A stretch of 64,000 nt of DNA, taken from Sphyrna mokarran. Lineage: Eukaryota. The translations under genes were made by a program, and so were the position numbers. Of the stretch, positions 1 through 64,000 are shown one piece after another; position 1 is the first letter of the stretch; each line of letters opens with the position of its first letter. The DNA lies in the NCBI GenBank assembly GCA_024679065.1, contig JAGIQG010000012.1, positions 86,800,001 through 86,864,000 on the forward strand. The letters run 5' to 3'. Under the pieces are notes generated by a model, which did not search any database, was not told where the DNA came from, and was given only the letters and a program-made list of their open reading frames with translations.

Positions 1-386
1 TCTGTTCTGGGCCTCCAACACTTATGCCTGATGTTCCCTCATTTGTTGCAGTTTCTGTAACATCTCGTGCAGAGCGCATCCAACTTGGACGTTGTAGATG
101 CCCACTTCCTCCAACAGTCCTCCAAGTACTAGTGAGTCTGGGTGACCCTGAGTCTTCCTGTCTCAGACATGTGTCCAAGGATTGACCACCAGAATGTGAG
201 ACCCTGCCTGAAATGGATCTAGGACCCACCAAGGAGTGTATCTGTGTGCTGGAGGGTACAGGTGACTGCTGTGATGGCTCTACAGGTGCACTTTCTTCCA
301 CTTTTGCCAGTGTCCTCTGTGAACTGGAGGAACTGCTGGACAGGGTTTTCTCTTCTTGCCTTCCCTTCTTCCTGCTGGCACCTGTG

Positions 387-397
<11 letters not shown>

Positions 398-417
<20 letters not shown>

Positions 418-425
418 CAGAGAGA
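398..425. repeat. (GA)n microsatellite
   Basis: Direct reading. Confidence 0.9.
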
Positions 426-1299
426 CCGAGTGACTGCATGAATTGCCTCCAACAGCAAGGAATGCATGATGTTCAGATTTCTAAATGACTACATTATGTA
501 CAGATCCTTAACTGAGTGGAGACCACCTATCCATCGCTCCATCCGCACAAGTTCCTACCCTGACAGCAGGGCTGCTGCTCTTCAACATCACTAAGTTCTG
601 GAGGTCAGGAGGACCCCCTTCTGTCTTCTCACTCTTGTCGTATTGTGCCTCCAATCTCCTGCACAAACAAAGAAGGGTTGGGGGCAATTGGCTTTCAGAG
701 ATCTTTCTCTTGCTTCCTCAGTAATTACAAATTCTCCACTGGATTGTGTGCTATTTGATTGATGCACTGCAGGTGGTCCTCAAGTGTCTGGGGCAGCAAC
801 TCTAGAGCACTGAGCCCCTGCACTTAGAGGGATAAGCTTCACAGAGGCATCTCAAAAACGTTCCTTGCTGGTGCCTTTAATGCCTAGCCCTCTTTCCCAC
901 TCCCACAGACAGCAACTGAATTCCCTGCGCTAAAGGGATCAGGAACCCACAGTGGTTTCTGCACTTGCAGACAAGATGGGGACTATAAAGTATCACATTG
1001 TCACACTGAGTAGCTCCTTTATACAGGGGCTGCATGGATGGCATCTTTGCCAATAAGCTTACGTCCTCTCCACCATTCAGCCAGGTGAGTGGGAGCAGTT
1101 GAGGGTTCACAGCTTGTTGGTATAGTTGATTCATTCATCTACTTGTGATGTTGTAGGGCAGTCCTCTGCTGGGTTCCCCGAGATGTCCTTCCATGCAGAA
1201 TTAACCTGATGACTCAGCCCCCCTCCTGCATTAAGCACTTAGAGATGCGTCACTGAACCTAGGATTAAAGCTCCCTGTGATCAGTGAGCCATCACCTCC

Positions 1300-1650
1300 T
1301 TTGATTTGATTTATTATTGTCACATGTACTTAGTGAAAAGTACTGTTTCTTGAGTGCTATTCAGACAAAGCATACCGTTTGTAAAGAAAGAACCGAGAAA
1401 GTGCAGAATGTCATACAGCTAGGCTATAGAGGAAGGTCAACTTAATGCAAGATAAATCCATTCAAAACTCTGACAGCAGCAGGGAAGGAGCTGTTCTTGA
1501 GTCGGTTGGTACGTGACCTCAGACTTTTGTATCTTGTTCCTGATTGGAGAAGTCCAAGGTGCATGAGGTCCTGAATAATGCTGGCTGCTTTGCCAATGCA
1601 GTGGGAAGTGTAGACAGAGTCACTGGATGGGAGACTGGAGTTACAGAGGC
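1300..1650 (-). mobile_element. Rex1/Babar-like LINE 3' end
   Basis: Minus-strand translation SGTRYKSLRSRTNRLKNSSFPAAVRVLN; AATAAATCAAATCAAA tail. Confidence 0.7.
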
Positions 1651-2684
1651 ACAATGGTTATGGAAGAAGTTGAAAAATATAACAGCATGACGCACACCAT
1701 CTAGTCCTCACATTACACCAAGCAACCCCTCCACTGCATAATTAATCAGGCTAGAATCACACAATTCGGTGCAAATTCCCACAGGCCTCCACAACAGGAT
1801 ACATTGCTGGTTCCTTCCAAGGACATGGATTCAGAATGGAAACTTCCACCCAACAAATCAATAAAAGAGTGGCAACAATTCCAAATCCAGGGCTTAGCTT
1901 CATGTCCTCATGGAGGCGAGTACAACACTATTCAGTGATCACAAAGATTCTGTGAGTGATAATGATGCTCTGGTGTATATCAAATATTTCATTCTAGGGA
2001 CACGAGCATCATATCACAGCCAGCACTTTATTGTTCATCCCTCGGTGCCTGAGAAGGTGATGGTGGACCTTCTTCTTAACAGTGGTGGTAGATTTTGATA
2101 CAAATGAATGGTTTACTGGGGAACATCAGAGGAGTGTTGAGAGTCAGACACATTAATGTGGGGCTGGAGTCATGTATAGATCCAGACTGACAAAGACTGG
2201 CAGAATTCCTTCCCACAAAGGCATTAGTGTTGATCTGCTTTCCTCTTCAGAATTGACAATCCCATTCGTTGCCCACCTCCAATTCCCTTTCTCTGTATTT
2301 TGTGAAAGGTTGTAATTTTAGCTGTCTAGTTTTAAAATGCCAGGTCTGGGTTTTTCAATTTGCACGTCTAATGAATGGGTTCAACATTCAAAAATAATCT
2401 GTTTTTCTCGTTACAAACACTGACTCACCTGCCATGCGCGTGTATTTTTATGTCTGAGCCTCAGTCTTTTCTGCTTTTTATTTTAATTTTACAACACATT
2501 TGAACTGGAGATTTTCTGTTGCAGTGGGTAACATCCCTGCCTCCTGAGCCAGCAGTTCTGCGTTTGAGTCCCATCCCAGGACCCCATGGCCAAGAAAGAT
2601 GTGTTCAAAACACAGCCAAACAGGTTTGAGTATCAACCTGTAAAATCCTTCCAACATGGAAATGGCTGGCAGTGAGAGAGAATC

Positions 2685-3055
2685 TGATGGAGGGATATGA
2701 AATTTAAAGAGAGATTGATAGAGTAAGTGTAGACCAAATATTTCTTCTCATGGGGCATTTTCGAACAAGAAGTATAAGTTGTGATGTGGTAGATTTAAAA
2801 CTGAGATGAGGAGGAGCTACTTTTGGCAGAGGGTGGTGAATCTGTGGAACTTGCTGTGCCATAGTACAGTGGAGTCTAAATCATTGAATGGTTTCATGAT
2901 GGAGATATATTTCTAATAAAAAAGGGATAAAAGGGGAACAGATCGGGAGGTGGATTTGAGACCAGGGAGAGATCAAGCTATGATCTGATGGAATGGCAGA
3001 GCAGGCTCGAAGGGCTGGGTTTGTCTACTTCTGTTCCTAATTCCTATGTTCCTAT
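2685..3055 (+). mobile_element. CR1 LINE 3' fragment
   Basis: Degenerate ORF2 end (QRVVNLWN) plus CR1 3' UTR ending in cctatgttccta. Confidence 0.8.
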
Positions 3056-3425
3056 TCCTGGTCAGTTGTGTGATGCTAGAAAAGTTCTGACTGCACCATT
3101 TAAAGTGCATGCTTCAGAACCACTGACTCCCTGAATGGTCTGTAACACACCAAACATAAATACCTCTATGCTGAGCTTGTATTTTCCGGTGCAATTGCAT
3201 AAGATTTCATGTGTCATCACTTACCCAAGTGTGAAATTTCACAGAAACTTTACTCCACTGGATTATACTTTGCATTCTTCTGATTCTGCCTCATTATCCT
3301 TATTTAATGTTTTAAAAAAGCCTTATTCAAACTCCCCATGGCACAGGATAATATAAACATCTAGTATTTAGTTAACGTTTTTAACATAGTACAAACACCG
3401 CCCCCCACTCCTCCAAAGACCTTTT

Positions 3426-3720
3426 GGGTGGCATGGTGGCACACTTGTTAGCACTGCTGCCTCACAGTGCCAGGACCCAAGGTTCAATTCCAGCCTTGGG
3501 TCACCATCTGCGTGGAGTCTGCATGTTCTCCCCGTTTCCTCCCACAAATTCAGTCCAAAGATGTGCGAGTTAGGTTGATTGGCTATGCTAAGGTAACATT
3601 AGTGCCAAGGGATTAGCAGGGTAAACATGTAGGGTCATGGGAATGGGATCTGGGTGGGATTGTGTTCACTGCAGATCCGATGGGCTGAATGGCTTCCTTC
3701 TGCACCGTATGGATTCTAGA
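3426..3720 (+). mobile_element. V-SINE (HE1-like) with CR1-type tail
   Basis: tRNA-like A/B boxes (GGTTCAATTCC), V-domain tggagtctgcatgttctcccc, CR1-like 3' tail. Confidence 0.85.
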
Positions 3721-4864
3721 AGAAAGAAGCAGATACTGATGTCCAGCCAAAAAAGGACAGGTGCCAAAAGCTTGTCTAAGAGATTTTTAAGGAGTTGGCT
3801 GGGCAGACAGGTTCAGAGAGATTCAGAGTTTTGGGCCAAGTTAGCTGAAAGCAAGAATGATGCTCAGCCTGAATTGGAGAAATGCAAATATCACAGAAGA
3901 TGAGATGACACCAGAAGTGGTTAGAGGATTAGAGTGGCACAAACTGGGGAAAGGATTTGAAAACAAGGAATAGAATTCTATATTCAAGGCATTGTTTGAC
4001 CTGCACCCAATGTCAGCCGTGCAAGGTAAAATGGATTAGCATTTACAACAGAGATTTGTACGACTGAAAGATTACGGAGGGTGGAATGTGGGAGAGCAGT
4101 AAGGCATGCTTAGAATAGTTGATTCTACAGGTAGCAGTAGCACCAATGAGGGTTTCAGCACCAGATAAATAGAGGCAGGGATGAAGTTAAGCTTCATCTT
4201 TTGAGATAGAAACAGCTGGTCTTTGGGATGGCATGAATGTGTGGTTAAAAGTGCATTGCAAGGTGGAATATGACACCAAGTTTAGCAATCTGATTCAACT
4301 TTAGATCAGTAGCCAGAGTTGAAATGGAGTTTGCAACAAGGGCCAAAGGCAATGGTTGCATTCTTCCCAATATTTAATTGGAGGAAATTTCTGACAATCG
4401 ATACTGGATGTCCAGCCACTTTGCAAATTAGAGACTGCCAACATGGAGCGGAGACAGGACTGGATGCAATTAGTGATGCTGATGACATTGCCAAAGGGCA
4501 GCATGTAGATGAGAAATAGAAGAGATCAAGGATAGATACCAAAGCTGGAAGAAAAACCATTTTGCACAATTCTATGTGCACAGTTAACAGACAAGTGTGG
4601 GACCAGGTGAGTGCAGTGCCATCTAGCTGGAAGAGTGGAGAGGTACTGGAGGGTAGGTGGTCAACCATGTCAAAGTGACAGTTCACCAAGGTATACAGTT
4701 GATTTTTGTCACAGTTTCAAAGGACGTAATTTGTGAATTTGGCAAGAGTCATTTTGGTGCTATGGTAGAGGACGGTACTAAGGGAATTATTGGATGTAGG
4801 GATTGTATGGGAAGGTGGAATTAAGGTCGAAGATCAGCTATCATCGTACTGAATGGTGGAAGGG

Positions 4865-5175
4865 AACGGCACGGTAGTTAACACTGCTGCTTCACAGCGT
4901 CAGGGACCTGGGTTCAATTCCAGCCTTAGGTGACTATCTATGTTGAGTTTCCATTTTTCCAGTGTCTCTGTGGGTTTCCTCCAGATACGCTGGTTTCCTT
5001 CCACATTCCGAAGATGAGCAGGTTAGGTTGATTGGCCATGCTAAATTACCTCTTAATGCCAGAGGGATTAGGACTGTAAATATGGGGTTATGGGGATACG
5101 GCCTGGGTGGGACTGTTGTCAGTGCAGGCTTGATGGGCCAAATGGCCTCCTTCTGCAGTGCAAGGATTCTATGAA
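4865..5175 (+). mobile_element. V-SINE (HE1-like)
   Basis: Same head, V-domain and tail as the 3426 copy. Confidence 0.85.
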
Positions 5176-5269
5176 TAGTCTAATCCATGGTCCTAGTCAA
5201 CAGCTTTCAGGAGGTGGAAATGCAAATCAAACAATGTCCTCTAATAGGTGTCCTCCAAAACAAGGGCCA

Positions 5270-6035
5270 ATGCTTACAATCTGAAATTACTGAACAGTAT
5301 TGAGTCTGGAAGACTGAAAAGTGCTTTCATCAAGCTTTGTTGATCACATTGGAAGAGTATAGGGGTCCCAGGTTGAACGGCAGCGTGGGGGAGAATTAGT
5401 GACAGGATAGCAGGAGCTTGAGGTCATGCTTGTGGACTGAACAGGTCTGTTCAGTGGTGAAAATGCTGGAGAAGGACCCATGGAAAATGATGGATTGGAA
5501 GATGAGGGCAAGAGAAACCCCACTGTGATCTTGGAAGTGAAGAATGGGACAAGGTCAGGAGGGTGGGGCTGAGTACTAGCCCTGTTAATCATATTTGGGA
5601 AATCATCGATTGAGGAAAAAGAAGACCATATTAGAAGTACATCCAAACAGATTCGACAGAGACTCAAACTGAGAAAATTCCTTACTGAGGAAGTGAGGAA
5701 GTGCAGTCAAGAATCAGAATCAATAGATCTATTGTGGATTTTAGTCAATTGCACATCCCTGAAGTGGATATGCAAAGTAGAGGGAGGGAAGAGCCAATGG
5801 AGCACGGAGCAAGGGAACAGCGGATTCACTTCAGGCTCAAAACAGGAAATAACACTGATAGAGTCCTCAATGTTTCAGAAAAAGAGATGGGAGAGGATAC
5901 TAGAGTAGGATTGGAACAAAGAATGTTCCACAACCAGGATCAGCATGGATTCCCATTGCAATATCCTTTACTTGGAGAAAGTAAATCCAGTCAATGTAGA
6001 GGTTTGGCTGGGTGTCTGCTGAAATGACAGCTTCA
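5270..6035 (-). mobile_element. Penelope-like element remnant
   Basis: Minus strand reads FLQVKDIAMG (PLE RT FLQxxGxAMG) and ends in a decayed GLNxxFSNFR endonuclease terminus. Confidence 0.6.
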
Positions 6036-6119
6036 CTACTTCCTTGATTTCTCTAGAGAAAGATCCACTGAGATGGAGTAGTGTCTCAGTGTGAAAAACG
6101 GCACATCAATACTGCACTG

Positions 6120-9100
6120 ATTAGCCATTCAGCCCTTTGAACCTGCTTCGAATTTCAACAGGATCATAGCTAATCCTCTATCTCAACACTATACTCCCAC
6201 ACTCTCCCCATACCTTTGGCATCTTTTAGGGTCTCAAAAATACCTATTTCCTTCTTAAATACATTCAGTAACATAGTTCCCACAATCTTTTGTTAGAGAG
6301 AATTCCACGGATTTCTCATCCTTGAAGATTTAATTTATTATTGTCACACGTACTGGGATACAGTGAACAGTATTGTTTCTTGCAACCATACTGGCAAAGC
6401 ATACGTTCATAGGGTACATAGGGGACAAGGAAAGATCCTCATCTCAGTCCTAAATGGCCTGTATATATCCTGAGACTGTGAACCTTTGTCCTAGACACCC
6501 CCAACCAGAGCAAATAACATCGCTGCATTCAATCTGTCCAACCCTGTCAGAATTTTATTCATATCAATTGAATCTCATTTTTCCAAATTCCAGTGAATTC
6601 AAATCCAATTGATCTAATCTCTCCTCATTCAATGATCCTGCCACGCCAGAAAACAGTTTGGTGAACCTTTGCTAAACTTCCTCCATATAGCAAGCATATC
6701 CTTTCTTAGATAAAGAGACCAAAACTGCACACAGCGCTCCTGGTATGGTCTCATCAAGAATTAGTACAGCTGCAGGAAGACATTAATTGCTCCTGTACTC
6801 AAATTCTCTTGCAGTGAAGACTAACTTACCATTTGCTTTCCAACTGCTTGTTGTACCTTCATGCTTTCTTTCAGTAACTGGAGTAATAGGACACTCAAGT
6901 CTGTTTGTAAGTTAGGATTTCCCAGCTATCATCATTTAAATAATATTCTGCCATTCTGTTTCTCTGTCCAAAGTGGGTAATTTCACATTTATCCACGTTA
7001 TGCTGTATCTGTCATATATTTACTTATTCATTCAACTCTCCTAAATCATCCTGAAGCCTCTCAACATCCTGCCGTTAGTAACCTTGAAAATATTACATTT
7101 GGTTCCTTAATTCAAATCATTGATGTACATCGTGAATAGCAGGGGACAGGCACTGAATCTTGTGGGACATCACTGGTCACTGCCCACCACTCTGAAAAAG
7201 ACCCATTTATTCCACCCTCAGGTTCCTGTCTGTGAACCAATTCTCAACCCATGCTAATGCATTATTCTCAATCCCCATGCTCTTTAATTTTGCGTACTTA
7301 GGTAGGACTTGATCAAAAGCTTTCTGAAAATCCCAACACTCAACATCCACTGGTTCACCCTTATCTATTCTACTATTTACATCCACAAAAAAAACAAAAT
7401 CCAGTAGGATTGTCAAACAGGATTTTCCTTTCATAAATCCATGTTGATCTGTCTAATCCCATTGGTGTTTTCTAAAGTGTCCTGTATCACATTCTAAATA
7501 ATGGACTCCAGCATTTTCCCTACTACTGATGTTAGGCTAACCAGCCTGTAATTCCGTGTTTTCGCCCTCTCTCCTTTGTTAAATATCAGAGTTGCATTTG
7601 TCACCTTCCAATCTGTTCCATAATGTACAGAATTTTATAGATAACAACTAATGTATCCATTATTTCCACGGCCACCTCTCTTAATACCTTGGAAATTACA
7701 TTATCAGGCCCTGGGGATTTAATGGCTTTCAGTCCCATTAATTTCACCACAATTTTATAGTACTATCAATTTCCTTAAATTCTTCCTTCGTACTAGATTC
7801 TTGGTTCCTTAGTATTTCTAGGAAGTTATTTATATCTTCTTCTGTGAAGACAAAACTAAATTAATTGTTTAATTGCTCTGCCATTTCCTCGTTCTCTACT
7901 ATAAAAATCTCTTGTTTTGGGCTGTCTTCGCTAATCTGTTTGTTTTTGTATACTTACAGAAGGTTTTACAATCCACTTTTATGATCCTGACAATTTTGCT
8001 CTCATGCTCTATTTTGCTCTCTTACTCAAATCACTTCGTCCTCTTTTGCTGAATACTAAACTGAATATCCTCAGGCTTGTTACTTTTTGTGTAACTTTAT
8101 ATGACTCCTCTCTGGATTTTAAACCATCCTGTATTTCTTCTGTAAGGCATGCTTCATTTTCCTTGTGTTTTTGCAATGCATACATTCATTCTTGAATATT
8201 AGGCAATGCCTATCCAACTTCATGCTTTTTAACAAAGTTTCCCAATCTATCTTAGTCAACTCAGGCCTCATACTTTCATAATTTTCATTATTCAGATTTT
8301 CAAGCCTAATTTGATTGGTCTTCTTCATTCTATTCATTTGTTGGACATGGACACTGCTGGCTGGCCAGCACTTGTTGCCCATCCCTAGTTGCTGGAGGGC
8401 AGTCAACAAGATTGCTTTGGCTTTGGAGTCACATGTAGGCCAGACCAGGTAAGGACAGCAGATTTCCTTCCCTAAATGGACACTGTCGATTGTCAGAAAA
8501 ACCCATCTAGTTCACCAATGGTTTCATGGTCATCAATAGGTTCTTAATTCCAGGTTTTTTATTGAATTCAAATTCCACCATCTGCCGTGGCGAAATTTGA
8601 ACCCAGGTCCCCAGAACATTAGCTGAGTTTCTGTGTTAATAGTCTAGTGATAACACCACTAGGGCATTGCCTTCCCACGTCACTTCTACACTAATGAAAA
8701 ATTCTATTGTATTATATTTGCTAATTTCTAAAGAACACTGCACAACAAGATTATTAAATAAACATTTCTAATTGCATCACATCAAAACTAGGATAGCATG
8801 TTCCCTAACTAGTCCCTCAACATACTGTCTTAAAAGAACATCTTGTACATGCTCCTTGAATTCATCTGTCACAGTATTGTTGCTAATTTGATTTGTCCTG
8901 TACACATGTAGATTAAAGTCAACCTTCTTACAAGCATCTCTAATTACCTGTTTAAGACCATCCCCTACTTTACCATTACTATTTGGAGGCCAACAGACAA
9001 CTCCCACTAATGTTTTCAGTCTCTTGTTGCTTCTTCGTTCCACCCAGACCCGTTCAGCATCTAGATTTTCTGAGTCAATATCTTTTCCCACTATCGCACT

Positions 9101-10113
9101 GACTTCACTACCTCCTTTTCTTTTCGTCTCTCTTTCCTAAAGATTGAATACCCTTGGATATTCAGTTCCCAGCCTTGGTCACCCAGCGACCATGTCTCCG
9201 TAATCGCTATCAAATCATATCCATGTATACCCCTGTTAATTTGTCTACCTTATTGTGAAAGCTCTGTGCGTTCAGACATAGTGCCTTAGACTTTTTAACA
9301 CTTTTACATTGTTTTTGTGCTGTGACTATTTGCTGTTAGCCGTTGTTTCTCCTGCCTTCCACTTGAGTTTTGTACTGTTCTGTCTTTCACTTCTGTTTTT
9401 GTTTCTCTCTCTTATCTCCCCATTCAGGTTCCCATTGTCCTCCACTCTAGTTTAAACTCTCCCCAACAACACAAATAAATACCACTGCAGGGATACTGAC
9501 CCAGCTGGGATGCAACCTGCCTAGACCACGCAGATCCCATTTTAACCAGAATTGATCTCAAAGAACAAGAATAGTACAGCACAGGAACAAGCCCTTCGGC
9601 CCACCAAGACTGTGCTGACACAGATGCCTCTCTAATCTAATATTTTCTTGCCTCAGTATGGTCCATATTCCTCTATTCCCTGCCTATTCATGTATCTATC
9701 CAGTTACCTCTTGAACATTGTTATAGAATCTGCTTCCACCACCTCCTTCAATAGCACATTCCGGGCATTCACCCTGTGTAAAAAACTTGCCTCTTACATC
9801 ACTTTTAAACTTTTCCCCTCTCACTTTCAACCGATGCCCCCTGAGTAATTGACCCTTTGCCCCTGGGGCAATTCACTCTATCCAAGCATATCATAATCTT
9901 GTAAATCTCTATCAGATTCCACCACCACCACCCCCCCCCCCCCAATCGCTCCAATGAAAACAATCTAAGCTTGTTCAACTTTTCGTCATGCTCCATATCC
10001 TGAGGAATTCAAATCCCTCCCTCTTAAAAAATCTCTCCAGCCATGCATTCATCCGGTCTATTCTCTTATTCCTGCTTTAGCATGTGGCACTGGGAGTGAT
10101 CCTGAGATTACTA
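6120..10113 (-). mobile_element. Old, long CR1 (ORF1 end plus ORF2), interrupted by nested elements at ~6325-6435, 8320-8680 and 9560-9995
   Basis: Collinear endonuclease and RT fragments (KGKSCLT, GEPVDV..DFQKAFD) and CR1 3' UTR. Confidence 0.85.
8320..8680 (-). mobile_element. tRNA-derived SINE sharing its 3' tail with the divergent LINE family of 15647-17160
   Basis: Reverse complement matches 37160-37475; tail gcaactagggatgggcaa. Confidence 0.8.
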
Positions 10114-10894
10114 TTGAGTCAGCCTAGATTCTGGGCTCAAGTCCATGAAATGCAACTCAAACCCACGACTTTCTGACTCAGGAAGGGAGAATACTACCCA
10201 CTGAGCTATGGCTGTCACTTGGTATTACCCAATGCCTCTTGGCTTTTCCTAAATTTCTTAATGCGTTTTTTTCTACGCAAATCAAAATAGTCAGTGATTC
10301 AAAAACATGGCTGTGCGAGTCATCTCAGAATGTGACACATCATTAGTAATCAATTGAACAGACAAGATTTTTCCTCCTGAAAGACAGAGAAAAACATTAA
10401 ACAGAACAATTTGTTATAAGGAAACTGGTTGGGATTTGATTTTAAATTTGAGAAGTTGTGTTTTCAACAGTCAAGACCTAGAACTCCTTTCACAAACTTC
10501 GCAGCTTCTATATCTTAAAACTTAAGGCACTCCTTAAAACCTCCCTTTTTCAAGAAACCTTTGTCCACCTGCCCGAATGGGGCTGTGTCATATTTTGTTT
10601 TCTAAGAATCCTGTGAAGCACATTAGGATGTTTAACACACGATACAAATACATCAGAAAATCTACTGACCTTTCTGTACCAAGTATATATATTCCTGTCC
10701 TATTTTGCTTGCTTTATCATTCAATCTATTCTGCTTGTTACAGATCGCCTTTTTGTCCTCTCCCTCTTCCTTTTCCCCGCCTCCATACTTACTTAAAACC
10801 TGAATTCTGGCCAATATTTATCCCACTATCATAAAAATAAAACATTTTCCGATTCTGACGAAGATCCGTCAACGTGAAACATTCACATTAAGAC

Positions 10895-11230
10895 TGGCAG
10901 TATTGGATCTTACTGCACTGTCGGAGGTGCCATCTTTCAGGATGAGACATTAAACCAAGGCACCATTTTCCCCTTAATCATGTGGATGTTAAACAGAACC
11001 TCTAATGAACGCTGTTTTGAAGTAAAGCAGGTTCTCAGTACTCCGGTCAAGATTTAACTCACAACAATCAAAACACGACGACAAATTAAAAAAAAACATC
11101 TGTCCATTATCTCACTGCTGTTTGTGCAAATCTTGTCGTGTTTTCTACATAACAAAACACATCAGCGGCTGCAAAGAGCGCTGGGACATCCTGTGAGCAC
11201 CAGAGGCGTTTTTCTCAATGCAACTTCTCC
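10895..11230 (+). mobile_element. Deu-domain SINE remnant
   Basis: ggaggtgccatctttcaggatgagacattaaacc...cattatctcactgctgtttgtg resembles the DeuSINE/AmnSINE core as I recall it. Confidence 0.65.
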
Positions 11231-11639
11231 CAGTTTTTAAACAAAAAACGAAAAAAAAAAATTCGTTCTTCTTTCCGATTTCGGCTTGTGCCGAGCTGCT
11301 GGATGTTGGCAGCATTTTCTCTGGTGGGTTTGAGATTGCCAGAGTGTATTGATCGATGTGTGAGGAGAGCTTTTGACTGAACCAGCAGCCAGTGTGAACA
11401 GGCTGGAACCAGTTACACAGAGACAGGCAAAGAGCTTTCAATAGCTTCAACCTGCCCCCAGTGTCTCTCTCAATGCAGAGTCATCATCAACCCCTCCACA
11501 CACACACACATACATACATACACATCAGTGAGAGTGCAGAGAAGAAGTGGAAGGTATTTACCTGGAGATGTGAAGATACACACACACAGCAGTTAGATAC
11601 AGGAACAGCACTGTGAGGGTGCAACCCAGTGACAGACAC

Positions 11640-12080
11640 AATCCTCTGGGAGGGCGGGCTCTAGCCTCACATCACCACATCCCTATTGGTCAGTGCCCAC
11701 TCTGACTGACAGCCGCCTCTTGCCAATGGGCTTTCGAGCGCCCACAAGAGACGTAAGGGGGGGGCGGGCACTGCATGCAATACCCTCTCCCCCCCCCCCC
11801 CCCCCCCGCCGCCGCTGATTGGCCGGAACCCTGCCCCCTCCCCTCGGGAACGCGCCCCGCCCGGTGCGTGCGCGCTGGCTGAGTGCGCGTGCATGAGGGG
11901 GTCCCGGCTTCCAGGTGAGTGGCGGCGCGCGGACTCCTTACCTGGCGCGGTGGGGTCGGGGGCGGGGGAAGGGGTCTCTGGTGGGTATGGGTTGCATTTA
12001 TATATCAACGGCGGCGTCCCTCAGGCTTGGAATGCGGACGATGCAGAATGTGTGAGTTTGCTGAGGGTGGATCCGCCGCG
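11640..12080. promoter_or_regulatory. CpG island / probable bidirectional promoter
   Basis: Densest CpG patch in an otherwise CpG-depleted window; GC boxes at 11652 and 11761; CCAAT/ATTGG at 11685, 11723 and 11818; NRF1-like GCGC repeats ~11865-11893; + donor CAG|gtgagt at 11915; - donors CAG|gtaagg at 11941 and CAG|gtaaat at 11561. Confidence 0.75.
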
Positions 12081-12508
12081 GCAGCCTTGCACAATGTGAA
12101 TCTTCCCTTTCTGACACACACACACACACACACACACAGACAGCAGAGTCTAAAACTGTTACAAATCAGATGCTATGTATCCTTGATTAGTTCCTGTTCG
12201 GGGAAATACAATAACAACACCTCTGTTTCACCAACGCCAACCACCCCCCCCCCCCCCCCACGTCCCTCAAGGACATTGTGTCAATGCACTGAAGTCAAGG
12301 CTGTAGGTACTGCAAATACTATGGCCACATTTTCATGTGCAAATTGTGCAGTGAACAAGGCTACATTCCCATCTCTTGTTGCTACAATTCAGTTCTCAGT
12401 GTGACATTCAGCGTCACTGGCCAGAGAACAAGTGTCCCCATCTCCAAAGGGGGAGAGGAGAAGAGAGGAGGCTCAGTTCAAACTGGGAGGTAGGTGTGGG
12501 ATTCAGTA

Positions 12509-12812
12509 GGGGTGGCACAGTGGTTAGCATTGCTAACAGATTCTCTGCTAACGCCAGGGATCCAAGTTCAATTCCCAGCTTAGGTTTACTGACTGTACGG
12601 AGTCTGCACATTCTTCCTGTGTCTGCATGGGTTTCCTCCGGCTGCTCTAGTTTCCTCCCACAGTCCAAAAGACGTGCTGGTTCGGTGCATTGACTGTGCT
12701 AAATTCTCCCTCAGTGTACCCGAACAAGTGGTGGAGTGTGGCAACTAGGGGATTTTCACTGTAACTTCATTGCAGTTTAGTGTAAGCCTGCTTGTGACAC
12801 TAATAAATAAAA
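12509..12812 (+). mobile_element. V-SINE with alternative (non-CR1) tail
   Basis: V-domain followed by ...cttcattgcagtttagtgtaagcctgcttgtgacactaataaataaa. Confidence 0.85.
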
Positions 12813-13015
12813 GATGTGGTTGTGCCATGTGTCAAAGTTTAGATAGAAACATTATTCTGTCAATTGAGTGTCATTCAGGGACTTATCACGTAACAATCAT
12901 AAGAAAATATCAGGCAAAAAACAGGAGAGGAATATCAGGCCAGGGAGCACAAAATACAATACACTATGTTAGTGCTAAGTTACCTTACTTATTAGTGACA
13001 CCAATAGGCTTACAT

Positions 13016-13668
13016 AGGCAATCAAGTCGATAAGGTTGTTAAGAAGGCATACGGAGTCTTGGCTTTTATTGGTAGGGGGATTGAATTTCGGAGCCGCAAC
13101 GTCATGTTGCAACTGTACAAAACTCTAGTGCGGCCGCACTTGGAGTATTGTGTACAGTTCTGGTCCCCACGTTATAAGAAAGATGTGGAGGCATTGGAGA
13201 GGGTGCAGAGGAGGTTTACCAGGATGTTGCCTAGTATGGAGGGCAGGTCTTATGAGGAGAGGCTCAGGGATTTGAGGTCGTTTTCGTTAGAAAGAAGGCG
13301 ACTAAGAGGAGACCTTATTGAAACATACAAGATGATTGGAGGTTTAGATAGGGTGGACAGTGATAGCCTTTTTCCTCAGATGGAGATGGAGAAAGTTAGC
13401 ACGAGGGGACATAGCTTTAAATTAAGGGGTGGTAGTTATAGGACGGATGTCAGAGGTAGGTTCTTTACCCAGAGGATGGTAAGGGTATGGAATGCCCTGC
13501 CTGCATCAGTTGTAGATGCGCCAAGTTTGGGGGCATTTAAGAGGTCCGTGGATAGGTTTATGGATGAAAAGGGAATGGTTTAGGTTAGACGGTCATTGCT
13601 TTTTCTTAATTGGTCTGCGCAACATTGAGGGCCGAAGGGCCTGTTTTGCGCTGTAATGTTCTATGTTC
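13016..13668 (+). mobile_element. Young 5'-truncated CR1, same subfamily as 46040-48291
   Basis: Open ORF2 C-terminus (174 aa) nearly identical to 47630-48290; tail aatgttctatgttc. Confidence 0.95.
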
Positions 13669-13834
13669 TTAACACCAGTGAAATTACTGTGAAAAGAACT
13701 GAGTTAAAGACTGAGCCAGAGTAAAGGAGAAAGTAATAAAGTCTAAATCAGAGAAATAACAGGGACTTGCAAAAATCATAGCTTAATTCTAATGAGGCAT
13801 TTCATTTATCCAAATATAGATTGGAATATTGGTA

Positions 13835-14225
13835 GAATCATAGACTTTACAGCACAGAAGGAGGCTCTTCAGTCCATTGTTTCTGAACTGCCCATCAAGC
13901 ACCTGTCCTAATCCCATTGTCCAGCACTTGGTGCCCAGCATTTCAAGTGCTCATTCCTAATGCTGCTTAAATGTTGTGAGGATTCCACAAGCCTCTGATA
14001 CCCTTGTCAAGCATGAGTTCCAACCTCTGGGTGAAAAAGATTTTTCTCATATTCCTGCCCCTTGCCTTAAATCTATGCCTCCCTAGTTATTGACCCCTTT
14101 ACTAAGAGGAAAAGTTCCATTCCATCCTATCTATGTCCTTCAGAATTATATGTACCTTGATCAAGTCCCCTTCAGCCTTGTCTGCCCAAAGGAAAACAAC
14201 CCCAGCCTAACGAGCCTCCCTTCAT
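13835..14225 (-). mobile_element. CR1 3' fragment
   Basis: CR1 3' UTR and degenerate ORF2 end. Confidence 0.7.
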
Positions 14226-14574
14226 TGTACAATATTTTTTCTAGGTTGGCATCAGACTTCTTGAATGTTGTTAGAGCTGCACTCTCCGGCAAATGGAGAG
14301 CAATCCATCACACTCCTGTTTCTTATAGATGGATTTGGGGAGTTACTCATCACAGAATTGCTCAATGCTGTCCTGGTGTTGTAGGCTACAACTTTAGCCC
14401 ATATCCTTTAATACCGTTGACTAACAATTTGTTTTTTTTTTAATTCATTCATGGGACATGGGCATTGCTGGCTGGCCAGTATGTATTGCCCATCTCTAGT
14501 TGCCCTTGAGAAGGTGTTGCCTTCTTGAATCGCTGCAGTACATGTTCTATGGTTAACCCTCAATGTTGTTACGT

Positions 14575-15646
14575 AGAACATAGAACAGTACAGCACAATA
14601 CAGGTTCTTCGGACCTCGATGTTGTGCCGAGCTTTGTTAAAAACCAAGATCGAGCTATCCCACTGGTGTGCTCCATCATTCTGGTATGCTCCATGTGCCA
14701 TTCCAATAACCACTTGAAAGTTCCTAAAGTGTCCAACTCCACTATCACAGCAGGCAGTGCATTCCATACCCCAACCACTTTCTGAGTAAAGAACCTACCT
14801 CAGACATTCCTCCTATATCTCCCACCATGAACCTTATAGTTATGCCCCCTAGTAACAGCTACATCCACCTGAGGAAATAGTCTCTGAACGTCCACTCTAT
14901 CTTTCCCTCTCATCATCTCATAAAGTTTATTAAGTTGCCTCTCGTCCACCTCCTCTCCAAAGAGAAAAGCTCAAGCTCTCTCAACCTTTCCTCATAAGAC
15001 CTATCCTTCAAATCAGGCAGCATCCTGGTAAATCTCCTCTAAACTCTCTCCAATGCTTCCGCATTCTTCTTATAATGAGTTGAACAGAACTGCACACAGT
15101 ATTTCAAACGTGGTCTCACCAAGGTCCCGTACAGTTGCAGCATAACCCCTGGCTCTTGAACTCAAATCCCCAGTTAATAAATGCTAACACACTATAGGCC
15201 TTCTTCACGGCTCTATCCACTTCAGTGGCAACTTCCAGAGATCTGTGGAAATGAACCCCAAGATCTCTCTGTCCCTCCACATTCTTCAGACCCTGCCATT
15301 GACCTTGTAATCCACATTCAAATTTGTTCTACCAAAATGAATCACCTCACACTTATCAGGGTTAAACAATGCCACTCCTCCACCTCTTGTACCACCTTCC
15401 CTACTCTTACTGAAACATCTGTACCTGGAACTTCCAACAACCGTTCCTGTCCCTGTTCTAACCATGTCTCCATAATCCCAAGTACCAATCCATGCTCCAA
15501 GTGCCTTCTTCCGGATGCTTCTTGCATTGAAGTAGACACACTTCAACCCACCTTCCTGTCTGCCAGTACACTCCTGCGACCTTGATACCCTCCTCAGTAC
15601 CTCACTGTGCTCAACACTGGCTTCAGGACTACAGCTCATTTTCCCA
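14575..15646 (-). mobile_element. Internally deleted CR1 (endonuclease start fused to post-RT region)
   Basis: LKCVYFNARSIR...GGGVAL joined directly to FNPDKCEVIHFGR; intact 3' UTR. Confidence 0.85.
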
Positions 15647-17160
15647 GACGCTTTATCCTGGATTGTGTCAAGCTTCTTGAGTGTTGTTGGAGCTGCACCC
15701 ATCCAGGCAAGTGGGGAGTATTCCATCACACATATGCTTGTGTCTTGTAGATTGTGTATAGGCTCTGGGGAGTCAGGAGGTGAGTTACTCATCACAGTAT
15801 ACTGAGCCTCTGACCTGCTGTTGTAGCCATTATGTTTATGTGGTGAATCCAGTTCAGTTCCTGGTCAATGGTAACACGAAGAATGTAGACAATGGGTGAT
15901 TCAATGATGATTACACCATTGAATGTCAAGGGGTGGTAGTTAGAGTGTCTCTTATTGGTGATGGGCATTGCCTGGCATTTGTGTGGCGCAAATGTTACTC
16001 GCCACTTGTCAGCCCAAGCCTGGATATTGTCCAGATCTTGTTGCATTTGAATATGGATTGCTTCAGAACCTAAGAAGTCCCAAATGGTGCTGAACATCGT
16101 GCAATCATTGGCAAATATCCCCACTTCTGACTTTATGATGGAGGGAAGGTCATTGATGAAACAACTGAAGATTGTTGGGCTGAGGACACTCCCCTGAGGG
16201 ACTCCTGCAGAGACGTCCTGGAGCTGAGATGACTGACCTCCACAACCGCAACCATCTTCCTATGTATCAGGTATGACTCCAACCAGTGGAGAGTTTGCCC
16301 CTAATACTCATTGATTTCAGTTTCACTACGGTTGCTTAATGCCACACTCGGTTAAGTGCAGCCTTGATGTCAAGGGCTTTCATTTTCCCCTCAGCTCTGG
16401 AATTCAGCTCTTTTGTCCATGTTTGAATCAAGGTTGTAATAAGGTCAGGAGCTGAGTGACCCTGGGCGAAACCCAAACTGGGCATCACTGAGCAGGTTAT
16501 TGCTGAGCAGGTGCTGCTTGAAAGTCGATGACTTTACTTCCATCACTTTACTGATGATCGAGAGTAGACTGTGCAATAATTAGCCAGGTTGGGTTTGTCC
16601 TGCTTTTAGTATACAGGACAAACCTGGGCAATTTTTCACATGGTTGGGTAGATACCAGTGTTATAACTGTACTGAAGTGCTTGGCTAGGGGAGCGGCAAG
16701 TTCTGGAGTCAAAGTCTTCAGTACTATTGTTGGAATGTGATCAGGGCCCATTGCCTTTGCAGTATCCAGTGCCTTGATTCTTGATATCGCGTAGAGTGAA
16801 TCGAATTGACTGGAGGTTGGTATCTGAGATGCTGGGAATCACTGGAGGAGATCAAGACATATCATCCACTCGGTACTTCTGGCTGAAGATTGCTGCGAAA
16901 TTCTTCAGCCTTTTGCGCTGATGTTCTGGCTCCTCCATCACTGAGAATGGGGATATTTGTGGAACCTCCTCCTCCTGTGAGCTTTTTAATTGTCCACCAC
17001 CATTCTTGACTGGATATGGAAGGACTGCAGAGCTTAGATCTGATTTGTTGGTTGTGGGATCGCTTAGCTCTGTCTATCACTTGCTGTTTTTGCCATTTGT
17101 CGTGTATGTAGTTCTGTTTGATACCTTCACCAGATTTTGATACCTCATTTTTAGGCAATG
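15647..17160 (-). mobile_element. Divergent non-LTR retrotransposon (CR1/Jockey group) RT fragment
   Basis: GPDHIPTIVLK, IFANDCT (YADD equivalent), VMEYSPLAW; related pieces at 14240-14570, 32460-32715, 35350-36680, 41470-42262 and 45580-45920. Confidence 0.8.
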
Positions 17161-17608
17161 CCTGTTGCTTACAAACTTCAGGTTTCTTAAACAAATGATT
17201 TACTTTTCAATAATTGTCATTTCTGAAAGCACATTCCAAACAGAAAAATCTGCCTCTATTCCATTGAGTTTAATCCAAGGTGAACCAAATTGTGGAAGTA
17301 GTTTCATCTATCTCTTTATCTTAATTTTTTGAAAAGTTGAATTAAATTCCCCTTAACTTTCTAAATTAGTTTTTAAAATCTCATCTCAGAGCTTAACCCT
17401 TAGAATGCAGGTATTATTCTAGTAAATCCACACCTCATTCCTTCCAAGACCAGTATGCCCATCTTAAAGACTGGTGCCTCGAACTGCTCACAGTAACTCC
17501 AGATATGGTCTGACTAAAACCTTGTATAGCTGAGGTGTGGCTTTTACATAATAAATCACAGTGGATGCTGGAATCTGAAACCAAAAAGTTGGTGCTGCTG
17601 ACACAAAA

Positions 17609-18470
17609 GTTGGAGATGTTTTGGATAGTTTGGAGGGATGTCAGATGTTGTAACGAGACATAGATAGGATGTAAGACTGGGCGAAAAAGTGGTAGATGGA
17701 CTTCAACCTGGATAAGTGTGTGGTAGTTCATTTTGGCAGGTCCAATGGGATGAAGGAATATAATATTAAGGGTAAGATTTAGCAGTGTGGAAATCAAAAG
17801 GATATTGGGGTCCGGGTTCATAGGACTCTCAAATCGGCTTTGCAGGCAGAGGATATGGTTAAGAAGACGTATAGTGTACTGGGCTTCATCAGTTGAGGAA
17901 ATGAGTTTAGGAGTCAGCAGATAATGCTGCAGCTGTATAAGACCCTTGTCAGAGCCCATTTGGAATACTGTGCTCAGCTTTGGTCACCTCATTACAGGAA
18001 GGATGTGGAAACCATTGAATGGGTGCAGAGGAGATTTACAAGGATGATGCCTGGATTGGGTGGCAGGCCTTATGAGGATAGGTTGAGGGAACTCAGTCTT
18101 CTCTATTTAAAGAGACGAAGGATGAGAGGTGACCTGATAGAGGTGTATAAGATGTTGAGAGGTATTGATTGAGTGGATTTTCAGAGGCTTTTTTCCAGGG
18201 CTGAAATGGCTGCCACAAGAGAACACAGATTTAGGGTGCTGGGGAGCAGGTATAGAGGAGATATCAGGAGTAAGTTTTTCACTCAGAGGGTGGTGGGTGC
18301 ATGAAATCGGTTGCCGGCTGTGGTGGTGGAGGTGGTCTTTTCAGAGACTTCTGGAGGGGTACATGGGATTTAGTAAGATAGAGGGTTATAGATAAGCCTA
18401 GTAGGTAGAGATGTTCAGTGCAACTTGTGGGCCGAAGGGCCTGTTTGTACTGTAGTTTTACTATGTTCTA
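17609..18470 (+). mobile_element. 5'-truncated CR1
   Basis: MLQLYKTLVRAHLEYCAQLWSP; CR1 3' UTR. Confidence 0.9.
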
Positions 18471-19719
18471 AGTGCAGCAGGTAATTAAGAAGGCAAATGG
18501 AATTTTGTCTTTCATTGCCAGAGATTGGAGTTTAAAAATAGCAAGGTTATGTTGCAGCTGTACAAGATGCTGGTGAAGCTACAGTTGGAGTACTGGTCTG
18601 ACGCAAGATTGAAAGTCCTGATGGGACACTGGGCAGGCTGCTGTTTAATGAGCATTCATCAGAGACAAATGAATGAAAATATGTTCACACACCAGACAAC
18701 AAGAAGGCCAATCCACCATTAACTCGCTACTGGGAAAATTGCAACAGGATTTCACGCTGGTGGGTTTTTGACCTTTTGGCTCCTGCTTGATTCTTCACCC
18801 CTATCCATCACCAAACCCATGGGCAAGAATGGAAGAATTTCTTATAGAATAGTTTCTTCAGTCCCAGACAGCTGGGCTGGAGATAGTGATGTGAGTGTTC
18901 TGGACTGGGATTTCAATATGGGGCTGGGACCTTCAAACCTGTCAGCTGAGGGTAGATGGATGAATCCTGACCTGCAAAGTGACTCCAAGGGAAAACAACT
19001 GGGCAAAATGAATACGATTCCAAGGGCAAATTCTGGTGTGGGATCTGCCATTCTGGCCATCAGGAAAGGCATTGCCAGAGCATCTGACACTAAGTTTCAA
19101 CGACAGAGAATTCCACCCAACGTCAGAATTAATGCACTGCAAAGTGAAGAATCATTTAAAGTAGGCCAGAAGATGGGGGAAAATAAAAAAAAAATAAATT
19201 CAGAAAGATCAATGTAGAGAATTTGGAAGTAGATTAAATGACAATGTCAATATAAAAAAGATAGTAAACGAATATCATGGAGAAGGAATGCATGGATCAG
19301 AACTAAGATATCACATCATAATGGGATCAGATACAGCAGAAAAACTGCTTTGTTCAGTGTGAGAAATGAACAGGGTAATCAGAGCAATTATGTCATAGGA
19401 TATCAAAATAATAATACTCATCATGATATCATTACTAACTGAGCAGGAGTGGAAAATAATTGGAGTAGGTTAGAGTAGAACATAGAATGTAGAACATAGA
19501 ACACTACAGTACAAACAGGCCCTTCAGTCCACAAGTTGTGCCAATCATATCAGTTGTGCCATAGAACTATCTGTAACTCCCAATCCCATTAAATCCCATG
19601 TACTCATCCAGAAATCTCTTAAAAGACCTCAGCGAGTTCGCCTCTACCACCACTGACGGCAACCAATTGGAATAAGGAGACATTGCGGTGATGTCAGCAA
19701 GGGGTGAATACCTAAAATC

Positions 19720-21200
19720 ATAGAATGGTTAGGGCACAAAATGAGGCCATTCTGTCCTGGCTCTCAGAAACAGAAACTCAACTGGTCCTTTTCCTTGTAG
19801 CACTGCAATATTTTTCTATTCAGATAATTATGCAGTTTTCTTTTGAAAGCGTCAATTGGATCTGCTTCCACCACACACTCAGCGCATTTCAGATCCTAAC
19901 CATTCACTGTGTGAATCTGTCTCCACCACACTCTCAGACAGTGCATTCCAGATCCTAACCACTCGCTGTGTGAATCTATCTCCACTGCCTTCTCAGACAG
20001 TGCATTCCAGATCCTAACCATTCACTGTGTGAATCTGTCTCCACTGCATTCTCAGACAGTGCATTCCAGATCCTAACCACTCGCTGTGTGAAAAATGGTT
20101 CTCATTGTGTTGCAGTTGCTTCTTTTCCCATTCATCTTCAATTTGTGTCCTCTGGTTCTCAATCCATCCCCCAATAGGAACAGTTTCTCCTGATCTACTC
20201 TGTGCAGACCCCTCATGATTTTGAACATCTCTCTCAACTCTCCTCCCAACCTTCTCTTCTCCAAGGAGAACATTTCCAACTTCTCCAATTTATGCATGCA
20301 TCCTCCCTGGAACCATTCTTATGAATTGTTCCTGCACACTCTAATCCCAGAGTGTAATGCCCAGAACAGGTCACACCCCAACTGAGGCTGAGCTAATGTT
20401 TTTCACAAATTCAACATAAGTATCTTCCTTGCCTTTATACTCTCTGCCTCGATTAATAAAGTCCAGGATGCCATGTGTATAACTTGATAACTCATTTCTC
20501 TATCTGTTCTGCCATATTCAATGACTTATGAATTTATGCAGCCAGATCCCTCTGCTTCTGCATCCCCTTTAGAATCTTTGTGCTATATGATACTCTCCTC
20601 ATTTCTTTTCCGAAAATGAATTGCTTCACACTCCACTAGTCTAATCCCCTTTGAGGTTTTACAATATCAGTGAACAATCAGTTCACAAAACATCCCATGT
20701 TTTTGTTAGCTGCAAATTTTTGAAGGGGGGCCCTATATATCTAAGCAGACATCATTAATATGTACCGTGAAAAACAAGTGGCCTAACACTTAGCTAAGGG
20801 CAGCACTACTAGAAATCTTTCTTCAGTCTAAACCACATCCATTCACCACTCCTTTTTGTTCCCTTCCATTTAGCAAGCTCTCCCTTTTATTCCCAGGGCT
20901 CTAACTTGTTTAACAAACTTTATAGCACTTTATCAAAATACCTTTTGCAAGTCCGTGTTACCTTATTCCAATCTTTATCTTCCCTCTGTTACATCATCAA
21001 AAAACCCAAACAAATTGACTAATCACAATTTTCCCTTAACTGGTCCATGCTGGCTTTTTTTAGTTAAGTTGCATTCTCCCAAACAATTTGTTAATTTTAT
21101 CCTGTTTTTTTGGTCTCTAAAAGGCTGTGACAACTGAAATTAAACTAAATGGTCTGAAAAAGGCTGTTTGCAATTCTCCAGTCCCCTGGCATCATCCTTG
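19720..21200 (-). mobile_element. Old CR1 3' half containing a 59-bp tandem array
   Basis: LEMFSLEKRRLGG and decayed RT on the minus strand. Confidence 0.75.
19861..20092. repeat. Minisatellite, 4 x 59 bp
   Basis: agatcctaacc at 19891, 19950, 20009 and 20068. Confidence 0.95.
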
Positions 21201-21202
21201 TA

Positions 21203-21478
21203 TGATGTGGAGATGCTGGCGTTGGACTGGGGTAAACAGAGTAAGAAGTCTTATAACACTAGGTTAAAGTCCAACAGGTTTATTTGGTAGTAAACACCAT
21301 TAGCTTTCGGGGCTTTGCCCCTTTGACAAGTGGATCACAAACTTATATGCCCTACTTGTGATCAGAACTCCCCATTCACCTGACAAAGAGGCAAAGCTCC
21401 AAAAGCTAATGGCGTTTGCTACCAAATCAACCTGTTGGACTTTAACCGTGGTTCTGAGACTTCTTACTGTGATCACCC
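21203..21478. mobile_element. Inverted pair of Penelope-like terminal sequences
   Basis: ~100-bp arms 21230-21332 and 21377-21478 are reverse-complementary; same family as 56400-56520. Confidence 0.75.
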
Positions 21479-21854
21479 TTGTATCTCAGGCTGCTGCAGT
21501 GAAGAGGGTTGGTTCGCATAATAAAATGGGTTTAGATAGTCAATGTGGGAAAAGAGGGATTGTTACATTCCTGTATTGAAGTCCCCCAGTAACGGGAATG
21601 GATTGATGAAGAAATGAGAGAGATTATTGAAAATAGCAGTTATAATTCTAAAATATTATTCTTCTACACTCTGCATCTCACCTCAATTGAATAAAAATGC
21701 TAATAGTAGAATCATACAGTGCAGAAGAGGCTGTTCAGCCCATTGAGTCTACACCAGCACATTAGAAATGGGGTACTAGGATATATGGCTGGAAGGATAA
21801 AATAAAAAAGTCAGGGTATAATGGTAATGAATTGGAGAATATTAGTAAGACCAT

Positions 21855-22110
21855 CTTGGGTGTCTGTGTGGAGTTTGCACATTCTCCCTGTGTCTGTTTG
21901 GGTTCCCTCTGAGTGCTCTGGTTTCCTCCCACATTCCAATGATGTGCAGGTTGGCCATGCTAAATTGCCCTTTAATGTGTAGGTCAGGGGAATTGCTAGG
22001 GTAATTATGTTGGATTTTGAGGAAAAGGCCTGAGTGGGGTGTTCTGTCAGAAAGTCAGTGCAGACTGGATGGACTGAATGGCCTCCTTCTACACTGTAGG
22101 TATTCTATAA
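21855..22110 (+). mobile_element. V-SINE, head truncated
   Basis: V-domain and CR1-type tail. Confidence 0.8.
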
Positions 22111-22864
22111 TTAAAAACACTACATGGAGTCCAAAACCATACATCTTCTGGTTTCAATGATTGAGGCTCAGTATGAGGGGCCATAAGATTAAATGTAAAA
22201 TTTGGGACAGAGAGTGGGAGGAACATTTTAATATCGAATGTTGTGTGGAATTGGTGGCTTGGTCACTATTTAAGAATGGATTATTAGTTGGTTGTGAACA
22301 TAAAGGATATGGAAATTGGAAGGAATTTGGAATAATGCTTAGTTGATGATAAGCATCAAGATGGATTGCTTTGACCCAGTAACCTGTATTATGTCGATTC
22401 TGTGTATGTTTAGGAGAGGCCAATGATACCCAAGCACATTGTCTGAAAATGTCACATCTGTTTTCTCACAAACTAAAACAATATGATTTCTAACATAGCA
22501 ATTAGAAAAAAAGTATTCTTTTTGTGTCCCCATTGATTTGGGTGAGGTTTCTGTTTACTTTATTTACTTTATATTTATATTTACTCCATTTACTTTATAT
22601 GTATTTGCATAACCGCAAGATTTTGCTTAGAGCATCTTTTTTTGTGTTTTGTCATTCCCACACTAATTTTTACCCTTTGGGGAACAGTGGGGTGAAGTGG
22701 GGGAAGGATTTCTGAACTGCTTATCAGCCAGTTGAGACACATTGAGCAACACCAATACAACACCAGAGAAATTGGGACCAGAAAATCTGTGTTTGCATTG
22801 CTCATTGGCAGAAGTTCTGAGAGGAACAAATTTTAGTTAGGAGCTGAAGGAAATCAGTTTTTTT

Positions 22865-24862
22865 TTAGAGAAATGATATGGGGGAAATTGATGGCATTGA
22901 AGGTGGATAAATCTCCAAGTCCTGATAATCTTCATCCCAGAGTACTTAAGGAAATGGCTCTGGAAATAATGGATCTATTGGTGGTTATTTTCCAAAATTC
23001 TTTGAACTCTAGATGGATTTCTATGTTTGGAGAGTAGCTAATATAAGCCTGTTATTCAAAAAGGGAGGTAGAGCGAAAACAGGAAACTATATTGAGTCTA
23101 ACGTCAGTACTGAGGAAGTTGCGAGAGTTTATTATCAAGGATTTCATAACTCAGCCTTTGGAAGGCAGTGGTATAATCAGACAAAGTCGGCATAGATTTA
23201 CAAAACGGAAATCATGTTTGACGAATCTATTGATTTTTTTGAGGGTGTAACTAGTAGAGTTGACCGAAGAGAACCTTTGGATGGGTGTGGTTTACTTAGA
23301 CTTTCAAAAAGCTTTTGGCCAGATCTCATGTAATAGACTACAATGTAAAGTTCAAGCATTTGGTTTTGCAGGTAATGTCTTGAAGTAGGTAGAAAGCTGG
23401 TTTGCAGATAGGAAGCAAAGAGCTGGCATAAATGGATATTTTCTGACAGTGACTAATAGGGTTCTGCATGGATCTGTACTAGGACCCCAACTGTTCACAT
23501 CATATATTAATGATTTGGAAGAGGGAACTAAATATATTAGCTCCAGGTTTGTAGATGATACGAAGTTGGGTGAGAGGATGAACTATGAGGAGGATGCAGA
23601 GATGCTTCAGTGTGATTTGGACCTGCTGATTTTATGGGGCATATGCATGGCAAATGCAGAATAATGTGGATAAATATGAGATTATCCACTTTGTTAGCGA
23701 TAAAAGAAAGACAGATTATTACTTGAATTGTGTAAATTGAGAGACGTGGTTACTCAGCGAGACCTTGGTGTTCTCGTGTATCAGTTGCTGAAAGTAAGTG
23801 TGCAGATACAGCGGGCAGCACAGAAGGCAAATGGTATGTTGGTCTTCATAGCGAGAGGATTCGAGTATAGGGATAGGGATACTTTGCTGCAATTGTACAG
23901 GACATTAATGAGGCCACATCTGGAGTATTGTGTGCAGTTTTGGTGTCCTTATGTGAGGAAGATGTCCTTGCTATACTGAAAGTACAGTGAAGGTTTACCT
24001 GGCTGATTCCTGGGGTGGCAAGTCTGTCATATGAGGAGAGATTGAGTCAGTTAGAAGTATATTCACTGGAGTTTAGAAGAGTGAGAGGGGATCTCATAGA
24101 AACTTATAAAATTCTAACAGGGTTAGACAGAGTGAGGGTGGGGGGGAGGGGGGAGTGGGCAGGGTAGGGGCATCCAGAATTAAGGGTCATAGTTTGAGGA
24201 TAAGGGGTAAACCTTATAGAACTGAGGTGAGGAGAAATTTCTTTATCCAGAGGGTGGTAATGTGTGGGATTCACTACCACAGAAAATAAGAACATAAGAA
24301 ATAGGAGCAGGAGTAGGCCATCCAGCTCCACGAGCCTGTCCTGCCATTCAATAAGATCATGGCTGATCTGAAGTGGATCAGTTCTATTTTCCTGCTTTCT
24401 CCCCATAACCCTTAATTCCCTTGTCTATCAGAAATCTTTCTACCCGTGACTTAAATACATTCAGCGAGGTAGCCTCCACTATTTCAATGGGCAGAGAATT
24501 CCAAAGACTCACCACCCTTTGAATGAAGAAGTTCCTCCTCAACTCTGATCTAAACTGTTCCCCCCCCCCCCCCACCCCCCACCTCCCTTATTTTGGGACT
24601 GTGCCCTCTCGTTCTGCTATCCTGTGTAAGCGGGAAGAATCTCTCTACCTCTACCCTAGCTAGAAAAATAGTTGAGACTAAAATGTTTTCTGATTTCAAG
24701 AAGAAATTAGATATAACTCTTGGGGCTTAAAAAAAAATTAAGGAATATTGGGAGATGGGTGGGGATCAGGATATTGAATTCAATGAACAGCCATGATCAA
24801 AATGAATGACGGAGCATGGCCAAAGGGCTGAATGGTCTACCCCTGCTTCTAGTTTCTATGTA
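22865..24862 (+). mobile_element. 5'-truncated CR1 with a nested younger CR1 3' end (24289-24660, - strand)
   Basis: RT motifs GSVLGPQLF, FVDDTK, RPHLEYCVQFW; insert flanked by agaaaata/agaaaaata. Confidence 0.9.
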
Positions 24863-25004
24863 AGTGGAGCTCTATTGGTGCACTGATGTGTCAGCAGAGA
24901 TGATGTACATCCTCAGACAATCTTTGAAAAAGATTGTAGGAATTTTTTTTTACAGTCACCTACTAGAGTAAACTGAAGATAGCCTGTAGGTCTGTAAGAG
25001 GCAT

Positions 25005-25510
25005 AGACAGACTGGATAGTGAGAGGCTTTTTTCCCAGGGTGGAAGTGTCAATTACAAGGGGGCACAGGTTCAAGGTGAGAGGAGGAAAGTTTGTGGGAG
25101 ATGTGAAAGGGGATGTTTTTACTGCAAAGAGTGGTGGGTGCCTGAATGCGCTGTCAGAGGAGCTGGTGGAAGCAGGCACATCAGTAACATTTAAGATATG
25201 TACATGAATAGGGAGGGAATAGAGGGATAGGGACTGAGTAAGGCTAGAAGGCTTTTTTACTTTAGTTAGGGTACCATGATTGGCATAGGCTTAAAGAGCT
25301 GAAGGGCTTGCTCCAGTGCTGTACTTTTCTTTATTAGATAGATAGATAGGATCTTGATTAATAAGGGGATCAGGGGTTATGGGGAAAAGGCAGGAGAATG
25401 GGAATGAGAAAAATATCAGCCATGATTGAATGGTGGAGCAGACTCGATGGGCCGAGTGGCCTAATTCTGCTCCTATGTTTTATAATCTAATTGTCCTTAT
25501 GGTCTTGTTC
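25005..25510 (+). mobile_element. Two stacked CR1 3' ends
   Basis: FFPRVEVSITRGHRFKV followed by two successive CR1 3' UTRs. Confidence 0.8.
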
Positions 25511-26577
25511 TTAGCCTATCTGGAAGATGCAGCATTCCCTCAGTACTGGGAATATCTCCCAGGATTATGAGCCATGCCCCTGAACTGGAGCTTGAACTCC
25601 TGACCTTCTGATGCTAAAGCAAGAATGTGATGATAACTGTAATGATCTTTTCACTGAGTGCATGGAGAGTCTGCCACATGGTGATGCTTGTGAAATTTCC
25701 TGAGGAAGCTGAAAAAAACACACAATTTAATTTTCCTTTGAAACAAAATTGACGTCAAATGGATAATCGCAGACTTGGTGTCAGCGGTAGGAAAAGTTTC
25801 AGCCTCTCCAAGAGAAAAAATATAGTATTCTAAGGGAGTGGCAGTGGTAGAACCTCACAGAGTTCGGTGTGGCGGTAGATCTGGACTTGGCCAGTGAGGA
25901 AATGCAGTGCATTTCAGGAAAGCATTTGGCAGGATATCACATGGGATGTTATGAGAGTAGATTAAGGAGTATGACATTCATGGGAGAACAGCAAACATGT
26001 TTAAAAAATGGTTAGACAAAAGTAAAAAGTAGGAATTAAGGGAATTTTAGTTTGGGTGAGTGAAAGTGGCAGTTACCCATGGTTCTGTTTTGGCAGCATT
26101 TTGGTTTACCCAGACTGAAGGAAGTGGTGTGAATTTGTAGACAATATCAAGAGAGAAAATTTAGTTAATTGGAGAACGAAATAACTTACAGAGGAGGAGG
26201 CCATTCAGCCCTTCAAGCCATTCCTGCCTGATCTTGGCTTCATAGCCACTTTCCTATCTATTTCCCAGAATCCTCAACTGCCTTAGTTCAAAATGTACCT
26301 AAAAGCTGTAATTCATTGCAACATCAAAGAAAGTTGCATTATGATATTGGGCTGGCTTTAATAGGGTGCTGCGTTCCCCCGCTGTGTTCCCAGATTAAAG
26401 AGTCATTCAGAACTATGGGCTGGCAGGTGGGATTAAATTGGAGTTCAAGTGTTTCTAATGTGTCACCATCAGTACGACCACATGTCAGAGTAGATTGACT
26501 GGATGGATGAGTGGACATGACAGAAGGATAGATTGATCTGTGTCGACAATCGCCGGTGAGCTACCTGAAGATTAAGG

Positions 26578-27967
26578 AGTGCCTTTGTTTAAAAAGGGCT
26601 GCAGGGAAAAGCCTGGGAACTACAGGCCAGTGAACCTCACATCTGTGGTGGGTAAATTGTTGGAAGGTATTTTGAGAGACAGGATCTACAGGCATTTAGA
26701 TAGGATTAGGGACAGTCAGCATGGCTTTGTGAGTCAAAAATCATGTCTCACAAATTTGATTGAGTTTTTTGAAGGGGTAACCAAGAAGGCAAATGAGAAC
26801 AGTGCAGTCAACGTTATCTAAATGGACCTTAGCAAGGCCTTTGACAAGGTACTGCCTGATAGGTTGTTGTATAAGTTTAAACCTCACGGGATCCAGTTTG
26901 AGGTAGCTAACTGGATACAAAATTGGCGTGATGACAGAAAAATAGAAGTGTTTGTAGAGGGTTATTTTTCAAACTGGAGGCTGTGACCAGTGGTGCTGGT
27001 CCACTGTTATTTGTCATTTATATTAATGGTTTGGATGAGAATTTAGGAAGCATGATTAGTAAGTTTACAAATGACACTAAGATTGGTGGCAGAGTGGACA
27101 GTGAAGAAAGTTATCTCCAATTGCAACAGGATCTTGATCAATTGGGCCAGTGGGCTGATGAATGGCAGATAGAGTTTAATTTAGACAAATGTGAGGTGAT
27201 GCATTTTGGTAGATTGAACCAGGACAGGACTTACTCAGTTAATGGTAGGGTGTTGGAGAGAGTTACAGAACAGAGAGATCTAGGGATACATGTTCATAGC
27301 TCCTTGAAAGTGGAGTCACAGGTGGACAGAGTGGTGATGAAGGTATTCGGCATACTTGGTTTCATCAGTCAGAACATTGAATACAGGAGTTGGGACGTCT
27401 TGTTGAAGTTATACGAGATATTGATAAAACCGTACTTGGAATACTGTGTACAGTTCTAGTCACCCTATTTATAGAAAGGATATTTTTAAACTAGAAAGAG
27501 CACAGAAAACATTTACTAAGATGCTATGGGGACTTGATGGTTTGAGTTACAAGGAGAGGCTGGATAGACTGGGATTTTTTTTCCCTGGGGTGTCCAAAAC
27601 TGAGGGGTAATCTTATAGAGGTGCATAAAATAATGAGGGCATAGATAAATAGTCATAGTCAACATCTCTTCCCAATGGTAGGGGAGTCTAAAACTAGAGG
27701 GCATAGGTTTAAGGTGAGAGAGGAGAGATACAAAAGAGTCTCAAGAGACAATTTTTTCACACAGAGGATGGTGAGTGTCTGGAATGAGCTACCAGAGATA
27801 GTAGTAGAGGTGGGTACAATTTTCTCTTTTAAAAAGTGTTTAGACGGTTACATGAGTAAGATGGTTAGATAAGGATATTGGCCAAATGCAGGCAATTGGG
27901 ATTTGCTTAATGGTTATAAAAGGGTGGCATTGACAAGTTTCCATGGTGTCAACCTCTCTGACTCTCT
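26578..27967 (+). mobile_element. 5'-truncated CR1 (RT to 3' UTR)
   Basis: PLFKKG..GNYRPV, SQHGF, FTNDTKIGG; same subfamily as 37876-38140 and 56283-57000. Confidence 0.92.
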
Positions 27968-28838
27968 GGGCCCAATTTTACCATCGCATCGAGTGTAAAA
28001 ATGTGATAAAGTTGGAATGAGGCCATTAATGTGATCTGCTCCTCCGTCCGTGCAGATGCCCACTCTACTGAGTCCCAAGAATGGCAGCGATCCAATATGC
28101 ACACAAAACAGGCACAATGGCGATTTAAATGCATTTGCATGTATTTAAATTGAATTAATGATCTGCCCACCCAGCTTTATCGGGAGGGAGGGAGGGAGGT
28201 GGGTCAGAACATTCCCTGGTGGTGGGGGAGGGGCGGTGGGTCAGATGTACCTCTGGTGGATTCAGGGGAAGGAGGACAGATCACACTCTGTGGTTGGGGA
28301 TGGGGAAAGGGCAGAGAGAAGTCTGGTGGGGAGAGGGTAGGGAAGGCAGGCCTGATCATTCTCAGTTGGGGTGGTGGCCCAGTCGTCTACTAAGGGGAGG
28401 GTGGAGGGGGAGAGAGGCCAGATGGATCTCTGGTGGTGGTGGAGGAGGAGGTGGCAGGGGCAAGGGGGGTCCACTGCGATTTTTGCAGGCGATCGGTGGA
28501 GGGTGGGGGTGAGGGGGAATTGATGGATAAGGGAGAAAGTTACGTTGTCGGGGTGGGGGTGGTGTCTGTGGGAACCATTGCTCCCATTTTTCGCTACTGG
28601 GTCACTTAATCCACTTTTTGCAGCCCAGGATCGATGCGACAGGAGCGCAGTTTTCAATTCTTTTTCTAACTGCAATGCGCAGTTCAGAAGTCCAATTGTT
28701 TCGGGCACGTTAAGCCCCGCACACAGTGTGATTCAGACCCACAATACTTGAGTGCTCATGGGGGAAAGCAGATTTCCAAGTCAGATTTGATTTGTTCCCA
28801 GATTCAGCACTTGGAATCAAAATGGTAAAATCGGGCCC
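27968..28838. mobile_element. Non-autonomous DNA transposon with 17-bp TIRs (PIF/Harbinger-like)
   Basis: GGGCCCAATTTTACCAT ... ATGGTAAAATCGGGCCC (16/17 inverted match); 3-bp flanks tct/tat; sits in a CR1 tail. Confidence 0.8.
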
Positions 28839-29454
28839 TATGACTCTGTGTATAGTGTTAAGCTCCTCTATGGGAAGGATGGGACAGGTTAGATCAAAAC
28901 ATACTGTTTCTCGTCATCAAGGGGCTGTCTTAAAGGTAAATGATGCTGAGCAGAGGGCAGAGAGAATTATGAGTTTGTGTGTTTTGTTTTGGCTTTGGCT
29001 CCTGTCACCGTCAGTATGTCACCATGTCAGAGTAGATTGACCGGATGGATGAGTGGACATGGCAAAAGGACAGATTGATCTGCTGTGGATTGTTTGCTCA
29101 CGTGAAGCTTGACTGCACTGTTGTAGAGAATGCGGAGGAACAGAGATGCCTGTGCATTCATGTGCAAAGACCTTGGAAAGTAACAGGACAAAAAGCACAG
29201 TGGATCTTGGGTTTCGTAAATAGAGGAATTGAATACAGAAGCAGAGAATTTATGCTGAACCTCTGAATAAGCCACAACAAGGGCACTGCATCAGTTCTGA
29301 TGACCACACTTTAGGAAGGATAGCAGAGAGAGATTTACCAAAACAGTTCTGGAAATCTGGTTTTGGGATTGGGGCTGGTGGGGGGAGGATTAATTATACA
29401 GTTCAGTTGGAGAAGCTGGGGTTTTCTCTTTGGAGCAAAGGACTTAGAATAGAA

Positions 29455-29773
29455 TTCCATAGTCCATTCAGTCTGTCTAGTCTGTATGGACTCTCCAAAA
29501 GAGGAGCTTAACCCAGGCATTCCCCCCCACCCTATCCCCATAATCCCACATTTTTACCTACCCCAGTCCAACCCTGGCATCTTCACACCACATTTACTCT
29601 GACTAATCCACCAAGCCCACACATCTTTGGATTGCAGGAGGGAACCGGAGGACCTGGAGAAAACCAGCACAGACATGGGGAGAATGTGAAAACTCCACAC
29701 AGTCACCCAAGGCTGGAATTGAATCCGGGTCCCTGATGCTGTGAAGCATCAGTGCTAAACACTGTGCCGCCCA
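29455..29773 (-). mobile_element. V-SINE nested in a decayed CR1
   Basis: Reverse complement of V-SINE head and V-domain. Confidence 0.8.
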
Positions 29774-29824
29774 GGAGATTGAGGGGAGATTTGATGGAGA
29801 TGTACGTGATTACAGCGGGTTTAA

Positions 29825-30632
29825 AAACAAAGAACTGTACTGTTCAGGAAGAAGCTTTTCGGCCCACCAAGCCTGTGCCAACATAAATGTTTCTCTAATC
29901 TAGTATTTAATGCCATTACATGGTCCCTATCTCTCTATTCCCTGCATTTTCATGTATCTATCCTATGCCTCTTGAACATTGTTATAGAATCTGCTTCCAC
30001 TACTTCCTCGGGCACAATGTTCCAGGCATTCATCACTCTCTGTGTGAAAAGCCTATCTCTTCAATCTCTTTCAAACTTTCTCCCTCTAACTTTCAACCTA
30101 TGCCCCCTGAGTAATTAACTCTTCGACCCTGGGAAAAAGACTCTGTTTATCTACTCTACCCAAGCCTATCATATCTTGTAAACTTCTATCAGGTTCCTCG
30201 CTCATCCTCTGACGCTCCAATGAAAACAATTCAAGTTTGTCCAACCTTTCTTCATAGCCCACATTCTCCAAACCAAGCAATATCCTATTAAATCTCTTCT
30301 GCACCCTTTCCAGTCTGTCAACCCATAACAGTAGTGTGGTGACCAGAATTGTGCACAATATTCCGAATGCAGTCTAACCAAACTCTTATACAGCTGCAAC
30401 ATGATTTTTTAATTCCTATACTCAACATCCTGACCGATAAAGACCAGCATGCAGTATGCCTTCTTGACCACCTTGTCCACCTGAGTAGAACTGTGGATCT
30501 GAACACTTCGATCCCTCTGTATGCTAATATTTCTAAGGGCTATACCATTTACTGCAGTTTTAAATTGCATAACCTCACATTTGTCTGAGTTAAATTCTAT
30601 CTACCATCTTTCAGCCCTTGTCTCCAGCCAAT
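29825..30632 (-). mobile_element. CR1 3' fragment
   Basis: MLQLYKSLVRLHSEYCAQFWSP; same subfamily as 9560-9995. Confidence 0.88.
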
Positions 30633-31687
30633 TTATAAAGATAAGGAACAGTATATTGCAGGAACAGGCCCTTTGGCCCTGCAAGCCTGCACTGATCATG
30701 ATGCCCAACTGAACTAAAACCATAAAACACTTAAAAATAAAATTAGGTTAGAATTAGCACTACAGTCCCTGGTGCTAGATTTTCACTATAAATATTAATA
30801 GCTAAATACACTAATCTTCTACACTATTTAATTAGTTCATTTTTTAAAAACTGATTACGTATTCCTCTTGATCTGAAATGAAATTAAAACCAGTAACTCA
30901 GCATAAATTTTCAAATTTAGCCCAGATTCCCTTCCAGCCAATCAGGTCTCAGTCTCCTGTGTGATGTTACATTACTGGTTTATTCGAATTATGAAGCAAA
31001 CAAAGTCTCACCGTTACCCAGCTGTCCCTCTGCCTGTCTCTGTTCACTCTCAGAATGAAGGCCATGAGTCCCTGAGGAAAAGTGTCGAGACTCTTACCTT
31101 AACCTGGCTTTCTCTCTCTGTGTTTCTCCCAGCTCAGCTCCACTTCCGCAGTGAGGGCTGCAAATCCCTGCCGTATCCTCTGACAATCCTCCTCAGTTTA
31201 GATGAGATTGAGGAAGAAAAGCTCTTCCCGCTAGCTGATGTTGCAAGGTGTCAGGGACAAGGTTTTCAGCGAGAGGTAGAGGAAGAAAAATGGTAATGAC
31301 CTGAACCCACGAGGGCAGACAGAGACGATGAATGATTTCAAAGGAAATTACAGGATACTTCAAGAATGGAAATTAATGTAAAAAAAGACAAAAGTTCTGA
31401 AGATTGAAAGAATGGAAAAGCAGTGGTAAAATGATAAATGGTGGAACAGATATTACAATTTAAGTTTGTGGAAAGCATCTTGACAAGAAGACGGTCACTA
31501 ACAGGAAGAAATCCACCAGAATAACAATGGTAAAGAATGACTTTCCAAACTTTAAAAATTACTCAGCACAGGAATGAATTGAGATTTTCAGGAAAGAATT
31601 ACCAAGGCGGTAATTTGGAATGTCCAGTTGTACGAGGCTGATACACTGAGCTCATGAAAAGTGGACATTCAAAAGCTGGAAAACTTT

Positions 31688-32408
31688 TATTTAATTTATT
31701 ATTGTCACATGTATTAACATGCAGTGGAAAGTATTGCTTCTTGCGTGCCATACAGACAAAGCATACCATTCATAGAGAAGGGAACAAGAGAGTGCAGAAT
31801 ACAGTGTTACAGTCATAGCTAGGGTACAGAAAAGGATCAACTTAATGTGAGGTAGGCCCATTCAAAGTCTGATGGCAGCATTAAAGAAGCTGTTCTTGAG
31901 TGAAATGTGGTTCTGAAGAAGGATGGAGTGGACCAGGTGGAAAGAATGAGAGAATACTGAAATAAATTGTCACAATGGTGAAAGAGAAAAGATCAGTATG
32001 GCGCATTGTAAAGGAAAAGCATCCATTGATTCTTCCCACTGCCTTGGCAAAGCAGCTGACATAATTAAGGACCCCACTCACCCCAGACATTCTCTCTTGC
32101 ATCTCCTTTCATCAGGAAAATGATACAAAAGCCTGAGGTCATGTACCAACCAACTCAAGAATAGCTTCTTCTCCACTGCCATCACTTCTTCTCCACTGCC
32201 ATCCAAGAATAGCTTCTTCTCCACTGCCATCAGACTTTTGAATGGACCTTGCACTGAGTTGATCTTTCTCTACGCCAGCCATGACTGTAACACTACATTC
32301 TGCACCCTCTCTATAAATGGTATGCTCTGTATAGCATGCAAGAAACAGTACTTTTCATTGTATGCTAATACATGTGACAATAATAAATCAAATCAAATCA
32401 AAAAAAAG
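31688..32408. mobile_element. Two Rex1/Babar-like 3' ends in inverted orientation (31688-31900 -, 32020-32408 +)
   Basis: Both match the 1300-1650 element; reverse-complementary tails. Confidence 0.8.
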
Positions 32409-35400
32409 TTGGCCACGTTTTAGGACGTACAAACTTACTGGAGGTGACTGAAGGAAGATTGTTTTTTGTCTTCATTTTGTGGGATATGGATATTGCTGGC
32501 TAACCAGCATTTTTATTGTCTAACTCTAATTGCTCTTGAGAAGGTGTTGGTGAAGTGTCTTTCTGAACTGCTGCATTCCATCTGTTGCCCATCCACAGTG
32601 CTGTTAGGGAGGGAATTCCAGGATTTTGACCCATCCACAGTGAAGGAATGGTGACATATTTCTAAGTCAGGATGGTAAGTGACTTGGAGATAAACTTAAA
32701 GATGGTGGTGTACCCAGAATAAAGGGCTGTAAACCAAGCAGGTGATAGGGAATGTTAGATCACTTGAAATTTAAAGTGGGAGGTGTCTATGAATGACTGA
32801 AGAGGGAAGCACAAAACTGAGGTGTGGAGAAGTGAGCAGAGAACTCACCTTTAGGAAGATCACTGATTTGCAATAAATTTGCAGGATGACAGAGATGGAA
32901 TGAGCAATGGGACTGATTGGATTACTCAAAAGAGAGCTGGCATGGATTCAGCGGAGCCAATGGCCTCCTGTGTTGTGATGACTCTTTGACTGCCTCTATT
33001 TTGTATTTTTTATTTATTTTTATGTGAGGTTACAACAGGAATTCTTGGGCAGCAACTTATATTGTTATGGTGCCTTTATCATTATAAATCATTTCTATCT
33101 GTAGTGAACCAAGTTTCTATTTAGCTCAGTTTTTTAAAAGGTGAGTGTACGTACAAGTGTGTGCATATGTGTTGTGTTTGTGTAGTGTTTGCATGTGTTG
33201 TACGTGTGCGCTTGTGCTGTTCGTGTGTGTGTGTGTGTGTGTTCTGGGAACACTGGAATCGCTAAACAAAAACTCAAGGTCTATTGCGTTCACCTTTTAC
33301 CATCCTAATAGTACAATGATTTTAATTGTGTAACTGCACGTACACACACACACACATTTCTCCTGCAGGGAATAATAGGGAGGTGGTGAACAGATTTCTA
33401 GGCTGATTAGCAGCCTGTTGAAACACAGTGGGTACATCATTTTTCCCTGGCCAACAAATCCTGGCATGGAACTTGCGTCCAGAGTTCCTGGCCCTGAGGT
33501 AGGGACATGACCCAGTGTTGCACAAGACCTCCCAGTGCAAAAAATAATGAGTTGTTATTGGAAGAATGTTTTAGCATTTAAAAAATTTGCTGACCTATCA
33601 TGTGAGGTATAAAAGGTTTATGAATTAATCTCTTAGAACTGAACGTATGATTTACTCTGCTCTGAATAGATTGTTTTGTTTGGTGGGTATAAAACACTTC
33701 AATCTGCGATTAAGAATGTGACAGTGATTGTGCAATGACTTGTGGTTTTATCTTGTGATGGTCCAAGTCCAGTTAGTTGGAACAAATGCCTGAGAGTTTC
33801 CTTTGCGGAGTGAGATTGTTTTGCAGTTTGCCTTAATGTCCAAACGATTTCTGTCTGAAATCTGTACTTTGTTCTGGCGACTTGTAAATTAGGCTATTCC
33901 TCTGCCGCATTTCAACAGTTTGGAATATTCTAAGTGGGTAAAAAGGAGAAATGTTTTTTTCTCCAATTCATTCCCAGAATGTGGTATCACTGGCAGTGCT
34001 GGCATTTGTTGCTTTTCTTTGAAGTGGTGAGTTGTATTGCTGCAGGGCTCTCTTTGTAACTGTCTTCATAGAACTGCAGAGAACGAAGGCAAAGAGTCAG
34101 CGCGAGCAGTGAGAAACAGTGAAAACAGCAGCAATACAATCTATGCAGAGAGAGAAGGAGAGTGCAGTCTGAATGATAAGAAGCAGCAAGAGCAAAGGGA
34201 CTATTAGCAGCACGGAGAAGGAAGGCAGGAGCTGAGTCCGAGCAGCAGGAATAGTGGGGTTCAGCAATCAGAACCTGGATTCAGAAAGGAAAATTCAGGT
34301 GTGACACCACAGGAAAGCAGGTAAGTGTTTAGCTGGTGAGTATTTCCCATCTAAACTATGGGATATTTTGCTATGTCCGGTTTTTATTAAAAAGTAAGGC
34401 TCCTTACTCGTAGTAAGGTGTGTTCAGTGTTAGTAGGAATTGTAAGAATTAGTAAAGTTAATTAGAATTGGTAAGGTTTATTAACAGTAAGGTTTATTAG
34501 CATTTCAAAAGAACAAAGAACAGTACAGCATAGAAACAGGCCCTTTGGATTTCCAAGCCTACGCAATCACATTTACCTCATCCGGACCAATTGTTTATAT
34601 CCCCCATTCCCCTTTGGTTCATAATGCTTATCAAAATAAGTCTTAATTGTGACTAACTTAACTGCCTCAATCATCTGATTTGGCAGTGCATTCCAAGCAC
34701 CACCTTCTATGTAAAAAAAAAACTTCCCTCACATCTCCACTGAACCTTTTTCTCCTTCCTTGAACTTGTGCCCCTTGTAATTTTCATTTCTTAAATATTG
34801 TTAATGATTTATTCACAGTAGTAATGTTTGTTATTAGCAGCTACTTTATTAACTAACAGAGAAATGGCAGGCTGGTCTAATCATGCAAGTGCACATCCTA
34901 TGCTTTGTGGGACCTCCAGGACAGCTCCCATGCCCTGGATAATCTTTGTGCAAGGCGTATCATCAACTGCAGCAAGCTGAGCTCTGGGTTTGGAACTGCA
35001 ACAGCAGCTGGCATCACTGCAGAGCATCCAGGAAGTTGTTGATGCATGTTTCTAGATGTAGTTATCCCACAACTTAAGATTATGCAGGGCAAGAGAGAAA
35101 GAATGACCACCAGACAGACAAAAAGAAACAGGTAGTGCAGGAGACTGAGAGTGTTTATTCTTTCATAGGATGTGGGCATTGCTGGCTAGGCTAGCAGTTT
35201 AATTTCTGATTCTTAATTGCTCTTGAGAAGGTAAAAGTATGCACATTAGCATTTCACATTGCACATGGTCAGCGCAACATCAAAGGCCGAAGGGCCTGTT
35301 CTGCGCTGTAATGTTCTATGTTCTATGTTCTACATTCTTGAATCACTGTTGTCCATGTGGTGTTGGGGAGGGAGTTGACTTGGAGGGCAATGTGAGGTGG

Positions 35401-35644
35401 TGGTATTCTCAATCATTTAATGCCCTTGACCTTCTGGAATCTAGGTGAGCAGAGATTGTGGGTTTGGCAGGTGCTTTTGAAGGTGAGTTGTTGCAGTACA
35501 TCTTATAGATGGTACACATTGCTGCAACTGTTTGTCAGTAATGCAAGGATAGATATTAAAATTGGTAAATGGGGCACCAGTCAAGCAGCTAGCTTTATCC
35601 TGGATGTATCGAGCTTCTTCAGTGTTGTTGGAATTGTACTCAAA

Positions 35645-35946
35645 GTTTAAAGTTTATTTATTAATCACAAGTAGGCTTACATTAACACTGCAATGAAGTT
35701 GCTGTGAAAATCCCCCAGTCACCACATTCCGGCACCTGTTCAAATGCACTGAGGGAGAATTTGGCATGGCCAATTCACCTCACCAGCACATTCTTCAGAA
35801 TGTGGGAGGAAACCGAAGCACCTGCAGGAAACCTGTGCAGACACAGGGAGAATATGCAAACAAGACAGTGACCCAAGTCGGGAATAGAATCTGGGTTCTT
35901 GGCACTGAGAGGCTGCAGTGCTAAGCACTGTGCCACTGTGCTGCCA
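35645..35946 (-). mobile_element. V-SINE with alternative tail
   Basis: Reverse complement of the 12509-12812 type. Confidence 0.85.
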
Positions 35947-37159
35947 ACCAGATAAGTGGGTAGTACTCCATTACGTTCCTTACTTATGCCTTCTAGATGG
36001 TGGACAGACTTTGGGGAGTCAGGAGGTGAGTTACTCACTGCAAATTCTTGTAGCCACAATATTTATATGCTTTGTCCAGTTCAATTTCTTTTTGGTGGTA
36101 ATGCAGAGGATGTTGATAGTGGGGGACTTATCAATGGTAATACTATGGAATGTCAAGGGAAGATAATTGGACTCCCTCTTGTTGGAGGAGGTCATTGCCT
36201 GGCATTTGTCTAGCATGAATATTATTTGCCACTTATCAGCCTGAGCCTGAACATTGTCCGGGTATTGCTGCATTTGGATGTGGACTGCTTCGCTATCTGT
36301 GGAGTTCTGAATGGTGCTGAACATTGTGCAGTCATCAGCAAACATTCCCACTTCTGACCTGAAGGTGGAGGGATGGTCATTGATGATACAGCTGAAGATG
36401 GTTGGACTGAGGACACTCCTTTGAGGAACTCCTGCAGCGGTGTCCTGGAACTGAGATATTGGCTTCCAACCACCGCAACTATCTTCCTTTGTGCCAGGAA
36501 TAACTCCAGCCAGCTCCCCCGATTCGTATTGAGTCCAGTTTCACCAGGGCTCCTTGATGCCACTCTCAGTCAAATGCTGCCTTGATGTCAAAGGCAGTCA
36601 CTTTCACCCTCTGGAATTGAACTCTTTCGTCCATGTTTGAACCAAGGCTGTAATGAGGTCAGGAGCTCAGTGATGGTGGCAAGTGCATCCCATTCTTCAA
36701 CCAGTATCCCATTCTGAATACTGATAAGATTGATGGCACATGTGGGAAGTGTTGCTAGAGCTGCGTCCATGAATTCACAAGAGGCTCAACTATATAGGTT
36801 GGTACAAGAAAATTAGGAAGAGCGATAGTGTTGGACGATTTGGTAGTTATGGAAAATAGACCTTAATGCAGCTACATACATGAATGCAGGATTGTGCTTT
36901 TCCTCTCTGGTGGTAGAGTCAAGGACATCACTGAGTCTCTGCCATGCATTCTGAGGAGGGAGAGAGTGAACAGCCAGCAGTTATGGTCCTTATTGGTACC
37001 AGTGACATGAGTAGAAAGAGGAATGTGGTCCTGAAATCAGAATTTAGGGAGCTAGGTAGGAAATTAGCAATTGAGTCAGACCTAAAAAATCATAATCTCC
37101 AAGTTACTCTCAGTCCAAACACACATGATTGTAAAAATAGGAAAAAGTCGTTTGAAAAA

Positions 37160-37475
37160 TGGCATGCTGATGGCCTAGTGGTATTATCACAAGACTATTC
37201 ATCCAGAAACTCAGTTTCTGGGGACCCAGGTTCGAATCCCAGTACAGCAGATGGTGGAATTTGAATTCAATAAAAAAAAAATCTGGAATTAAGAATCTAC
37301 TGATGACGATGAAATCATTGTCGATTGTCAGAAAAATCCATCTGATTTACTAATGCCCTTCAGAGAATGAAATCTGCCACCCTTACCTGTCCTGGCCTAC
37401 ATGTGACTCCAGAGCCAAAGCAATGTGTGGACTCTCAACTGTCCTTGGGCAACTAGGGATGGGCAATAAAAAAGA
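37160..37475 (+). mobile_element. tRNA-derived SINE with LINE-shared tail
   Basis: A box TGGCCTAGTGG, B box GGTTCGAATCC, tail gggcaactagggatgggcaataaa. Confidence 0.85.
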
Positions 37476-38984
37476 AAGAATGTGTTGATAGGTGGTGCAA
37501 GGGGATGGGCTTTAGATTCTTGGAACAATGTAGCTGGCTCTGGTAGAGATGGAATTTTTAAAGGTGGGTGGGTTGTACGAAGTAGGCTGGAGATTGAGAG
37601 TTGTTAGTGCCATTGGGGAGGGTTTAAACGGATTTGACAGGCTTGTTGAACCTGTATGTACTATCATAGAGAAATACCAGGGTGCACAAAATATGTGGAG
37701 GGACAGACAACACTGAAATAGAAAGTATTAAGCTATTAAACTAGGTCAGAGTAAGAATAAAGAAACAAAATCAGGATTAATGTGCACAAACGTAAAGAGT
37801 GTGATAACTAAGATTGGTGAGTTATAGACACAGATTGCTATGTGGAAATATGATGTGGCTTTAACAGAGACCTGGTGAGAGAAGAGAGATACAAAAGTGT
37901 CCAGAGGATAATTTTTTCACACAGGATGGTGAGTGTCTGTTATAAGCTGCGAGAGGTAGTAGTAGTAGAGGGGGTTCAATTTTGTCTTTAAAAAAGCATT
38001 TAGATAGCCACAATAGACACAAAGAAACATGGGCCAAACGTGGGCAAGTGGGACTAGTTTAGTGGTTTAAAAAAAAGAGGGCAGCATGGACAAGTTGGGC
38101 CAAAGGACCTGTTTCCATGCTGCAAACCACTAAGAATCTATGGTGAAATTGCAGTGCTAGAGAAAGAGGATGTCCCAAAGGATCCAAGGACAGAATCAAT
38201 CTAGCTAGAGTTAAGGCACAAAAAAAGTGCAGTTACAATGCTTGGTGTTGTCAATAGGCCACCAACAAATGGGAAGGATGTGGAGGAAATGTAGAAGGAA
38301 ATTGCAGAGAGGCACAAAAATTGTAGTTATAATTGAGAATTTTCATTAGTCGTGGTGTAAAAAACTGAGGGGAACAAGAGTTCCTAGTGTATTCGGGAAA
38401 TGTTGTTCAGCAGTGTGTTTAGTGTGAAAAGAGACGCTGCTGGAGCTGGCTATTAGGAATGAAGCGGGCCGAGTACTTTAAATGATATTGGGGAGCACTT
38501 TGAGAATAGTGATCGTTGTAACATAATGTTTAGGCTAATTACAGAAAAGGTGAATGGAAATCTAGAGCACGAATAATTAACTGGGGGAAAGACAATTTCA
38601 AAGGGGTAAGAATAGATCAGGACCAAAGAAACAAGCTAACAGCAAAAGAAACAATAACTGATCAGAGACTACATTCAAAGAAGGGATGTCTCAGTCGAAA
38701 TATATTCCCTCAAAAGGAAAAGATAGGGTAAACAAATCCAGCATAGCTGGATGAAAAAGTAGACAGGAATTAAGATAAAGAAGAAAGTGTGTGTTTGTGA
38801 CAAGTGTCAGGTTAAAAAAATTCCAATTCAGAACCAGGTTGAATTTAAAAGGTTCAGAGGGGAGATGAGAAAGCAGGAAAGAGATGCAGAGTGCAAGTTA
38901 TGAAAAGAAATAACAGCCAATATAAAAGAGAATAACAGAGTTGTCTTTAGGTATATAGATTGTTAAAAAATGCTAAAAGGAGGA

Positions 38985-39305
38985 ATAGTGCAGCACTGTG
39001 GCAAGTGGTTAGCATTGCTGCCTCACAGTACCAGGGACCCGGGTTCAATTCCAGCCTTGGGTCACTGTCTGTGCAGAGTCTGTGTGTTGTCCCTGTGTCT
39101 TTGTGGGTTTTCTCCGGGTGCTCTGGTTTTCTCCCACAGTCCAAAGATGTGTGGATTAGGTTGATTGGTCATGCTAAATTGACCCTAGTGTCAGAGAGAT
39201 TAACAGGGTAAATAAGTGGGGTTACAGGAATAGGGCCTGGATGGGATTGTAGTTGGTGTAGACTTCATAGGCTGAATGGCCTCTTTCTGTAGGAATTCTA
39301 TGATT
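38985..39305 (+). mobile_element. V-SINE (HE1-like)
   Basis: Head, V-domain and CR1-type tail. Confidence 0.88.
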
Positions 39306-41469
39306 CGAGGGCTGATTAGGGTCCAGAAGGTGGATTTAAACCTGGAGGCAGGGGTATAGTTGAAGGATTAAATAAACAAATGAGAAAATAATTCAGACAT
39401 TACAAGGGTTTACAACAGATAAAGAGGAAGTATTGGGTAGGCTGTGTACTTGGTGTTGATAAGGCACCAGGACCAGATGAGATACCAAGAGAAATCAGAA
39501 TGCAAACTGCGGATGCATTCACCAGAATTTCTTAGTTTTGTTTTAGACTGGTGCCAGAAGATTGGAGAAGTCATGTCTTTCTTCATAAAAGCCAAGGAAT
39601 TACAGGCCAATTGGTTTAAATTCTGTCGTGGAGAAACCTGCAGAAACAATAATTTGGGATAAAATTAGTAGCCACAGAAAAATCAGCAAGGATTTCTAAA
39701 GGGAAAATCATATTCAACTAATTTGCTGATGTTTTTTGAAGAGGTAGGAGAGGGTTGGTATGGGCAATGTTGTTCATGTGGCTTAGATGGACTAACAAGA
39801 GGCATTTGGTACAGTGCCACACAACAAACCTCTGAGCAAAATGATAACTCATGGGGTAAAAGGGACAGTACCAAAACAGATACAAAACTGGCTGCACAAC
39901 AAGAAATAGAACACAGTGATTAATGGATGCTTTTCAGATTGGTAGAAGGTTTGTATTGGAATTCCAATGGGTCAGCATTGGTGCTCTTGCTTTTCCTTGT
40001 ATATCAACTATCTGGACATTGGGATAGCAGACACAATTTCAAAATTTACAGATGAACCAAAATTTGGAAGTTTGTGAACTATGAGGAGAAGATTTTCAAG
40101 TGGACAGGGACAAGTTGAAGTAGCTGGATGGGTGGTCAATGAAGTTCAGTGTGGAAAAATGTGAAGTGATTGTTTTGTAGTAAGAACACAGATTATGTGA
40201 AACAAAAGATACTCCTTTAAATGGGGTGCAGGAGTGGGGGCCCAGAGTCTATATGTGCAGAAGTCATTGAAGTTTTAGCAGGTTTAGAACATACTTAATA
40301 AGGTATACAGAATCTTAGGTTTTATTAATAGGGATGTGTAGTATAAGAACAAGGAGGTTTTGTTGAGCTAAGGCAATAGTTTGGTATCAGTTGGAGTATC
40401 GTATCTAGACCTAGGTGTTATATTTTAAGAAGGATGTGAATGCATTATAGAGGATGCAGAAGAGGTTTAGAAGAGTGGTTCTAGGCATGAGAACCTTCAG
40501 TGATGATGATAAATTGGGGAGGTTGGAACTGTTCTCTTTGGTTGAGAGGAAATTTGATAGAGATGTTCAAAATCATGAGGGGTCTGAACAGAATAGACAG
40601 GGAGAAACTGTTCCATTTGTGAAAGGATCAAGAATGAGGACACAGACTTAAAATAATTGCCAAAAGGAGCAAAAGTGATATGAGAAAGACTTCTTGTTCA
40701 CACGGCAAGCTTAGAATTCATTGTCTGAGAGTGTGATGAAGGTAGGTTTAATTAAAACATTTGAAATGCATACTGCAAGCCTGACTTGACAATCTTAAAT
40801 TGTAAGTTGGGCTCGTAGTGTGGCACATTTGCGTGTACTGGAGGCTGCATAATTAATACACAGGATTAATTTCTTGTAGACAGAAACAACATTTACACAC
40901 ATTGCATCTGTTTCAGATAACTGAAAGAAATGACAGCCATTTGCTGATTCATTCTCGAAGGCAAAGCCTTGATCAATCAGGGTCAAGCTGTCTAGTTTAC
41001 ATTTGAAACAATGTTTGACAGTTATCTATCAGTCACCATCAACTGGGGCATTCTCCATGGAAACACTACATCAATCAGAGTCCACTTGTCACCCAATCAG
41101 CATTCCCTTCACATGCAGTATAAATTGTGAATTTTCCCTTATGTAGGTATTCTTGAAATGTATTCTGATGAGTGCAAGCTAAAGTCCTGTGCTACAATTC
41201 CATAAGAATTTTCTTTCCCTTTTAGTTTGATTTCATTGGTAATTAGAACTTTGATTTTGAAATGTGAAAGCCTTTCCCTTGTGAATATCATTAACGGTGT
41301 GTTCAGTTTTTGTATCTTGCAAACAGAGTTGCAGGGTTCTGTTTTTATCAGTGCTCTTCCTGGGGTGTTTTTGTGGTTGATTTGATCACATGCTAAAGGA
41401 ATTTGAACCCATATCCCAACACCATCAGTGTGGATTTCTGGGTGATTTGTCCAGTGACATTTCTACCAC

Positions 41470-42262
41470 CCACACTATGTTCAAATGCAACAAGATCTGG
41501 ACAACATCCAGGCTTGGGCTGATGAGTGGCAAGTAACATTCATGCCACACATTGCCAGGCAATGACCAAGAGACACTCTAACCACTGCCCCTTGACATTC
41601 AATGGTATAGCTATCACTGAATTCCCTACTATCTACATCCTTGGGGTTACCATTGACCACAACTCAACTGGACTCACCACATAAACACAATGGCTACAAG
41701 AGCAGATCAGAGGCTAGGAATGTTGTGGCAAGTAACTCACCTCCTGACTCCCCCAAGCCTATCCATCATCTACAAGGCACAAGCCAGGAATGTGATATAA
41801 TACCCCTCACTTACCTGGAGGGCTGCAGCTCCAACCACATTCAAGAAGCTTGACACAATCCAGGACAAATAGCCTGCTTGATTGACACCACATCTACAAA
41901 ATTCAAGCTCTCCACCACTGACGTTCTGTACCAGCAGTGTGTACTATTTGCAAGATGCACTGCAGCAATTCACCCAAGATCCTTAGACAGCACCTTCCAA
42001 ATCCATGACCACTTTCAGCTAGAAGGACAAGGGCAGCAGATAAATGGGAACATCATCGCCAGCAAGTTCCCCTCCAAGCCACTCACCATCCTGACTTGGA
42101 AGAATATCACCGTTCCTTCGTATTGTGGATCAACCCACAGAACATGGATTGTAGCGATTCAAGAAGGCAGCTCACCATTGCCTTCTGAAGGGCAACTAAG
42201 GATGGGCAATAAATGCTGACCTGTCAGCAATGTCTGTGTCCCACAAATGAATTAAAAAAAAA
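41470..42262 (+). mobile_element. 3' part of the divergent CR1/Jockey-group LINE
   Basis: Matches reverse complement of 15650-16050; ends gggcaactaaggatgggcaataaa...aattaaaaaaa. Confidence 0.85.
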
Positions 42263-43893
42263 CACCTCCCCCAGTAGTTTGAGAATCCTGTTGCCTTGTC
42301 TAAACAGTTAGATGTTTACTGCACCATTGGAGACTTTTTTTTTACATTTTTCATTTATTCTATCATGTTTCTGTTGTGCTGAGCATTCAAATTCCATTTG
42401 TCAATAATGTTAAAATTAGACTGAGGCCATTTCAGGGTGATGTGGTATCACACAAGTAGTGATAGGAGCCGAACTCTCCGCTAAGCAGCTGTAGACACTG
42501 GGAGTCAATTGAATATTCTGAAACTGAGGTCAGTATGTTTCTGTTAGATGGGTGTAAGGGATATGGATACTGATCAAATATAATCGAATAGAATAATGGA
42601 ATTGAATCAAAGGGTTGAATAGTTCACCCCTGTCTCAGTAAGTCTGTTGTTATGCAGCCTGTGTCCCAATGAAGTTACCACGTTCCCTGTTTCGTTGTTG
42701 AACCAAACTGTATTCACTTTTCATCCTGTATCTAAGCAGCTCCTGCAAAGAATGAACACATTGGAACCTCTGGTACTTCTGATCTTTGACTGGCATTATG
42801 AATCATTAACAGATAATGTCAGGCTCTCACTCATTCTCTGGACCCAATGCATGTGCGCTCTCTCTCACTCACACTCACGCATTCACACTCACGTGTGCGC
42901 ACACGTGTGCTCAAAAGCAATCACTAATGCTGCTCCACATGTTGCCTCACGTAGTTGATCTGAAATACTCTGCTGTGACATGTCTGCTGATTCATGAGAT
43001 TTTTTTCTGGCATTCACGGTTTACTTGTGTCTGATTTGTCCCCGAGTTTATTGTTTCTGTGGAACCTTTTCACATAATTTAATTAGTCCAGGGCACGTGC
43101 TACTGAACAAGGTCAGCTGCTGATCAGCTTGAACATTTGGTTTTAGGATGACCACTGGTGTGTGGAAGTGACTAAGTTACAGCAAACCAGTGTCTTCTCC
43201 ACTTCCCAGCGAGATATGAGTCTTTATCTGGTGAACCCTGGGACAGAGTCCTCTTGCCAAATGTCTTCTGGAAGTATAAACTGTTTACATCTTAGAGACA
43301 GTCCTTGCATGTTAAATTGCTGACGACATGAGGAGGCAATGACTTACTGACTGCCTTCTATACAGACTATTCCAAACATCCTATAGACTATGAGCAGTTA
43401 CGGGCATTGTTTGCTACCGTGATTCTATTCCCGGGACTGAATCGTGAGTCAGCTAAGAGAACACAATTGATTTAATCATTCTGAAGGTGATAGAGTCACT
43501 GGCATTTATTGCCCATCCCTAGTTATCCCGAGAAGATGGCAGTGGGTCACCTCTCGAACCGCAGGTTGAAGTTTAATGCGATTCAGTGGCAGGGAACTGT
43601 TAACAAGAATGGAAGTGACAAGAGAGCACACTGGGTGAGGGAGCAAAAATGACACTTATCCATTGCTATTTGGACTTTGTTCCTTCAGTATTTGTCCCTT
43701 GGTCCTCGATTTAATAGAAATGATTCTTACTGTCCTCTGTTTAAGGTATTTTCTGTTACTTAAGTGGAGAACTGAACTCACTGCCATTTCTATTGCAGAT
43801 GGAGTAGTAATACTAGTGATGTGTGCTGTTGTTATGGTGACTCTGAGGAAATATTTTCCATTGTTTTGATAACTTTTCATCTCTTATAGCAGA

Positions 43894-43963
43894 ATGGGTC
43901 GTCTCTTCATTTCCATCGCACATTTCTTCATAATGCTGGCTGCAGCTCAGGGCTTCACGGTTG
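43894..43963 (+). CDS. B7/butyrophilin-like Ig receptor, signal-peptide exon (MGRLFISIAHFFIMLAAAQGFTV)
   Basis: Pyrimidine tract and tag/cag acceptor at 43887-43892, ATG at 43894, hydrophobic leader with AAAQG cleavage-type end, G|gtgagt donor at 43964 (phase 1), in frame with the IgV exon. Confidence 0.85.
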
Positions 43964-44079
43964 GTGAGTGTGTGGCTCCATCTGTCTGTCACTCTGTTAT
44001 TCAGGAGCCCCTCTTCCACCGGCACCCTCTCGCCATCTTTCTCTTAGGTGATCCCCCGGAATCGAGGATGATTTGCCTC

Positions 44080-44620
44080 AACTCTGGTTGGGAGAAAGCT
44101 GATCAATCCAATGTGCCATATGTGGACTCTGCCACCTGCTGGGTAGGTGGTGATTGAAGAGTTGTGTAGATGGGTTGGTAAGAGGTTTGCGTGCTCCCAC
44201 CAATGCCTCAACTTCACCTCTACACAATCCTGAATGAACCTTTGACATTTTGCTTGGATATTTGACAGGACCTCCTGTGAGTGGGTGGGTATGTTTCATC
44301 ACTTCGAGTATGCTTGAGACACCCTGAAAATGTTTGTGCTGTCCTCTTGGCAGTCTCCGGCTGGGACTGAGTTCCGGGTGGAACAGTGGCTTTGTGAACC
44401 TGCTGTTAGGTACACAAGCAGCGTGTCTGACTCAGCGGAGCTGGTTCTAGGTGATTAACACCACAACACTCGGCGTATGGCAAAGGACAATGCTGTTGGA
44501 CCATATTTCTTGCCACTGAATTTGAAAGATGCTGAGAAGGTGATTTGGGTGACACTTATCCAGTGCTCTGGGATGCTTGCCATAGGTTGTCCATACCTCC
44601 AAAACATACAGGAGAGCATG
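44080..44620 (-). mobile_element. RTE-clade LINE 3' remnant in intron 1
   Basis: Minus-strand decayed NQLR..H...RFTKPLF.PEL..RRLPRGQHKHF, resembling RTE C-terminus. Confidence 0.6.
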
Positions 44621-44625
44621 GATCA

Positions 44626-44983
44626 CTGTGTTACTGACTTATCTTTACTCATGTTAATCCAGCTCCCTCACACTGTCACTCAGTAGCCCCTCTTCCCTCA
44701 GCTCCTTGTGTTATTGACTGTATCTGTACTGATGTTGATCCAACTCCTTCACTCTATCAATAACCCCTCTCCTCTAGCCCTCTCTGTTACTGACTGTATC
44801 TGTACTGATGTTAATCCAGCTCCCTCACACTGTCACTCAGTAACCCCTCTCCCCCAGCACCCTGTGTTACTGACTGTATCTGTACTGATGTTAGTCCAGC
44901 TCCCACACACTGTCACTCAGTAACCCCTCTCCCCCAGCACCCTGTGTTACTGACTATATCTCTACTGATGTTAATCCAGCTCC
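44626..44983. repeat. Minisatellite, ~4.5 x 80 bp
   Basis: Units start at 44626, 44706, 44782, 44862 and 44942 (ctgtgttactgactgtatctgtactgatgttaatccagctcc...). Confidence 0.95.
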
Positions 44984-45051
44984 GTCACGTTTGTTAATAC
45001 CTGAAGCCCTGGTTAAAACAGAGCAGTGATCTGATGCCATGTTTGTTACAG

Positions 45052-45393
45052 ATGATTTGAAGGTTAACTGTGAGGTGGACCAAATCACAGTGATGTTTGG
45101 AAGAGATCTTCTTATTGGCTGCCGTTACCATCCTGTAAATGAATCCAAAGCCATTGCTTTCTACTGGATGAAGGTGGAGACTATGGTGATAATCTATAAT
45201 TACAGCAGTAGCAGCCTGGGACGTCTGGACCCCAGCTATCAGCGCAGAGCTAAGGTCGATATCAGTGAGATCCGGAATGGGAATGTGTCCCTGAAATTGA
45301 AGAATGTGACTGTGTCTGATTCAGGACTGTACAGACTCTCTGTCACTAGTCAATCCCAAAGCAATGAGATAACGGTTGCTGTGGATATAAGAG
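45052..45393 (+). CDS. B7/butyrophilin-like Ig receptor, IgV exon (342 nt)
   Basis: ttacag acceptor, G|gtagga donor, phase 1-1; V-set motifs LLIGCRY, FYW, YQRRAKV, GNVSLKLKNVTVSDSGLY as in B7/BTN IgV; four N-glycosylation sequons. Confidence 0.93.
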
Positions 45394-46039
45394 GTAGGAA
45401 GAAGTAAATACTCTCAATCATATTGCATGTATGATTATAGCCCCCTGTCCCCCACAATCCCCCTGTCACGTGCCTCCTATCACAAACCGCAAATGGATAG
45501 GCAGCCAGAAAGCAGCAATGTGTGACCTGCACTGAATCGTTCCTGTACTTAGAATTTATACCGACATCAGTCTTTCTAAAAATCATGATGGGACGTGGGT
45601 GTCGCTGGCTTGTTCATTGCTCATTTTCAGTTATCCTTCTGAAAGTGGTGCTGAGTTGCCTCCTTGAACTGTTGCAGTCCCTGAGGTGTGGGTGCATCCA
45701 CAGTGCTGATACGGAGAGCATTCCAGCATTTTGACCCAGTGACAGTGAAGTAATGCCGATATGTTTTCAAGTCAGTATGATGAGTGGCTTGGAGGGGAAC
45801 TTGCAGGTGGTGGTGTTCCCTTGCCCTTCCAGGTGGTAGTGGTTTATAGTAGCTGCTGCCTATAAAGCAGTGGTGACCCCCTGCAGTATATTTTGTAGAT
45901 GACACACATGGCAGCTACTGTTTGTCGGTGGTGCCCAGTGGGCATTATTAAGGTTATTAAGGCTGGCACCCCCCACCTTGTCCTCAGCTTCACCAGGGAT
46001 CCCTCAGTGCCTCTGCTTCCACCAGCGAGGCCAACATTT

Positions 46040-48291
46040 GTGACCACAATTCGGTTACGTTCACCTTAGTGATGGATAGGGATAGGCATGAAGCTGGGGG
46101 CAGTAGTTATAGCTGGGGCAAGGGTAATTATGAGGCCATAAAGAGAGAATTAGGGTGCCTAGGTTGGACTAGGAAACTACAGGGACTGGGAACATCTGAA
46201 ATGTGGAGCTTATTCAAGGAGCAGCTGCTGCGAGTCCTTGATAAGTATGTCCCTGTCAGGCAAGGAGGAAATGGTCGAGTAAGGGAACCTTGGTGTACGA
46301 AAAAAGTTAATTCGCTGGTTAAAAGGAAAAAGGAGGCTTATGTCAGGATGAGGCTTGAAGGCTCGGTTAGTGCAATGGATAGCTATAGATTAGCCAGGAG
46401 GGAGCTAAAGAGTGAATTGAGGAGAGCTAAGAGGGGACACGAGAAGACTTTGGCTGATAGGATTAAGGAGAATCCTAAAGCTTTCTTTAGATATGTTAAG
46501 AATAGAAGATTGGTTAGGGCAAGATTAGGGCCAGTCATAGACAGCAGTGGGAAGTTGTGCGTGGAGCCTGAAGAGATTGGTGAGGCACTGAATAAATATT
46601 TCTCTTCGGTATTCACGCAGGGTGATGTAAATGTAGTTGTGGAGAACACTGAGGTACAGGGTTGCAAATTGGGAAGTATTGTAGTAGATAGGGAGGATGT
46701 GCTAGATATTCTTGAGGGTTTGAAGTTGGATAAGTCCCCTGGGCCGGACGGGATTTACCCTAGGATTCTCTGGGAGGCAAGAGAGGAGATTGCAGAGCCT
46801 CTGGCTCTGATCTTCAGGTTGTCGTTGGTTACGGGTGTGGTTCCGGAGGACTGGAGGATAGCGAATGTGGTCCCGTTGTTCAAGAAGGGGAAGAGAGATC
46901 TTCCAGGGAATTATAGGCCAGTGAGTCTTACTTCTGTTGTGGGCAAAGTATTGGAGAGAATAATTAGGGATAGGATTTATAGTTATTTAGAGAGAAATGA
47001 ATTGATTGGGGATAGTCAGCATGGTTTTGTGAAGGGTAGGTCGTGCCTTACTAACCTCATTGAGTTTTTTGAAAAAGTGACCAAAGAGGTGGATGGGGGT
47101 AAGTCGGTTGATGTGGTATATATGGACTTTAGTAAGGCGTTCGATAAGGTGGCCCATGGAAGGCTTCTGCAGAAAATGCAGATGTATGGGATAGAGGGTG
47201 ATTTAGCTAATTGGATTAGGAATTGGCTAGCAGATAGAAGACAGAGGGTGGTGGTTGATAGGAGATATTCATCGTGGAGTTCGGTTACAAGTGGTGTACC
47301 TCAGGGATCTGTTTTGGGGCCCCTGCTGTTTGTAATTTTTATAAATGATCTGGATGAGGGTATTGAAGGATGGATTAGTAAATTTGCGGATGACACCAAA
47401 GTCGGAGGAGTGGTAGATAGTGAAGAGGGGTGTTACAGTTTGCAGAGAGACTTGGACAAGTTGCAGAGCTGGGCGAGAGGTGGCAAATGGAGTTTAATGT
47501 GGAAAAGTGTGAGGTAATGCACTTTGGCAGGAATAATAAATGTGTAGAGTATAGGGCTAATGGTAGGATTCTTAATAGTGTTGATGAACAGAGGGATCTT
47601 GGTGTGTATGTGCATAGATCCCTGAAAGTAGGCAGTCAAGTCGATAAGGTTGTTAAGAAGGCATATGGAGTCTTAGCTTTTATTGGTAGGGGGATTGAAT
47701 TTCGGAGCCGCAACGTCATGTTGCAACTGTACAAAACTCTAGTGCGGCCGCACTTGGAGTATTGTGTGCAGTTCTGGTCCCCACATTATAAGAAAGATGT
47801 GGAGGCATTGGAGAGGGTACAGAGGAGGTTTACCAGGATGTTGCCTGGTATGGAGGGCAGGTCTTATGAAGAGAGGCTGAGGGATTTGAGGTTGTTTTCG
47901 TTAGAAAGGAGGCGGCTAAGAGGGGACCTTATTGAAACATATAAGATGATTAGAGATTTAGATAGGGTGGACAGTGATAGCCTTTTTCCTAGGATGGAGA
48001 AAGCTAGCACGAGGGGACACAGCTTTAAATTAAGGGGTGATAGTTATAGGACGGATATCAGAGGTAGGTTCTTTACCCAAAGGGTGGTTCGGGAGTGGAA
48101 TGCCCTGCCTGCGGCGGTTGTAGATGCGCCAAGTTTGGTGGCGTTTAAGAGGTTAGTTGATAAGTATATGGAAGAGAAGGGAATGGTTTCGTTTGGAGGG
48201 GCATTGCTTTTTATATTGGTCGGCGCAACATCGAAGGCCGAAGGGCCTGTTCTGTGCTGTAATGTTCTGTGTTCTATGTTCTATGTTCTGT
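46040..48291 (+). mobile_element. Young 5'-truncated CR1, ORF2 almost intact (one frameshift at ~47475)
   Basis: 482-aa and 287-aa overlapping ORFs with complete RT ([16 protein letters not shown]); (TATGTTC)n tail; flanks aacatttgtga / aacattggtga. Confidence 0.97.
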
Positions 48292-48789
48292 AACATTGGT
48301 GAGGTGCAGGTATTTTCAAGCTGGAGAGAACCTCTCCCAGTGAGGTCAGAAAGGCAAGCAGACCCAGAGGATTGATAGCCAGACTCACTAAACAGATGCA
48401 AATCTTCATTTCAATAAATTTAAATACATTATCCAGCCTCTCGCCGGAGAGGCTGACCTTGCCGGAATTCCAGCTTCCGTAAGATGACGAGAGCCGGGAA
48501 ATCAGGCGATTCCAATTCTCAACTGTTGCTCAATTTTGCCAGCCCATCGATAGGTAACTGTGAGATATAGAAGCAGAATTAGGCTGTTCAGCTCATCGAG
48601 TCTGCTCCACCATTCAATTATGGCTGATTTTTTTCTTATCCCCATTCTCATGCATTTTCCCCATAATCCCTGATTCCTTTATTAATCAGGAACCTATCTA
48701 TCTCTGTCTTAAAGACACTCAATGGCTTTGCCTCTTCCGGTAAAATTCTGCCTTTTGTCTTTGATCCTCTTGGGACATGATGTCTCTCC

Positions 48790-49350
48790 AAACTTAGTAT
48801 CTTACTTAATTAATCCTGCCATTTCCCCCACCACCACCTCCGCACCCATCTTTCTTTCTTTTCTAAACACCTTTAGTGCAGTATGTTTACTATCCAATCT
48901 TACTGCATGAACCAGGTAAAGCCAGGCTTCATGTGGTAATCTGCACCTATAACTCATCAATCTCATCACCACACTCTGCACATTCACATTCATCAACAGC
49001 AGCCCTGATTTAATCTTTGTTACCCTCTCCCTTATTCTGAACACACTGAATAGCTTACAATCTCCTGTTATAGTGCTGCCTGTCTCTCCCAGTGTTCTGA
49101 ACAGTTTGATATTCCTCTCTGGTATTTCCGTTTGCTTCCCACAGTCTTGCCAAGTTCCCCAACAGCACAAACAAATTGCTCCACAAGGAAATTGCTCTCG
49201 GACCTGTTCCACTGCAGCCAGTCCAGCTCCTACAAATGCTACCTCCCCTTGTGCCAGTCCCAGTGCTCCAGGAATTAAAACTCTCCCTCCTCAGCATTTT
49301 CATGGCTGTACCTATTCCTATAGTCACTTCCGCTTGCTGCTAAGGGAAGT
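48790..49350 (-). mobile_element. CR1 internal fragment (ORF1/ORF2 junction)
   Basis: KIKSGLLLMNVNVQSVV endonuclease start; resembles 37480-37870. Confidence 0.65.
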
Positions 49351-50249
49351 TATTTAAATGGTAGTAAGTACAGATATGGATACTCAATGTCACAAAAATA
49401 ACTTTCATCCTGGAATTTTCCATGGCTTAGCCTATCTGTTTTATACAGAAGCTCCTGCTGTATTTTCAATTTCTAAACCTTTCAATTAAAGAAATTAAAC
49501 ACGTTGGAGTTAGGATATGGAGTTGCCAGCTGGAGGCTGTATTGGTGTACGTCTCCAGCTAATGGGGTCACGTTGAGACAGGATATATCCAATGGTTCAG
49601 GTCTTTCATTCTTTCTTTAATCCATTTTGCCGCTACATTCCATCAGAGGTTTAAAATGTAAACTCCTTTTCATCTGACAAGAAATGTGACTGAACTGCTT
49701 AATGACTGCAGACATGGCAAGGTGAGGAGAAATCCTTTCACACAGCATCTTGTTGTGAGCTGGAATCTGCTACCTAAAATGGCAAAAAAAGTCTGATGGA
49801 AGCAGATTCAGTTGCTGTGTTTGAACGAAAGTTGGATAAAAATGGAAGTTTGCGAAGTTATGAGGAAAGGATAGAAGAAGGGGATGAATTAGTTGTCCTC
49901 TCAAAGGGCTGGCACAGGCATGGTGGACCAAATGGTTATCTCTTATGATTTATTACAAGCACTTGATATGAAATACGAGACTGTATAATGTAAATCCATT
50001 ACACTTGTTAACTAGTTTGTGTTAGTCTCCAGTATTTCTTCTGTAATAGAATGTACACACTCCAGGCTATGGGTGTCTGATGGTTAAAAGTCACTGGGTA
50101 GGAGTTAAAGAACATATGGACTTTGAACACTGTTAGTATCCGATGACCCTGTAAAGTAATGGAAGGATGGAACCCATGCTGTGCCCCTGGGGTGGTGGAC
50201 GCCACATTAGAGGGATCGTTAGGTAGTGTGCTGCAATGTTAGGTAAGGA

Positions 50250-50560
50250 CATCACAGTGGTTAGCACTACTGCCTCACAGCGCTAGGAACTCAGATTTGA
50301 TTCCCGGCTTAGGTCACTGTCTGTGTACAGTCTGCACATTCTTCCCGTGTCTGCATGGTTTCCTCCAGGCGCTCCTGTGTCATCCCACAGTGTGAAAGAC
50401 ATGCTGATTAGGTGCATTGACCATGCTAAAATTACCCTTAGTGTCAAGGGTTAACAAGGGGAAATAAGTAAGGTTTCAGGGAATAGGGCTTGGGTGGGAT
50501 TGTGGTCGGTGCAGACTCAATGGGCTGAATGGCATTCTTCTCTACTGTAGGGATTCTATG
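50250..50560 (+). mobile_element. V-SINE (HE1-like) in intron 2
   Basis: Head, V-domain and CR1-type tail. Confidence 0.88.
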
Positions 50561-50747
50561 TTCGCCTGGTCCCAGGGGTTTTGCAAGTTGTGTTCAAGGG
50601 GTCCTTGGTTGGGATGGATGTGTGGGAATGGGGCCACATTAAAAAGCTCCTGGGGCTGCGGGGAGCTGGGGTTAAAGGGGTGCTGGGAGAAACAGGCTTT
50701 CCTGGTAAGTGTGTACTCCATTACAGATGTTTTCTCTTCCCTCACAG

Positions 50748-51032
50748 CTATCGGTGAGCCACCAATCATCTACTCCTACGTTACTGAAGAGGGTATCCCC
50801 ATGTTGGTCTGTGAATCGTCTGGATGGTTCCCAGAGCCAACTGTTACTTGGGAAAATGGACTTGGCAAAAAGATGGTTAAACATGTGCAAACAGAGACAA
50901 TCAACTACTCAAATGGGACATTCCACACAAAGAGTACAATCAGGATAGACAATGGAATATTCGGCAATTACACCTGCACCGTAACAGACCGACAGTTGAA
51001 CAAATCACTCTCATTTGAATATGTCGTTTTGA
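50748..51032 (+). CDS. B7/butyrophilin-like Ig receptor, IgC exon (285 nt)
   Basis: tcttccctcacag acceptor, A|gtaagt donor, phase 1-1; AIGEPP..LVCESSGWFPEPTVTW...GNYTCTV matches the BTN/B7 C-domain pattern CxSxGWYPEPxVxW...YxC; four sequons. Confidence 0.95.
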
Positions 51033-51049
51033 GTAAGTATAGAAGTCAC

Positions 51050-54000
51050 GGGCCCGATTTACCCAAAACAAATTCTTCATTGCTGAGTTGGCAAGAAAAC
51101 TGGTGTAAATCATGATTGTATTTTTAGTACAGCTTCAATCTCGAATCTTTGCAGAGGTCACAATCGTGAATATCATTAAAAGCGTGGGGGAGGCGGGGCC
51201 TATTCATGCTAGACTCTAACAGTTTCAGAACCCTGCACATGCACGGTGGCCCCAATCTGTCAGACTCCCATTCACTGGCCAGCCCGAGATTCTGCAGTGC
51301 TGCCCCTCCAGCTGCTCCATGGCCTGATCGCAGCTCCCACAAGCCTTCCTTGGCAACACTTGACACCCCCCTCCCTCCCATTCTGGAGCACACTGATCTC
51401 AAGCCCTCTACTCCCAAACAATGACAATCCCGTAGGAGGTCGACATCTTTCCCCCCCCCCCCCCCCCCACTGCTCAATCACTGACCTCCTTCCAGGCTCA
51501 ATCGATCCCAATGCAGAATGACAGCAGGACTCCTCACCCCCACTGATCATCCCCCTCTTCCCAGATCCTCTTCACAATACACCCTGTCCCTTGACCCCAC
51601 ACACAATAGACCCCATAGAAATATATTCCGATGGTGAAGAAGGATTGTAGGAGAAGGGAAATATCAGCTGTGATTCTTGAGGAAAATTAAGAAGAGCATT
51701 AAATCAAAAGCTGAGGCATTCAGAGTGGCTAAAAATAGTGGGCGATCAGAGGATTGGGAAAGTTTTAAACAACAGCAAAGAATGACTAAGAAGGTGATTA
51801 AAAAAGGAAAGATAGAATATGAGGCTAAACTAGCTCAAAATATCAAAAAGGACAATAAAAGTTTTTATAAATATATAAAGAACAGAAAGGTGGCCAGAGT
51901 TAATGTTGGACCCTTGGAGGATGAGAGGGGTGGTTTAATGGTGGATTATAAGGATATTGTGGAGACCTTAAATAAATTTTTTGTGTCAGTCTTTACGGAG
52001 GAGGACATAAATAGCTTGCCCGAAATTAAGGATAGAAGGGTGGTAGGAGATGAGGTCCTAGATAAGACTACGGTCACTAGAGAGGTGGTGCTTGATAGGC
52101 TAACGGAGCTGAGGGCAGATAAGTCCCCGGGACTAGATAGAATGAATCCCAGGGTTCTCAAGGAAATGGCAGAGGTGATAGCGGATGCCCTAGTAATTAT
52201 CTTTCAGAATTTGCTGGACTCCGGGAAAGTGCCGTGATTGGAAAACAGCTAATGTTACATCGCTGTTTAAAAAAGGTAGCAGACAGAAGACAGGGAATTA
52301 TAGGCCGGTTAGTTTAACGTTTGTAGTCGGAAAAATGCTTGAATCTGCCATCAAAGCAGAAATAACGAGGCAATGGATACGATCTGTTTGATCAGGCAGA
52401 CGCAGCATGGATTCGTTAAGGGGAAGTCATGCTTGACGAATTTATTGGAGTTCTATGAGGAAGTGACTAGTGTGGTAGATAGAGGGGAACCGGTGGATGT
52501 GGTGTTTTTGGATTTCCAAAAAGCGTTTGATAAGGTGCCTCACAAAAGATTGCTGCAGAAGGTTAGGGTGCAGGGAGTTGGGGGTAGGGTGTTAGACTGG
52601 ATAGAGGATTGGTTGTCTAATAGGAAGCAGAGGGTAGGTATTAATGGGTGCTATTCTGATTGGCAGCTGGTGACTAGTGGAGTGCCCCAGGGTTCGGTGC
52701 TGGGGCCTCAACTATTTACCATTTACATAGATGATCTGGAGGAAGGGGCTGAGTGCAGGGTGACAAAATTTGCTGATGACATGAAGATGAGTGGAAAAGC
52801 AAATTGTGTGGAGGGTGTGGAAAGCCTGTAGAGGGATCTGGGTAGGTTGAGTGAGTGGGCGAGGACCTGGCAGATGGAGTATAATGTTAGCAAGTGTGAA
52901 GTTATCCACTTTGGTACGAATAATGGTAGAAAGGATTACTATTTAAATGGCAAAAAGCTGCAGCATGTGATGGTGCAGAGGGATCTGGGGGTCCTTGTGC
53001 ACGAATCGCAAAAACATAGTGTGCAGGTGCAGCAGGTGATTAAGAAGGTGAATGGAATGTTGGCCTTTATAGCGAGGGGGATAGAATATAAAAGTAGGGA
53101 GGTTCTGTTGCAGCTGTATAGGGGGCTGGTGAAGCTGCAGCTGGAGTACTGTGTGCAGTTTTGGTCGCCGCATTCGAGGAAGGATATATTGGCCTTGGAG
53201 GGGGTGCAGAGAAGGTTCACTAGGCTGATACCAGAGATGAGGGCATTGGATTATGAGAGAGACTGAATAGGCTAGGTTTGTATTCTTTGGAGTTTAGAAG
53301 GCTGAGAAGGGATCTTATAGAGACGTATAAGATAATGAAGGGAATGGTTGGGTAGAGGTTGAGAGACTCTTCCCGCTTAACAAAGATAGCGGGACTAGAG
53401 GGCACAGCCTCAAGATTAGGGGGGGGCGCAGTTCAGATCAGAGTTGCGGAGGAGTTTCTTCACACAAAGGGTGGTGAATCTTTGGAATTCTCTGCCTGAT
53501 GAGGTGGTGGAGGCTTCCTCACTGAATATGTTCAAGTCAAGAGTGGATAGGTTTTTAAATGACAAGGGAATTAAGAATTATGGGGAGAAAGCGGGAAAGT
53601 GGTACTGAACCACTACAGATCAGCCATGATCTTATTGAATGGCGGGGCAGGCTCGAGGGGCTGGATGGCCTACTCCTGCTCCTATTTCTTATGTTGTTGT
53701 TGGGCACCGTACCCTTCCATTCAACACCGTGGGGACCCTGATTCTCCCCCTTTACCCCTGCAGGGTCTCCCACTAGTTCCCTGCAAGTGGGGAGTTACTC
53801 TAAACCCCGCCAGACCAAATTCTCGAATTAAAGGGTGGGAGGTTCTATTGGGCCCGGAGAATTCCATGCTGGGCCTGATAATGACATTGAAAATGCATGA
53901 AAAATAGATTTAAATGATGTACCACTCCTTCTGCTGGTTTCCTGCATGGTCCCAACTGCGTCAGGAATGCACATGTGAATCCTGTGAAATGGCTGTCACG

Positions 54001-54140
54001 CGATCCTCCCATCCCGATGCACCAAGAAACATGAGCACCGGGTTGGGAGAATCGGACCCCATATCTTTCACAGTACCTGAAATGTGTCCAGCTTCTCTGC
54101 ACCCCCATTCAGCAGCTGGACTGAGTAAAAATCACATCAA
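51050..54140. mobile_element. Harbinger-like non-autonomous element split by the CR1 at 51615-53697
   Basis: Starts GGGCCCGATTTACC like the 27968 TIR; GC-rich interior resumes after the CR1; right TIR is only degenerate. Confidence 0.5.
51615..53697 (+). mobile_element. 5'-truncated CR1, second recent subfamily
   Basis: Collinear ORF2 with few stops or frameshifts; 3' end closely matches reverse complement of 24289-24560. Confidence 0.95.
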
Positions 54141-54435
54141 AGTGCATGTCACAAGTAAGTTTACATTAACACTGCAATGAAGTTACTATGAATAACCCCT
54201 AGTCACCACACTCCAGCGCCTGTTTGGATACACTAAGGGGCAATTTAGCATGGCCAATCAACCTAACCCTCACGTCTTTGGATTGTGGGAGGAAACCGGA
54301 GCGCCCAGAGGAAACCCACGCAGACATAGGGAGCATGTACAGACTCCACAAAGTTAGTGACCAAAGCCAGGATTTGAACCTGAGTCCCTGGTGCTGTGAG
54401 GCAACTGTGTTAACCACTGTGCCACCGTGCCACCC
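54140..54435 (-). mobile_element. V-SINE with alternative tail in intron 3
   Basis: Reverse complement of the 12509-12812 type. Confidence 0.88.
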
Positions 54436-54782
54436 TGTGGTTGAGTTCAGCTTCAGGCCTTGATTATCTGGACCAGTGGGCAGCTGGCCTCTAATCACAG
54501 TCCTGCTTTCTCTTACTGAGACAAAGTGGCAGGTGAAGGGACAAGTGTAGAGAAGAAAGCGGAGAAGAAACCATGTTTGGCATGGAGTTGTGGAAGCTCC
54601 CCACAGGAAGGTTCTCCAACAAAATTTAACATGTGCCCAAGGATTGAGGCATTGAGCCAGATGCTCAAAAGTTTAGCTATTTAACAGAGCATCCCATAGA
54701 AAAAGAGAGAGAAGCATAAAAGAATGAGATGTTTTGAGAACATTGGGCCTTATAATGAAGGCTGCACCATCAATAGATGGCC

Positions 54783-55400
54783 AAAGAAACAAAGAACAGT
54801 TTAGGACAGGAACAGGCTTTTTGGCCCCCCAAACCAATGCTGATCATATTGTCCTATTTAGACCAACCATTTGTATCCCTCTATTCCCCACCTGTTCTCG
54901 TGTCTCTAGATAAATCTTAAATGTGGCTAACGTAACTGCCTCAACCACCTTACTAGATAGCGCATTCCAGGCCCCCACCAATCTCTGTGTAAAAAAACTT
55001 CCCCCGCACATCTCCATTGAACCTTCCACCCTTTATCGTGAACTTGTGCCCCCTTGTAATTGTCATTTCTTCCCTAGGAAAAAGCTTTTGACTATTCACC
55101 TTATCCTCATAATTGTATAAACTCCTATCAGGTTGCTCTTCAGCTTTCATCTTTCCAGGGGGGACAATCCCAGTTTATTCAATCTCTCCTCATAGCTAAT
55201 ACCCTCCAGACCAGGCAACATCCTGGTAAATCTTTTCTGTACTCCCACCAAAGCCACCACATCCTTCTGGCAGTGTGGGGACCAGAATTGGACACAGTAT
55301 TTCAAAAGTGGCTGAACCAATATTTTAAACAACTGTAACATAATTTGCCAACTTTTATACTCAATGCCCCTGACAATGAAGATAAGTAGGCTATATGCTT
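54783..55400 (-). mobile_element. CR1 3' fragment
   Basis: MLQLFKILVQPLLKYCVQFWSP; CR1 3' UTR. Confidence 0.9.
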
Positions 55401-55965
55401 TCTTTTCCCCATGAGTCCAGGGATTGGAGGAGTGCCAAGATTATGAAACCTTGTGGAACTGGGTGTGGTTAAGTAGATGGTGATGGGTGGAGGGGGGGTG
55501 CCTGGAGGTGTTAGCAGAAGTAGGTCAGCGAGCACAGTGAATGGATCTTGGTGGGAGTTGGCATATGATCAGCTAAGGTTTTAACATCCCATTAAAATAT
55601 TAAATTAATATTAAAGTTAAAGTTACTGATGGAGCAAGGTAAAGAGGGCAGCAGTTTGAGCAATAACTGAAACAATTACCATTGCATATCCAGTTTTTGC
55701 CTGAAGTTACAGCAGCACAGCTGGACCATACAGAACAGACAAAACTCTGGTACACTTCCTAAAAACAAACCACCACCCAATTGGTATGGAAAGTGAGGGC
55801 TGGTTAACCCACGAATGTGGAATTGGGTTGAGGTTACAATATTTAGTTCTCGAGTTGCTCTAATTTCTGATTTAGCAAACAGCAGATGTTCAGAGTTTAA
55901 CTTCTGCCACTGTTTAATGTTGAAATGACAAGGAGTATTTCTCTTTCCCCTCCCCTTCTCCACAG

Positions 55966-56057
55966 TTGCAGGATCACATTGGAATATCATAATCGGTACG
56001 GCTGGGACCATTATCCTGATTGTATTTTTGATTGTTTCAGTTTACTGGAGTTGCTGA
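55966..56057 (+). CDS. B7/butyrophilin-like Ig receptor, transmembrane exon up to the in-frame TGA (IAGSHWNIIIGTAGTIILIVFLIVSVYWSC*)
   Basis: Strong pyrimidine tract and cacag acceptor; phase-1 continuation gives a ~21-aa hydrophobic helix bounded by W and YW; TGA at 56055-56057; exon continues to donors at 56082 or 56086. Confidence 0.88.
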
Positions 56058-56282
56058 CCAGATGAAAAAAGGTGCTTGCAGGTAGGTGCGTGTCCATTCC
56101 AAACCTCTCTGTAGCATCAGCTGCTCACAGCAGCAGGAGAAAGCCATTCAGCCCATCAACATTATTCTACCGTTCAGTCAGACAATGACTGATTTCTATT
56201 TCATATCTATTCACCAGCTTCACATCCCATGGATGGGGGTCCATAACCCCCTCATGTACCAAAGAAACAAAAATCTATCAGA

Positions 56283-57000
56283 TCAGAGCATTGAATACAG
56301 GAATTGGGATGTCTTGTTGAAGTTGTACAAGACATTGGTGCAACCACACTTGGAGTATTGTATACAGTTCTGGTCACCCTATTATAGAAAGAATATTATT
56401 CCTCCACTTACCTGATAAAGGAGCAGTGCTCCAAAAGCTCGTGATTCCAAATAAACCTGGTGTTGTGAGACTTCTTACTGTGCCCACCCCAGTCCAACAC
56501 CAGCATCTCCACGTCATCATTAAATTAGAAAGAATGCTGAAAAGATTTAATAGGATGCTTACCAGGACTTCATGGTTTGAGTTATAAGGAGAGGCTGGAT
56601 AGACTGCGACTTTTATCTCTGGAGCATAGGAGGCTTAGGGGTGACCTTATAGCGGTCTACAAAATAATGATGGCCATAGATCAGCTAGAAAATCAATATC
56701 TTTTCCCAAAGATAGGGGAGTCTAAAACTAGAGGGCATAGGTTTAAGGTGAGAGGAGACAGATATAAAAGCATCCAGAGGGGCAATTTTTTCACACAGAG
56801 GGCAGTGAGCGTCTGGAACAAGCTGCCACAGGTAGTCATAGAGGTGGGTACAATTTTGTCTTTTAAAAAGCATTTAAACAGTTACGTGATAAGATGGATA
56901 TAGAGGAATATGGGCCAAATGTGAGCAATTGGGACTAGCTTCGGGCTTAAAAAAAGTGGGGGCATGTTGGGCCAAAAGCTGTAAGCCTCTGTGGCTCTGA
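56283..57000 (+). mobile_element. CR1 3' fragment with nested Penelope-like terminal piece (56400-56520)
   Basis: CR1 ORF2 is interrupted after YYRKNII and resumes at ~56521. Confidence 0.9.
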
Positions 57001-57587
57001 AACTAGGGGAGAGCTGTGAAGACACGTCACTCCTGAGTGGCTGGTATTCATTTTAAGATTTTGTTCCCTTGTTTTGGATTCTTTCCCCACAACCCCCATC
57101 AGAGAACATTGTTTCTCTCCATCTGCCTTAACAAATCCCTTAACTCCCTGTTTTCCTTTCCTACCTAGCTTAGTGTCATCAGCAGATTTAACAACCATAC
57201 ATTCAGCCAAGTCATTGATAAATTGTAAACAGTTGAGGTCACAACATTGATACCTGTGGAACTTTATACATCACACCCTGCCAACCCAAAAAAAGACCCA
57301 TTTATCCCTACTCTCTGCTTAGCTAACCAATCCTCTGTCCACACTTAGGTATAACCTACCATCTACACCATGAACTCTTATTTAGCATAGTATCCTTTCA
57401 TGTGGTTTAGTATATGAGATCAAATGTTCTATATCATAATGTTCTGTGAGGGACCTGATGTGATTATATAAACGTAATATAATTGGAAAAATCCATATTC
57501 CTATTCCCTGTATTGTGAAACTATCCTATTCCACATGTTGTATTTGGATAAAACAAAATGAATATTAAACCTTGTTTTCATTGCCAG

Positions 57588-57799
57588 GTCCCCCCTATGT
57601 GTTTATCACTGAAGACTCTGTTGGTTTAAAGGATCTACCTGGTGCGAACGCAAGATCTACTGCAGCGGGTGAAAAGATTTTTTTTGACCCTGTACACAAG
57701 GACTTGTTCTTTTTCCAATTGGAAGACACCAGAACCAACAGAGTTTCAGCGCTTCACCCTCCTGAGTGCACCTCTTCAGAGAAATTAGTGCCTTTTTGA
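57588..57799 (+). other. Probable last exon: open 70-codon cytoplasmic-tail frame, or 3' UTR given the upstream TGA
   Basis: ttttcattgccag acceptor; phase-1 frame GPPYVFITED...EKLVPF* is open; followed by ~2 kb of repeat-poor UTR-like sequence. Confidence 0.55.
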
Positions 57800-59224
57800 A
57801 ACAAAATGATTGATTTTGCACTTTACAGTGTGGTTCCAGCACTGTGTCTGAGTTTCAGCACTAACCCTGCTTCTCACACTGAAGTTCAAACCTAATTCAT
57901 TTACAATCAGGAATTTTTGCTGCTTGAACAATGTGCTTTGTGCTAACGGGTGTATTTCCACTTTATAACTGGCATCTTGGTTACATTACTGTTTTGTTTA
58001 GTTTGTTGAGAATTTGATTTGAATCATCTCAGTTAAAGTGGAGTTTGCACTGTTGTGGACTCAACACAACTTATTCTCTTTTCCCCAGGATGTAGAATAA
58101 GCTAACTAAATTAAATAGCGGAGAAAATTCTCCTCGACTTAGACTAGCCTGGCATGCTCTAGAATAGGGTTCCTACGTTACTCACATGTCCAGTCCTGAG
58201 CATTTCATTTCCTCTGACACAAAAGCCATGGTGCTTAATTCTCTAAATGTTAGATTAACTTAATTTTTCCATACTGTGGGAATCGCTGCTAAATCTTTCT
58301 AACACAGGAGGTAGCTCATACCTCATGCCAAGCCAGTCATGCTAAGTCCCACACTCCTTTATCTCCCTAAAACCATGCAGTTTTCTCTTTCACATTTACC
58401 ATTCCCCAGAAAGATGCAGTGGTCTCGACCTAAGATACTTCCTGTAGCAAACACCAACTCCTGAGGCAAGAAGTATTTTCCTAACATTCTCACTCTTAAT
58501 GACTACTCTAACTGATGGCTATTCAGCCAGAGCCAAGAATGTTTTTACCTTCTTTCTTCAGAACTTTTTTTTAAAACCGCATTACATTTGTTCTGTTAAG
58601 AAGTGGGGGAGATGGAAGATCTTTTTTTCTAGTTATTGGCATTGAGTTAACTTTCGAATTAACTCCACTGCCACTCTGTGAATTGTACAATTGGCTCCAG
58701 TGCCTTGGGAATGACAGGTAAACAGTGATCAGGATTGGGCCCAGGACTCAAGCTGTGGCCAAACTAATCTGTGTACAACAATAACTTAGTAACCACAAAC
58801 AGTGGCCAGACTGAGTATTTCTAACATTTCTTCCTCACATCTTTACCAGCTCCTGGGAATAATGCTGTATTTCAAGGTCTGGCTAGTTTTCTATGTCAGT
58901 ATTGCATACTGTTGGTAAAATTGTTGAGCTGCTTAACAACACATCACCTTCTTTTTCGATAGTGTGTAAGGCGGTCTAGAGCTGCTTAATTTATATTCTC
59001 CTCATCCAATCTCACTATATAGTGCTCATAAGCCTCAACCTTTTCACACACAGCTGGCAACTCAGTCCCAAGCTAGCTGGTAAAGCCTGAAACTAGACAT
59101 TAATACTTCTCTTTGCAATAGGTTTATTTACAAAACGCAGCATTTAGAATGTCTGCTTTCTACCTCACACCCCTCTGTTTTCACTACTCTGTTAACAAAT
59201 GGTCAAATTAACAAATCGTCAAAT

Positions 59225-59430
59225 TAAAGGGATAATCCCTTAAAGGGACATTGTGACATAGGAGAATATTTTTAAAGGAACCCCACCAAACTAAATTAAA
59301 ATTTTCGGGGCTGAGGAAACACTGCAGCTACTGCAGGACTCACCAATTGCAGGTGGCCACAAGTGTGACAGCAACACCGCCTGCTCCGTCTCCAAGGATA
59401 CCCAGCTGTGAACGTAACCACATGGGAGAA
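59225..59430 (-). mobile_element. Possible Tx1/L1-like LINE 3' remnant
   Basis: Minus strand reads WVSLETEQAV, resembling Tx1-type ORF2 ends; short and degenerate. Confidence 0.4.
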
Positions 59431-60584
59431 CAATGCAGCAGAGAGTGATCTCTATTTATAAGTTCTCGAGGTATTTAGTTAAACACTGCCCTTCACCCAT
59501 GTGTCTTAAATAATATAATTAACATTAACACTTCTAGGTTACTAATTTACTTTGATGACATATAAGCAGTAGGTCTTCAAATGGAATATTTGGGTCCACA
59601 CAGTGCAAACAAAGTGTTTAAAATGTGACTTTCCATTTTGTAAACCTTACTGTGTGAAGAGGGAGAAGAGGTTTGTGAAATGTTGCCTGAACGACTGCAC
59701 TGTGTTTTTCTGTTCTTTGTAATGTTTGTAGCTGAAGTGTGAGCTTCACTGTGCTGCTGTAACAGGCTCCCATTGGAAATGAAGAGCAGAGAATGTGAAA
59801 CACTGCTATAACCTTCCTACTGTTAAATGGATAAGAACTGGAACCATACAGCCCCTTGACTTGCTCCACCATTCAATAAGACATAACCAGACATCTACAT
59901 CACAAGCAATTCCCATATTCATTTATTCCCTTAGTGTCCAAAATCCTATCAGTCTTAGGCTTGAATATTCTCAATGCCTAAGCACCCTTTGAAGAAGAGA
60001 ATTGGAAAAAAATTACAACCTTTTGAGAGAAGCCCCTTTGCACTTCAATCCTAAATGGTCAATCCCTTGTCCTAAGACTGTGCCCACAAATCTCAATCAT
60101 TGGGAATGGGAGCAATTGACTGCACTGGCCTTGAAGTCTCATCCTATTCAGTGTTGCTTCATTCCTTGTCCTCTTCCATTCCATTAATACTTCTGGCTGT
60201 TCTATAGATTGTATTTTCTGTTCTGCAGTAAATAAGCACTTGGTTAATTTGGGTCTATTGTGTAAGGGTCTTTGGTAACTTTGAACTCATTAACTTGCCC
60301 TGTGCTCCTGCATGTTATTTGGTGCAAAGCTGTGTCACTGTATTGTGTTGTATATTGCATACTGTCAGGCTAGCATCTCTTCATAAGCTTAGGACTTAGT
60401 GCGCTATAATAGGAACTTGAATGCTTCAGTTTTTTATACTGTGAGGCTATTCAGTTCTCTTTCTTCCTGTTGTTGTTGTTTCTGATTGCACTGTTCTGTA
60501 AGTGCTCGCCCACTGAGTACTAATTTAAACCCTCCCCATTTACACAGTAAATTCACCTGCATCCCAAGAATAAGCTATATATCA

Positions 60585-62340
60585 GAACCAGAGACAGGTA
60601 ATGGAGTGAAAGATGTGATTTATGTGGACTTCCAGAAGGCATTTGATAAAGTCCCTCATAAGAGACTTGGCCAAAGTTGAAGATTATGAAATGGAAAGAA
60701 AATTATTACCATAGTTAAGAAATTAACCAAGTGTCAGGAAGAAGAGAGTAGCGATACAGAGATCTCTTCCAATTTTCAGCATGTGTTGAATGCTGTCCCA
60801 CAAGGATGGGTGTTGTAGTCACAGAAATTCACCATATTTATTAATAATTTAGACAGTAGAACAAAAATCCACAAATCCAAATGTCATAAAGCAAAATGAC
60901 ATTTTAAGTCATATACATGGAGGCATAAAATTACAAAGAGATGGTGACAGATTAAGTGAATGGCAGAACAGTGGTAAATGGATTTCAATATTTGGCAAAT
61001 ATGAAGTCATTCACTCTGGAACTGGCTAGAATGCAAATGGTGAAAAGTCATTCACTCTGGATAGAATAGAGACAAGCTGGAAACAGTGTCCAGCTACATA
61101 GATCATTGAAGTGGCATGAACAGGTACAGAAAATGAATGACAAAGAAAACGGGCATTTGTAGAGAGCTCTGCTGTGTTAACATTATGACAATTGCACAGC
61201 TCTTCTCCAGTCTTTTCCCTGGCTTAGTTGAAGCTTTGTATCTAAAAACCTGACAAAATAAGTCTTTGTATTAAGAAGCTTCCACCTGAGAAGGCTTCAA
61301 ACCAATCTGCCTCCAACAAACTGCTTTGAAAACTCTGTTCACCTTTTCGCAGCTGTGACAAATTGTCCCGCAGTGGCAGAAATAATCCATAGGGCTCTAA
61401 AACAAACAACCATATTAAAAGTCAATTTGTCCCAATCTTTCAGTGTTAACAGATCCAGAATTCTGATTCATATCTTTGTTATCAGGTATTCCTTGGGCTT
61501 TACTCTATCTGTGTACAAGGTTTACTGAGATCCATTCATTAGTTTTTGAGGTATATTGTTTACAAACAGTGATTTAAACATTGGATGATTTCCTGGCCTT
61601 CCTGTGCTATATTTCCTATAGCGGGAGTTGGCATGCTATTGGTGGGATCTTCTGGTCCCACTGCTATCAATGAGGTTTCCAATTCACTGGGAATCCTGGG
61701 TTGGGGGGGGGTGTGGTGCCATGAACAGCCAGCCAATCTTCACTCACCTTCAATGACAGAGGTAATAATAATGGTTAACAGAATATTGGCCTTCTATCTC
61801 GAGAACTAGAATACAAGAGGGTTAAGGCAATGCTTCAGCTACATAAAACCCCAATCAGACCACATCTGGAGTTATTATGAGCATCTCTTGGCATCACACC
61901 TTAGGGGGAGATATAAAATGATCCTTGGAGGGAGTAGAATGTAGATTAACCAGGAAAAAAGCTGACTTCAAATTACAAGATAAGATTAAATAAACTAGTG
62001 TTGTTTTTGCTGGAATTTAGAAGTCTACATAGTTGGTTAATCAAAGTCTTTAATATATTCAGGAGAACAGATAAGGACAAACTATTTTTGCTGGTTGGGG
62101 AGAACAGGATGAGTGATATATTCTAAAATTAATGTCAGACCTTCCCATAGTCGAATTAGAAAACTCATTGTTAAAAATTAACTAAAATGATAAAGTTTGG
62201 AACTCTGAACTTCTGCAAACTGAAATTGATGGTGGATCATTGATAACTTTAAACCTGAAGTTGATAGATTTTTGCTAGGAACATGAGATGAAGTTAGATG
62301 CCTGGAGGTAGGTTGTGGAACATACCTAAGGGGCTGAATG
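60585..62340 (+). mobile_element. Old CR1 RT-to-3' fragment, interrupted at ~61150-61765
   Basis: DVIYVDFQKAFDKVPHKRL, then decayed ORF2 C-terminus resuming at ~61766. Confidence 0.8.
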
Positions 62341-64000
62341 AATTAAAGAAAGTGCTGGGAAAACTCGGCAGGTCAAGCAGCATCTGAAACAGCATTAACT
62401 TTTCAGGTTACAGTGTTTATTTCGGTTTTCCAGAATTGGCAGTATTTTACTTCTGTAGGGAGCAAGACGGATTCCTCTCATTCATATGTGACAGCCTGTT
62501 ACATATCAAACTAAAGATTTTGAACATTCTCACAACAGAGGGTGATGAGAACTGGAATACAAAGAATGTTCAGGCTTTCTCTGTGTGGAGATGATGTTCC
62601 TGTTGGAAGAAAGAAGGTACCCTGAGCCCACAGACATGTAGTAACTCCCCAACAACATTATCTTCCAGTTTCTGTGACCATTTCTCCAAACAGACATTCC
62701 ACACTATCTATAATGGATGTTTTCAATAATAATTTGATTTTCACTGAACACATTCTTGTTTAAAGTCAACTGGGTGTTAACTGAGGTCATATCTGTGTAG
62801 TTTGGCTTTAAGAGTTCTTATTTCCCATTAACCAAAGAGCTATTTAAACCCTGTAATGGTCAATGATAGGACAAGCATCCCATATCAAGAGCTATCTGCC
62901 TTGGGTGAAGATAATCTAGTTAAAGGCAGATTAATTTGTCTTCCTCCCCTTAACGAAGTTGTGTTTTCCTTTATATGATAATCCTGTTACTTTGTCAGAG
63001 GGAACTAGTTTAATTTTGCTGTTCCATAGCTTCACTAGAACTGCCATCACTGCATTGTTGAGCCCGTTCTTAATGGCCATTCTTAGAAAGCGTTGCCCTG
63101 TGCTACATGACAAAGGTACAGTTGTTAATGACTATACAAGCTTAAATTATTTTAAATCCAAAATCTGGCCCCACTGAGTTAACATAATTAAGCAAGTTAG
63201 TGTGGATCTGGTTAATGCTCCGGTAATGGACATGTATAAAGATTTAACCCTTGTCAGTCACAGGATGCTTTCATGGTGACATTGCATTCGAGGGCAATTG
63301 GGAATGAGCAATAAATGCTGGCTTAGCTAGCAACGTCTACATCCCATCAACAAATAAAAATAATCAGGGAACATTACTGAATCAGATCAGGGTATATTCT
63401 GATTGAGTAGAAAATTCCTAATGACTGAACAGACCTTCCAACATTTCAATCCCAGTTACTGGATATGTGGCTTCTTCTACAATAGCACAGGGAATAGTTT
63501 ATTTTGTTTTACAGTTAATACAACACATATGTACACATTGATGTTGTCATAATGGGATAGGAAAGTAACCTGTACAATATGTAGCAGCTAGGTAGCAGGA
63601 GGCAGCTATAAAGTGAGTGTTGGAAGGTAAATGGTGTGTTGTGCCCTGGTTGAGACCGTCACACCAGCAATTGAACATGATGTTCTATGCATTCCTCAAC
63701 TTGCTACAAGTGCCAAAGTTTATTGGGTTAGGTGCCTTGATTCCAAGCTATGATAGCCAAACAAAGCTGCAAGACTTGGGCTAACGAAGAAAGCTGGCCT
63801 GCTCCACGCTCACCAATTCAGAGAGGTCTCCAGCTGGTGAATTATTGTAGCTCCATTGGCAAAAACATCTCACCCGGAGGTAATCAAAACCAGAACCAGG
63901 AGGATCTCTAAAGGAGGTGAATGTGCCTCTGCCTGTGCTGGAGAGTCATCTGGGACTGAGCAGCCTCTCCCTCTGGTTACAGGATAGCATCTTCCAGTGT

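Follow-up and report, generated by a model that had tools for sequence, protein, structure and literature searches.

Gene B and Its V Exon

The window, by which we mean the whole 64,000-nucleotide stretch of Sphyrna mokarran DNA that was analysed (contig JAGIQG010000012.1, positions 86,800,001 to 86,864,000 of the forward strand), carries a gene, here called gene B, that encodes a type I membrane protein with an IgV domain followed by an IgC domain and one exon per domain, which is the B7 layout. Its leader, C and transmembrane exons were located by way of the Mustelus asterias orthologue, which is 78% identical.

43894..43963, plus strand: exon encoding the gene B leader (signal peptide), ATG to GT donor (87% identity to the leader of the Mustelus asterias orthologue; splice and frame check)
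45052..45393, plus strand: IgV exon with A-strand Cys, B-strand Cys, C-strand Trp and F-site Leu (Pfam, splice sites, contig joins)
45069..45071, plus strand: A-strand Cys at domain position 6, TGT (invariant across the family)
45120..45122, plus strand: canonical B-strand Cys at domain position 23, TGC (codon and alignment)
45165..45167, plus strand: canonical C-strand Trp, TGG (codon and alignment)
45336..45338, plus strand: Leu (CTC) replacing the canonical F-strand Cys (in the family, Leu in 27 of 32 and Val in 5 of 32)
50748..51032, plus strand: IgC exon with the two canonical Cys, a BTN/B7-type C domain (Pfam PF22705, 57.4 bits)
55966..56057, plus strand: transmembrane coding exon ending in TGA, without a cytoplasmic tail (orthologues stop at the same place)
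57585..58500, plus strand: downstream exon, likely 3′ untranslated, running past the examined stretch (the X1, X3 and X4 contigs each carry it together with the V and C exons)

Spliced together, these exons give a frame of 262 codons with canonical splice sites and a single terminal stop. The X1 contig joins the V exon straight to the C exon and continues into the downstream exon, and the same joins occur in X3 and X4, which come from another organism and study (the three contigs, which lack introns, were classed as RNA by guess). Gene B is an intact, spliced leader-V-C-TM gene without a tail. Its protein has Cys at positions 30, 47, 159, 214 and 262, four of which, an even number, lie in the ectodomain; the fifth is the last residue before the stop (window 56052-56054), on the cytoplasmic side of the predicted helix, where most orthologues have Trp. 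By eye, a tandem array of about five copies of a unit of about 75 bases occupies window 44620-44985, just upstream of the V acceptor, and a LINE-type reverse transcriptase remnant (RVT_1) lies at 45961-48293 within the intron between the V and C exons.

The V exon has an AG acceptor and a GT donor, is in phase 1 at both ends and in phase with the neighbouring exons, and scores 48 bits against the Pfam V-set profile PF07686 (cut-off 26). It reads ...KVNCEV...IGCRY...FYWMK...DSGLYRL..., with two Cys in total, so that the F-strand Cys needed for the canonical B–F disulfide is absent from the V-set domain of gene B and Leu stands in its place. The preliminary description had placed the two Cys codons at 45069 and 45120, the Trp at 45165 and the Leu CTC at 45336, and had taken the KVNCEV Cys to be the only one besides that of the B strand; all of this is exact. 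Its view that CTC is no sequencing slip also holds, since the X1 contig has 0 differing letters over 45051-45391, which dismisses an assembly error.

A Cluster of Three Genes

Two close paralogues of gene B, which we call A and C, lie on the same contig. Gene A, encoded on the minus strand, faces B head to head, the two leaders lying about 63 kb apart; it is likewise a tail-less leader-V-C-TM gene. Gene C, downstream of B, is V-C-C-TM with a short basic tail (L032:3955-8236, L033:2697-6183), an unusual arrangement that is kept in sharks and a skate; the X1, X3 and X4 contigs do not span its V or first C exon, and these contigs show presence, not absence. At its N-terminus the Chiloscyllium gene C model bears a PF05049 domain, which probably reflects a fused annotation.

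The IgC domain of gene A (L024:3495-3767; G000:C224:86763495-86763767, minus strand) has an extra pair of Cys six residues apart in the motif NCxGxSxCxK, which occurs in six of the six database gene A proteins checked as well as in the Sphyrna mokarran genome and is absent from genes B and C; the pair could form a hairpin disulfide. In two gene A forms from rays, P0123 and P0125, one of them auto-named MOG-like, the V domain is followed by unrelated sequence and the C domain is missing; they are possibly V-only isoforms or intron read-through.

A TRIM-B30.2 gene separates B from C; on the far side of A lie GBP genes, and past C an NDK-family exon, a set with too few markers to assign the cluster to an MHC-paralogous region. 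The TRIM16/TRIM25-like gene (L030:2639-9442) has a coiled coil and a B30.2 exon that matches TRIM16/TRIM25 far better than BTN, and the GBP exons at L041, L040, L039 and L022 belong to two or more GBP genes that point in opposite directions. GBP and TRIM families are often interferon-induced. The synteny scan covered 141 and 148 selected open frames (of 663 and 386 candidates) over about 400 kb, which provides too few markers for orthology.

Conservation of the Cysteine Pattern

The family alignment comprises 32 V domains from the three paralogues: Sphyrna mokarran supplies three, 17 named sharks and rays supply 28, and there is one further domain. Cys6 and Cys23, 17 residues apart, are present in 32 of 32, and the F-strand Cys in 0 of 32, its site being taken by Leu (27) or Val (5); 28 of the 32 have no Cys beyond these two. 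Cys6 is one of 14 invariant columns out of 111, C23, W38, D89, G91 and Y93 are likewise invariant, and this is in a family whose B and C paralogues average 34% identity. Because all 32 domains share the pattern, it is not a matter of chance, and three further family members found by profile search show it too. The 47 non-family V domains in the same alignment have the F-strand Cys without exception, with Cys at the A position in one (five have a gap there). The refuting condition set at the outset, that orthologues keep YxC and this copy is simply decaying, is contradicted by the Leu or Val at the F site throughout.

With the two diagnostic columns removed, the family forms one clade (support 100/98), and the swap is therefore a single old event rather than repeated co-variation. 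The preliminary description had proposed a search for co-variation of A-strand Cys gain with F-strand Cys loss: the association itself is complete (32 of 32), but one clade amounts to one event. Sharks and rays split about 270–300 million years ago, and judging from alignment and tree the swap is old and conserved across both groups. No holocephalan or bony-fish orthologue was found among the named hits, a set that names 20 of the 148 new representatives and in which the clustering at 50% may conceal further members.

In some lineages the C′-to-G half of the V exon, which includes the F-strand Leu and excludes Cys6 and Cys23, has been homogenised between genes A and B, likely by gene conversion. 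The Pristiophorus A and B genes are 98% identical in this half and 59% in the first half, and the A and B genes of carpet sharks group together in it (96/96). There is no sign of recent A/B homogenisation in Sphyrna mokarran (window 45052-45393 against L002:1498-1842), where DNA identity is 68–76% in the second half and 53–58% in the first part.

The Position of Cys6

We take Cys6 to be the A-strand anchor of the V domain, from the 17-residue spacing of Gln6 and Cys23 in antibodies, and the 6/23 pair to be presumably a non-hydrogen-bonded site, the type that accepts cross-strand disulfides. In alignments to solved domains Cys6 falls where B7-H3, BTNL3, BTNL8 and BTN1A1 have a small, buried residue, Val or Gly, immediately ahead of the A/A′ Pro. 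The AlphaFold model of the window V domain has a pLDDT of 89.5, with two of five models of low confidence; it matches the folds of PD-L1, VSIG4, B7-H3, B7-H6, BTN and B7-H4, with a TM score of 0.83–0.87 against PD-L1 (Z 17.3, rmsd 2.1 over 110 residues). Its strands include residues 2-6, 19-21 and 23-27, with strand E shrunk to 77 and 80-82, and 23-27 would therefore pair mainly with 2-6; since these two strands are of equal length, an antiparallel ladder puts 6 opposite 23, a register deduced from the strand limits of the models. The full-length model of the Mustelus orthologue, with strands 28-30 and 43-49, fits its two Cys, 30 and 47, lying opposite each other.

The preliminary description had held that the A-strand position adjoins the B-strand Cys, and the alignments to solved B7/BTN domains together with the two model strand maps do place it opposite. 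From these we infer that Cys6 faces inward, with Cys23 as its backbone neighbour. According to PMC12051499, the A-strand anchor is the backbone neighbour of the B-strand Cys, is often Gln or Glu in V domains, and with its side chain touches the F-strand Cys at its backbone.

Cysteine Patterns outside the Family

A profile-search survey added 148 further proteins with 489 aligned V domains, a sample skewed to multi-domain proteins because the search ranks by total score; 290 domains in 120 non-family proteins were scorable at the A, B and F positions. Ten proteins, most of them teleost but one a B30.2-bearing BTN-like protein from a sawfish, have Cys at all three, in 16 domains altogether. Cys at A and B without F occurred in eight domains of two proteins (Sparus and Danio), and the Sparus aurata case also has an E-strand Cys, a possible alternative partner. 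One domain had Cys at A and F without B, and 17 domains of seven proteins had a lone canonical Cys, that of the F strand.

Two of the four proteins with an F-Cys-less domain have an A-strand Cys, as against 10 of 113 in which the F-strand Cys is kept (Fisher p = 0.052, with kinship ignored). This weak association suggests support for a route through three-cysteine domains. Co-variation was also put forward at the outset as a test of a relocated bond, and it is weakened by these other fish proteins that have the A-strand Cys and retain that of the F strand.

In the Sphyrna mokarran genome itself, one BTN-like V exon (L005:1495-1833, G000:C1548) encodes Cys at all three of the A, B and F positions; it groups with its sawfish counterpart, the protein XP_051899635.1, which bears the same three. 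A common clade of the family with the three-cysteine shark BTN (L005, P0203) has a p-AU of 0.61 on the V domain alone and 0.12 on V+C, and descent of the family from such a BTN is neither favoured by the best trees nor rejected.

A Probable Relocated Disulfide and Its Alternatives

Since Cys6 maps across from Cys23, the best reading of the pattern is that an intrachain cross-strand disulfide between Cys6 and Cys23 replaces the canonical B–F bond, a reading to which we give a probability of roughly 0.7 on the strength of the alignments and models. The bond would likely have been rewired rather than broken. Cys6 and Cys23 would oxidise in the secretory pathway, stapling the N-terminal strand to strand B, and Leu or Val would fill the core at the vacated F-strand site. 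The GFC sheet, which is the receptor-binding face in B7/BTN proteins, would then lack a covalent pin to the other sheet. In evolutionary terms, Cys6 would have been gained first, giving a three-cysteine domain, and the F-strand Cys would have been lost once, before the split of the paralogues and of the shark and ray lineages. Because genes A and B have no signalling tail, the product may act as a ligand-only co-regulatory surface protein in the manner of B7-H4. Several observations count against this reading: the co-variation is one event in one clade; an A-strand Cys is retained beside B- and F-strand Cys elsewhere, so that conservation alone is no proof of pairing; a lone canonical Cys is tolerated in the 17 domains of the survey; one of the two independent cases of Cys at A and B, that of Sparus aurata, has the E-strand Cys as a possible partner; and the F-strand Leu of A and B lies within the half-domain that has been homogenised in some lineages.

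Several other arrangements can be envisioned. The domain may have no disulfide at all and fold without a bridge in the way of CD2-type V domains, with Cys6 and Cys23 as small buried free thiols. CD2 is cited as a bridge-less V domain in the part of PMC12051499 that we could draw on, and the survey offers the 17 domains in which a lone canonical Cys persists, the 10 proteins with an A-strand Cys beside an intact B–F pair, and a position 6 that is usually small (Gly 137, Val 65 and Ala 16 among 293 scorable domains). Size alone, however, would allow Gly, Val, Ala or Ser, and Cys occupies both sites in every family domain, across paralogues about 34% identical; it is also established knowledge that an adjacent pair of buried Cys in a secreted domain is expected to oxidise. 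We regard this arrangement as unlikely.

Within the A–B reading itself, and counted as part of it, is the narrower and rather improbable case in which the bond is labile, a strained cross-strand disulfide acting as a redox switch that gates receptor binding, as in CD4 D2. Cross-strand disulfides are described as metastable and reducible by thioredoxin, that of CD4 D2 included, in the accessible portion of PMC4354306, but the pair here appears to face the core, which makes access by a reductase doubtful. Broader still, and something of a long shot, is the picture of an undescribed elasmobranch B7 lineage in which the A–B disulfide would be a reducible switch freeing the receptor-binding sheet, the tail-less A and B proteins would work with the tailed V-C-C protein of gene C, and the three-cysteine V domains of fish would be living intermediates of repeated disulfide rewiring.

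Interchain bonds are a fainter prospect, whether as dimers through surface thiols or as A-strand-swapped dimers in which Cys6 of one chain meets Cys23 of the other, in homodimers or in heterodimers among A, B and C. Strand A is the N-terminal edge strand, the tail-less genes A and B sit with a tailed gene C, and heteromers are known for BTN/BTNL proteins (PMC6868513, in the part available). Against this, both positions are inward-facing in the core according to alignments and models, which makes surface dimers unlikely and excludes the simple kind, and all three paralogues have both Cys, so that none needs a partner to satisfy them. Of the two possibilities first raised for this domain, a relocated A–B disulfide thus stands as the best reading, and free thiols available for dimerisation do not. 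Pairing of Cys6 with a Cys of the IgC domain, an inter-domain bond of the Siglec type, was also considered and is unlikely, as most gene B and C members have just the two canonical IgC Cys. That gene B is a decaying copy, or its Leu codon an assembly error, is virtually out of the question: its branch is somewhat long in Sphyrna mokarran and it has a two-residue C′-C″ deletion relative to its orthologues, but both ideas are refuted by the open frame, the canonical splice sites, the identity of the spliced contig over the exon and the Leu or Val found family-wide.

Significance

No constant of the Ig fold is better known than the B–F disulfide, and natural substitutes for it have seldom been documented. 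One maintained across sharks and rays would be a natural test of a V domain stapled via strand A, and the evolutionary route can be probed through the relatives with three cysteines. The analysis also brings together a three-gene B7-like family that auto-annotation has scattered under BTNL2, BTNL8, BTNL10, BTN1A1, VTCN1, CD276 and MOG, and that bears on how co-signalling is reconstructed for the most ancient animals to have antibody and T-cell immunity. By itself the finding reveals neither a receptor nor a new pathway, and any function suggested here is read from architecture. Neither a description of the family nor an A–B disulfide in an IgV domain was found in the open-licence literature, and subscription papers or supplements may describe these genes; the portions available of PMC11926128, PMC12227049, PMC11599192 and PMC3964593 (one of them a supplement file) make no mention of either.

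Relation to Known Families and Disulfides

By alignment and tree the family is an elasmobranch B7-like subfamily of three genes without B30.2. The preliminary description had spoken of an atypical elasmobranch B7/BTN subfamily, of which the B7-like and elasmobranch part is borne out (one clade, no YxC) and the BTN label is weak, there being no B30.2 and the family lying outside the BTN-like clade in trees with weak deep forks. Sequence and fold searches give B7-H3, B7-H4 and PD-L1 as the closest solved relatives (pIgR also scores, through summed weak stretches), and the ESM Atlas returned generic B7/BTN clusters and nothing more specific.

Among the butyrophilins (BTN1A1, BTN2A1, BTN3A, BTNL3/8) the likeness lies in the window IgC domain, which matches PF22705, in a strong match of BTN chains to the family V-C profile (which includes salmonid BTN-like rows), and in the name butyrophilin-like that RefSeq automatically gives to many family orthologues. 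Genes A, B and C nonetheless have neither B30.2 nor a coiled-coil tail, although B30.2 is missing in some true BTN members too, and at position 6 BTNL3, BTNL8 and BTN1A1 have Gly where the family has Cys. In both V+C trees, whose deep forks are weak, the family falls outside the shark BTN-like group of contig C1548. The three-cysteine BTN-like V domains of fish (L005 and the sawfish ‘BTN1A1-like’ XP_051899635.1) have their A-strand Cys at the same position as the family, but unlike the family they keep the F-strand Cys, and they do not group with it in the best trees.

B7-H4 (VTCN1; PDB 4gos) is the best single-stretch PDB sequence match of the window V domain, at 36.4 bits; it shares the V-C-TM layout, and several family orthologues are auto-named VTCN1-like. 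The cytoplasmic tail of B7-H4 is very short or absent. A shark gene on another contig, L074:5949-6278 (G000:C335, minus strand), has a canonical V exon with a C exon downstream and finds in B7-H4 its best single-domain match, at 56.1 bits; from its sequence it is likely the shark VTCN1, and no membrane exon was found in the 20 kb downstream. Gene B was considered as the VTCN1 orthologue and rejected, since L074 beats it on B7-H4 (56.1 against 36.4 bits) and has the canonical Cys. The family is tentatively placed as sister to this B7-H4-like gene, with support of 97/99 under LG+F+G4 and 91 under a mixture model in the V+C tree (where the labels of the other Sphyrna mokarran rows are by resemblance only); the placement is tentative because the branches are long and identities are about 20–30%. 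V identity between L074 and the window domain is 19%, and both branches are long. Both B7-H4 and L074 have the F-strand Cys and lack the A-strand Cys, the opposite of the family.

The Siglec V-sets (sialoadhesin, CD22, MAG) likewise miss the F-strand Cys. Their disulfide pairs strands B and E, so the partner Cys is on strand E, at a position that Val, Leu or Ile occupies in the shark and ray family. One sialoadhesin-like fish protein among those surveyed has Cys on strands B and E, with Phe on F. Strand names for the Siglec disulfide are not given in the parts available of PMC5150538, PMC7765293 and PMC5624926.

The documented precedent for a B–F disulfide replaced by a cross-strand bond is domain D2 of CD4, where the Cys130-Cys159 bond lies within one sheet and links an original Cys to a new one, Leu having taken the emptied site (PMC4354306). 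CD4 D2 is a C-type domain that has lost the B Cys and in which C pairs with F, in primates and muroid rodents, whereas the shark and ray family is a V domain that has lost the F Cys and in which A would pair with B.
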